Source: Raillietiella orientalis (lineage: Eukaryota). Taken from it: a stretch of 64,000 nucleotides of DNA. Location of the stretch: assembly GCA_036172245.1 (NCBI GenBank), contig JAYWIR010000014.1, positions 992,001 through 1,056,000 of the forward strand. Direction: 5' to 3'. Position 1 is the stretch's first letter; each line of letters starts with the position of its first letter. The notes under the pieces are model-generated. The model made no database searches. It worked only from the letters and a program-made list of their open reading frames with translations, and was not told the DNA's origin. Shown piece after piece: positions 1-64,000 of the stretch. A program made the translations under genes and the position numbers.

Positions 1-791
1 GGAAGTGGCCCGCAGTTCACCTCCTTGCTGTGGGGAGGCCGACTCCGGTCTCCTGAAGGAGGTTCGGGTGTGCTTCCTCTCTTCCCTCTTCGCGCCATCT
101 TTGGATTGAGAAGCTCGCAGCAAGAAGGGTTCGCGTCGAAGCACCGAGTCTCGAGACGAGCGCTGAGTTCATCCTGGAGCTGCGTGACATTGAAAGCGCG
201 AAACTACCTTGGGGGAGCCTGGACTCATTTCTTGAACTCAAAGGTCGGGGATGGAACGCTGGGTTCCTTTCCGGGGAAAGTTGAGGCCCACAGGAGTCCC
301 GAACCCGAGACAGCACGCGCGGTTTCCTCCTGGTGTGAGCGGCGCAGGCGTAGCGAGCGGGAGCAGCCTCGTAGTAGGACGCGTATGCACGGGTTCCTTT
401 GTCGGAGAAGGAAGTAGGATGCCAATGGTGCGCATCTTATGTGGTCCGGCAGTTTCATTCTTCCCTGTATTGCCTGGATCGGATTCATTTGAAAAGCAAG
501 AGGAGACACCTGAAAAGCGTGGCAGCCGCTCCAGCGTCTCTGCTCCCGACCGTGCGAGCAGAGGTGCAGATGCGGCTACGAAGATCCGCGTCTTTGTCCG
601 TCAATGCGTTTCGCCTCCTCCCGTTCCTCGAGGTGCCGCGGACGCGAACACTCCCCCCTTCTCCCCCCCTTCCACCGGTGAAGCTGGAATGTTTCCCTAC
701 GTTTTTTTGAGACCCCCAGAGACTCCCAACACTATGTAAAACTCGCGCCGCTTCCCTGTGCCTGATTTTGGGAAGGTCTCCACAAGGGACT

Positions 792-1060
792 GGGGAGTAG
801 GGAACGCCTTCTGGAAAGACTACCATCCAGAGAGTCGAGATCCACTCGGAGCTTGTCGGGAAGTCCGAAGGCGCGTTCCTCTCGGCACATTCCGATCCGG
901 ACTGCAGGGGGCTCCTGAAACACGTCCCGTTAGCTCCTGCCGCCGGATTCCAAGGCGACGTAGGCGATGCGAAGAAACGGGTCAGCCGATTCCTCGTCAG
1001 CCTGCAGGGTGCTCCGAGTGTTTCCTCGGAAAAGACGAGGACGCATAGGAATCCGTCGCT
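792..1060 (-). repeat. 269-bp tract, inverted identical copy of 9589-9857, inside a degenerate non-LTR retrotransposon ORF2 fragment
   Basis: Reverse complement matches 9589-9857. The ORF track gives identical peptides in two frames (GVGNAFWKDYHPESRD...KDEDA and SDGFLCVLVFSEETLG...VPYSPVP). The flanks are still alignable but diverged. Confidence 0.95.
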
Positions 1061-1485
1061 TCCATTCCGGCAGAGTTGGTCAGCAGCATCCTTCCTTCTG
1101 TCTGGGAGGAGGACCGTGCCGAAGCAAAAGATGCTCGCGATCCGTTGCTCTGCGGCTGCGGGACCATTCCGGTTTCTCACCCCAGAGAATGGGATGGCCT
1201 TCCTGCACACCCTTTTCCCGCTGCCGCGGAGAAGAGGAGAGTGACGGACGTCACCATGCAGGCGATGGAGCGGGAAGAGGGAGGGACTTCCTTGCCAAGG
1301 GAAAAGAGCGACGAAAAACCGGGACCCCACTCACCCTCTTCTGGGACCTCCTGGGATGCGGCGGAGGTTCCTGGATCGGTCTGCTTATTCCCTGAAGAAC
1401 GAACGCGTCTCCAGCAGTATTTCCCACACCATGCGCGTCGAATAGCCGCTCCTACTGCTGTTTCCTGACGCTTCTTTGCTTGTAG

Positions 1486-2696
1486 GCGCTCGCACAGCTC
1501 GCGAGAGCCTCGTGTTGATATGCCCCCTCGTTCCGGAGAGAGGCTTCCGCCTCCGCTGCACCTTGACCCCGTCGCTCACATACGTGCTACAGAGAGGTCT
1601 TTTCAGATACCATCCCTTGGATACGGTTGTGGAGAACTCTCCATCGAGTGAATCCGTGGCCACTCCTTCGGCCTTGGCTGCAGAAAAACCGTGTCAGAAA
1701 CCGAGCGTGCCTGAGGCGACCCTCGAGGTTTCAAGTTTCGCGGGAGCTGACGACGAGCGGGAAGCGATGGCAGCCAGGATGAAGACGAGCATCCCCATCA
1801 CTGTCGTGTCCGAAAGCGACCTCCCTTACATGGGGCAGATAACGCTGGAACGCCGGTCCAGAAGGGGCAGGAAGCCGAAGAAGACGGACATTTGCCACCT
1901 TGTCTCGAAGAACTACGGAATAGAGGTGGAGCGTCTGAGAATCCCTTTGGACTGCTCGGGAGTAAACCCTCCCAAAACGAGTCACGTGCTGATATCGCAT
2001 CCTGATGGGATGCAGTGCTCCGTAAGGAAGAGGCTGGCTTCCGACGACCCACATTCCTGCCCGGAAGTCCAGCGGGAGCCACTCAACCTTTGCCTCAAGG
2101 ACCTGAGTGCAAACGCGAGGAGGGAGCGCCTCCCAGACGGCCGTTTCCTCTGCGACGAGCTCGCGGCGAAACCGCTGCTGTCTTTCGAAGCCATCCAAAA
2201 GTCTATAGAAGCTGCTCGCCTGCTGCATATCGGCGCGTTTCCCCCCTCCCCCTGTAGCAGTATGATCTGCTCCTGCTCTCCCGACAACCCGCAGGATTCG
2301 AGGACGGCGGAAGGCGGCGGTGACGTCACCATCTGCAAGTTCAAGTTCGTGGGCGGGTCGAAGCCCTCCCTGGAAAGAAAGAGGGTGCTCTCCATCGACA
2401 AGTCCGGGAATCTCTTGGTGCAAAAGAAGTGGGACGAATTGGGAAAGCTATCAAAGCTGGACTCCCTGAAGGGAGTGGTGGCGAGCGCGTCGAACGCTAG
2501 GAAACGGAAACCAACCCTCAGAGAAAGCATCGAAAGGACTTACCAGAACAAGGGTGTTCTGATTCAGACGCAGAGGCTGGAATGTCCCCAAGGATCAACT
2601 TTTTGCAAGTTCCGCCAGCTGCGAAAGTTCACTAGGTACCTATTCCGCAGCTGGAAAGATTATCTTCCCAAAGTCCCTCTGGATCCCGTGAAGTAG
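1486..2696 (+). CDS. Probable terminal coding exon (about 403 codons) of a host gene encoding an uncharacterised, probably nuclear/regulatory protein
   Basis: Uninterrupted frame ending at TAG 2694-2696. A strong 3' splice acceptor sits just upstream (CTGAC branch, gcttctttgcttgtAG at 1484-1485). Complex motif blocks: LPYMGQITLERRSRRGRKPKKTDICHLVSKNYG (basic, AT-hook/NLS-like), EPLNLCLKDL (CtBP-motif-like), ICKFKFVGGSKPSLERKRVLSIDKSGN, and TYQNKGVLIQTQ...FCKFRQLRKFTRYLFRSWKDYLP. The last block resembles uncharacterised arthropod proteins (recalled, not searched). Confidence 0.75.
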
Positions 2697-2873
2697 ATAG
2701 GGAAGGGAGTGCGTTTACCGACCTTCCAGATCGACCTCTCCGAAGAAGATCAGGCAGCAGAGCGCTGATGCTTCTCCTCTCACGGAGAGCTGCTTGGTAG
2801 CGACCAAGAGATCTGCCGGATGGAGAACTGAGTGTTTCCGGGGAAAGCGATGCCACACACCTCTCGTATTGCG

Positions 2874-2925
2874 AATAAAAGCTGCAAGAGGAAAAAAAAG
2901 GCGCTTCTTTGTGCGTTTTGTCTTC
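2874..2925 (+). promoter_or_regulatory. Candidate polyadenylation signal of the 1486-2696 gene
   Basis: AATAAA at 2874-2879, about 180 bp after the stop, followed by a GT-rich element (tttgtgcgttttgtc). Confidence 0.45.
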
Positions 2926-4805
2926 CGGTGCACGGGAGCTGTCGCGGGCACCCGCCTTCCCTCTACTGTCTTGCAAGTGAGAACACCACTGGTGTTCCCC
3001 ATGGCTGGAAAGAACAGAAAGAGGCTCGGAAACTGGAAGACAAAGAAGGATCTCTGAGGCTTCCAGCGTGGTTCGCTCCAAAGAACACTCCTGGACACTC
3101 ACGTGACGCGTGACCGTCTCTGCCCCGGTGAGCCCAGCCGCGATTTCCGCAACATTGGCTCTTTATGGGAGCATCGGATCGGAAACCGGAGTACCGATAG
3201 GGGGATTAGCAAAGTTTCCGAAGGGAAGATGGTGTGGCCAAGATGGATGGAAGGCGCCCCACCAAAGGGAGCCAGTTGAGATAATAAATCATTTGTTCAT
3301 CCTAAATGGGACGGACGAAACGATCAGCGAGAGTTACTTCATTTCGAAAATTCTTTCCTTCCCCATCCAGCGCGAGGGAGTCCCCAGCTTTGGTTGCTCT
3401 GCTTTCGGGGACGCTACGAGAGACCCCAGTCCTGCAGAACCTAGCTCGCCGAACGTGTTCCACCAGCGCTTCTTCCTCAGAAGGTTTCTGAAAAACAAGG
3501 AGGCAGCTCTTTGAAGGCGGTAAGCACGTAGCCTATCCTCTGACCTCTTGATTCCTGACTGAAGCGATTGCAAAGGGGACGAATAGGATCCAAAAGATCT
3601 CCCAGTTCCGTGAGGTCAGACTGCTAAGCGGATTTTCCTCTCAAGCGGCGAACAGAGAGACTCACCCGTGTCCCGTGAAGTTTGGGGGTGCGCAGAAAGA
3701 CGAGAGGTGGAGGGGTCTTCCTGTCTTCCTACCTCTCTAGCAGTCTTCATTCCATCAGCTATAGTCGGATCCCCGTGCCTTCAAGTGGTTCTGCAGGTTT
3801 CAGAGTCCTTCTCCTTCCGTGCTCAGCTTCGGAGTCGCTTCCGAGTTGTGATCTCGGACAGCATCTGGGGATGAGCATTGCTGATGGCTCCGTCGGGAAA
3901 GACGACGATCTCCTTCCTGGACCAGGCTTGCTGCACTTTCACATCCTTCATGAGTTCAACGCTTCTGGCTTTCCGTGAGTGAAGATGGTGAAGATGTAGG
4001 TGAAGATGATGTCGCTCACTAAGGTCTCCATGGAAACGGTCAGGTTCGTCCTTCACAACACCGGATCCAAGGACTCCTTGGCGGAGAAGCAGCATTTCCC
4101 ATCGCTCAGTGTGCATCGAGAAAGCTTGCAACTTGCTCGGGGATGTGCAATGCTAAGAAGTCGACAGTGAGGTAACCCAAAATTCCTCTCAAAATGCTCG
4201 GTCCAGAAGTGTTTTTCATTTCGGTTCGCTGACCATCAGCGACACTCCCATGGCAACATAAGGGTTGCGCTTGACCTTCGACTTGAGGCACTGCACCGGC
4301 ACGTTCTCCAAGGGTCATCCTGCCTTGCTTTAGGCTGCCACGGAGCTGCAGTCCCTCTGGTGCTTTTTCCGTAGAGCAAGAAGTTGAGGGTGCTGAAGCC
4401 TCTGAGTACCTTGCCTCGGGGTCATTTTCAGGAATGAATCTTTATCATAAGAAAAATTTTCGGCTCTATTCGTGTCCGGTAGAGTCGGACCATGAGGATT
4501 GGAGCGCCGGGGGTGGAGCTCTCAAACCAGTCTGCCTGGACCAAGACGAAGAGAATCTAGGATCTTCGGACAGCCTCGAGGTGACCAAGGAGCCGACTGA
4601 TCCATCCTTGAACACAAGCAAGTCGCACTTCAGTGACACCTGCTCCGCTCGAGGGGCGGCATAGGGAAGGACATTCACGTAGCCTACGGGGAGGAAGACC
4701 AGAAGTCCTTCCGGGACCTCAGGGAGAGCGGGAGGAATGCGGAGCCATGTTCCACCTGTTCCCTGGCCACCGCCTCCGCCCGTCTAATCTCGGGCTGCCA
4801 GTCAA

Positions 4806-5761
4806 CTGTATGGGATGAACACAAATAAAGTTCAAATGGCGCCGGAAGGGCCGGCCCGAAACCAAGGCGGCAAAACCTGGGGGCGGACCCGAGAAGCAAG
4901 TGCGGGCAGGGCGGTCAATGGAGAAATCACGAATAGGGAGAGCGGGATGAATCGGTATCTCGGAGGAGGAGGGAGGGGGAGGATGAAGCACACAAGCGTG
5001 GAGGGAGAGAATGGGGAAGGAAACGCTGCTGCCGCTGGGGTTTCCGGCCAGTATGCCCGCAATCGCCCTTGGCCGCCTTCGCGTTTCGCGTCCCGGGCCG
5101 GGGGCCACTCCACCGCGCGCGGCACGCAAGCGACGGCAGCTCCGGGAGCGAGGAGGCGGCCGTGTCCCTCCTCCGGCCGGGCGACCCCCGACGTGGTAGG
5201 AGGCAAACCCAGCGCGGCAAGGTGGGTGTAGGGGGACTCATGGGGCAACTGGGGCGCCCCCTGCGACGCGCGTCCAGCGCTGGCTGCTTCACGCAGCCTC
5301 TGAAGCATCCCAACTCGAAAGGATCCCTGGGGATCCTTCCCGCAGACTAGTGGCAGCGTCCCTCTTCCGGAGATGGGAGGTAAGGGGGGCAGGACACCTC
5401 CGGCAAGATGGGAGCGCTCCCTCAGGGCGGAGGCGTCCGCCGGGATGCCGAGGTCGACCCGCCTCCGTGGATCCATGGGCGTGGTAGGCTGGCAGGCTGC
5501 CCCATCATGCTGCTGCAGGAGGATCCTTTCCTTCCCCTCATCCCTTCCCCCAGGAGGGTGGGGTCCTGCGGTGCGGCCCCTCGAACGGTTCCGCGATGCG
5601 CCCCGTGAAGCAGAAGATTCCGGAGCGGCCCTGTGGAAAACGCAGGCGCTCGAGAACGGTGATGACCGCCGTGAGGCCCTATGTCCCGAGCTCATTTCTT
5701 TCTTCGGTTTTTGATCCTCTGTTCCTTGCCCCTGCTCCCTCAGCAAGATCGAAGTCCTATT
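4806..5761 (+). repeat. About 956-bp direct repeat, copy 1 (copy 2 at 40121-41076)
   Basis: Constant offset of 35315. Several ORFs are duplicated exactly (e.g. 4927..5313 and 40242..40628). Only two substitutions were seen, both near the ends (4826, 5745). Confidence 0.97.
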
Positions 5762-8700
5762 ATCGAGGAGGCCTCGACCTGGCCTCGTGGACCCTGAGTG
5801 AGCACCCTTGGCACCACTGCTGTTAGGGAGAATAGACCACCAATCCTAGGGCCGAGGCTCTTTACCTTTCAGCAGCAAACAATGGCTTCAGACCGGTATG
5901 GCATTTTTCTTCCTTTGTTACTCGGCTGCATCACGCAACCGCAACAAGACAGGAACAGCGGCAGCAGCAGAAAGGGGAGCCCAGCAGAGTAAGGATGGTA
6001 GGCTTTTCCTTTCAGGAAACAGACAACCTGAAGTCCAATTGCAGATCTCCGTGCCTCACGTGCTGCATGCTTGCAGCAACCAGGTCAGATGTGCGGCAAA
6101 ATGATGTTCGATTTTGATTCCTTCTGTAGGTGTTCCTTGCATTCGCTGGAGAAGGGGGGATGTCCTTTTCCTTGAGGCGCGACTGTGAGCGACCGTCTCC
6201 GAGAATGCACCTCGCGCTTCCGTTTCTTTACTGCAAATGGGATCTCGCTTAAGGGCGTGCCCTCGAGAAAAACACGCGTAAATGCCAAGAGTGGCGCTCA
6301 GCCTCGCTGCAGACTCTTGTAAGGGTCCTGCGGGCAACCGAGATTTTCTGGTGCAGTCACCCATCCTCAAACCAGGCGCACAACAGTCTCCGGATTTTGG
6401 TGCTGGTGTTTCGAAGAGAGGTAAAAAAAAAGAAAAGAAATGTCATCAGGATGCGATGGAAGTCTCTGGATCCGAGATTTGCTCGTGGAGACGATGCCGG
6501 ACCCCACATCAGCAGGGAAAGGATGGGCTTTCCTTGAGTGATGCCGTGGCGACGCAAAGCGGGCAGCGAGAGGACGGCAAGTCGAACCGCGGTCCTGTCC
6601 CACCCGCCGAGAGAGACGCCAGCGCGAAGCGGAGGAAAAGCATCCGGAACCGTTGAAAGAAGCCGTTCTTTCCGCTCTGGATGCTCGCAGTCGGTCCCGC
6701 AGCCCTCTAAGCATTCCTGGTTGGGAAGCATCTATGCGGTGTGCCAGCGTGTCTTGCAAACACGCCATGTCCAGAGCTGAGCGATGCTGGCATCCGGAGA
6801 GGCACGCCCTCACGTTTAGAGATGTAAACGGTGGGGAGCACAAGGTGGAACAGTGATCTGGAAAACGACCGAATGCGAAGGTTCTCAGAGGTTTGCCTCA
6901 GAGACAGCAGAGCTCTTCCCTCTTGGGCCCCGCGTCCCAAGCAGAGAGAGCCTCTCTGGGGTATCTAGGAATTTTGAACGTGGAAAAGTTAGGAAACTGA
7001 GGAAGCGAGGAGGATTAGAACAGGAATTCACCTCTCTTTGTTAATCACCGCATCACGTGCTCTTCATCACGATGATCTGGATCGATCGATCTAAGAAATG
7101 CCATCGAGAGGAGGAAAACGAAAGCAGGAAACGCCAAAGAAGGAAATTCAGGCAAGCATGGCATTGAAATGGGATAAAATGATGAGGGATCATGGAAAAG
7201 GGAAGGGTGAAAAGAAGTGAGTGTTCGCAGAATATGAAGATTATTTCTTGGGAATGCAATATGAAAAAAAGACAGGGAGAAGGTGGATAGACTTTCCTGA
7301 TTTCAGTCCCATGGATATCCCTGGCTTAGAATTTAAGAGAACACCCTATGCCCTTATAATTCCGCGCGCTCGCGCGCGCGTGTGTTCAGCATCTCTCAGA
7401 AACGTGATGTTTTGCGTGTTTTCCTGCATGCAGTATCCTGGAGAGCGAATGGAAACAGCGAATTCGCAGCCCACTTGATAGTGCTGCGATCTCTGCTCTA
7501 CTGAGTGAGTGGAGGGATTACCTTAATAAAAGGGCTTGAATCCTTGCATTCTTCACCAGCTTCATGTATTGTCCATCTCTCCCTGTGCGTCTGAGGTTAT
7601 GATTTCCTCCCTTCATCGGGAGGATGTTCCAATGCATCAGTTCCAGTATATATCGCTGCCATATTGCATCTTAGAGGCAACTACAGGGGACCTCATTTTG
7701 TCGGGTGCACATCTCATCACCTGTTCCTTCTGCGGGATTCCAGGATGTAGAGAGCCAACTAGTAGAGCTGTGATGGTCACTTGGACCCTATAGCTGACAA
7801 GGGGACATCGAGATCATTGTGTTTGGTTCCCTTTCTTCCTTGAGAGTACCTGAAGCTTCAAGGGTGCTCTCGAAAGGGCATCCCTCTCCTCTTGCATAGC
7901 ATCAGATCTGGGAGGAGACGCCATTTCGTTCCAGGAACTCATGTCTCTTAATGCCCCGGAGAGAGTGCCACAGACAGCAATTTAGCAAATTGGACCGAGT
8001 CTCATCCCGAAACTGATATCTCCGGAAACTGAGGTCTTTTCCGAGATATGCGATTCCCCTGACCGGGGACGTCACGACGGGATGAACAGATGAATCTATA
8101 ATCCGTATCTGTAAGTAATCGGATGTACTTCATCGAAGTGGGGGGAAGTAGACCTTGAGCTTCTGTAAAATCCAAAGCACCGCATGGCTTTTCTCCCTTC
8201 CCACAATTTTCTGTACGAGGTGGCGTTGGACTCGCTATCGGACGTGTTTTCCACAAAGTGCGAAGACGGGCACATCCATGTTCCAAAATGAAACACCTGC
8301 CTCTGTTTGACTGTTTCGATGGGCAGGCACCCTGCCTCTGGGTGTGGTGAAGCGCAAAGACACCCACCACACGTCGTTCGACTCCGAAAGCATCACGAAG
8401 GATGAGGCAAGAAGGTTCCTGACGGGGAATGAAATTTTCCTTATCTGCCGTTTGTGGACATCCATGATAAAGACGTTTCTTCTGTTGCACGTGGTTGCAT
8501 CTTAGGTTATAAGCGTACTTGGAAAGAAATCCGTCATGTCGTCCGCACTCCAGCACGGAAAGTTTGGAATCAAGGGGAAGAGGATGGAATCCCAACGGAA
8601 AACGACACGCAACGTCCAGTGCATTCTAATCCGATTCCAGAAATGTCCTGAAAAAAGTTTTTACTCTTTTTTCTTTAGCTCAGCTGCTTCCTTTTAAACA

Positions 8701-8918
8701 AGCCTAACAGCAAAAACTCAGGAGAACGTCAGTAGACGACTCGGCGGTCCAGGAGATCGAGAGCAACACGAGAGTGCGTCCAGAGTGGCACCACCTCGCG
8801 TCCCTGTTTGTCCCACCCTCGCGTCCCACCCTCACCTAGCCGGTCGACCGATTGGAAGGCAAGAAATGCTGGAACCTTCGCGTCGCAGTTTTGGATGTTT
8901 TTCCGGGACCCAGGTGGG

Positions 8919-9495
8919 ATGGCGATCTCCTCACTTAACATGCTGACTCGTGAATCATACTGTGCTCAGAAACTGCTAGAGAGCTTCTGTGTCTGCAAGA
9001 GACCCACGAGACGGGTGACCAGATCTGTCCCCAACTCGAACGGCACCTGGACGCCCAACTGTTCCTGGGCCCGGGCGAGAACACCAAGGGCGTGGCGATC
9101 CTCTTCAAGAAAAGGATCTCGCGCACCGTCCTGGAGGTCCTCACTACCATCTCCCTCTTCATCATGAGCATCGTGGTAAGAAGGGAAAAGATGTGGAACC
9201 AGATGAACAGTGTGACGGCAGTGAACATCCTCAAAGGACTCGTGAATAAGGAAACAAGGACCAGGAACTGTGGACGCATCCACGCTGGGATTTACTGTTA
9301 CATCCTGCAAAGAATTGAGGAACTCACCCAAGTGAGTCGAATCCCCATAAGAATCCAGTGAAGAATACCCCATTCCCGAAGAATACCCCTGAACTCAACA
9401 AGCAAGTGACACTCAGTGACACTTAAAAAAGTCTGTGAAAGTGAAAGCGATCAATAGACTGTTGTAATATTGAAACTTAAAGTTGTAAAATAAAT
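8919..9495 (+). mobile_element. Internally deleted Tx1/L1-like non-LTR element: APE N-terminus fused to ORF2 C-terminus, plus 3' UTR
   Basis: MAISSLN, then (frameshifted) ELLCLQETH...NTKGVAILFKK, which are APE endonuclease motifs. The frame continues to YILQRIEE...stop 9361, then an AT-rich UTR with AATAAA at about 9488. Confidence 0.75.
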
Positions 9496-9499
9496 TCAC

Positions 9500-10620
9500 C
9501 CCACCGCGAGTCGGACTGGAGCGAACTGATGAAGAGCTGCCTACATCCAGAAAGGCTGGATGCATCCGGCCAACTCTGCCTGAATGAGAGCGACGGATTC
9601 CTATGCGTCCTCGTCTTTTCCGAGGAAACACTCGGAGCACCCTGCAGGCTGACGAGGAATCGGCTGACCCGTTTCTTCGCATCGCCTACGTCGCCTTGGA
9701 ATCCGGCGGCAGGAGCTAACGGGACGTGTTTCAGGAGCCCCCTGCAGTCCGGATCGGAATGTGCCGAGAGGAACGCGCCTTCGGACTTCCCGACAAGCTC
9801 CGAGTGGATCTCGACTCTCTGGATGGTAGTCTTTCCAGAAGGCGTTCCCTACTCCCCGGTTCCTCGTGAAGTCTTTCTTAGCCAATTCCGTATTGGTTTC
9901 ATCCTCAGAAGAGGAACGAGAGCAGAAGAGAAATGGTAGATCACGACGTTTGTGCAGCAGCAACTGTGCCCCGGATTCAAATCGCCATCTGTGCCTCTTT
10001 TCGCAGGAGACACAGAGCTCGGAAAACCTTCTGAATGAGGCCTCAGCTGGGCATCCATAGATCACTGTGAGGAAGAGTCGCCTCCTTCCACGCGGCACTG
10101 GGGATGTAGGGAAGAGAATGGACCCCAGGGGGTGTTTCCCTAGTCGTCAGAAGAACGCTCTTGTTGCTTTCTCAAGGAGTTCGGTGGAGCGCCGTCGGAT
10201 GCTGTTGAAGAGCACCGCAGGCTTCGAAAAGCACCCGACCACAAATCGTGGGTTAGAGGCGTCACTGAGGATCTTCAGATACGCGGATCTCATCTCCCCC
10301 GAGATCGACTCTCTCCGGTGCCGACCGAAACCCGTCTGGAAACAGGTGAGCGGAACACCACTCGCCAAGGTCCTCCTTGGAAGGGTCTGGTTATCTCCAT
10401 CATTCTCCACCGCCATTTCATGTGCAAAACACGGAACTTCCCCCGTCTGAACGTTGAGCTCGTCTGAAACTCGTCCCAAAGAGACACTTCATAAGGAACT
10501 CTCCTCTCCTTCTCCATGGGCAGCTGTGCCGCCGAAAGGATGATGGAAATCCTTTTGATTTCTGTTTTTTCTGCCTTCCTTCCAGTTTTTATTTTTTTTC
10601 GGGTCTTCTTTTTTTTTTGG
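9500..10620 (+). mobile_element. Degenerate non-LTR ORF2 post-RT/C-terminal fragment containing the second copy (9589-9857) of the 269-bp inverted tract
   Basis: Homologous to about 760-1100 (-). Weak ORF2-like peptides (RFFASPTSPW; LRCRPKPVWKQV), then a T-rich tail. Confidence 0.45.
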
Positions 10621-10688
10621 TTCGCCTAGTACTCGAGAACCGTTCTCCTCTTTAGGGAAGGCTCACGAAACTCTTGGATGCTGCCCAT

Positions 10689-10705
10689 GCCACCAGGGGG
10701 TGCAC
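10689..10705 (+). promoter_or_regulatory. CTCF-like binding motif
   Basis: GCCACCAGGGGGTGCAC has one mismatch to the CCACCAGGGGGCGC core. Confidence 0.3.
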
Positions 10706-10851
10706 TTTAACTCTTCAATTTATAGGGGGTGCCCCGAGAGGGGGCCACGCTATGAATCCCGGAAGACCCCGGAGGAAGGAGTCCCTTCCTCTCTTACGTT
10801 TGGGAGGGAGCCCCGAAGACAAGGAAGCCTGGTTATCTCAGAAAGAAACCT

Positions 10852-11005
10852 CTTCCTTATTCTCTCCGGAGGGACCCCCAGAGGAGACCGCTCCATTATT
10901 TCTCCTCCCAAGGGAACTCCGAAAGGATCCGCTCCTGAAATTTCTTCTCCAGAGGGCACTCCCACAAGGGAATTGCTCCTGGTTTCCTCCTGGTTTCCAG
11001 AGGGA
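10852..11005 (+). repeat. Degenerate minisatellite, about 4 units of 39-44 bp
   Basis: Units begin at about 10852, 10891, 10932 and 10976. Consensus CTCC..ATTTCT.CTCC.GAGGG..CTCC, translating as S(S/P)P(E/K)GTP repeats. Confidence 0.6.
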
Positions 11006-11879
11006 TTTTCCAAAATTTTCTGTGAAAGGTTCTCCCTGAGGGGAGCGGCACGCTTCTTGAGCTCTGGAGAGATATCAATCCACCAGCAGCTCCGTGGTAC
11101 GAGGTGGAGCCTTACCTACCCCCTTCCCTCCCGGGAAGGTGGTGGGTAAGGCTGCATTTTCACAACTGCAGGGAAACCCTGATGCTCCTTGATCGTGGGA
11201 GAACCCCGGAAGGTCAACTTGCAATCGTAGCCAGTCATGAGGTTTCCGGGTTCCAGGAGTGCCGTCGCACCCGAAGCGTATGGTCCAGGCAGCGTCATCT
11301 TGCGGAGGAACTCGAAACTCACGACGCACCCGTTTCTTTGGCTCGCTCCTTCCCGGGTATTCGAGCCCGTAACACTTGGTGCCAGGCGCGGAGGCCCTAG
11401 CCACACGACCGTCAATGCGGGCTTTCTTGATGTCCATCATGAGCAACAAAACGGTAAAGACAGATGTAGTGGAAAATCTCGGACAGAAGAGAATGCAAAT
11501 GGAAGCAAACACGAAATGTCGAAAGCATGGTCTCATCACATAGAGAAAGCTGCGGACCGGCAGGAGAAGGTTCGGCTGTTCCGAAGGATGATCCAACAAA
11601 AAACGAACCGGGTCACTCTGCGAGCTGTAGCCTGCTCAATAAAGCTGGTTAGCTGTCCCAAAACATCCTAATGATCCATGAGAACCGATCTCCAGGATTC
11701 GCAAGGATGCCAGATGATGCAGCAACCACGTAAGCTCTAACGAAGGACAAGTGAGCGCAGCACAAGGAACGAGGACTCTTCTATTTGTTCTTTCCTTTAT
11801 TTCGTGCTTCGCGTCCACGGCAGAGCTCTTGTCGTCGTCGATTTCGCTTCTCTGCTTGCATCCCTCAGCTCTGCTCTTC

Positions 11880-12500
11880 ATGCCCTATAAATTATCATTA
11901 TTTCCTCTGAGCTAATCGGATGAGTCTCGAGAATGAACATGCTCTCCGTTAACGGAGGATTCCTTTTTCTGTCTTAATGGGCAGTCTTGATAGATTTTTC
12001 CAGTTTACGGTCATCAGCACAGCTTCCATCAGTGCGCGCACCCTGCCCATTTCAGCGGGACTGCAAGCATCGATGCGGCCCAAAGTTACGGCGTCCAGAA
12101 GAACGGAGGACACACGATACTTTTTCGTCGTCGTGTGCCAAGAGTGTGCTCGGGAAGCTGTGATTCCCACGTTGGCAACCATAAATTTGGAGACTCAAAG
12201 GAGGGTCGGATGGAAATCCGGAGACCTCTGCGGAAGCGGAAATTCCCTATCAGACTCGCATTGGAGTTCATCCAAGGGGGGAGGACTCTCGGCCGACCAT
12301 GAGCGAGGGAAGGAGGGTCCTCTGGACTTTGCTTGAAGTTGCTTTGATCCGAGATCGATCCTGGGCACGGCCGAGGATGCTGGTCATCCTGGGGTACGTT
12401 CTCAGATCATTGTCCCGCACGACGAGAGGAACCCGCTCCACATCCAGAGCCGCGCAGGCAACCGGTAATGCAGCTCGATCCCACACCTAGCAGGCAGCAG
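11880..12500 (-). mobile_element. Degenerate non-LTR ORF2 C-terminal fragment
   Basis: Peptide ...RALMEAVLMTVNWKNLSRLPIKTEKGILR, followed by an AT-rich tail, resembles the other ORF2 ends in the window. Confidence 0.35.
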
Positions 12501-12699
12501 TACCTTGCGAGCTGCGCAGCGTCTCTTCGCAGAGACCGGCGGCAGCGTTCTTAGAGGCGGTCTGAGGGTCCCTCCAGTGTCTCAGGGATCTCTATTCCCC
12601 TTGGCCAGCCTGCTACCGTCCCGGGCCCTCCACGTTGTTCCAGCCTCATTTCTCCCTCTTGTCCAGGCACCCGACGGAGCAAGGCGGCAGGTGCCATCA

Positions 12700-13639
12700 C
12701 CACGCTTCTCATCATCTCCCCACGCGACCAGGTGGCAGATGTGCAGGCGTCCAGAGAAACCGCGGGAAGGAAGGAACTTTTGGGTTGTTGGATGGCGCTC
12801 CAACTAGCTGACGCTCCCATCCACGCTGCCCACTTCAAAGGGCTCCTTCTGGGGCGGACCTCCTACGAATCCCCCCTTACTAAACCAGAAGTTACCAGCT
12901 TGCTCCTTCCCTTGAAGCGGAGGGTCTCCTTCCTTCGGCGTTGCGAATGTTGCTCTGGGTTATCCCGCGCAGCGCACCCATGGTTCAGGCAAGTGTGGCC
13001 CCAGGCTACGCCAGGCGCGGTGGAAGGGCGAACCCTTCCCGCTCCCGCTCCTCGAGTGCGTTGCCCTTAAGAGTGGCTGCGTCCTCGGAACCCACCGAGA
13101 GACGGCGCGAGAAGCGCGCTGAGAGGCCTCTTCGCTCGCGGCGGAACGTCGCCCGGGGCGCTCGATGGCAGCTCCGCGATGCTCATGCAGGATCGCAGCG
13201 GCGAATTGCCGCGATGGAGGCAGGACCACAACCTTCCCATTGGTGATCTCCTTTTCGAGGATGACCGCGAGATAGCCACGTCTCTCTCGGTAGAAGGAAC
13301 TTCCGTCCGTCCTGCCTTCCTGCCGACATTCTGCAAAGGATGCAGAGCACTTCAAGGAGGTATCTGTGGTCCCTTCCTTTGCCCCTCCCCCGTCTTTTTG
13401 GAACTTTTATTTTGTTAATGACTTTGTACAGATGTACTCTTTGTTGTTTTTGTTGATTCCCAACCCCTTCTCTTTCCCCGTGGGACCCTCTTGTGGCAAG
13501 CTCCTCGTGAGCAACACAGCCTCCAGATTTGTGTGGATGTAGAGGAATGCCAGTCTCCCTGTGGAAACTTCGCTTGATTATTTCACTGTAACTAAGGAAA
13601 CCGTTTTGCAAGAAGCGCCCCGGCATGACCGAGTGAAAA
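12700..13639 (+). mobile_element. 3' end of a Tx1-like element (copy A), with terminal stem-loop
   Basis: ORF end DILQRM and gtggtcccttcc are homologous to the 36.1, 36.5 and 46.4 kb copies. T-rich UTR, then CGCCCCGGCATGACCGAGTG-AAAA at 13616-13639. Confidence 0.7.
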
Positions 13640-14399
13640 TCCCCATCCTCGACAGCTACACCCCGGTTTCTTGGAGGCGGGCGAATTAGTTCTTTAGAGT
13701 CCCTGTTTGTTTAAAATGGGCTGCTGACGGCGTTCCACTGACATCGGCTCTCCTCTTCATCAGGACTTCCCGGCTTGGTCGCATGGAAGCTTCCAGGAGT
13801 GTCCCTGATCCTGCTAGCTTTTAAATGCAAACCAGACGCCCACCCGTCGACAGGGAGTTCTTCCTCGATGAAGCTGCTCCGTTGCCTCACTGCCACATTC
13901 CCGCCCCACTGGCGTTGCTTGAGGGTATGGGGATGATGCCCCCTCTTCTTTCGACAAGAAAGACCCCTCTAAGCTGAGGAGCCCACGAACTGGCTCTCCG
14001 CACAAATGGCGCGGCACGATCCTAAGCAGCATCCTGTAGTCCGGGCTACGAAAACGGGCAACCTTCTCGGAGTCACCTTAAGGGTCATCTTGAACTGAGT
14101 GGGTCAGCGAGGGCTACGGCCTTGTTGCATCACTGGCGGAGGGAGAGAACGCAGAAGTGGAGGGAAGACTGCCCAGCTTGGGGGTCATCTTCCCAGAGTG
14201 GGAGGCTGCGGGATGCTGCGCTCTCCCATCCACGTGATCTCTCCCTGCGCGACGCCAGAACGCGCGCGCGCCAAGGGGAGGATGGCCTACGCGAACGAGG
14301 AGCCGAGAAGGATGAAGCGCGTCTCTCGGCTTGGCGATCGCGGAGCGGGACAGCTAGGAGAAGACTAGAGTCAGCATCCAATGAAAGCACCCTAATCTC

Positions 14400-17300
14400 G
14401 AAGGAGGGATGGCGGTTTTTTTTCATCTGTTCGTTCCGATTCGGGGAAACCAGCAACTTTCAAAAATCTCAGGAGTTGTCGGGAGATACAGTTGAGCAGC
14501 CGCTGCCGCAGGACACTCTTATCGTGCAACGTCTGGATGCTTCCCGCGCCTACAAGTGTCATCAGCACAGCTAGTTCTTCCACGTCTGAATTCCTCCCCT
14601 GGCACTTTCGACCCCCTTCTAGATTGCCCCCTTTCTTCCTTGAGAGACAACGAGCCTCCCTTCTGGACCTTCGGATCCCGGAGTTCCAGGCCGATCCCAC
14701 AGCGGAAGAGCCGATGGCGCTTGGCAGCAGCAGAGTCAAACACTGAGGCGAGGAGTCTAAGCAAAGGTCGAGACCTGACTTGACCTTCCAACAGAGCTGG
14801 TACTCACGAGCGTTCTGGACAGCAGAGTTCAGCAGCAGCACTTCCTCTTTCCCACGTGGGAGAACGTCACAGGGATTCTGCGCGCGTCTTCCAGGCGACA
14901 GGACAACCGCAACCTGGTATGCTTCTTCCTATTTCCGCTTGCAGATAGAGGTGAAGAGTTCGACAGAGCCTCTTCCCTCCTTCCCTGTGGGATCTCGAAC
15001 TCAGAGGGGAAGTGGAGAGGGGCAGAAGCTGGAGATGCTCCCTCAGCATCAGAGATTCTAGGGGCGAAGACAGAGCTGCAATCCCAGCTATTAGAGGAGA
15101 GAGGCGGCTGTCCCTGCTCAGATAAGGCGCGATTCGAGGCGTTGCGGAAGGGAAGGCACATCCCTCCTTTCCCTCCTTCCCCCTTCGGGCGCCTTCATCA
15201 CCAGGTGGACCCGACCATCCCTGTGGGCCCTGAAAGAAGGACCGATCTGTGGCGCGGTCCCTACCTCCTCCTCCCAGAGCCGATTCCGGACCTTCCAGCT
15301 ACCCAAAGGAGGCGAAGGAAGTCGGTTTCCTGGAGGTGCCGGCGACCAGTTGCTTGCCGTCCTGCTACGGAGGATTCTGCAGATCGGGTCCGTTTGCAGA
15401 GTCCTCCGCAAGGAGCGATCCATCTCGAACCTTCCTCCTTCAGCTCCGTGCCTCTCGAGGAACGACGGAGGTCTCTGTGAACTCAGAGACTGCGTTCCTC
15501 TTGCTCTCGGAGGCCGGCAATCCTGCTCTCTCTCTTCCGACACAGGCCGCAGTGGTCCACCGTTGGACCTTTGGGTTTTGAGGCCCGATGCAGAGAAAGC
15601 AGGGCTGCTCGACTCCAGCCACAGCCGGAAGTTTTATTCCCCGTTCGGGAGGCCAGAGAGAAGCTGAATTTATCATGAGAAAACAGCGGACACTTGCTGA
15701 TCCGTTTCTGCTCCCCCTTCCGCCCTCCTCCCCATCCTGCTGCTCAGGTCAACGCATGGGTGAGCGGGCTCCTCCCTTGAACCACGCGCTTTCAGACAAG
15801 GGCTATGGGAGGTCGGCGGACACGCCAAACATTCATTCTGTAGACTCGATCCTCCTCATTTCCTCCCCTTCCTCTCCCCGTGCACGGAGGCCGCCAGCTT
15901 TGTAGTCTCCCTAGAAGTCCGTCTTAGGTTCGTGACGTCGCGCAAACCCCTCTCGGGTAGCCACTGCCGAATTCCTCTGCCCAGGCTGCTCTTGCGAGAA
16001 GGCCCGCTTCTCCGGACCGCTGGTCTTCCGGAGTGAAATGGAATGGCAGGTCGTGCCCTGTCGGACCAAGCTGGGATGGGACGATGGCCGAAAGGGTGGA
16101 GCTCACGTCTGAGCGACCGGCCTCTCTCAAGGCAAGAGAGGGGACGCAGGGAGGACGCCCAAGGCGGGAGATGGAAGGGATAGCTGCTGCGTGGAGAGTC
16201 GAGGGACAGGAGGGCCATGCGCGCGCTCAACCCTTCCTCTCGCCCGAACGTGAGTCTTCGCCCGATGTCTTCGGTCCGAACGTGAGTTGGTAAGGAGCAG
16301 AACTGGGGCAGGGAAAGTCCGGAAGCATCCAGCTCTCCAGGTGACGCGATAAAGTCTCCAGGAGGGTCCAAGTCTTTCTTGAACATCAGTAGCCTTAGGA
16401 AAAAAGGAACGAGATGGGCAATGGTGGGTTGTGAGGTGCGGTAATAGCGGCGCAAGCCGAAGAGATGCTAGGCTCGCTCCTGTGGGAGGCTGCATCCAGA
16501 GAATGTTGGAGGCGAGGACTCGGGCCTGCCCGTGGAAACCCTGGGAGAGCGAAGCTCTTCCAACTGCCATTCCTGTAAGATTCGGTTGGCTCCAGAGGAC
16601 CGGGACCTTTGAGGAAATGAGGACGTTTCCTCGACAATCCGCGTCAATCCATCCAGAGAGGAGGATGTTGGGTGAGCCGCACGCGCCACCCCCTAACACC
16701 CCAGGCCAAAGGAGCTCCGATGAATGCAGAAAGTTTGACCTTCCAGCTCGACGAGGTCGAGGGACCACTGGCACTCGCTCCAAGAGATAGAAGGAGCCCA
16801 CAGAGAGTGACGGTGGGCGCTGTCGATGGGAGACCCGACCGTACCTCCACCCGCGGGGCCAACCAACACCTCGAGAAAGGAAGTGGCCAAGACTCACCCC
16901 TTCTCGAGGAACGTGGGCCCACCTTCTCAGGTACCAATGGTGCATTCTGCACTCTTAGCGGTATCGGAACCGCTCCCTCAAAGCAACATCTCTTCGTCCA
17001 GGAAACGAAGCGATCACGGAGAGTCCTATCTTCCCCCCATTCGGCCCTATTACCCTCCATCCGCTCACCCACATGATCTTCATCTAGTTTCCCCTTGTAA
17101 TTTGCTTCTCCTGTCCTCCACCACCAGCAGGTTTCGTACCTCGCAGCGAATGAACGGAGCCCGATGACCCCGAGGGCGCGCGCTACTCCAGGGGACAGGG
17201 AGGAAGAGCTCGGCTCCCTCGGGTCCTCATCAGATCCTTCGTTCGCCCGGGACAACTTAGGATGGCTTCGAAGGACGTGGACGAGTGTTCACGTCGATCA

Positions 17301-19100
17301 TTCCTTTCGTATGCTGCCCCTAACTGTGGCCACCTTCCTCGCGAAATCGACTGACGTGTCGAAAAAATCTCCAGGACGACAACTGGGGGGGAGGAAGAGC
17401 AACAGAGAAGGTGGACTGGGAGACGGAAGAGATCTTGCTTTTTCGGATAGCAGGAAGGGATGGGACGGGGTGTACGAGTGGGGAACGCCCGGTCTTGAAG
17501 GAGCAGGAGAGCGAAGGAGGGGAGGGACCGGAAGAGGAATTTCTTGCCTCCTTCGAATGGCCTAATTTGGGGGAGTCATCTTAGCTGCCGCGAGGATCGA
17601 CCCGAAGGACCTAGGAGCCTAGGGGTTCTGGAATCCTTCCAGAAATGCAAGATGAGAGTCAGGACCAGGTGCGTGACGACTTCCGGCCGTGGTCGATCTG
17701 ACTTCACGGAAGCACGGCCGGAAACATCAGCAAGACCGGAAGTCCAACTTCCGCTGCAACGCGGAGTCCGCTCTCCCGCCGGCCCGTCTCCTTAGCGACG
17801 CTGATGGGAGCGAGGCGATGGAACGATAGGCATCGAGATTGCCCGGAGGAAGACAAAGGTGGGGGAGACGCGTTTCCGGTATCTCTTCCGATAGCTCCGG
17901 CTCCGTCTGCAGTCATTCCGAACTTGCCACAGAGCTGTGGAGGATGGGTGGACGAAGGACAGGGACTGTTCCATCACACTTAGCACGGAGAAGGCACTGC
18001 AAGAGACGAGCAGACAGATCAGGCCCCTCCCTCGTTCGAGTGGCCTCGACTGAAGGTCTTCCTTTCCGAGGGAACGGCAGGGGAGGCGGTGTAGACGAAG
18101 GAAGGAAGAGGGGAGGAGGAAGAGAACGTGGGAAAGAACACCCTTAGACGAAGGAGCGCTACTCTTGCCCTCGCGATTTTCGAGTATGAAGCGCGGTCGG
18201 CGCTCTTCCTGGAGGTGGAGAGTGAATGTCAGGGCGGTTCCCAAGGGACCGCTTTCCCTCCTTCACCCGGAGCGCCCGCTCTTTGGAAACCCGAGGGACA
18301 TCATCGTGCTCACGACCTTGGGCGGTGACCCACTCCGTGGACTTTCTTCCTGATTCCCCCTCTCCTTCTCCTACGGGTCTAGTTTCCTTCTTCAGCTGCT
18401 CTGCAGGCGACCGCAGGAATGCCAGCTCAGAAGGTTCCTCTTCTTGCCGGGAGATGCCACAAGCAGTCTACAGCGCCTGCGCGGCACGTAAGCTGCGGAG
18501 CGCTCCACCTCCGAGCAGGCTGCGCCGCACTCAAAAAGGGCGAGCCCAGATAGTGTGGCCCAAAGAGGAAGGGAGGGGAGCCTGAGGCTCTGGGGCCTCC
18601 CATCTGGCCTGCCGTCCCTTCGAGGGTTCGGATGCGCCCTGTTCGGCCCAGGTCACGTGTGGCAATGAACGGGAACGGGGAAACCCCCTGTTCGCGTCCC
18701 TTTCCCGATCAAAGACGCCGCTCCTTCCCGGATGCTTTCCCGAAGGGTGTGCAGGGAAGGGGGTCTGAGTTGAAGCTGTGAGGGCGAGCGAGTGCCCTCT
18801 CTGCTCCAGCGAACGACTTCCTGCCCTCGCTCTGCCCGCGTCCGGGCTGACTCCCTCCGAGAGGCTGCCGTTGCGCCCCGCCGCCATCAATGTCACCGGG
18901 AGCTGGACAAGGATCTCCTCTCGCGTGACCTTTCATCTCCATCGGAACTCTCCTGCCTTTTCTCCCGGTTGGGAGGCGCGCTCGAAAACGAGACGTCGGT
19001 CTGCTTCCTCCAGGAGGATCGGGGCACTCCGTCTTCTCGTCCCGTCCCTGTGCTTCAGCCGCACAGGGACGACCTTGGAGCTCTTTTCCGAGCTCCAAGG
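14400..19100 (-). mobile_element. Cluster of highly degenerate non-LTR fragments (APE, thumb and Cys/His C-terminal remnants)
   Basis: Scattered motif remnants (LEDARRIPVTFSH; NILWMQ...HCP / TIAHLVPF) with many frameshifts and stops. Confidence 0.35.
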
Positions 19101-22100
19101 TCGCCCAGCGACCCTTCGTCCCATGTTTAGCCGGAGGAAAGTCGTCCCAGTCATCACCCTTCTCCTCCTCTTCCTCCCTCTTCCTTTTCCAAAGTCCACG
19201 GTACTTTTCCGGAAAAGCTCTTCCCGGCCCTCTTTCTGTGCAGTCGGTCCGAGAGCGGCGCTGCTACTGCTGCTACTGCGGACGGGTCCTCTGGGAGAAA
19301 AGGGGGGTGGGGGCGGATGGTGCATGGCCCTGCGCCAACGACGACCGCTGACAGAGAAGTGGGGAGGAGGAGGAAAAAGGAAAAAGAGAGGACGCATCTG
19401 GGAATCTCCCTGGGATGCGGATGTGCAATGCATAGGCGCCGCCAGCGGCTTCCGGATGCGTTGCGGGGCAGGCTCTCTCGCGGAGGGATGGAGGAAAGAG
19501 ATGGGGTTGCCAAACCCTCACCAGGATGTTACTGGGACGTCACCGGAACCCCTGAAAACTCCGGTCTGCTTCGAAACGAGGGTTCTCCGGGCCATCCCTC
19601 GCAATCGGAGAGGCGAACATGCCTGCCCTTCGGACTGCCTTTCCTGTTACTCCCCGATTCGGAGGGAAAGCCAAAAGGGAAGGATCCTCTGTGAGAACTT
19701 GGGCTCAATTGGGGCACTCCTGTGGAGCGTGCGGAGGCCCCTCCAGGCCGTCGGACTCTCTCCTCCGCACGTTGGACACCAACGACGAGGTCATGAGCCC
19801 CGCCTGGAGGCCCATTCCTGCGGACAACGGGCATCCTGAACCTGTCCACGAGCCTCGTTTCTCCCGGCCAAGGAGAAACTCCGTCGTCAAACGAGGAAGA
19901 TTCCCCGCTTGCATCTTCTGCCTCGCGCCGTCGCGATCACCATCGGGGCAAGCCCCCTCCAGCTCGCACAGCCTCCTCTAGTGAGATCGTCCTTTCACAC
20001 GACCACCTCCCTGTATTGGGCCTCTCGGCTGCTGCTGAGGCCAAAGAGGCAATCGCCATCCGCTGTGAAGGGCGAGAGGTTTCCTTCCTCCCCCCTTCCC
20101 TAGGAGACGGAGAAATCACGGAAGCTGGGGGGGAAGGAAAGAATCCCAAGAGTGCGTTGACTCCAGAACTCTTCTGCTCGCAAAGGGGGGAGAAGGGGAA
20201 TGCTAAGGCATCCCTTCGGGATTAGCAAAGCTTTGGTCATACGATCCTTCTCTGGTTGCCGAGAAACAAGGTCCCACCTTCTCCAGGGATAAACCTCCGT
20301 CACCCTCGCACCGCGGACGAGCGCGCCGATCCCAAGAGGTCGCATGCGTTTCTTCCTGAACGTTTTGGAGGTGGCGGCTCGTGAGGGAAGAGGGCAAGGG
20401 GGGAGGAGCGAGAAGGAAGACCTGGACTCCTGGGAAACCATTCCCGGTTCTTTCTCCTCAAGAGGAGGATCGAGCGGACGATGAAAGTCGTTGAGGGAAG
20501 GGGGATAAGCCTGCTGCCTTCCTCATTTACCGCTCTGCCACTCTCACTCTTCACAACCGTCACGGCGGTGGCTCGAGTTACTTTGCGTGACTGCGCACGG
20601 GAGATGAACTCCCGAGCGCGAGATGCCGGGGAAGGGATGGACGGGTCTTCCCGCGTCCTCATGCGATGCCAGGCGCGGGGGGAATACGCGACCCACTGGC
20701 TGTAGCTTCCGGGCGCCTGCGTACATGCGTACAGACTCTGTCGACCGGGCAACAAGACCACGTCTTCCCCCTCCCCCCCCCCTCATGACGCCAAGGTCCC
20801 CCAGCCCGGACAAAGGACTCTTACAATTCCTCTCTCCTTGTCCCCTGTCCCGAGCCCGGAAGGAAAGAAAGCTCACAAGAATCCCTCCCTTCCTGTCCCA
20901 CTAGCGCGGTAGATCCCCTCCAGGAGACCTCGCGATTCTCTCCTCTTTTCTCCTCCGCACCGCTGCCATGGCAACTCCAGAACTTTTCTCCCGGTATCGC
21001 TCGTTTCGTTTGCCTCTCGCGACTAGAACTTTCCCCGTTTTTCCCCGATTCCAGGAAGGTCACGCGTCTTGCACTCCGTCCGGCTTCCCGCGGTCTCTAG
21101 GGTGACAGCTGGAAAGAGGGAGTCGGGAATTGATTGAGGGAGACGGCTCTCGGGACTCGGCCCCCCAAGGAGCAGTGAAGCGCGCGAGGTGATGGGGCCA
21201 ATCCCCAAACCATTCCGCAGATGGCAACTTGGATCGTCTTCTTGGGAACCCTCCCGTGGAGGAGAAAGTCGCTCCCTGGAGGGGGTGCTCGCCGGTCAGA
21301 TATCCCGGGAAAGAGCATGGCAGTGGGAGGGAAGAAAAGGAAGAGATGGGGAGAGTCTTGGGGAGATCAGGAAGGGAAGATCAAAGCCCTAGGGATGCAA
21401 GAGCGAGCTCCAGGGCCTCCCGCAACGCTGGGGGTCGCCTAGGAATCCTCTTTTCTCGGATAACCTTCCTCTTTTTCGAACGTTCAGCTATGGTGGGAGG
21501 AGCTAAGTCGCGGTTGGCCACATCCCTCAGTCCGTGGAGCACAGAACCTCCTGGGCGCCACGGCAACGCTACCAGGCAGGCAGGGAGTCGGAAGCGACGG
21601 CAGTCGCGGTCCGGCAAGGGGCACGGGCTGGGCGTCCCACCCTCTCAGAGGCTTTCCCGAGGGTTTCATTTCCCCTCGAAAGCCGGGAAGGGAGTGGGGC
21701 GTCGCGTTCTACCTCTCCCGTCTCAAGCGCCCGTTCCCCTGACAACCCCCGCGGGTCCGGAAGAGATCGCGCTCATCCCCGCGCGCCCGTTCAATTAGCC
21801 GGGCGTTCGCCCCTCCGTGGACACGCGCGGGCGATTCGGAGCGTGGCGAGGAGGGAGAGGGTCTCTTCCTTTCCTGATCCCCGGGGCGCGTCCGTCCTCT
21901 CCCAGGGGAGGAGTCCGTTGCCCTTGAGAGCTGCCCCCTCATCCGTCTCCCGGGGCGCTCAGTCGGGCGACAGGAGGCCTCCACAGCCGCGGCTCCAATC
22001 AACCGAAGTCCCGGAAAGGGAAAGTCAGGAGGCAGGGACCGAGAAACAGCCTCCGGACTTCGCGGACTCGCGACAGAAGCGGAACGACCCACCAGTGAAC

Positions 22101-22839
22101 CCTCCTCCTCCTGGGGAGCGGACCCAGGCATGCGCGAGCTGAGGAATGCGCGGGTCCGCCTCCAAATCAAGGGCGGGAGTACCGAATGGGGGGAAGGATA
22201 GAAAGGGCTCCCCGAGACCCTGCTGCCTCCAGCGGTGGAGCCTCGGAGACGCCAGGAGGGCGGACCGCAGCACCGAAGGAGCCTCGGACCCCAAAGAGGG
22301 GACGGCGGCGCACCCTCCGCAAGGGACTCTTACGGTCTTTCTCCCTTCCTTCCTTCCCCCTTCCTTCAGACTCTTCCAGGGAGAGAGAGACGCTCGCCAG
22401 CGGCCACGACTATGCCATCCGGCGCTGTTGTCCGAACGGCAGCGAAGCCCAGTGGCGGTGCCGGTGCTGCCTACGCCACGGGAGAAAGGCCACTGCTTGT
22501 CCACTCGGAAGGAAGTGCAGGGGGGACGGAGGATTTCGACGGTCCTATGAGTCCCAGGAGCATCCCCTTTTGTGGCCCCTCTCCCTCTAAGATCGAGAGG
22601 TCCCCCATCGGTCGAAGACCAGTGGCAGTTTCCAGAATGGTCCGCGGCAGAGGGCGCCAAAGCAGCGCACCTCAGCAGCGCGAGATCGAGCCTGGAGTCT
22701 TCCCTCGAGACCCTTTTGGGGCCGGAATTCGGGCCCTTCTCGGGGAAGGTATCGCTCTAGGATTCTTTCGAGGAGGCGTTCGGGCGCGTCCCGTGAAGAT
22801 CCCTCCCTCCAGCTCCTAGCCGAAAAAGCCTGGTGTCTC

Positions 22840-23000
22840 AGGGGAGAGAATCTGCATCCAGCCTGTCCGTCGACCACCATCTTTTTGCAGACCTCATAAG
22901 ACTCACTTACCCACCACGGAACTCCCCCAAGCAGGCACGGCCCTGTCCTGTTTCGACTCGTCGTGGGGAAGAGAAAGAGGGAGGAGGAGGGTGGTGAAGG
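22840..23000 (-). mobile_element. APE endonuclease fragment, diverged inverted homologue of 29670-29810
   Basis: SRNRTGPCLLGGVPWWVSES versus SRNRTRPCL/GGVAWFVSES. The nucleotide sequences can be aligned by eye. Confidence 0.6.
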
Positions 23001-24472
23001 GAGCAGACATTGCCTGTAAATTTGCAACACCGCCAGCTTCGGCATCACCGGTGCTCCTGAGAGACTCCAGGTGGGGTTGGGTCATCCAAGGGAATTTGAG
23101 AGGGGCACCTTCGCGGTGGCATCGCTCTCAGCACGTCTTCTTCACCCTCTGCCTCCTAGGCTGCCCACAAGCCGCCTCGCTCCTCACAAGCCGCGCCACC
23201 TCACCTCCACCTGCTGAGTGAAGGAGGGGAGGAAGGTGGAGAAAAAAGAGGCGACCCTAAGCGGAACCACCGCCTTTCCCCGTCTCCGAATTCCTCCCGA
23301 ACCACGTGCCGGAGAGAGGGCGGACGGGTCATCTGCTCGTTGGCGCGCTATTCTCCCCTGGCTCGCGCTCTCCTACCAGAGCGGCGGCACCTGAAAGGCT
23401 CCGGTGGACCCGTGGTCTCCTCTGGAACCCGGGGGGCCGAGGATCTATCGTCGAGTGGTCTCTCCTCGGGGACATTTGTGGCTCGTTCCTGGATGCCCGG
23501 AAGGCGCTCGGCTTTTCATCCTCCGACTTGCATACAAGGGTGGCCAGTCACGGCGAGGGTGCAGCATTGTCATGGGCGACTGGGCTCGTCTCCCCTCGAA
23601 CCGAGTTCCTCCGCTCCCTTTGCGAACGGAAGCAGGGAGCTTCCCGGGAGTGCCGTAGGAAGTGTCTCCACCCTCAGCGAGGAGGAACGCCCCCTTCCGT
23701 CCTCTGCGGGTTTGGACCGCCAGGTTGCTCATGCAGGGTGGATGCGAAGGGCGACAAAGCTGAGGAGGAGGAGCATCGGAGGGAGAGCTTTCTCTTCATC
23801 CCACCTCGTCAAGGCTAGGATGGCTGCTTAGAGGTCAGTTCGAGGTCTCGGAGGAATTGGAATCCGGGATGCGGAAGGAGGTCCCTAAAGAAAGTGCGAG
23901 CATTGCTGAACGTGGTCATCCCACTTCCACTCACCCTCCTCGTCGTCGGCTCGCCTCGTTAGGACAACGCGCCTGCCATGAGTCACACCAGGAAAGCAGG
24001 AAGGACGGAGACAGAGACCGGGATGGAGTGCCCTCGGCAGGCAGTTCGCCTCAGCAGCGCGGTAGCAGCAGAAGCCTCAAGAAGAATCTCAAAGACGGAG
24101 CTGTGGATGTCGGTCGGCTCCTAGGCCGCCAGAGGCGATCATTGGAGGATCGGGAAAGGGAATGGCTCTCGGGAAAACCGGCGAAGGTGGCCCTTCTTCG
24201 GGCTGTAAAAGTTCAGTAAGAGGCAGGGACAAGAGGAGGATCCGGAGACAATCCTGGGGGATGACTTTCTCTTCCGGGGATCCTATCACCACGTCACATG
24301 ACCGAGGAACTCTCTAAAGCAATCGGGATGCTGCAAAACCTCTGTTTCCGATGCAACCAACATTCTCGTGGGAGCGTTCTTTCTTAGCATCCTTCCTGCA
24401 CTTACTCTTCCCCTCATTCCCTCCCTGTCCATGGGACTCTTGCCACCCTTATGAGAGGCTGCGATGGGAGAT

Positions 24473-24622
24473 TACAGTGATGATGATGAGTCATAATGAC
24501 ATGATAACCCATCAGGATGATGACTCTACATCTGAATTATTTAAAATGACCTCGATGGGCGGCCAGCACCATGGTCATCGCTGTCATGATACTGCCGATG
24601 ACGACGGTCATGATGATGACGG
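24473..24622 (+). repeat. Degenerate (GAT/GAC)n microsatellite
   Basis: tgatgatgatgagtcataatgacatgata...gatgacgacggtcatgatgatgacgg. Confidence 0.6.
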
Positions 24623-24769
24623 TGGGTAGGAGGAGTAGAGGAGGAAAAGAAGAAGAGCAGGAAAGGGAAGGGGGTTTTCAGGTGGGTGAGAGAGGCCTGT
24701 AGAACGAACAGGGGATTTGGGACACGAATGTATCGGAGGCTGCAGACGGACCCCGAGGAAAGGTCACAC

Positions 24770-27300
24770 ATCTCACGAAACGTGCGAGGACGCAACAGCT
24801 CAAGCATCTTCGCGGCGTGGCCAGAGAAGATGCTTGAGATGACTTCCGCCCAATATCATGGAGAGTTTGGCAAGGCGACGGAAGGCGGAACTGCGCTCAC
24901 GCCCTCGCCATCTCATCCGCTGCGAACGGGAGGCGCGAAGGAGTTTCGCCGAAGGCTGATCGATACTGGCGAGAAGACCAGCCTGCGGGCAAGGGTGGAA
25001 CGAAAGTAGAGACGGGGGAGAAAAGAATTGACCCCAAGTCATCTCCGTCTCCTGCAGGCACCTGCCTGCAGCTTAGAGGTAATGAAAGGTAGGATAATCG
25101 CGAACTGCCCCTGTCGTCACTTCCTCGCGACCAGAGGAAAAAATTCCATCTGTTTCTGTGAAGTTGCTTTCTAAGACACCCGAATCCCACGGGCTAGGAG
25201 CTCTCAGCAAGCATTCGACGCTCGGATCGCCAGCGACGAACCAGATGGCAGTCGTCAGGTGGCAGAAGCAGATGCCGAAAGGGGTCGCCTTCCAGGGTGT
25301 CAGAGTGGAGCAAAAGGAAGTACCTGCGACATTTCAGTAGAACCTTGGCAGGAGGCCACGTTCCCTCGTTACTTGACACTGTCTACTCCCCTGTCTTGTC
25401 CCTCCTTCCCCTTCCTTTAAACTCATTCCTTCGTGTGCTTCGGCAATCCACGTGGTGGTGGGTGGTTAGGAGAGCTTGCAAAGAGCACGGCTCTCCTGCA
25501 ACCGGCAGGTGGAAACTCGCAGATGTGGAGTGAGCTAGAGTGACCCGCCAGCTCTTTCAGGGCCGTCACCGCTGAGCAAATCCGGACACAGCACCAGGCA
25601 GGCAAGCCCTCACCTGGCAGTCCTAGCACCCAAATGGCGAAAGAATGCTGCAGGGGACGGAAGGGATGGGACGGGAGGAGGTCGGACTGGAACCAGAGCC
25701 CTCCGGAGCTCAGAAGAGACCTACCCGCAGGCTTACGCAATTCTTCGACCGGGACTGCGCAAGAGCCCGCAGCGAAGGAGGACTTCGTACCCAACGGAAC
25801 TTGCGGCAAAACTACGCATAGCGTCCTCGGAGACAAGCGAGGCATCGGAGCAAAGAAAGGGCGCCTACCGTGGCCAGCAGCGGTCAACCCACCGTTCTCG
25901 AGGAAGCTCAGCGTCGCTTGGCAACCTGTGAAGCCAACCGGCATTCTCCCGGTTCCCGCCGCTCTTGGGTTGGAGGGCGAAAGTTGGAGGAGAAACAAGA
26001 GCCTTCGCGAGTCGCGCCGTGACGGGATGAGGGGAAAGGGAGAGGGAAGCAGGGGATCATGGCGGAGAGAGGGGCGACCGCTGATTGGTCCATGGCCCTA
26101 AGAGGCGCTCTCTGACCAGGGAGTCAGGATGAGCACATGGGAAAGGGAAAAGGGAGAACAGAGAGGCTAGCAGTGAGGCGAAGCCCCTGAAAGAGTTTCG
26201 CTGAGCCATGCGGAGCGGCCAAGGGAAATGGCAGTCTGATCCCCCATGCGGTCCCACATCATCCTGCGGCACAGCAGCAGCAGCCTCTTCGTGGAGGACG
26301 AACCCGGGCCGGCTGGCTAGGAGGGGGGAGGCCAACCGCGACGAGCCGCCACGCGCTGAGGCACAGCAGGTCGGTTGGTGCGAGAGGAGGCGGAAGCAAC
26401 CTCGTGAGAGGGCGCAGGAGGCGTGTCCTTCTGACTGGCCGGATGCTCAGTCAGCCAGAAGAGGAGGCGGCGCACGAGCGTGGTGCTATAGTCTCGCTCA
26501 GGTCGGATGCCTAGACAGGTCCTTTGAAAGGGTGGTCTGCGAGCGGGGACTCCTGAGGGAACGGAGATTCCTCCCTCATGCACCTCGCTCCAGGAGCCGC
26601 CGCCTCGATTGCCGCTGGTTACAGAGCCACCTATTCCTTTCTTTCCTTCCCCTTCCTGCCGAACCCCTCTTCCTTCTTTCTTTGAATCGCCTCCCTTGAA
26701 ACGGTGGCAGCAGCGGGTAGACCACGGGAAGAGAAACGGGAAGTATCGGCACTCCAAAGCGCCGGCCGCAACGCCGGTCCACGGGTCCGTAAGTCGCCGT
26801 CCGATCCTACCCTGCAGGCGTCCGTGGCACACGTCGTCAGCGATCCCTCCTATCCGCCAGTCTCCTCCGTCGCCCGGCAGTCCCTCCAACAGGAACATCC
26901 GCTCTCCCACTGCTCGGGTCCTGCAAGTTCTGCCTCTGCGCGCGGTAAGGATGGTGACCCTTTGGTTCCTAACCGTATTCTCCAGAGATATTCCGCTCTC
27001 TGCGAAGGTTCCGGAATCGCCCCTGCGTGTTTCAGGAATGTGCTCCCCCTCGTTCCTTTCCTCCTTTGATTCCGGTTATGTTTTCTTTCGGTGTGTACGC
27101 AAAGTCCCTTCAGGGGCGCTCTGTGGTGGACCAAATCTCGCAGCAACGGTGTGTCCGGAGGTGGGGAGGGGGAGAGGAAAGGGAAGAGGGATGGAAGCGA
27201 TGAGATTGAATAATCCCTGGAGAGGGTCCTTGTCTCATGGGGTGAAATTTTCTGCAGGTTGACAACATAGCACTCCCGACATCCCGGTCGCTTCCGGGAG
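24770..27300 (+). mobile_element. Degenerate non-LTR ORF2 remnants
   Basis: SRNVRGRNSS resembles the APE N-terminal S.NVRGLN motif at about 24.78 kb. A thumb-like segment lies at about 26.9-27.2 kb. Confidence 0.35.
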
Positions 27301-29599
27301 GACCACACCTGTCCTGAAGGGGATCCGGAGCGGAGCAGCAGGAACAAGGACGTCGCTGCCGTCACCCCTCCTCGTCTTTCCCCCTCCCTTTTCCCACTGT
27401 TTTCGACCTGCCTCTTCTTTTCCATTTGGCAGCTTCCGGTCAGCGCGGATGGATGCCCCTGGCGTGTCGGGAACCTCTGAAGATTCCTGCGAGCGATCGG
27501 CGACCCGCCGAAGTGTCACGTAAGGCCCACTCCGTGGCCTTGTCCCTCCTTTTTTGTTCTGAGGGGTGAAGGTGGGGGCTTCGAGAAGCTCCCGTATGCT
27601 CCTCGTCTCTCAACGCAGAGCCTCGTCCTGACCCGCTCCCAACACTCCAGGAGAGCGACACGGCGGAACGCAAGTCAGGATCTCCAGAGACCAAGGAAAG
27701 AGAGGGTGGAGAGAAAGGCAAGAGAGCTGTTCGTCCTCTCACCGTTCCTAATTCCTGCCATGCCTTCGGCGACCGAGACTGAGTGGTGATCTCTGTCGCC
27801 CACCAGACGTCTCCACCGGACGGACATTTCTGCCTCCGTACCCCTTTCTTTTTTTTTGGCTCAGAATGAAGAATCGGGGAAGGAGGCCGGAGTCGTCGTT
27901 ATGGTGACGGGTGCTGCTGGAGAGTTCGTCCTCCTTCCGCGGTCATTCCCCGGTCTCTCTGCGCTCCGCTGGCGGGGTGTGCCTCCGTGAAACCAGGTGG
28001 CGGCGTCTTCAACCTGGACCTCATCTGAGACGCCTCCAGAGGTCACTATGAAGTTTCTTCCCTATCCTGAGGTAAATGGAGTGAAAGGGATCCCTCCTTC
28101 CGGCAGGGAACAACTGTGGCTACTTCGGCTAGAAGATTTCCTTTCTTTCTAGGGAGACAGGCGCAGCTCTGTTAGGGTACCAGCAGGGTCCTCGAGTGGG
28201 GCAGTCGTAGAACAGGAGAACAAAGGGAAGGACGAGAGGGATGGGGAGTTTCTCCTCTGGAAGGGAGCCTTGGGGGAGGAAAAACAAGGGAAGTCCCAAG
28301 AGAGCTCCTGGAACTTCTCCTGAGTACCCTCGAGGTCCCTTCTGGACAGGGAGAATGATCCTCGGAGAAAAGGAGCCTTTCCGCACCAGGATAGGCGTTG
28401 CTTGTCTCAATCTGCAGAGGCATGGGAATGCGTTCTTCGCCCTTCTGAACCCACCTTCATCCCCCTTGAGAGTTCCATGTTTTCTTCACCCTATCTTTCT
28501 CATTCCCGCAATCCGGTAGGAGATGTGACCCTCTTCCTGGAATCCTTCTTCCGGGACTTTAGGGAAGCCGCCCCGATATCGCAGGGTGCCTGTGCCTTTT
28601 CATCTGGACAGACGGGAAGTGGCACCGACCCCGACCCCGACGTGGTCAGGAATAAGTAGAGAGGGGTGGACGCGATGAGGATAGAGACGAGGGTGAGGAA
28701 GAGGAGGAGGATAAAGAAGAAAATGGTCGTGGTGATGGTAGAGAAGAGGACCTCCATTCTAGCATCCTTCGTGCCCGGAGGGAAGAACAGACGATGCACT
28801 TCTGGAGGTCGAAGGAAGCGGCAGGAAGTCAACCAGATTCCAGCCTTCCCGAGGGAGGGAAGAGCAGGAACGGCGAAAAGTCTGCGCGGGAGCCCGGAAG
28901 CCAGGGCTCCTTTTCAGCAGTTGTTTACGTTGGCTGATGGCGTGGTGGATATCTCATGGAGGAGCCGCTACCTCGGGAAAGGTGACAGGAGCTCCCGGAT
29001 GAAGTTCCGCCTCCCTCCTTTTTTGCCTTCCACAACAACACACACACCTTTTTTTTTTCCTTTTTTTTTTTTGAACGCTAAAAACCTCTGCTGATGACGC
29101 CGAAAATTTCGGAGCCCGAAATTCAATATTCTTAGGGAAGGATGAGGAAAGGAGGAAGGGAAGAGGAGGGATTTTTGCTCTCCCTGCCACCGAAAGACGT
29201 GGAAGGGGAGAAGGAAGATGAGAGATGGTCCTACCTCTTCCGCGCGTTGGAATCCCGGAATGCCCCTGTCGGAAGATCGTTGCCGCCGTCGTTCCAAGTC
29301 GCGCCCGCCCATTCCAGGATGGAGGAAAGGAAAGACCACACATTGCAGAGACTGCGGGCAGCTGGTAATTCCCCTGTCCGGCGGCCAGAGGCTCATCTTC
29401 GGGAGCGCTGAAACCGAAGGAAACGGGAAAGAGGGAGCGGGCAGGACCCACACGGCGCTCACTTCCCCTTCACATCAAGATGCTTCTCCAAATCCTCCGG
29501 GATGACCTTGCCCCGGATTCCTCCACAAGGAAGAGGGGCGCGTCCGGTTTCAAGGACGCTGGCTCCTCCGACCACGACCACTGCTTTTCGCAGCTCCTC

Positions 29600-31260
29600 G
29601 TGCGTCGCCACTTCCGGGTGCACTGGTGGTGCCGGAGGTGGCGTTGTCACGCATTCGGAGCCCATGCCCCCCCTTCATCCTCCTATACTACTCTTTCTTT
29701 CTCCTCCTCCCAGCAAGTCGGAATAGGACAAGGCCGTGCCTGCCCGGGGGGAGTTGCATGGTTTGTCAGCGAGTCTCTCGAGAGCTGAAAGGAGGTGGAG
29801 ATCCCAAGTTGGTCCTCCCATATGGTAAGAGTAATTCAGTGGTCTCTCTTTGTCGGTTAGTGGCATCCCCATGGCGTGCTGGTGACCTCAGCTGAACTGG
29901 TGTAAGATTCAGAGGGCGCATTCTGCATCCACATCTGACATGTTGACCCACAGAAACGGAGAAAGGGCGTGCGCGTTTCCCTATAGCGGGGCGGAAACGT
30001 GTCCGGTACACTCCTATGAGAAGCGGAGATGTAGGGAAGGGGTTGCTAGGTCTCTCGATTGGACCTTCCTCATCACTATGTCCTCGCAGCAGTCCACGCA
30101 CCCCGTCCTTCCTCCACTGCGGATGCGTCGTCAAGGAACGTCATCTGCCGGAGGAGAATCATTCTGTACTAGGCGTACTGAGGCATGTGGGTCTCCAGGG
30201 GTGAACCTCTCGCAGCGAGTGACCGCGAGCGAAGGGCCCCAGCCCCTGAAGCGGGTGACCAAACGCGGCTAGTCCACTATGGGAGGGGAAGGCCGGTTCA
30301 ACTCTGAAGACAAGAGAGAGTCTCTCCATCTCCACAGCGGTGCACATGGACGCTCACCGCTGGGAGCCATCAGGTGAAGCTTCCGGGTGGCAGGAACGGT
30401 CCAAAATGCTCCCATACGCCAAGGAGACGTTCGTTGGCTCTTCGCAGAGCAGGAAAAAGCCCCACTCCCTTCAGGCATTTGTTTCAGCCGGGTGATACTG
30501 CTGGCGTGCACGTAACTCCGAAGAGGGGTGGGAAGAGACTGCGACTGCCACCCTTGGACAGCACGGACGCATCACTGGAAGTCAGATGGCTGTCTTCCAA
30601 CGGTACGCCCGTACCTGCAGCGAGCTTCATGGGAGGTAGGCGGTCTTCAGGGACGAGGGTATGAAGGGATGCTCTGTGATCGGTTTGGTGGAGCCCCGCG
30701 CAAGGCACGAGACGCACCCTTCCCGGAGGAGGAGGGGGAGGACTCAAAGGGATCGAGGTTAGGGATGGCTGAAGGTTCTTGTGGCTTGGGAAAGTAGGAG
30801 GGATCACCTCCCACTTCCTCAAGAGCGGAGATTGTATTCTGGGAAGGCGGCGTCCACGCAAATGGAACTCCTCACGGAGGCTGCAGAGCCATAGTTCCAC
30901 TGCTTGCCCTGAGGGCACAGCGAAGCTCCTCTACACGCCAAAGAGTGAGTCAGCCCTTCGAACGAGGGAGCAGGAATGCTGTCGCTGGACCTCGAGCACT
31001 CCGCAGCAGTGTGGTCACACCAAACGAGAATCTGGAATCCGTGGAGGAAGGAAGAAGGGATGGAGCAATCTCCACAAGGCTCTAGCTTCCGTCGAGGGTG
31101 ATCTGAAGTCCCGTCTCGCGTGCATTCTGGTCTTCTGGTCTCTCCTGCGGCTCTCTATCTGGGACGCCGGAAGGATAAGTCTCCTTTCTTGCTCTTGGAT
31201 GCTCCTGAAGGAATCTACTGTCTTGGAGATGTCTGCATCTTCTGTGCATCCGAAATTCGA
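29600..31260 (+). mobile_element. Degenerate Tx1/L1-like ORF2 (APE plus partial RT)
   Basis: GGVAWFVSES, WRAGDLS (GDFN-like), HSYEKRRC..ARSLD, GKVGGITSHFLK and NLHKALASV occur in collinear order. Confidence 0.5.
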
Positions 31261-34200
31261 ATTTGTCTTTAAACCCTGCGGAACGTGTGCTCCTGGGTCG
31301 ACGACCCAAATGTTCCCACGTTCCCCTTTTCCTCCCCCTTCTTCTTCCTCCTCCTCCTCTTGGTGTGGTTCTCGTTTGTTTGCCTGCTTGCCTGCTTTCC
31401 CCTCTCCCTTTTGCTTTCTGGCTGCCGTGGCAGTCCTGCATCCGCCAACTGCGCAGCGCCCGCGAACCAGCGAAACGCCCGTCAGGTTCCTCAAGAGGGC
31501 TGCTAGATGGCGAGAGAGGCGACAGCAGCGCAAGGCTGCCGTCCCTCCCCCGTCCTCTCCCGACTCGCGGAGAGCGATCGGTTCCGATCGCCCTCGATCC
31601 GCAGCGCTTGAGCGCCTGCGGCTCCATTGTTCTCGAGTGGGAGTTTCCAGGAGACGGATGAGGTTGAGAAGCTCTGACGGTTCCTCAACGTCTGTTTCGG
31701 CCCCCTCAACGGAGCGTCCAGGCCGGCAGGCGGGACGACGGCGGCGGCAAGAGCGGTTTCTGGGTGGGGGGACATCCCGGAAGCGAAGGCGCTGCCACCG
31801 CCGGTGCAGGCCAGCAACGAGAAAAGCATCTCACGCGTTCCTCTCCAGCCGATGATCGCGGCCACTCATCGGGGAAAATGGGAAGGGGGAGGGAGAGGGA
31901 GAGGGAGGAGCGCACGCCCATCTCGCGCGGGGATCCCGAACGCGGAAACGCGTGCCAGCGGAGGCATCACAAAATTCGCGGCTCAGCTCCCCGGATCGAA
32001 GTGGAGACCCCCCAAATCCCCGCACGGCATGCACGCCACCCTTCTACCACTGCCGCCCTCCAGTCCGGAGAGGGCGTGCTCGCCTCGCGTTGGACTACCC
32101 TCGACCACAGAGGTGCCCGCGCATCCCACTTCTGGTTCCTTCCGTTCGCCGGCTTCTGCACCGCCGCGGATGTTCTGCAGCTGCCGCGCATTCCTCTCCG
32201 AGGAGGCGGAGACAGGACGCTCTTCTCCTCCGCCTCCTTCCTGGGGGACCGTCCTTTCGAGGGGGGTCGGGGGAATGTGCCCTCCGGGGAGGTTTGCGCC
32301 GCTCCAGATAATCAGCAGCAGGTCCGGTTCGCGCGGACGGGAACGGCGGCGACTTCCACCAACTGAAGCCGCCTCCGACAGACTGCTCTGGCGTGCCCGC
32401 GCGTTCCCGACCTCCCTGCTGCAGCTGCTGTCAGACCCTCGAGAGCTTTAGGGTTCGTAACAAGTCGAGGGCTCGCGGGAGGGCGCAACTCTGCTCGGGT
32501 GACCCTTTTCCTCCGAATCAATTCCTCTGTGATGCGGAGTAGCCTTCCTCCCCCCCCCCCCACAGAGGAGGACCCTTCGAGGAACAGAAGAGTGGAGGGT
32601 AAAGGAGGGTCGAATGCTGCCTAGTCCGGAGACGGCTGCTCGCACAGGTGCGAGACCTCTTACGTGGACATCCTGCTGACGCTCCTGCGGGGGCGATAGC
32701 CTAAGCACCTGTGCGCGCGCTTCATGTGCACAGGTGCCCCGGAATCTCGCCTCGTTTTCTTAGGAGTGTTCGCCTCGCCGTCGGGTGAGAGGATGCACCT
32801 CCTGGCAGGAAATGCAAGGGGATGGGAGAGACGCTTCCGAACTCTGCAGCTGTTCGGCGGGACTCTCCCGTGTCTTCTGTGAGACTGGGCTGCCCGCTCG
32901 CCTGCAGGGTCGAACGGGAAGACCAAGTTGCCTCCTACCCGGTGAATGGGAGGGTGCTCTTACGAAGGTCTCCTTTTGACGGTGGAGGGTTCAAACTTGG
33001 GATCCACGGCGACCGTGGGACTGAAGAACCAAAGGAGGAATTCGTCCTGAGGAAAAAAGCTTCTGGGGCCCTCGATATGAAGCTTAAACCACGTGACGAT
33101 GGTGGCGATGAAGAGAGAGGAAGAATAAAAGAAGAGAAGGAGGTGGAAAGAAAAGAAAGTGGACGACGATGAAGAGAAGAGAGAGCAATGTGGGAATATC
33201 CGTCTTCCGCGAGTTGCCATGGGAGCTAAGAACAGGGACAAAAATGGACTCCTAAAGGCGACCATCGGGGCGGGAGGGAGAGCATGAAGGGCTGAAAGGG
33301 AACGGACGCGGTAAGTGTGGCTCGATGAATTTGCCATTCCAGGATCGTCTTTTCATGAGCAGCTCAGGCGCCTGTTCCACGGCTTGTCAGGAGAGGGACG
33401 GGCCCCAGGATACAGGGACCGAGGAGAACGCGCATCATCTGGTCAGGCAGGGGCAAGGGAGGGGGAGGCACGTGGGTTGTCTCATCCTCTGGAGGCACGT
33501 CCGTGAATGCAAAATGGTCTTCCTCCTCCTTCCCGGTAGGCTCACGAGAACATCGGATTCCCCCCTCCCCTTCTTCCTTCCATGGACGAGCAACGTGAGT
33601 AGCCGAAATGAAGTGGCAGACAAAACCTCCACCCCCCTCTCTTCCTCTGTTCTGCTTCCTAGGACCGCACTCAGCTCTTGCCCGAGATCGGGACGGGAAG
33701 CTCTGACGCGCTGCTCCGCATCTCCTAGGAACGCCCGCTGTGATATCCTGTTTCCTGCGTCGAATTTTCCCCCCACGCAGCTACGCATTTGGCTTGTGCT
33801 CGGGCCGACGTGGGTCGCGCCACCCTCAGCAGCGGCCGCTGGGAGCCGCGCCGGTCGTTCGTTCGGTGGGCACGGGTGCTGAGGGAGCAGCGGACGGGAT
33901 GGGGCGGGAGAGTCGGGAAGGAAGGAGGAGAGAAGGACGGCGTCGGCTTCCTGCAAGCGAGAGGCGGGTGAATAAAGGGCGGGTCGTTACGGAAGCTTTA
34001 GGAGGGTTTTGAAGAGGGAGGCAGGATCTGTGAGGCGCGTTCCTCACCTTTCCGTGGATGCACAACAACGCGTGCTCCGCGGGTGGGGAGCTCTCACTCC
34101 GTCCGATCCTGGACCACCTCCACTTTCCTCCTAGTGTTCTTCTCCGGTGCGGGCGCCTGGACGTCGAATGGGTGGCAACCTGCCCCCTTGTGGGGCCGTT

Positions 34201-34814
34201 CCAGCCCTCCGTCATCTCCCCTTTGAACGCCGCGAGGAGGGACGTGCGCGTCCTCGAGAGGCACCACAGCGGTGCATCCACCATTCTTCGATCTCTGATC
34301 CCCGCGGCTCCAACTTGCGCGAAAAGGCTGCTGCCTCGATGCGGCGGATGCAACAAGAGATGCAGGCTGCTGCTACTGAGGATGCTGGAGCGAAAGTCCG
34401 TCTCGTGGCAAAGTGATGCTGCGCGAGGTCTCCGGGAAGTCCTTACGGTTGATCGAGGGCTCTTGAGGGGCGTCCTTGACCCGAACGAACGGGTCGAGGT
34501 CAGAATGCAGACACTTGCGGACTGGGATCGCTTCAAGCGCTCGGTCCGGGAGTTCTGAGAACAGTTCCCTCTGCACCGACTACCTGCGGGGTATGGGGAG
34601 GAGGTCCGTAACGAGAGGATGTACCTACACGCCCGACGTTACGCAAGGACCCCCGACGTTTGCAGTCTCGCGGAGTATAAAGCGGGAGCCGAGAGGCAAG
34701 CCTGGCAATCAGGATCGGCCAGCTTGCTGGACGACCAGGGCCGGGAGCACTCAGCTCCCGCACAGGTAAAAGAGATAATAAGGAAGTTCTACTCCTCCCT
34801 GTACGAGAGAGCGC

Positions 34815-35025
34815 CTAATACCAAACGCAAAAACTGCGATTCTAAGTAGCGATCAGAAGTCGGTTGGTAACGTCATTGACTTAGTATTGAAAAAAGAGGT
34901 GAACATTATAATTGGCACACAGATAATTGCTAAAGGGCACAATTTTCCCAAATTAAATTTGGTTGGAGTAATTAATGCAGACTCGGGCCTTGAAAATTCT
35001 GATTTGAGAGCAGCAGAAAAGACAT
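34815..35025 (+). pseudogene. priA: Horizontally acquired internal fragment of bacterial primosomal protein N' (PriA helicase), Wolbachia/Rickettsiales-like
   Basis: AT-rich island with the open frame LIPNAKTAILSSDQKSVGNVIDLVLKKEVNIIIGTQIIAKGHNFPKLNLVGVINADSGLENSDLRAAEKT. This matches the PriA helicase signature IGTQxxAKGHxFPxxxLVGVxxAD...DxRAxE. No start or stop codon. The Wolbachia-like assignment rests on recalled similarity and composition. Confidence 0.92.
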
Positions 35026-35052
35026 CCCGCTCCGGCTCCGGAGCGGGATGTC
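35021..35052. repeat. Perfect 15-bp-arm palindrome at the right priA junction
   Basis: GACATCCCGCTCCGG-CT-CCGGAGCGGGATGTC. Confidence 0.97.
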
Positions 35053-35824
35053 GCGCGACTCCTGCTTCCGAAAGGCGCTCCAGCGCTCGAGGAAAAGGAG
35101 AGGAGTCACGATGAGCCTTTCACGGCAGGTGAGATCATCACCGCCATCGGAAGGCTCAAGAGGCTTAAGGCTCCAGGAGGGGACGGCCTGCCAGCGGAAT
35201 TTTTTCAAAGCTCCAGAGCTCACTCCCCTGGTACAGAAAGTCACCTTGCTGATCCGCGAGGCAGGCGACGTTCCCGCCTCGTTTCGCTCGGCAAAGGTGC
35301 GTCTCCTTTCCAAGGGAGGAGACTTACGGAGCCTGGGCAACTGGCAGCCGATTGCCGTGGTAAACACGGACGCAAAGTTGCTAGCGAAGTTGTGGACTGA
35401 GCGTTTGGGACGGTTGGCGGAAAGTTTCATCAGCCTGGAGCAGTTCCCGGGCGAAGCATGGATGTTAACCTCTTTCTCGCCAGCACCTGGTTCGTGCTCC
35501 ATCATGAAAGAGACAGGATGGGCAACCGAAATTCCGGAACGTCCGTTGGTGGGGAACGGGATGATTAGGAGGGGAGGGAGCCCTTGCGGCCGCAGTCGAC
35601 TTGCATAAAGCATTCGACTGAGTCGACCAGAGACTCCTTCTGGAGCTCCTGGAACGCTTGGGCTTCCCGGCCTCTTTGATCTCTTTGATGGACTACTTGC
35701 GCTCCTGCTGGCGCGACGCGTTCATCCAGATCTCTTTCAGTGGACACATCGTGTACAGTTTACTGGTACGACGCGGCATACGGCAGGGCGACAGCCTGAA
35801 CCCTTGTTCTTCCTCTGAGAGCTG

Positions 35825-36110
35825 TTTTTACACCCGGGTGCGCCGGGGCGTTTATTTTTTAGTAAAAACAAACAAGCAAGTGTAGGGCTATTGCTCCTAC
35901 AGCGTCCTAGAAAATGTTCTAATAAAGAGTCTGAAATTGCCGAGTAGCAAGCACGCAGGCTGGCGAGTTCGACTCGGCAGCGGGAGGGAAAAGGACAAAT
36001 AAAAACAAAAAGACAACACTATTTACAAAAGCAGGGAGGAGTTGGGGAAGGGATCACATTCCGCGGGAGTCGTCCTCTATATCCTTTCCAGGATGCCGGC
36101 AAGCTGTTGG
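35825..36110 (-). mobile_element. 3' end of a Tx1-like element (copy B)
   Basis: On the minus strand: cttgccggcatcctggaaaggat...gtgatcccttccc, a U-rich tract, hairpins, then AATAAA-CGCCCCGGCGCACCCGGGTG-TAAAAA. Confidence 0.8.
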
Positions 36111-36479
36111 TGCTGCATTGGGGTCTCCCGTGCAACTCCCGCCGTCACCACTGGACGCGGGGTGTGTCGACACCAATTGTGTTAGGTGCGGGGAACGAGA
36201 ATCCCCCAACAACTGTTAGTGGACTGTGTTGCCCTCCGGTCCCTCTGGGAACGCTTTGCCGTGACCCTGGGAATCCGGGATGCAACTCTAGGGGCGTTAT
36301 AAAACCCCTCTTCGTTCGCGACACGCTTCGGTCAGCGGCCTCCCTTGCAGTCCTGTGCTGCCTACGCGGGATCATCGCAGCTGGAGTAAAGCAAAGGGAG
36401 GAACCAGAGACAGTGATACCATTCACTTCGCCTTCCAATTTATCAGGTGGGCGACGCGATGGTCCCACCTGGAAGTCAA

Positions 36480-36754
36480 CATTCAGTAAGAGCTTGCCAG
36501 CATCCTCGAGAGGATGTGACGGACCTCCCAGCATGTGATTCCTTCCCACGCCCTCCCCAGTTCTTTTAGTTAGTTTTGACTTTTGTTTTTCTTTTATACC
36601 CCTCCTCTCCTCTGCTGCCGAGGTGGACTGTACCGGTCTGTGAACCGGTGACCCGGCAGGCTTTGTACATCTAGCACGTGTATGGATCACTTGCCCAGCC
36701 ACAGATTCTCCAAATGTTTTATTCGAAAGAATAAACGCCTCAGCGCACCCGGGT
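36480..36754 (+). mobile_element. 3' end of a Tx1-like element (copy C)
   Basis: cttgccagcatcctcgagaggat...gtgattccttccc, a U-rich tract, a hairpin, then AATAAA (36730)-CGCCTCAGCGCACCCGGGT. Confidence 0.8.
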
Positions 36755-36899
36755 AGGAATCGATCCGAACGAAGGGCACCAACCCTTTTCCGAAGAGGGG
36801 CTCAGGATGGGATTCGATCGTCCCGTCTTCTGGCGCAGCTTCAGAGGACGGCACAGGAAGGGCGTCTCTGTCTTCCGGATGTGAGGGAGGAGCTAGAAT

Positions 36900-37700
36900 C
36901 TGTCGAGACGCAAGCGGGGAACCAGGGGTATCAGCGCGATTCCTCTCGGAAGGGGGGGGGGAGAAGGGGCAACAAGTCCGTCCGGAGCCCTGCGCTCAAA
37001 CACATGCCATTGGGGTAGTGGCCGCGTCGGCCAGCCGGGTTGCACCATCCTCTCACCGAGATCGCGGGCCTCGATTGGGAGAGAACAGGAAGAGAGGGAA
37101 TGGGTCTTTCTCACAAGGATTGAGATATAGGCGTCATTTTGTCCTAATTCCTAGTTTGTACTGTTTCGCCGCCTCTTCCACGAGGGGTAACGAAGGACTT
37201 GGATGGTGGCCACATCTTCCGGCAATTTTGGTGATTGTCTCTGCTCTCGCGAGCAGATTAGTGAGGTGGAGGAAGAGAGGAGATTTCTTTCCAGATTTGA
37301 CTACAACTGGGGATCGTCAGCGAGTGAGGGGCGAGTCCGCAGTTCCTGGGAGGGAACGGGGGGCACGGCACGGTCCGGTCCCGTGTGCAGCTCCTGGACG
37401 TTTTCCAGGAGTGCACTCAGGAGGAGGAAGTCTCTTGGCCAAGACTCCGCAGCGCACGATGGGAAGGGGCAGTGGAGTCCCTCGCCACGGAAGTGACCCC
37501 AAGAAACGGTTTTTCCATCTTTGGGGCGCGAGGGTCTCGCGTTTCGGACGGCTGCACCGCCCACCAGCTCTGCTGTGGTCCAGCGGCCGGTCCTCCAGTT
37601 CCTGCTGCATTGGGTGACGAACCCCGCGCTACCCCAGCCGGGAGTCATCGCCCACCCTTGACGAACAGTACCCGAGGAGAGTTCCTCACGCACCGGGGAG
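36900..37700 (+). mobile_element. Degenerate APE endonuclease fragment
   Basis: SLYCFAASSTRGNEGLGWWPHL...KRGDFF has YAP and GDFN-like motif spacing. Confidence 0.45.
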
Positions 37701-38019
37701 AGGGACGGCTCTTCCCCGAACTCGAGGCAGGGAGGCCGTTCGCTCCCGACTCCTTGGTGGGTTAGTGGGTGGCCGCTGCGGTGGAGGGCGGAAGAAAGGA
37801 GCTCGGAGTCAATTTTTGTGCCCGAGGGTGCGACGGGCCAGCGTGAGAAGTCCGATGGGGCTCCTTCATGTCCACTTCCTGGAAGCGGCCGTGGAGAGCG
37901 GGCTGACAGGAACGGACGGCGCACTAAAAGTGAGATTTCTTTCCTTCAGGGGAGGAGGTGCCACTTGACACAGTGTTCCTTTCAGCCTCAGGAGCCAAAC
38001 GGAAGCCGGAAGGAACCAA

Positions 38020-38108
38020 AAATGGGTGTAGAGGTTGGTGAGACTATTGATAAATTTCATTTTATAGTGAAATTAAAAAATTCTAAAAAGTATTTAAGTA
38101 AATGATTG
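38020..38108. other. Short, very AT-rich island of unknown, possibly foreign origin
   Basis: gagactattgataaatttcattttatagtgaaattaaaaaattctaaaaagtatttaagtaaatga lies inside GC-rich flanks. Confidence 0.4.
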
Positions 38109-39419
38109 AGGGGGGGTTGAAGGGAAAGGACGGCCAATGCCCTGCGCTGCAACGCAGCAGCACTGTGGATGCCTCTGGGTTTGGGTTACGGATGAGAAAC
38201 CCGCAGCTTCCTTTTCGCTTCCGGAGTTCTTGGGTAGGGTAGGGGGACAGTGAGACCGGCAGCTTGCCTGCTCTGCAGCTCCGAAGCGATTAACCCGTCC
38301 TTCTCACGGAAGCAGCATGAGTAGGAGGGGCATGGAGGTCCTCCAAGGACGGGGTAGGCCTTCCTTGCGGCTGTCCCTAGGATGGAATCCGTGAGACGCG
38401 GCGACCTCGGGAGGCGTCACGTGACGGTAGTCGAAAAGGTCGATGTCGTGGCCCACGGAAGGATTGGGGAGCGCGAGTGCGGGCTGCTTACCGCGCCAAG
38501 GCCGCTCGGCGTGGCGCTGCAACAGAAGTCGCGGGTTCGAGTCCGCGTAACGGAGCCACTCGCAGCAGCAAGTGCTCGTTCGCCACCGGTGCCTCCACCT
38601 TCTGGGGGTTCAGTTCCCCGGTGGCGAACCGCGGGAGCGTTCTCGCGTTCGTGGACCCCACTTAGTCTGCAGACTCTGGTGGAGGTTCTTGGAGCGAGCG
38701 CGGAGCGCGCGCACCTTCCAGCTGCTGCGCGGCAGCTTCAGGGGTGAGTCCCGGGGTTTCTCACTTCTTGTGTTTTTTTTTCTTTACTTTCTTTCTTTTC
38801 GCTGCTGCTGCCTCTGTCTTCTCCCTTTCTCTTCCCCCAGGCTCGGGAGGAGCACAGCCTTGTCAAGAGTGAGCTGCGCGCGCACCAGCCGTTGTCTTCT
38901 GCCCTTCGAGGCACAGGTTCGCCGGCAGTTCTTTTTTGTTTCCCTTCGCCGGCCACGGATCAAACCGACTGAGAGGATTCCGGAGTGCGCCCGCTGATTC
39001 CCTCGTAAGGCTAGAGGCTCCTACGGGAGAAAGGAGCGTTCCACAAGAAGGGAGCGACGAAACTGCTCTTGCCCTTTTTTCCCTCAGGAGGAGAAGAGGC
39101 ACCAAGGAGGAAAGCGGGATGGTGGCTGGGATCCGAGATCTTTCATCCCGGACGGAGGCCGTTCGCATAAAGTAGATAAATGAGAGGAGCCGAAGAAGGA
39201 AAGAAAGGGGGGACGGGGGTTCACATCGTGCCCCTGACCGAGTGAATTCAAAAGGGGGGTGGTCCTCATGTGCTGGGGAGGAACGTGGACGGGGAGCAGG
39301 TTGGTCTTCCGACTCTAGTCACCCCGAGGGCCAGAGCCGGGAAGAGCAGGAAAGGGAGGACCCTTTCAGAGGCTCTGGGTTCCCTTCTACCAAGAAGTCC
39401 CTACCTTCAACTGCCTTTT

Positions 39420-39680
39420 CGCGCAAGTTGGGGTCGCGGGGGATCAGAGATCGAAGAATGGAGGATGCACCGCTGTGGCGCGTCCCTCCTCGCGGCGTTC
39501 AAAGGGGAGATGACGGAGGGCTGGAACGGCCCCACAAAAGGGCAGGTTGCCACCCATTCGACGTCCAGGAGCCTCCACAGGAGAATACTAGGAGGAAAGT
39601 GGAGGTGGTCCAGGATCGGACGGAGTGAGAGCTCCCCAGGCGCGGAGCACGCATTGTTGTGCATCCACGGACGGGTGAGG
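39420..39680 (-). mobile_element. Close inverted homologue of the APE C-terminal segment at about 34050-34320
   Basis: The peptide HNNACSA.GELSLRPILDHLHFPPS.L...LDVEWVATCP.VGPFQPSVISPLNAARRD is shared, with a short deletion here. Confidence 0.9.
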
Positions 39681-40120
39681 AGGAAACGCATTTCGCAGAT
39701 CTTGCCTCCCTCTCCCCATTCTCACCCAGATGCAAAGCCTCTTGAAGCTTTGTAACGACCCTCGCTGCAGTGCGGAGCTCTCCTGGCCACCTCCAAGCAG
39801 CGTCGGGGTGGCGCTACGCGACTCCCCGAGAAAGGGGAGACATCGTCCCCGTTGAGAAGTGAGATCGGCGGGTGGGGGCAGGGTGGCAAGGATCGAGAGC
39901 CAGAGGACTGCAGCCCAGCGACCTTTGCTTCTCGGATTTTTTTTCATTGCTGCCTGCGGGACATCTCCTGCCTGATGTCACTGCAGACCTCTGGACCCAA
40001 CCTCGTGGCACATTTCCCAGCATCCCTCTCTGTGGAGCTTCCGTCGCAACTTCATTTCTCCTCGGCGCGTGTATGCACATCCACTTCGAGACCCCCCTCC
40101 AATCCCAGGTTGGCAGCCAG

Positions 40121-41076
40121 CTGTATGGGATGAACACAAATGAAGTTCAAATGGCGCCGGAAGGGCCGGCCCGAAACCAAGGCGGCAAAACCTGGGGGCG
40201 GACCCGAGAAGCAAGTGCGGGCAGGGCGGTCAATGGAGAAATCACGAATAGGGAGAGCGGGATGAATCGGTATCTCGGAGGAGGAGGGAGGGGGAGGATG
40301 AAGCACACAAGCGTGGAGGGAGAGAATGGGGAAGGAAACGCTGCTGCCGCTGGGGTTTCCGGCCAGTATGCCCGCAATCGCCCTTGGCCGCCTTCGCGTT
40401 TCGCGTCCCGGGCCGGGGGCCACTCCACCGCGCGCGGCACGCAAGCGACGGCAGCTCCGGGAGCGAGGAGGCGGCCGTGTCCCTCCTCCGGCCGGGCGAC
40501 CCCCGACGTGGTAGGAGGCAAACCCAGCGCGGCAAGGTGGGTGTAGGGGGACTCATGGGGCAACTGGGGCGCCCCCTGCGACGCGCGTCCAGCGCTGGCT
40601 GCTTCACGCAGCCTCTGAAGCATCCCAACTCGAAAGGATCCCTGGGGATCCTTCCCGCAGACTAGTGGCAGCGTCCCTCTTCCGGAGATGGGAGGTAAGG
40701 GGGGCAGGACACCTCCGGCAAGATGGGAGCGCTCCCTCAGGGCGGAGGCGTCCGCCGGGATGCCGAGGTCGACCCGCCTCCGTGGATCCATGGGCGTGGT
40801 AGGCTGGCAGGCTGCCCCATCATGCTGCTGCAGGAGGATCCTTTCCTTCCCCTCATCCCTTCCCCCAGGAGGGTGGGGTCCTGCGGTGCGGCCCCTCGAA
40901 CGGTTCCGCGATGCGCCCCGTGAAGCAGAAGATTCCGGAGCGGCCCTGTGGAAAACGCAGGCGCTCGAGAACGGTGATGACCGCCGTGAGGCCCTATGTC
41001 CCGAGCTCATTTCTTTCTTCGGTTTTTGATCCTCTGTTCCTTGCCCCTGCTCCCTCAGCGAGATCGAAGTCCTATT
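40121..41076 (+). repeat. About 956-bp direct repeat, copy 2 (copy 1 at 4806-5761)
   Basis: Near-identical to 4806-5761 at a constant offset of 35315. Confidence 0.97.
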
Positions 41077-42699
41077 GTCGAGGGAACTTTCCGCCACGCC
41101 CCTTAGGATGAGATGGGTCGCTGTCAACGAGTCTGAGGTCCTTGCAACTGCCGTGCAGCGGGAGCTGGGCGCCACCGCCTGCGGTGGCTCCATTTCTTGA
41201 TTCAGGTTCCCCGGGAACGTGCATATGGGGTGAGAGGAAGGAAGGAATGAGAGGCCACTCTTCCGTGGCTGCAGCCCATCCCGAAAAGCCGCCGAGTCCC
41301 ACTCGTGGGGACCTGGAAAGGCAGCACGGCGTGGCTACGGGGTGCCTGCGCGGGTATCAGCGTGCGAGCACCTCCGCGGCGGCCTCCCCATTCTGGTCTC
41401 CCCCAACGTCGTCCGCCTGCATAAAAAGCAGTCAGCCTCTTCGGCAGGACAGAAGAGGCTGACTGCTTCTTGAGGTCGCCGTAATCGCGCCTCCCTTTCG
41501 TTCAGCGGCGGCGATACTGCCCGTGAGCAAGGAAGCAGGGGGAGGGAGAACCCGGAAGACGCTGTGGGCAAAACCGCGCGTCAGCCCGCAGCCTCTCCCT
41601 CTTCCCTACCCGGCGCCATCAAAGTTCTGAGTGCTTCCTGACCCATGTACCTTTCCCCGAATTGTTTCCTCGCTGTCATCACCCCTCCTCCCCTCCCCAT
41701 GTCCGTACGATGTTTGCTTTCTTGCTCAGGGTACCACTGCCCTCCGCGCAAGAAGATGCCTCGTGCCTGCACCCTCCCTCTGCTGTCATGGACGGGACGA
41801 AAAGAAAGGGAGAGAGGGGAAGGGGGGTGCTGTGGCTCCATCTGCGGCGACCTCCCAGAAGAGATTGAGAGACATCTCTAAGGCTGGAAAAGGAAGAAGA
41901 GGAGGAAAAAGGAGGGGAGGAGGGGGAGAGAAACAAAAATGGCGGCTTTGCGTTCTTCCGCATTGCTGGAAAAAATGAAAAAAGAAGAAAAGCAAAAAAA
42001 ACAAACGTCCCAGCCCTCCTGGGATGGATGCGGAGGCAGCTGTTCCTCCGGGAATACCACCTTGGGAACAGACGGCTTGGCTCGTCCGGGAGGGAAACGT
42101 GTTTCTTCCCTCCCTGCCTCCCCCTCCCCTCCCTCTCGAAATGTGGAGCGAAAAGTAGGCGTGCCGGAAGCCCACGAGCACCTGCGTCTCCTTGCGAAGA
42201 CAAAAGACGAGCGCGCGTGCGCACTGCCGCCCGCCGCGGAGCGAGATCAAGTCCTTCCTTCTCCTCTTCCCGTCGCAGGCCGCTCGCGGCTCTGTTTCCG
42301 CCGTTCGGGGTCACCCGAGCGCGCGCGCTCCCCACCTCTCCTCTCCGCAGCCGGTGACGGTAGCGGAGGCGTCCCGCGGTCGGAGGGGCGATCCGGGAAA
42401 GGCGCGAACGCTGTTTCAAGTGCGCCACCAAGCGCGGGTGCCAGCGCACACCGTCTGGTCCCTTCGTGGTCGCTACGAGAGACCAGGGAAAGCAGCAGGA
42501 ATGGCCGCATTCCACCCACCCCCTATCCAGGAAAACATCCCTTTCCTGCCTTCCTAGGCTGGCGCGAAGGACAGCTCCGCTCGTCCCGAACGTCCTGTAC
42601 TCCAGCGTCCCGCGAATTACGGGTGCCTCTTTCCCCCCTTCGTCCTCTTTGTCTTCCCCTAGGACGAATGGCTCGCGCGGAGCCGGCGCTTTCCGCCTG

Positions 42700-43400
42700 A
42701 CCCTGTGCGCCGCTCCATCTTGCCCTATCTCCTCGCCTCTCCGCGGCCGATGAGACGCGGACTCTTGGACGCATCCATCATTCCGGGAACGCCGTCTACC
42801 CGAGCGGGTGAGCCGTCTCACAGTGGGGCGAAGGCACGTGCGGGTGACGTCCGCGCAGCGCGGGGAACCCGCGGCGGCCCGCGATGTGTCCCTGGCTCCC
42901 AAAGGGGCCCACTCGGGCCTCTGACTGCGCGCCGCATCGAGTGCTCTGGCTCAGAAGGCACAGGGAAGGATCCCGCTCATCCCCTCAGACGTCTCCGAAG
43001 CAACGGAGGCTCCCGACCAACCCCTTTCCCCTTTGCTTGTGTCGGTCCCGCGGCGATCTGCTGGAGTCTCAGGAGCTGGCGGATTCCACCCCATCTTTGG
43101 GTCATTTTCAACCCTGCAGCTGCAGCAGCAGCAGCATCAGAGTGCGCTTACAGCGGACGGCCACGCGAGACTGAAAGCCGCAGGGCGTGTCCTCAGTCAC
43201 GTTTCGTCCCGCTGCCAGCGGGAAGCCACCCGGAGCGGCTTCTCGAGCCACCCGGCACGCCACGAATGGCGCATGACCGGGGAACATCCCTCCCGCCTTC
43301 CCTGAACGCGCAACTCCGTCCCGGTCGCGTTCGCGGACGGGGAGGTCACGGAGAACAAGGTGGAACGAGAGGCGCTTATGCAACGCCGCCGCGGGAAGCA
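42700..43400 (+). mobile_element. Degenerate APE-like fragment
   Basis: Weak motifs (PHLWVIFN / LGHFQ; LNAQLRPGRV) in APE order. Confidence 0.3.
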
Positions 43401-43789
43401 GCGCCCAGCGACCCGCAGGCTGACAGCGTCCGCGCCGCGCCTGGGCACCTCGAGATGCTGCGCCGTGGAGCCGGAGGAGGGGACCCTCGCTTTCCGACCG
43501 CCCCAGGGAGAAGGAACAGGAGCCTCGAAGCCGGCCTCTCCCAGCCCTGCGCCGCACTCCAGGGGCACCCGGAAGTCGGAAGGCGGCGGGCTGGATTGCC
43601 ACACGCTCCTCCGCTGTTTCGTCAACTCCGCCCGCTCCTGGGGATGGAGCACGCATGAGGGGAGATCAGCGCGACGCGAACCGTCGCCCGGGTTACGAAA
43701 GCGCCACGCTGCTGGGAACGGAGCTGGGATCACTCCTCGTCCCCACCCGCAGTTCTCTCTCGCGCGCATCCCATCTTCGGGCGCAAATT

Positions 43790-45470
43790 TCGTGCTCTCG
43801 CGTTAATTAAAGGGCGCGCGCGCCCCATCCGTCGCGCGATCCACCACTTCGTTCGGCGGAATTTGCGCACCCACACGGCGGGACGCTCCTCCCGCGAAGC
43901 GCGTCCGCCCTCGACGCGATCCTCCGCTCCCCCCCGAGTACGACGCTCGGCGTGAGTCGGGGAAACCGTGGAGCCCGGAGGACGACGGAAGCAGCGAAAG
44001 GCAGATCCCGAGGAAGCGCTCGCTTTTGCGTTGCGTAAAGATCCGATTACTGGTGCGCTGGGAGGAGGAGGAGGAGCGGCAAAAACGAATGCTGTTCCCC
44101 TCCCCCCTCCGAGTCGGGAGGCAGCGAACGTGCCGTCACAAGAAGAACGCACGTGTGCCCGTCACATCAGCATGCGTCAGTAATTTCGCTGCTGTTTGGA
44201 AACTCGTGTCGAGGCAAAACGCCGTCGCAGTTTAATATGCAAGCTCTTAAGGACTCCCCGCATCCTTTCGTAGCGTAGCTACCTCCGTTACCCTCCCTCT
44301 CTTTCCCTGGAAAACCGAACATCTCCCCCGCCTCCTCCCTTAGAAAACGAGGAGTAGCGGCAGCTCGCGCGAGCGAGCGGGTAGAGCAGGTCGAAATGAA
44401 CGCAGGAAATAAAACGCGAGCGCGCATTTCTTCCCGTCGCCGTTATTCGTCAACATGAAAGTCAAAGAGCGCTTTTTCCTCCTTTGCTGTCTCCCTCTCT
44501 CCTCCGCGTTAATTTTTGATTGCGCATCAATTATGCTTGCGTTAACATAAATGCGCCCGTTTCCAGGCATCCCACTGTAAATCTTCCGAATCTTTGCCGA
44601 CGCAGCTTTCCCACACGCTGCTTTCCGATCCGCGCTCAAAGCGTGCGCATGCCGAGCTGCGCTCGCTTGCGCAACCTGAACTTCTCTCCCCCGTCCACGT
44701 GAATGCGAAACGCGTTCTCCTCGAAGGCGCAGGCAGGTAGATAACGTGCCCGAGCTGCTGCTTCCAGAGAGCAGCAACTTTATTTTTTATTTCTAAAAGG
44801 AAAAAAAAAAAAAGAACAGAAACAGTTCCCTCCCACGCGCCGAGAGAAAAGCAGCACACAACACTCACTGGAGAAAAACCTCCGCGGTTCGCGCGCCGTC
44901 GTCACGGAAACGAGAGGCGCGGAACGCGCGTGGGACTGTTGCTTCTGCCATCGCTCTTGTTTACCCGCCGTCGTTCGCGTTCGCGAACGAGGGCAGCAGC
45001 GGAGAGCGAGAGGGCCGCTACCCCCTCGACCGTGCACGGAGGTGCGACCTACTGGGCAGTCGCCCGCTCGCCCCTCACCGAGTCATGCGGCGGAGGGACC
45101 CAACGCGAAATTCGAAAAAGTTCAAGGACGGCGTTTTTGCGCACGAGCGAGGAACTGGAACACAATGGGGCTCGCTAAACGATTTCAGTCCAGAGATCAA
45201 ACCTGCAAGCGGCAAACAATGGCGGCTGGTGCGCGTTGCCATGGGAAAAGCGGGGGGGCGGGGGGGAGAAGAGAGAGAGAGAGAGCGAAATAAAAACGAA
45301 AGCAGAAGCTCGGTGCTTGAAAACATTCTGAAGAACCGGCGTTTCCTGCGTTGGGAAAGCGCGTGCGCGAGCGTGCGCGCTCACGAGCCAAGGCGGTCGG
45401 AGGAGCTGGTCGGATGCGGAGGGCGCGCGAGAGTCGTAGTCCGTGAAACCTCACCGTTTCTTCTTTCCGC
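43790..45470. promoter_or_regulatory. CpG-rich unique island, candidate host promoter/enhancer with a possible minus-strand non-coding first exon (about 44938-44869)
   Basis: Dense CGCG, TTAATTAA and TAAT/ATTA motifs. On the minus strand, Inr-like ACAGTC near 44938 is followed by a GTGAGT donor at 44868-44863. No TE motifs were recognised. Confidence 0.3.
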
Positions 45471-46167
45471 CTGGGTCACAACTGCTGCTCGACTCCCCTC
45501 CCCCCTCCCTCCTTCTCACCCGTTCCCCTTGCCTTTCTCTGCCACCGGATGCAGTCGGCGGCGGCGGTTCCGCTTGAGTGGAACCACTACCGCCTCGCCC
45601 CCTCCCACCTGCAGGTATTCTATCCCCTCCCTCCTCCCCTCACGCGCCCTGCGAAAAGATCGACCACGGTGGCTCGGCCATCGCTACAGGACGAGAAACG
45701 GCGCCCGCGATTTGCGCTCGCCGACGGCGGCAGAAGCGGCGGTCCACCGCGTCGCCACGGCGACGGCCGCTGCTTTCGAAGCGTCCTCCAGACCGGCGCG
45801 GTCTCCCCGGACGATCGATGGCGCCCCTCGGGTTGGCTGCTGCTATCAGCGGGGTCTCGACCAGGAGGAGGGTCGTGCGGGGAGGGTCGTTCCCGTGCGC
45901 TGCCACCTCACAGGGTCCTCTCAGGAGGGAGCGGAGGGATCCGCCCCTCTGTCCTTGCCCTGTGTCTCCCGCGGATCTCGGACGACTCGATCCTTCCCCA
46001 GGATCTCCTTCCCACCCCGCGGGCGAGCTTGGGCCGGGCGAACCGCGTTCCGGCAGCGGCAGGCGAGGAGTCACCAGAGGACATCGCCTCTCCCCTCTCT
46101 TCGTTCTTTTTTCCAAGAGTAAGGGGAGCCCTGTCCCTGCCCACTTCGCTTCTCTGGGCGGTCTCCG

Positions 46168-46670
46168 TTTTCACCCGGTCAAGCCGGGGCGTTTATTTAA
46201 AAACTAACAGTATTTGCGGTACAAGGCCCCGCTGCGGCCAATAGTTCTATGGAGCTGTCTGGTGGTCAGTGCACAGACCGACATAACACTCCACGTCAAC
46301 GGATGGGGTTAGGGAAAAAACAAAAATAAAAAAAATAAAAAGTAGAAACACTGGTCATTGGGAGGGCCGGGAAGGGATCACTGTCCGTTTTGTGGAGCTT
46401 CCATCCTTTGCAGGATGCCGACGAGGTCCTTCGGTCGGTTTCCGGGGCAACGCAACCGCGCTCGTCTCCTGGCGACAAACGGGGAGGAGGGGACGGAACG
46501 ATCCCGGCGATCGCGGCCGGCACGCCCCACGATGACTAAGGAAGCGGAAAGGGTCCGGAGGGGGGGGGTGAGAGAGGGATCAGAAGGAGGAAGGCAGAGC
46601 GAGGGTCCGACATCAGCTCCCAGCGGAAGGTCACCCCATCCCTTTCCCGCCCCACTGCGAGTGGGTCGCA
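46168..46670 (-). mobile_element. 3' end of a Tx1-like element (copy D)
   Basis: The ORF ends DLVGILQRMEAPQNGQ*. Then tcccttccc, a U-rich tract, hairpins and AATAAA-CGCCCCGGCTTGACCGGGTG-AAAA. Confidence 0.8.
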
Positions 46671-48108
46671 CGGAATAGGTCTCGTGCCAGGTGAAGGAGG
46701 ACGAACGGACGCGAGCGGACCTCCTCCGGGCCGCGGGCGCCTTCCGCTCCCAGACCTCGGGTGCGTCCTCACGGGGCTACCTCGGGCCCTGCCAATCAGA
46801 GCCTGAGGACGCTGCCTTTCCTCTTCCGGGAGCTGTACAAGGAGGCTGCTCCTAGAAGGTCAGTGGAGACACCTTCCTGGGTTCTGGACGCCGCTGGCGG
46901 TACCGCGACTCCCTCCCATGGGAGCATCGGTCCTCCCGCGACGTGATCCCATCCGCCCCCAGAGGGTTGGCCCCAGGGCACCAGAACAGATCCCAGGGAG
47001 AGATTTCGTGAGTAAGGACGGAAGTAGCCCCTCTCCAGCACATCCCCGCCCTCGGACCAGTCCCCGGGAGCGACACCGCTGCAGTCCCGGGGGAACTCCT
47101 CCAGTTAGGAGCTCTCCCGGAGGTCACGGTTTCCTCCCGCTGGGCGCGAGGGGGGAGCCGCAGAAGGAGAGGGCACGGAGTGAGGACAAAGGACCTCCAG
47201 AAGAGGAAGGAAAAAGAGCTCCCGCTGGAAATCGCTCCTGTCCCTCCCGGCGGGGAGAGCGCGGGTTCGAAGCTACAAGGAATCTCCTCCTTCCTTTCCC
47301 TGGTGACATCATTTTGGCCCTCAGGGAGCAACAGGAGAGGGAGGAAACCATCCTTCTATGGCTCGTTGCCCCAAGTGCTTCCAGGAATGGTCAACGTTTC
47401 TCGAGTCGCCTGGCGACTCCGTAAGCCCCGTAGGCGCTCTCCGCGTAAGGGATCTCCTGGGTGCCTCCGCAAGGAAGTGGAGCCCTAGCGGCGCCACGTA
47501 GGGCAACTGAGGGTCTTCTTCATGGGGCTCGCAGTACTCTTTCCGGCTCACGGCGGAGTCCACGTGTGGCGCCACGACGCTGTGAGGAGCAAAAGCGAAA
47601 AATGCACACGAACTCTTCCGCCCTTGCGCCATCCTTCGGTCCCACCCGTTCGACCGTTCCATCCCCGCCCACTTCATCACTCGAATCTGCAGCAGCATGA
47701 GAATTTGTTAGTGCTTTTCACCTCATTACAGTCACTTCTCGTTGGGGTTTTCGAATCCCAAGGAGCAACAGCATGGCTTGTTCGGTTGCTGTGGTTACGT
47801 AAGTCTTGCTCCGACCAAGCTTTGTTTGTACTCGTAGCCAGAGCATAGCTGGACATTATTGCCCAATCGAAATTTCTTTCGTTTTTCCAGCATGGCCGCC
47901 TCCTTTGCGCTGAATTCTTGTTTTTGCTTCTCAGGGTGTGTCGCCTTGCTTTTGGATTTCCGTCTTCTCCGCTTGCGCTCGATATTTCGTGCCCTCTGCG
48001 ATGATGACAGGTGAATCGGTTTGCTTGGATATCCGTTTCTTGAAAAGGGGGGGAGGGGGGATTGTCTTGCAAACAGCTCCCGGAAACGAAAGTGGCTTCT
48101 TCGTTCTG

Positions 48109-48139
48109 CACGTGACGTCACCGTCCAACAATGGCCAAT
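48109..48139. promoter_or_regulatory. Overlapping E-box and CRE palindrome plus a CCAAT box
   Basis: CACGTG (48109-48114) overlaps TGACGTCA (48113-48120), with CCAAT at 48135-48139, in a TE-free island. Confidence 0.3.
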
Positions 48140-49094
48140 TTAGCTTTAGCTTGCTGCTCGGTTACATGCGGCTGACGGTTCCTCCCGTTTGGCGCGAAAC
48201 GGAGAAGACCTGAGAACGGATCTCTCCTGGCGCACGAGAGCCCGAAAGTTGACGCAGCTTCCGGCCGCGAGCGGAGCGTGTGCTGAGCCCAAGCTGATCC
48301 GAGCAGATCAGGACTTTCACTTTCCGACTTGCATTTCTCCTTTTTTCGGCAATCTGCTTCTCGTTCCCATTACCTGTCTGGCAACGCCCCTCGTCCCCAT
48401 CGGTTCCCACCCGAAGGGAAAAAAAAAAAAATGCGCTCACGATTTAGGAGCGACTTCCTTATAAGTGGGGAAAGCTCTCGCCTAGCAACGCTTCCCGTCT
48501 TCCAGGGGGAGGATGTGCGAATTTGCAGTTTTGATCTCTGATGCAACGACGTTGTTCCTGTTCATGAGTGCGGAAAGGTTCACGGCTTCGAAGTCAGGCC
48601 CGAGGTGACCCTTTCAAGCCCCATCCTGTAGTCGAACACTTCCCTCCCATTTCACAGGGAGGCACCTCCTGAAGACCTCGAAGGGAAGGGTCGGGAGCAA
48701 AGCACTTTCGAATCGCCATCATTCCCTTCCTCACGCCCCTCCTCCATCCTCTCCCGGTCTCGAGAGTCCTGCCGAGGTCGAACCGGGGTCAGCCTTGGAA
48801 GGGTGCTGCAAAGAAACAGCTGCCTTCTTCCTTTCCTTCCGTTCCGCCCTCCCAACGCGACAGGACTTCTTCCCTTCCTCCCCTTTTTCCGACCCCACTT
48901 TTCTCGATTCTCCCAGCATTTCCTTCTTCCGCCCTCTTCGAATGAGCCGAGATCCCCGCCTCCGAAATCTCCCGAACTCATCTTTTCCTTGGATTCCCCT
49001 CCCGAAACGGAAGGGATCTCTCGGACTGCGCGGACAGCTGGAAAGGGAACGAAAGAAGCGCTATCACGTCCTCCCTTCCTCCTTCCTCTCCCTC

Positions 49095-49330
49095 CCTCCT
49101 CCTCCTCCTCGTTGCATAGTAGCTTAAGGGAGGAAAGACGTTCCAGTGGCACTGAGTAGAACATGGAAGGCTGGCACCGCCTTCTCTTCTAAAGCGGCCC
49201 CACCTGCGGTTCTTTCGGGAACGGCAGCGTGCGGAGGTCCCGAGTGCTGCCGCCGCCTACGAGTCCCTGGAGTCGCTCAGGCGACAGGGAACGGCAGCTC
49301 CGAACGAGTGTCCTCCACCCATGAACTCTC
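49095..49330 (+). repeat. Diverged direct repeat, copy 1 (copy 2 at about 51572-51795), beginning at a (TCC)n tract
   Basis: (tcc)n-tcgttgca..gtagcttaaggg...gcggttctttcgggaac...ctacgagtccctgga.tcgctcaggcgacaggg is shared. Confidence 0.9.
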
Positions 49331-49499
49331 TTTTCCCTCTTCGTATCCCTGGTGTATCCTCAGTAGTGGTCGAGCACTTGCAGAAGGCGACCACCAATGC
49401 CGAGACCTCTCCTCCCTTCCCTTCCCTCCTCTTGGGAGCCGATGCGAAGCCTACAAGACGGAGGCGGCAGAGGCAGCTCCCTGAGCAAATGAAAATGTG

Positions 49500-50750
49500 A
49501 GACGAGGAAGGGTTGTGGCAGTGTTTCCCCCACCGATGACCTATTTCCAGGGTCTCTGCCGCGGTTGAGTCGTGGGGAAAGAGAAAGAGCAGCTTCCCCG
49601 TCTGCCTGGGTACATAGGTGGCCTGCATGGCTTTCGATTTTCCTTCAGAGATGGCGCGCATGCGAGACGCCACGTGTTCTCCCTTGGGGATCCTGGCAGT
49701 TTTTGCTTGTCCTCTGGAGGCGTCCTCCCAAGATGGCTCCCTCCAAACAGAACGTGCCCTCACTCACGTCGAGGCGGGAGGAGTGGGGGAGGAACTCCCC
49801 CACTGGTTTTCGGAGCAGGGAGTGAGACGCCTTCCCAGAATCAGACACGAGCTTTGTGTCGCCCGTGTGTGCGTCAGGAAAGGAAGGCGGTAACTGCCTG
49901 CCGCGTGCCCGCGTGGTAAGGAGGGAAAAGGTGTTTGTTCTTCACCCCACCCTGAGCAATGGTGCGGAGGCTGCTCCCGTTCCCACCCGGGAGCCCAGCC
50001 AGCAGCGGCGTTTTCCCACAGCCGCTCGGCGGGACGTTCCCGGAAGAGGCAGTGGGGTGCCAGCTGACTCCTAGCGCACGGTCCTTCTCCCTGGACACGT
50101 GGTCCGCTTTCCCCTCTTCAAGCCCCTGCCTAGCCAGGGGACGGCTGCCCCGGAGACGCAGAGACAACCTAAGAGCCAAGCAGGGCATCCCGGCCCGGGG
50201 TGAAGGCTGGAGGGTAGAGGAAGGAGGAAAGGAAAGGCCGTGTGAAATACAGACCGCGTCGTTCTTTCCGTCTCGGAATTGCTTACGCTGGGCAGAAGCT
50301 GCATCGGAAGGAGGAAACGCAGACGGGAGGGCTCTGCAGAGGTGACCATCGCTCGGGCAACCGCGCGTGATGTTGGTCGTTTCACGGAGACGCCCGACTT
50401 CACCCACTCCAGTCGCCTGAGGAACAGAAATGCTACCCGACGGCCGGGTGTTCTAAGACGCGTCTCCAGAGGGCACGGGGGGAAAGCGGAGGATGACAGG
50501 GATGATGGGAGCAAGTTCCATGCTCGCATGGTTGCCAGGTGGCCACGTTCTCTCCGCGAAAGCTGCCGACATTCCGCCATGGTGAAGAGGATACGGAAAC
50601 TGGATCCATGGTCCTTCCGCATCCTTCCTCCGATCCCCTGGGATACCTCCCCCTGCCTGCCAACCGCCTCTTCCACTTCCTGGTCCTCGAGTGCAGCGAC
50701 TCCCTACCTCCTCCGCCGCCGCCCCGTCCGCTCCTGAGCGGCGTTCGCTC
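49500..50750 (+). mobile_element. Degenerate RT and thumb fragment of a non-LTR element
   Basis: AVGCQLTPSARSFSLD (QGCPLSP-like), GIAYAG (YADD-like) and KFHARMVARW occur in RT order. Confidence 0.45.
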
Positions 50751-51571
50751 GCGCGGTACCTTGCCGGGGCGCGATCGAGAGCACCTTATCAGCCGCCGCG
50801 TTGCCCAGGTGACGATAAAGAGGGATGACTCACCAGCGCGGGCAAGGAGTCAGACTTGGCTCCTTCCCGGATTCTCCCCTTATCGGACTCCTCGCAGGGA
50901 GCGGCCTGGGTGCGGAGGAGGAGGTGAAGTCACGAGTCGCGCGACGCGCACCTCCGCGGGGAGGGCGTCCGCTCGCTCGCCTGCAGGGCCCCGCCCTTCC
51001 CTTCCTCTCTGACCCGCGGCTCTCCCCGCATCCCCAGCAACAGCAGCCGCGATCATCCCGACGCCTCCCACGCGCGGGTAGAAGAACGGCGGGCGGTGAA
51101 GGGACTTCCGTCCGTCTCCTTGACGTCATGGCGACGGCGGCGGCTTGCACCGGCCGTGCTCTGTCCGCATGTGGTCCGGCATGCCCGGGTTGTCCGTCTC
51201 CCTCCTCCTCCTCCTCCCCCCCCCTTCTTCGTCCTTTGCTGGAATCTCTCCCTCACCTCTCTTATCCGCCATAGATGCTCCGACGGCTGCGCACGCGCGA
51301 TGGGAGGGCGTGCCTCGGCGTGCGAAGGAGGGGGAGACGGGCGTCCAGGAAGGGCGCTGCCTCCGCGAGGTCTGATGCTTCCTGGAGTGGGCAGGGAGAG
51401 TGGAGTCGCTGCCCGAGGAGGCGAGACCCGCTGAGGATGGGGACAGGAGTCGTGTGCACGTCGATTGCAGCTCCGGGCGCCGCCGGAAACGAGGAACAGG
51501 AAGAGGAAGCCGGCAGTCGGAAGTTCAGGAGCAAAGGATGAGGCTTCAGGCTCCGCCGGAAGCAACTGCAA

Positions 51572-51795
51572 TCTCCTCCTCCTCCTCCTCCTCCTCCTCC
51601 TCCTCGTTGCACGGTAGCTTAAGGGAGAAAGGATGTTCCAGTGGTGCCATCGAGTAGAACATGAAGGACTGGCGACACCTTCTCTTCTGAACCGGCCCCA
51701 CCCGCGGTTCTTTCGGGAACACGAGGCTACGAGTCCCTGGAATCGCTCAGGCGACAGGGCAGCTCCGAACGAGTCTCCTCCTACCCATGAACCTT
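51572..51795 (+). repeat. Diverged direct repeat, copy 2, with a longer (TCC)n tract and an internal deletion of about 30 bp
   Basis: Alignable to 49095-49330. Confidence 0.9.
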
Positions 51796-54700
51796 CTCTC
51801 GTGGATGGCTGCTGCCCGAGGCAGGGAAGGCGAAGAACAGAAGCCCTGAGGCTTGCCTGACGACGACGCTCACCCTGCCCGCTCCCGGCCCCGTCTCGTG
51901 GATACTACCAGCAGCAACGAAGGGGGGCCGCCTCCCTGCAGTTCCAGGCGCGTCGTCAGGATTGCTCCTTCAGAGACACCAAGGATCCAGAGGGCTGCTC
52001 CGGCTTAGAGGATGCGTGCGACGACCCGCGAATGGGTTCGAGGGACTAGGGTCCGCCTCCGGAGGGAGACGCAAAGTCGAAGTATGTCGCTTCCTCCCTT
52101 GGCGCCGTGAAGGCGAGGGCACGCCCCACTTGGGGGTGGGGAGTTTCAAGGTGACTGCTGTGCTTTACGAGAGGCCGGCTCTGAGTGGTAGGGGCGGGAC
52201 GAAGCCCCTGGTTCGGGAGCGAGGAGGAGGTGACTTCACTCCCCATGTGGAGGCAGAGGGCGACGATCTGGAAGCGCCGGCTGCAGTGAGAAAAGGGCCA
52301 GCCCTCCGCCCTGTGCGGGCAGCTGGAAAGAGGGGAGAAAGAGGGGAACTGAACGACCAGAGGAGGGAGCGAGGGAAAGCATGGAAGAGGGGGGCAGCCC
52401 GCCGTTGACCGCTGGGCTGGCTGGGAGCGTCCGCCAGGTCCGCGAGTTGGCAGGGGGGATGTTGGTCCGCGGAACGCCCTCTCTCTTCGTGCGGACCTCA
52501 ACGCTGATGGTGGTCCCCCGGGGTCTTGCTCCCCGTGAGAGGATGCCGGTTCAGGAGGCAACGCATGTTTCCGAGTGCCCGGGGGTTTCATGGGAGGAAA
52601 GGAGAAGGAAGCGGGAGCACCGCCGATTCACTGGAAGGCGTGCGGGACACCGGCAAGCTGGCAAGGGGCAGGAGAGGGGATGACGCGCTCACAGCTGTTG
52701 CGGTGGCGCATCCGACCTCGACCTCGTCCTCGGCGCCCCGTCCCGGACCTCCAGGCGACGCCCTTCCACCTCCGGGGCAGCGGCAATGGAAGGAACAGAC
52801 ATTCCCTCTCTTCGTTGCGTGAGCGTTTCCGCATCCTCTGGACCCTTCCCTCCCTCCAGCTCACGATTGCTACTCCTCCTCCTCTTCTGTCTGGTGTGAG
52901 CGGGAAGCTGCTTCGGGCTAGGCCAAAATGCCCGTTCACCGACGGCACGCGACCGGGAGCTTCTTCTTCCCTCCCCCCTCCCTCCTCTTCTCCTTTCCCT
53001 CTTTCCTCCGTCTCTCCTCACTTTGCCGCCTCCTCTAGGAGGCTCCCCCCCGCGTCATTGTCAAGTGACGACGGCCGCCTCATGAATGCTGCTGATGTGT
53101 GGGATGCACGGATCGATTCGTTGATCCCTCCCGGCCGTGTTACGACCATCCGGCTGATCCGGCAGGCGTCGGCCGACGTCAGGAAAGAGGCCTCCCATTG
53201 GTCCGTGGATCGACCGGGACGTTAATGGGTCATTTCCCGGGAGGAACTCTGGAGAGAGATCCCCAGCCACTTCCCCGCCTTTTTTTACGAGTTTCTTCCG
53301 CCCCTGGCCACCGCATCCTTGATCGATCCCCTTTCCTCCTTCCTCCTTCCCCGTAGCTTCTCTTTGGTCCTCGTGGACGCGGCCTTCCTTCTCGTCCGGC
53401 GCTTCCGGGAGGGAGGAGGGGACAGAAGGAACGCTCCAGGTCCCGGTGGCCGCTCCGGGGCCCGTCTTCTCGCACACCAGAGCGACGCGTGAGGGCCAGG
53501 AGGAGGACGCTCTCTTCCTCCCTTGGGCGGTTTCCGGGAGACCCTTGTTGCGTGGATGTGAGGAAAAGGAGCGGGAAGATGCAAGGAGAGATGAAACGCC
53601 CCTGCACCTCCTTCGCTCCCTCCTTCATCGTTGCCAAGAACCTTGTTCCCGGGGACAGAGGGGACCCCTGCCCCGCAGGGGGGATGGAAGAGCGGACCCG
53701 ACGGCTCGCCCGGGAGCCTGGCAACGGGGCCCGCGAGCCTCCTGCCCGCGTCCCGACAAGAGACCTCTCCGAAGACGGGGACCGGCAGCGGCAGGAGCAG
53801 CAGCAGTCCCCGCTCGGTTTGGATGGATGCACTGAGACCCACCTGGATCTGACCCCCTGTCACCCGCATGGTGGCTCCCGGGCATGGGCGCGGAACCCCT
53901 TCTAGCCCGATGGAAACCTCAGAGGCAGCGAAGGAATTGAATCACCGCGAAAAGGAAAGGGCGGAAGGAAAAAAGGAGAGCGAGAGAATGGGGTGTCCTC
54001 CTACGGGAAGGCGGGGATCCGCTCTCGCATCCCCACTCATAAATAATGAATCCGCGAGGGGTGCCCCGGGAAGGGGCAGAGAATCCTCCGCATAAATTGG
54101 ACTCGCGATCAAAGAGATCACGTGTCGGCTGTTCCTCAGCATCTTTGGTACCTTCCGGAGTCAATCGTCGTGGGGCAGGCTGGTGCCGCACATCTGCCGC
54201 CCACTGGAGGGACGGGCAGAGCTCAACCCCCTCGCTCCTGTTCGGGAATCCCCTCGCGGCCTCACGTCGCGCGAGCGATTCCCTTCTTGGAAACTTCCCT
54301 CCCCTCTCTCCCTCTCCCTCTAGAGGGCGCGCGCGCAGGTCTTCTGTTCTTCCGATTCGATCGAGCCGGTGCATCTCTCCCCTCCCCCCCACTTCGCTGA
54401 GCTCTTCCCGCCGATCGCACTCCACATAGTTCATCAAGATGCCCTTGCTGGTGATTCATCTCGAGGGGACTCTTCCTCCCCCTCTGTTCCAAGAACACCC
54501 TTCGTACAGCCTAATTTCAACCCCGGAAGCAACTTTGCTCCTCCAAGGAAAGCCTCTTTCTTTGCAGAAGAACCCCTTGTCCTCCCTACTTGTCCATCCC
54601 ACGTCTTCGACAGTGGCTCCACGAAGATCATGGTGGTCAGCACACACGCCCTTCCGCATGCGTCCTCTTGGTTTCCTCCGAGGAACTCCGCAGAGTTTTC

Positions 54701-56899
54701 TTCTTTCCCTCCTCCACTGAGTGCCCAGCCTGGAGGGTCAAGTCCGGCCTTCTCCGCGGAGATTGCACACGCAGATCCGAATTCACGCGTGAAGACCCCG
54801 AAGTTCGACCCGGGAAAAGCGCGCGCAGACACCCCGAAGGGGTAAGCTCCCCCGCCACTAGCCACCTTCCTCCTCACCCTAAGAAGAAGGGGGGGAGGGC
54901 GAACGTCATATCCACAGGAACCCGTCCACTTTTCAGCATACTCAAAAGGGTGGGGGGTAGATTAGGAGATTGGGAGGGTAGGGAGATACCTCCGCCCTTC
55001 CCCAATAGTTTTCCTCGGACCCCTTCAAGAGGATGAGACGGCCCACAAGGGTCCTGAGGGGTTCCCGAGGCACCGGGTCAGCAGCGCTCGAGAGAGGCCG
55101 CCGCGGCAGGCATGAGCACGGGACGGCTCCGGCAACGCGTCACTTTCGCGCGGGCAGAGCGACAGACTCCCGGACTGCGGCCGTTCGGAGACCAACAGCA
55201 CTCGGCCTGGCTGTGCCTACACTCCCGACAGCCGCCCACAGACAAATCCTGAGTTTCGTGGCCCTACCGCTTCGGCCCGGCCCGCAGCCCAGGAAACAGC
55301 AGATTCCATTCTTCTTCATCCCTTTTGCTTTCCTCCTGCTCGAAGCGCACCCGGTCAAAAGTCGCCGGAAATCCATTAATTCGAGTGCGGGCCTTAATTT
55401 CGCCGAAGTGTTCGGACACTTTCTTATCTGCGCGCGCGCTCCGCGCCCCCTCGCCGAGCTGCGCATTTATTGGGTTCCCCGGAACAAGGACTCGAGCCTT
55501 GTATCTCGGATCTTCTGGTCCATTCGTTCGCAGCTAATAAAAATGCGAAAGCGCCCCAATTCCAATTCCTCTTACGCGAACGGACCCCTTGTTATGCTGA
55601 AACTCGCGGTGGGAAGAGCACATGAGAGGGGTGGAGAATGGTAAAGGCTTCACGGAAGATCTCCCGGATGCAAGAAGATGACGCAGAGTCAAAGACGTGG
55701 GTAAATCCTCCACTGACAACACCTGATCGGAAGGATAGTTTTGACTGTTGGACGAAAGCGAGCGACGGTGTCTCAACCCATTCTTCTTCTGATTCACAGT
55801 CAGGAGATGCTGCCGGCAAGTTACGTGAACGTGGAAGATGGAAGAGCTCTTCCTGAACCCGCCGCGCAGAACATAGTTCGGAACATCCTGAGGACAATTT
55901 TAACACGTTTCCTATCCCATAGGAACGTAGCGAGACGACCGAAAAAAGCCATCATTTTAACAGTTATGGAGCGATGACAGACGGACGTCCTTGGTTGCCC
56001 TTCATGCTCGCACGATTCCCGACCAAGAAAAAAAATCTTGGATAGCGTTCAAGAGCGGTATCTCCAGCATTAATTTAAGCCATTGCTTGGAGCCCTTTCT
56101 CGACTTCTTTCAACCTTGATAAAGATGTCTTAGGAACCCCATCGAAAGTTCCCTAGATCTTCATCTTGAATCTACCTTTAGATCATGCAGAGACTTTGTT
56201 TCTTTTTCTTTTTCTTCTAGCTTTCTACAGCTGGTTTCCAGCCGTGCAGCCTGGGAGCATTCCTGTATTCTTAGAAGCACTGTTTGCACGTTGCTTTCCG
56301 TTTCCTTCTTCCCGGAACCTTTTGAATGCTTGCCGAACAACCAACCACCTGCAGTTTCGCGACTTACAGGGCAGATGCGCGACTCTCCTCAGCAGATCTT
56401 CGTTCTCAATTGTTCCTCTATACTGTTGGTCCACAACGTCTCTCGCTGTTGAGGAGTTCAGGTATTCTGGAACCTTCCTGGAGAAAGACCTTTTTCCCTG
56501 CGTTTAAGAACAAATGCTTTTGTCTGTGCCGTTCCAGCTCCTTCCTGCCACTGTCCCAGCAAAAATCCCAGCTCCTCTTGCACTCTCCATCTTTTCCACT
56601 GGAATCAATCTTGAATAACAGAGTTCACACATCTTTGTCCAAAGGATAGGGTTTCAGTCGGTCGAGTTTCAGAGACATGACCCTTCTCTTTCGAGAGACG
56701 CTCTCCTCAGAATAGAAGAGCATTCTGACTCCGCGTGAGCTCTTTTGTTTTAGACCATAGAGTTCTTATTAAACTACCGCTTTAGGTTGGCTTGGTTTCG
56801 AAAGGAAATCGCCAGTAACTGTGCTCCAAGCAAATTTACGCATTTCTATTCCCGTCGGACGCTGAATAGGTAAGTTTAGATTTCATCGTAAAAGGGAAA

Positions 56900-58445
56900 C
56901 TTGTTGACGAAGAAGGTAACGCCTTCTCGTTCATGGAAAGACCACCATCAGTCTCCACTACTATTAGCCAAACTGAGACAAGGATACTGAAATACACACT
57001 GACGCGAAGTGATCCAATCAGTGGTATGGCGGGACAGCTAGCGAATTCTCACAATCGAAGCAATGTAAAAATAAATGTACGATCAGCAGAGCTTCGAACG
57101 GGATGGAAGACTTTCCCACTGAGACCAGCTCGAAGTACCAAAAGGCGAAAGGCGGATTTTGGAACCCATTCGTTCGTGAAAACTTGTGGTAAAAACAGAG
57201 CCTCCCATCGGAGCCTCGGGATTGCAAATCAGAGCTGCACGGCGTGCCTGCAACCTGACCACCGGAGTCCAAAATTCATTTCCTACTTCTGACCACACCA
57301 AAGGGAGAGCTCTCTCAAGCTTGTGTACGCTTAATGCCGTTGAACAATTTCAGATCGTGCAAACACGTTTTGGTGGCAACACCTTCTCGTATTAGAAGAC
57401 TCCATGGAACGGAAATGAGGAATCACTAATCCTAGAGGCACAGTGGTGAAACCTCCGAGGAGGGTCTTTGCTAACCTTTCGATTGCCATTTTCCCGAGAT
57501 CTTTCCTTCGGAATTAAATTCTTGACTGTTCTCGAAACAGAAGACATTTGCTTCCAAGAGATTCTTCTTTCGGAACTCCCTCATTCCGCCATTTCGATTC
57601 GAATCTTACTTGAAGAGTTCCTGGAATCCTCAAAATCGTTCTCGTTGCTCTTGTAACACATCTGAGATGGTGCGGAAGGACAAGCTGAAAGGAACTTTTG
57701 TTGATCGATCGGACAAGCTGATTTATGAGGACAGAACATATGAAGTTCTAAAGGCAATCTCGTGTTGAGGAACTGTGACTTGGCAGATGGTAAGAAAAAG
57801 ACGTCCGAAGATTATGTACGGAATCCATTTGTGAACACATACGAGGGCATCGAAAGTCCTGGAAAGGCTGGGTGGATTCTTCCTTGAGGGAAGATGAAAT
57901 CATTCATCTTACTGCAGAGTAAAATCGAAAGCGATGCATGGTTAGATGACTGCTTGCACCCTAGGTTTTTCTGCGAGGATGATCATGGAAACGGGATTCT
58001 TTGCTTTAGAAATAAAATGAAACTTGTAATTCTAGACTCCACGAGTATCTTGAATTCGAGTTCCAAGAGCAAGGAGAGAAGGAAAAGGCAAAAAAAAAAA
58101 CCTTTGGTAATGTGACTAGCAGGTGTGAGTTTGAGAATGCGCAGAAAACCATCCGATAGTGAAAATACCTCATCTAAACGAATTTACCCCAAACAATGAG
58201 GTCTCTGTAAGGGATATGTGATTTGGAGAAACGGGTTGTCTTGTTCCATTCTGCGCGCTGATGAGAGGAACTGGTTAGGGTATAGAAATGTACATCTGCA
58301 GCTCCTGTAGCCACGAAACCGCTCACTTCTGAGCATTCTCGGGTTGCTCTTTGAGGAAGAGCGGGGTTTTCCAATATAAACATTTCATCGCTCTCCTTCC
58401 CATCCCATCCAATCCCTCGAAGTTTGTTCCATACTCTGCAGGTGT
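56900..58445 (-). mobile_element. Lower-GC degenerate non-LTR ORF2 remnant (APE followed by C-terminal Cys/His region)
   Basis: VWNKLRGIG (WN.RG-like), FSYHLPSHSSSTRD and EALLIVHLFLHC occur in order, with many stops. Confidence 0.4.
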
Positions 58446-58954
58446 CTCCATCTTTTTCCCAGATTGACCTCTCCACGCGCTCCGCTGATCCCCATGACGA
58501 TCAAATCCTGATTTCGTTGAAAATACCAGCTGATTCTATCCACGAAGCCTCATCCAGGTGCATCATGCTTTTATTTTTCTAGTACAAAAAATTCTGAAAA
58601 CACAGGAGGTTGCAAGAGATGCTAGTTAAAGAGAAGGAACACGTCGGAGTGGATGCTAGTCAAGGAACACGTCATATTACTGGAATGCTCATCTCGCACT
58701 TGTGAACAAAAGCTAGATCGTGGCAACTGCTGAAGGCCTTGCAAAAGTTGCTGTTTGCCCCAAGGAGCTGCATTCGATAAGGAAATCGCAACAAGAAAGA
58801 ATAAAAATTGTCAGTGAGCTTCGGCATGTAGTCACTAAGTGAACGAAAGATAATGTTGTACATACCATCACTACAGCCAACTACGTGTAGGCCGCATTCT
58901 AGGGGCATCAGCAAGCAGCCAGCCTGAGAGACACCTTGAAAGGTTTGCGCGAGC

Positions 58955-59140
58955 CATTGTTGGCAGGCTTCCATAAATAGACTGCATTCTCAGAGAGTCG
59001 GTAATTCGTGAGAACAGCATTGTTGGCAAGCATCCATAAATAGCCTGTAAGCTCAGGGAGTCGATAACTCATGAGCGCGGCATTGTTGGCAGAGGCCTAT
59101 AAATAGCTCGTGATTGCCCTCAGAGCAATTCATGACGAAG
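58955..59140 (+). repeat. Three diverged 63-bp tandem units
   Basis: CATTGTTGGCA at 58955, 59018 and 59081. C(C/T)ATAAATAG at 58971, 59034 and 59097. Confidence 0.9.
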
Positions 59141-59817
59141 GGGGAGGGAGGCCCGTCTAACGATGAGATCGCATCCTCGACCAACAACCGAACCGCGTTG
59201 CGTTTACATCTTTCACCGGGCAGTTCAAGCAATCGAGCGCTTGAGATAAACACCTCATCTTCTGGTCCAGCAGCAGAAAGATGAGGAATGAAATACCTTA
59301 TACATATATATGTACGTATATGAAAAGCCAGCCAACCAATGGAGTCGAACACGCCTCTCACGATTCTCCTCTACATTCTCTGGAGAAAAAAAGACAGAAA
59401 AAATGCTTCTTCGTCCCGCACGGGAGGCCCTAGGCAGGTGCACAATAGGAATACGAATCGTCTCCCACCTTTGCAGAGGCACTCTTCTTGCACCTGCCTC
59501 CGACATTGTTGGTCACGATCTCCAGGAGGTTTCTCTGTCCTCTGGGCAAACACAGGACTCTGCCGACGAAAGACCGATGTCCACTCAACGGTTTGGTCCA
59601 GTTGCTCCGCGTTAGCCGTTCTTACTGTGCATCTATCTGGGATATCGTGACAGCCCCTTCGATGACCGGGCAAACCCACAATCATGAGGTCCTAAAGGTG
59701 ATGAGTCCTGCTTCTTCTCGTCCCTGAGCTCTGCAAGCCGCCTTCAGCAGACGGGAAAAAGAAAAAAAATGCCAGTATCGCAATCTCGTAAGCTCTAACC
59801 CTTTCTGCCTTACTCAG

Positions 59818-59959
59818 GTCCGCTCTAGCCCAGAAGCCTGCCGCACTCCTAGAAGCCTAGAAAATTAACGAGTCAGCATGCCCTGCAGCAATCTGCTACA
59901 TTCCCAGCGGAGTCGTCCATTGTTTCCCCTGCACTCCTTTTTCTCTATGCCCTGGAATG
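59818..59959 (+). other. Candidate isolated 142-bp exon
   Basis: Branch CTAAC (59795), pyrimidine tract and TCAG acceptor. Donor ATG|GTAAGA at 59960. Confidence 0.25.
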
Positions 59960-61899
59960 GTAAGATGTCTGGGCTGCGTCGCCCCGTGGCATCCGAAAAT
60001 TCCCTCTTTGTGGCTTGTAGACTTAAAAATCACCGGTGAAGGAGGAGAGAAGGAAGTAGAGACTAGCTGCCCCTTCAAAGGCTCCCTCTGAGGGCGCATG
60101 GAAGACCACTTCCCGGAAGAGGAGCGATGTCTAACCGCCAGCAGGCAGCTCCAATGAGGTCGATTGGGAATAACGGAGGAAGAGGATAAAAGAGGGGGTC
60201 GGAGAAGTGAGTTGCAGAGCTTGCGTCCGGTCGGAACTCTTCACGTCTTCCGAGAGAGGGAGCAAGAGCTGACTTTGAGATCACCAAGGAAAGCACAGCG
60301 GCAGCGACCAGAGCTCCCTGGATCTCCTGCTCCTGACTTCTTCGACGGCATTGAGCTCCTCCAGGATTCTGAAAGCGGAGAAGCCACGGACCAGAAATGT
60401 TCTGAAATTTAAGGAGAGGCCCTGAAGGAGCGAAAACCTATCCTGCCAACCAAGACGAAGGAGCGTCTGCGGGAAACGCCCTCAAAAGCGGATCCTTGAT
60501 CCACCTACAGGAGGGAAGGCGGGGGATCTCCAAAACGATGCTGAGAGGTGCCCTTCTTTCTCCCCCTCCTCCCCTTCTGATCCCGGTCAGCTCAAGGCCT
60601 GTCTCCTGTGTAGAAGGAGAAGAGGAGGATGCGGCGGAGTGCTGCGTGGGGTAGCCGACGATGTGGAAGTGTCCGGAGCCGTCCCTACGCGCGGGAGTCT
60701 CCCACATCTCCCTCCCTCTTTCCCCTTCCTCCATCTACCCGCTCACCCACCCGCGCTCAGCGGGGAGCTACCAATGAGATGCCCTCTCGCCCGGGGGGCC
60801 GTTCGCAAAGCGCTCCACGTGTCCGCCCCAGACGACACCTCGAGCGCGCGAAGGTTGCGGACGCCCTACGACCGTACGCGCGCTGCTGAGTGCTCCGGGC
60901 GTTCCTCCGTCCCAAAAGGCGACTTGGCGTCCTTCCGAGGAGCGCGCGCATCGCGAGGCTAGCGAGGGGCGGTCGCTGCGCAGCCGGCCTAGGTCGCGAA
61001 GGACGGCTGCGACTTTCCCAGAAACCTTCGAACTGGTCGAGGCCTTCCCGCTGCCAACTGTGAGCGGACAAAATCTAGAGGCCGCAGTTCTCGCCTGGCT
61101 CTTCGAGAGAAGCAAACGCCTGCGGCGCGTCCCTTGCGTTGCGCACACATGCGCGTGGCTCCCTCAGCGGAAGGACGAGGAGATGGCGGGATCGTACGAC
61201 TCCCTTAAGTGTGATTACCGCCCCCTCCCTCTCCCATCCGCTGCCCCCCCACCCCACCCTTTCCCTTATTCTAGTAGCTAGCGCCCCCTCGATCCCTGGG
61301 GGCGTTAGACCCTTCTGCTAGCCAGGAGCGCTCCAGCGACTGACCTCCCCCTTCCGGCAGCGCTCCTCACTCCATTCGCCCGCAGACTCCTTGCCTCCTT
61401 TGACGGCGTCAATCCAACCCCACGACAGGAGTGATAAAGCGTCCCAGTCTCCCTTATCTCGCCGCGGTAAGAGCAGGAGAGAGACTCTTTTCGCTATCTG
61501 AGGGAGCAGTTAGGATGCTGCTGCGCCCCCTCCCCACAACGATCCAGCAAAACGAACAATGTACCGTACATACCGCACGTACGCCCGCACATGCAGGTCT
61601 AAAGTCCAAGTGACCTCCTCAGGTGCTCGTATCCTCTCTCCCTACACCAGCATCCTCCTCCGCTCGCCCGCATCCTCCCTCTCTGCTCGCTCGCCCGGAA
61701 GACTCAGGGGGGGAAGAGAGGAACCGATTACTTGGATACGCTCGCAAGGACGCTTTCCTCGAGACCAGCGGGAAAGTTCGCTCCGATAACGAGGGCCGTG
61801 CGAAGAGGTCGTCCCGGGGAAAATGGGCCTGAAGAATTGGGAAGGGGTGGACGAGGCGTCACGAGGAGAGAGAACCCGGATCGGTCCGTCCACGGCCTC

Positions 61900-63050
61900 G
61901 TCGCGTGCTCCTCGAGGAGGGAGACGCCGAACCGAGTAGGCGCCTCCTGCTGAACGGAGGTGAGCACAGGATGAGGAGGACGGACTGGCACCAAAACCCA
62001 AAGCACGGGAGGTCAGGGAAACCGAGCAGCTTTTCCACGAAACTGCGAGCACACTCGCGCAGTGAATTGCGATGCCGCGCAGATTAGAGCCACGAGCTCC
62101 CCACAGGGCAGACGGCCCTTCTCAGGCCTTGGAGGTGTGCGATGGCAACGGAAGGAATGAAAAGGTGTACTGTGCGCGCATCCCGAGAGCCTCGACGGAT
62201 CGCCGCCCTCTCCCTCCACCCCAACCCTCTCGCAAAGGCTCGCCTTCGCGCCCTACCGCACGATGGTTGTGGCCGCTGGTTCCCGAGCCAAACTGCCAAG
62301 TTGGAGAGCTGTTTCTCCCTCCCCCCCCCCTCTCTTGCTCGCCTGGCGAGGATTCTGCAAAGTCCGACCGGAGTCCACCCGGAGACACCCTTTCGTTAGC
62401 CTGCGACGCCGGTCTTCCCTCAACCACTGACTTCCATATGACAGGATTTTACCGCGCCTTCCGCGATGACCGCGAAAAGTCTACCCACCCCCAGTTTCGG
62501 TCAACAGTCGAAGCCCTTCTTTGCCCGTGGCAGAGAGCCTTGCGCGGAACGGATATGCTTCCCTGGACCACGGTGAGCCACGCTTTTCGAACAGGAGCGG
62601 TCCTGTGATCGCAAACCGACGATGGCGATCGATACGTACGAGAAGGTGCACCCCGTGTTCCCCGATCCCAAGCGTTGGCTCTCCCCTGCATAAGAATCGC
62701 CTCTATCTAATGAAGCGTTCCCTGGCATTCCCGGACGCGAAAGCGAGGACCGCTTCGCCGCTTCTCGGAGAGCGAGTGGGGGGAGCAGGAGGGGGGAACG
62801 AGAGCGCGCGCTTTCACATAATTCCGTGTCCGTCCGTTGCCATCCCCCGGGGATCTCTTGGTTTGCCGTTTGTTCACCTGGACGAGCACCGACTCGCAAC
62901 CTCCGGGCCCGCTCAGACGACGCCTGGCCGTCCCGAGCGGGACTCCGAGTGACGGCAACCTCGCGAGGCAGCGACAACACACGGCATCGGAACCAGCCCG
63001 AGGCGAAAAAGAACCGCTTTCTCGAGGCGGGAGGCAAGTAACTTCCGGAG
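61900..63050 (+). mobile_element. Degenerate non-LTR ORF2 C-terminal region
   Basis: MTGFYRAF...LPWTTV...RWRSI...NESARFHIIPCP follows the post-RT/zinc-knuckle pattern. Confidence 0.45.
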
Positions 63051-64000
63051 TGGCAAACAGCGGGCGCTTCGCTTGTGCGCAAACCTTGTGCGCTTCGCGA
63101 AAGGCGATTTCCCCGAGCTCGCAGGGCTGCACGCCTTTTCCGCCGTTGCACATCCCTTCTCCGAGTTGTGCACGTTTTACGCAACAGCTGGCACGGAGGA
63201 CACTGAGCTTGCCATTCTCGTCGCAAAGGACGAAATAGCCGTGTCCTTCGTGCTTTCAGTCTTATTCCAACGCCTCCTGCTCTCCGCTTCCCCTTTTCCA
63301 GAAAGGTCACCTGTCGAGGCTGAAAAGTTTGAACCCGTTCTTTTAGAAACCTGGTAATAAGTGACTCCTCGTTTCCAAATGACGCTGGTTGTTCTCACTC
63401 TCCCCCCTTTCTCCCGGGGCTCTTTCCAGTCTGATTCTTCGCTCTTTCGAACCGACCCATTCCCGACAGCAACTTGCGCTGACATCCGACTGAAGCACGC
63501 GGGTTCATTTTACGGCAATCTTCTAAATAATCAAAGAATTCGAAACCTAATCAGCTCACGCTAACAGCCGGCAGATCATTTTCCGATGGTCCGTGGATTT
63601 TTTCCTCGAGAGATAAAATCACTTTCACTTGGTCTGGATTTCTGCGGCGAAAGATCGCACAATTGCGGCAAAGTGCTGGAGAAACCTGCAGCGCGATCGA
63701 ACGGGACGCGGTCGGCTGTTCTGGGTGCATCCGGGAAATGAGGAAGAATCGATCCGACCGCCTCGTATTGTTGCTAATTATTTCAAAGGAAAATCGCACA
63801 CGTACACGAAATCCTTGCGGTGTCGAGTTCCCCATTTCCGCAGAAAGTGCAGCGCTGCTGAAAATAGAAATAGATAAACGTGATTCCTTGTTCTTCGGAG
63901 CGTGACCGAAAAGGTACGCAAATTCTGGAAACGCATGCAACGCGTGGACACCGACTTTTCTCGGGTGTTACAGAGAAATGGCAGCAGAGAACGACAAGTG

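Follow-up and report, generated by a model that had tools for sequence, protein, structure and literature searches.

The locus that we examined raises the question of how a piece of a bacterial gene came to lie within the ORF2-like RT frame of a non-LTR retrotransposon in an arthropod genome, and by what kind of DNA repair it may have been joined to its new surroundings. The window (i.e., the whole stretch of 64 kb that was analysed) had been given a first-pass annotation from its letters alone, which described an AT-rich block of 211 bp encoding an uninterrupted 70-residue segment of the helicase PriA and read it as a nuclear transfer from Wolbachia or another member of the Rickettsiales. The explanation that we favour, and that we consider probable, is that this block is a Wolbachia insert (nuwt) captured at a germline double-strand break, that its right end was joined by polymerase-theta-type end joining, and that it has decayed neutrally since. 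The features that enter the argument are collected in Table 1.

Table 1. Positions of the features discussed, in coordinates of the window.
Feature	Position	Strand	Description
Conserved arthropod/insect protein frame	1446-2693	+	416 codons, coding-like codon-position GC, no Pfam family
RT (ORF2-like) non-LTR relic, left part	34724-34816	+	ends ..FYSSLYERAP; tblastn with P0121 residues 1-31, 58%, E 1.7e-07
Wolbachia priA fragment	34816-35023 (outer limits 34815-35025)	+	208 bp, part of the helicase C-terminal lobe
Right-junction filler	35024-35037	+	14 nt, read as templated; neither Wolbachia sequence nor sequence collinear with P0121
Perfect inverted repeat	35021-35035 / 35038-35052		15-nt arms, 2-nt spacer; found by hairpin scan and also by self-blast
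RT relic, right part	35038-35846	+	PERDVARLL.. to ..GIRQGDSLNP; tblastn with P0121 residues 32-293, frames +1, +2, +1, +3

The composition of the block clearly sets it apart from its surroundings, with a GC content of 0.385 at 34800-34999 against 0.59-0.62 in the flanks, and of 0.370 over 34815-35025 (background 0.58-0.62). The frame that begins at 34815 runs through 70 residues with neither a stop nor an indel, and the other two forward frames contain 10 and 7 stops. The encoded peptide matches two PriA profiles of NCBIfam: NF004070, where its residues 2-70 align with positions 505-577 of 729 (E 1.8e-24), and TIGR00595 (E 2.2e-19). The scores of 86 and 69 bits, respectively, fall far under the full-length cut-offs of 921 and 230 bits, which is to be expected because the piece is only 70 residues long. 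Solved PriA chains match residues 29-69 (E 1e-06), and Pfam yields only a sub-threshold match to Helicase_C, which scores 19.8 bits where the cut-off is 23.5 (E 0.00099). An AT-rich block with an uninterrupted PriA segment of 70 residues is, therefore, indeed present. Its extent had been described less exactly: the Wolbachia homology lies within 34815-35025 at most, but the best matches cover 34816-35023 and the DNA that is extra to the host element amounts to 221 nt (34817-35037).

In what it retains, the insert resembles PriA closely, as residues 2-70 align to the C-terminal lobe of the helicase in TIGR00595 and NF004070, including the conserved GTQ..AKGH.FP. It differs from the replication-restart helicase in holding only about 70 of about 650-730 residues, and in having no start codon and no DNA-binding or zinc-binding domains. 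Full-length PriA relatives measure 640-860 aa and carry six Pfam domains. The parts by which a complete PriA is recognized (N-terminal DNA-binding domains, both lobes and a Cys-rich region) are not all there, the Wolbachia homology ending at 34815/16 on one side and at 35023/25 on the other. The insert is a gene fragment, not a gene. That it matches Wolbachia by chance is contradicted by the best blastn alignment against Wolbachia loci (E 1.6e-86) together with a 71-nt priA core that occurs once in the window and in none of 100 shuffles.

The donor can be named to genus. Our search of 5.8 billion proteins with the peptide gave 573 candidates, of which 512 were PriA matches at E <=0.001; among the best 120 of these that were listed, identity is 86-93% and the named ones are nearly all Wolbachia PriA, the exceptions including records under the host names Drosophila ananassae and Trichonephila clavata and one 'Rickettsiales bacterium'. 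A survey of prokaryotes with one genome per species revealed 127 stretches that encode a relative, 80 loci of which were retained. Protein identity to the insert is 74-93% for the Wolbachia loci and 61-71% for those of Anaplasma, Ehrlichia, and Neoehrlichia. In DNA, the insert is 75-93% identical to 23 Wolbachia-type loci over about 205-211 nt, and only two of these alignments need gaps. Loci outside Wolbachia (other Anaplasmataceae and other bacteria) give partial alignments only, at 79% DNA identity or less. Because full-length alignments of 75-93% are thus set against partial ones of at most 79% elsewhere, the assignment of the donor to the genus Wolbachia can be considered secure by sequence comparison. 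This agrees with what had been predicted for a BLAST search of 34815-35025, where the best matches are to Wolbachia PriA for both protein and DNA.

Which Wolbachia lineage was involved is less evident. The nearest locus is that of the Wolbachia of Cantharis cryptica (L001), at 93.3% identity (14 mismatches in 208 nt and no gap), followed by L010 (91.3%) and by L008 and L002 (both 90.4%), all ungapped. These four nearest loci encode full-length PriA proteins that are closest (92-97%) to proteins whose source labels read 'group A'. However, the maximum-likelihood tree of 210 nt contains no supported clade that includes the insert, and AU tests, for groups that were named after the tree had been seen, reject none of the placements (A-like, p 0.41; B-like, 0.17; F-like, 0.09; D-like, 0.09). 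The supergroup assignment that the first-pass annotation had anticipated is consequently obtained only in part: the insert appears nearest to supergroup-A-like strains, which is the limit of these data.

The sequence on either side of the fragment is recognizable through P0121, a metagenome protein of 619 aa with a Pfam RVT_1 domain in its precomputed annotation, which begins with LLDDRGQEHS..FYSALYARSPPERSFSRLLLPDGAP. It is 74% identical to the window over 35198-35443 and is the sole relative of the right flank (35198-35608) in the word-indexed database. Residue 31 of P0121 maps to 34814-34816 and residue 32 to 35038-35040, from where the right part reads PERDVARLLLPKGAP.. onward. Residues that are adjacent in P0121 are, therefore, 221 nt apart in the window (34817-35037), and not one host residue is missing. 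P0121 itself does not contain the insert and aligns without a gap once all 221 nt are removed. The element had been reported to be split between ..FYSSLYERA and PAPERDVARLL..KAPGGDGLPAEFF, and both flanking peptides are found at these places. The accompanying claim that removal of the insert restores the ORF2 frame is right in substance but not with 211 nt: the last codon of the left RT frame is at 34811-34813 and the right frame begins at 35026, and either 212 nt (34814-35025) or 221 nt have to be taken out.

The interrupted element is far from complete. It covers residues 1-293 of the 619 of P0121; its frame shifts near 35198-35214, 35443-35450, and 35571, and an in-frame stop codon interrupts it at 35619-35621. 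When 150 RT-like proteins served as queries, they produced 197 HSPs, 196 of which lie in 35017-35846 and the remaining one in the left part, and these queries found no RT-family match upstream of 34724 or downstream of 35846 in the window. Since all 197 HSPs are confined to these two stretches, the element has no endonuclease and no distal part of the RT. Direct Pfam scans of the broken RT ORF pieces gave no RVT match at E <=1. An endonuclease, a full RT and an open frame, by which a complete element would be known, are thus all lacking, and judged from its sequence the interrupted element is a short decayed relic of a non-LTR retrotransposon. Closer copies of the element than P0121 were not obtained: a metagenome scan with P0121 gave 7 loci with 22-61% identity over short stretches, none of them usable, and among 40,601 matches of a HMMER search against 1.84 billion representatives the next best after P0121 is only 34% identical. 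The named clusters among the top ten relatives of P0121 are those of a turtle, an alga, and a pseudoscorpion record and are uninformative on the host, and an Atlas search with P0121 returned generic RT clusters only. The retrotransposon lineage to which the relic and P0121 belong is barely sampled in public data.

The chromosome that carries this relic is that of an arthropod, marked as such by the insect-type gene at 1446-2693. At E <=0.001 the frame has 359 relatives; of the 120 that were listed, all those with a name come from insects and are 'uncharacterized' proteins, e.g., of beetles, butterflies, and flies (best E 7.8e-45). The matches include those to Bemisia (identity 36%, query coverage 70%) and a flea (33% and 69%), and the top three Atlas clusters are arthropod. 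The frame probably represents one large exon of an arthropod gene that is conserved but has no assigned function. Its host is most likely an insect, of which no close relative has been sequenced as far as this gene is concerned. Otherwise the window contains few recognizable genes, with no Pfam family in its 122 ORFs of at least 150 aa and no Rfam family; tandem repeats were uninformative. The window has a GC content of about 0.58, a CpG o/e of 0.86, and a strong depletion of TpA (o/e 0.43), an unusual composition for an arthropod. Its CpG o/e and GC content are also unlike those of Wolbachia. A vertebrate host, which came into question because the best named relative of P0121 is a turtle record, is rejected on the CpG o/e of 0.86 and on the insect-type gene.

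A comparison of the window with five Wolbachia genomes, in four overlapping pieces that cover 1-64000, found the priA fragment (34816-35023/25) as the only Wolbachia-like DNA in the 64 kb, and the other pieces gave no match at all. It follows that this is not a bacterial contig that was joined to host DNA. Within this assembly, GC-rich, non-bacterial sequence extends for 34.8 kb on one side of the insert and for 29 kb on the other, and the RT relic is continuous across the insert. The argument of the first-pass annotation that collinear host sequence on both sides speaks against contamination is borne out to that extent.

An artefact would nevertheless account for bacterial DNA in host sequence if a chimeric read, a chimera of whole-genome amplification or a mis-assembly had brought in Wolbachia DNA of an infected specimen. 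Chimeras that arise in amplification often bring inverted segments together by way of short microhomologies. An artefact, however, would have had to create two precise junctions only 208 bp apart and to restore the collinearity of the host element to the codon. Moreover, the insert is at most 93.3% identical to any sampled Wolbachia and has changes at invariant residues, neither of which is expected of a living symbiont, and no further bacterial sequence is present in the 64 kb. We therefore regard an artefact as very unlikely. A nuclear transfer from Wolbachia, as proposed in the first-pass annotation, is supported by the protein (86-93%) and DNA (75-93%) identities, by the collinear host element across the insert and by the insect-type gene in the same window.

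Both junctions can be followed base by base. On the left, the host sequence ..GCGCC is followed by a T and then by the Wolbachia sequence AATACC..., and this T (34816) fits both host and Wolbachia, leaving a microhomology of 0-1 nt. On the right, identity with Wolbachia stops at ..GAAAAGAC (35023), and the filler separates this point from the host frame. The first 12 nt of the filler (35024-35035) are the exact reverse complement of the 12 nt of host sequence at 35038-35049, and they form part of the longer inverted repeat given in Table 1. The left arm of this repeat begins with GAC, the last three nucleotides of the Wolbachia piece, so that the boundary between Wolbachia and filler (35023|35024) falls within the arm and divides it into 3 nt of Wolbachia and 12 nt of filler. 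The overlap of GAC is a candidate 3-nt microhomology.

Perfect hairpins of this size are rare here. With arms of at least 10 nt and loops of at most 10 nt, the window contains five distinct ones, three of which have arms of at least 12 nt; a hairpin with arms of 12 nt or more occurred in only 1 of 20 simulated (Markov) windows. The DNA fold of the junction site has a free energy of -18.6 kcal/mol (z -5.22), a value reached by none of 200 shuffles. We calculate a probability of about 1e-3 that any of three such hairpins would come to lie over the right junction. The two other long perfect hairpins are located at 19070-19103 (14-nt arms, 6-nt loop) and at 41426-41468 (17-nt arms, 9-nt loop).

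An inverted repeat that spans the junction is the sequence signature of snap-back SD-MMEJ, and it is present at the right join. In the account that Yu and McVey (2010; PMC2943611) give of this process in Drosophila, a broken end primes on a nearby inverted repeat and copies a few bases, the new 3' end is then used as microhomology to the other end, and the product is an inverted repeat across the junction that is made up of the net insertion and the flanking sequence. The same source describes fewer insertions at repair junctions in mutants of mus308 (polymerase theta).

It is also conceivable that the insertion is genuine but was made by ordinary end joining, and that both the inverted repeat and the 14 nt at 35024-35037 belonged to the retrotransposon from the outset, with no templated synthesis involved. 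The absence of the 14 nt from the collinear alignment has to be read with the fact that P0121 is a remote standard of comparison, with an identity of only 58-74% in this region and of 58% over its residues 1-31, and ORF2 linkers vary in length; read in the frame of the element, the 14 nt give Pro/Ala codons, two to four more than in P0121. The hairpins at 19070-19103 and 41426-41468 show, in addition, that perfect hairpins occur elsewhere in the window. Yet P0121 aligns gaplessly with all 221 nt removed, the left arm runs 3 nt into the Wolbachia piece, for which the chance is 1 in 64, and hairpins with arms of at least 12 nt number only three in 64 kb. Native origin of the repeat seems, therefore, rather unlikely to us, although it is the most serious of the alternatives.

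Capture at a double-strand break with polymerase-theta-type joining would have proceeded as follows. Wolbachia DNA, probably released by lysed bacteria, would have been at hand when a germline double-strand break arose in the already inserted and truncated RT fragment, between the codons of ..YERAP and PERDV. About 12 nt would then have been copied in inverted orientation from the host sequence just to the right of the break (snap-back synthesis), and the new end may have paired through the 3 nt GAC with a free priA fragment of Wolbachia of about 208 bp. For this right join, alternative end joining of the polymerase-theta type is the probable pathway. The left end would have been joined simply, with an overlap of 0-1 nt, and little or no host sequence would have been lost. 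The order of these steps, and whether copying took place in cis or in trans, we infer from the end product. A loop of 2 nt is sterically awkward, which disfavours a strict snap-back in cis, and copying in trans or in several steps is possible.

The capture of short DNA at breaks has well-known parallels in organelle DNA. Mitochondrial DNA is described as integrating through non-homologous end joining at double-strand breaks in a publication that also deals with Wolbachia inserts (PMC3798261). Like NUMTs and NUPTs, the insert described here is a short cytoplasmic fragment whose uptake cost the target few bases or none and left 0-3 nt of microhomology at the junctions, but its donor is an endosymbiotic bacterium, not an organelle. 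With snap-back SD-MMEJ and polymerase-theta-mediated end joining with templated insertions (PMC2943611; Kent et al., 2016, PMC4912351), it has in common the junction-spanning inverted repeat and the short microhomology. It differs from them in two respects: junctions obtained in the laboratory come from induced breaks in a known starting sequence, whereas the starting sequence here is deduced from a relative that is 58-74% identical, and the putative templated tract (12 nt plus the 3 shared nt) accompanies a captured foreign fragment.

A different route would lead through RNA, the RT having switched template to a priA transcript and back again during retrotransposition, in which case several copies might exist. 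RTs of LINEs switch templates and make snap-back products, and the sense strands of priA and of the element do coincide. An RNA intermediate has also been raised as a possible route in nematodes, in a paper on nuwts (PMC3849323). However, the RT would have had to return to the very next codon of its original template, the captured piece is an internal gene fragment that contains no transcript end, the insert is a single copy in the window, and P0121, the one close relative, does not have it. We consider such an origin highly improbable. We attach just as little probability to the wider scenario in which the priA piece entered an active retrotransposon lineage, e.g., through template switching by the RT onto a Wolbachia transcript, and was copied around the genome in many dispersed copies. 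If this were true, a LINE family would be carrying a piece of a bacterial gene along with it, and its dispersed copies would have both junctions in common.

If the priA fragment was captured at a break, as we favour, it would have been functionless from the start, an internal piece of 70 codons with no start, in a third frame inside a dead element, and would be drifting as a pseudogene. The substitutions in the insert are compatible with this to a degree. Of its 210 positions, 16 are different in the Wolbachia of Cantharis cryptica, and it has five bases that are present in none of 21 Wolbachia. Four of these five unique changes are nonsynonymous (I>L, E>K, T>N, and L>S), and three are at columns that are invariant in all 21 Wolbachia, as are 42 of the 70 columns. 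The terminal branch of the insert (0.073) is several-fold longer than those of its nearest neighbours (0.014-0.02), which fits pseudogene drift. However, the surplus of nonsynonymous changes does not reach significance (4:1, compared with 27:28 for the Wolbachia lineages, Fisher p 0.20, or 0.28 after the three longest rows were dropped) and, consequently, part of the divergence could derive from an unsampled donor lineage and not from decay.

The first-pass annotation considered the insert to be probably younger than the decayed host element on the ground that its own frame is still intact. That reason has no statistical support: the RT relic has about four disabling lesions in about 810 nt, which by our calculation corresponds to about one in a stretch of 210 nt, and that the insert has none is unremarkable. 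The relative age itself stands, since the insert interrupts the element and is younger than the arrival of the element, unless both moved together.

The transfer as such is ordinary, as Wolbachia DNA in arthropod chromosomes is well documented. Two publications on the subject put the share of projects with Wolbachia transfers at about 20% for the sequencing of arthropods and nematodes (PMC4299567), and the share of genomes with Wolbachia inserts at about 33% for the arthropods that had been sequenced by 2007 (PMC3798261). The insert shares with the nuwts of Drosophila ananassae and Brugia malayi that it is Wolbachia chromosomal DNA in a host chromosome, that it is non-functional and that its surroundings are rich in repeats. 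In contrast to these, it consists of a single 208-bp piece of one gene instead of a multi-kilobase or whole-genome insert, both of its junctions are base-resolved, and it lies in DNA with a GC content (about 0.58) that is high for an insect. Among the open-access papers that targeted searches on Wolbachia and lateral transfer combined with end joining or microhomology brought up, none mentions a junction-level analysis of a Wolbachia insert in its title or abstract. What this locus adds is a pair of base-resolved junctions in a sequence of which the uninterrupted form can be deduced, with a right join that is typical of polymerase-theta-type repair. If confirmed, it would offer a clean natural example of the entry of endosymbiont DNA into the germline of an insect. 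It also testifies to a former infection, the lineage in question being nearest to supergroup-A-like strains. There is a practical side as well, because a priA relic of 208 bp can give false Wolbachia-positive results in PCR or read-based screens of the host species.

Some further features of the window deserve mention. The region at 56-59 kb has a lower GC content (0.44-0.46) and no match to Wolbachia. A frame of 135 aa at 8954-9358 (+) shows the strongest coding-like contrast between GC3 and GC2 in the window; its N-terminal ..LCLQETH.. looks to us like the start of an apurinic-type endonuclease of a LINE, and none of the 150 RT-family proteins matched this frame at E 1e-4. Two frames on opposite strands, at 801-1241 (+) and 9480-9848 (-), share the same first approximately 87 residues (GTPSGKTTIQRVEIHSELVGKSEG..), which indicates an inverted repeat whose two copies are separated by about 8 kb and may mark the ends of a mobile element. 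A second pair of inverted copies, at 34013-34328 (+) and 39413-39713 (-), is 85.7% identical over 321 aligned nt and brackets both the RT relic and the Wolbachia piece.
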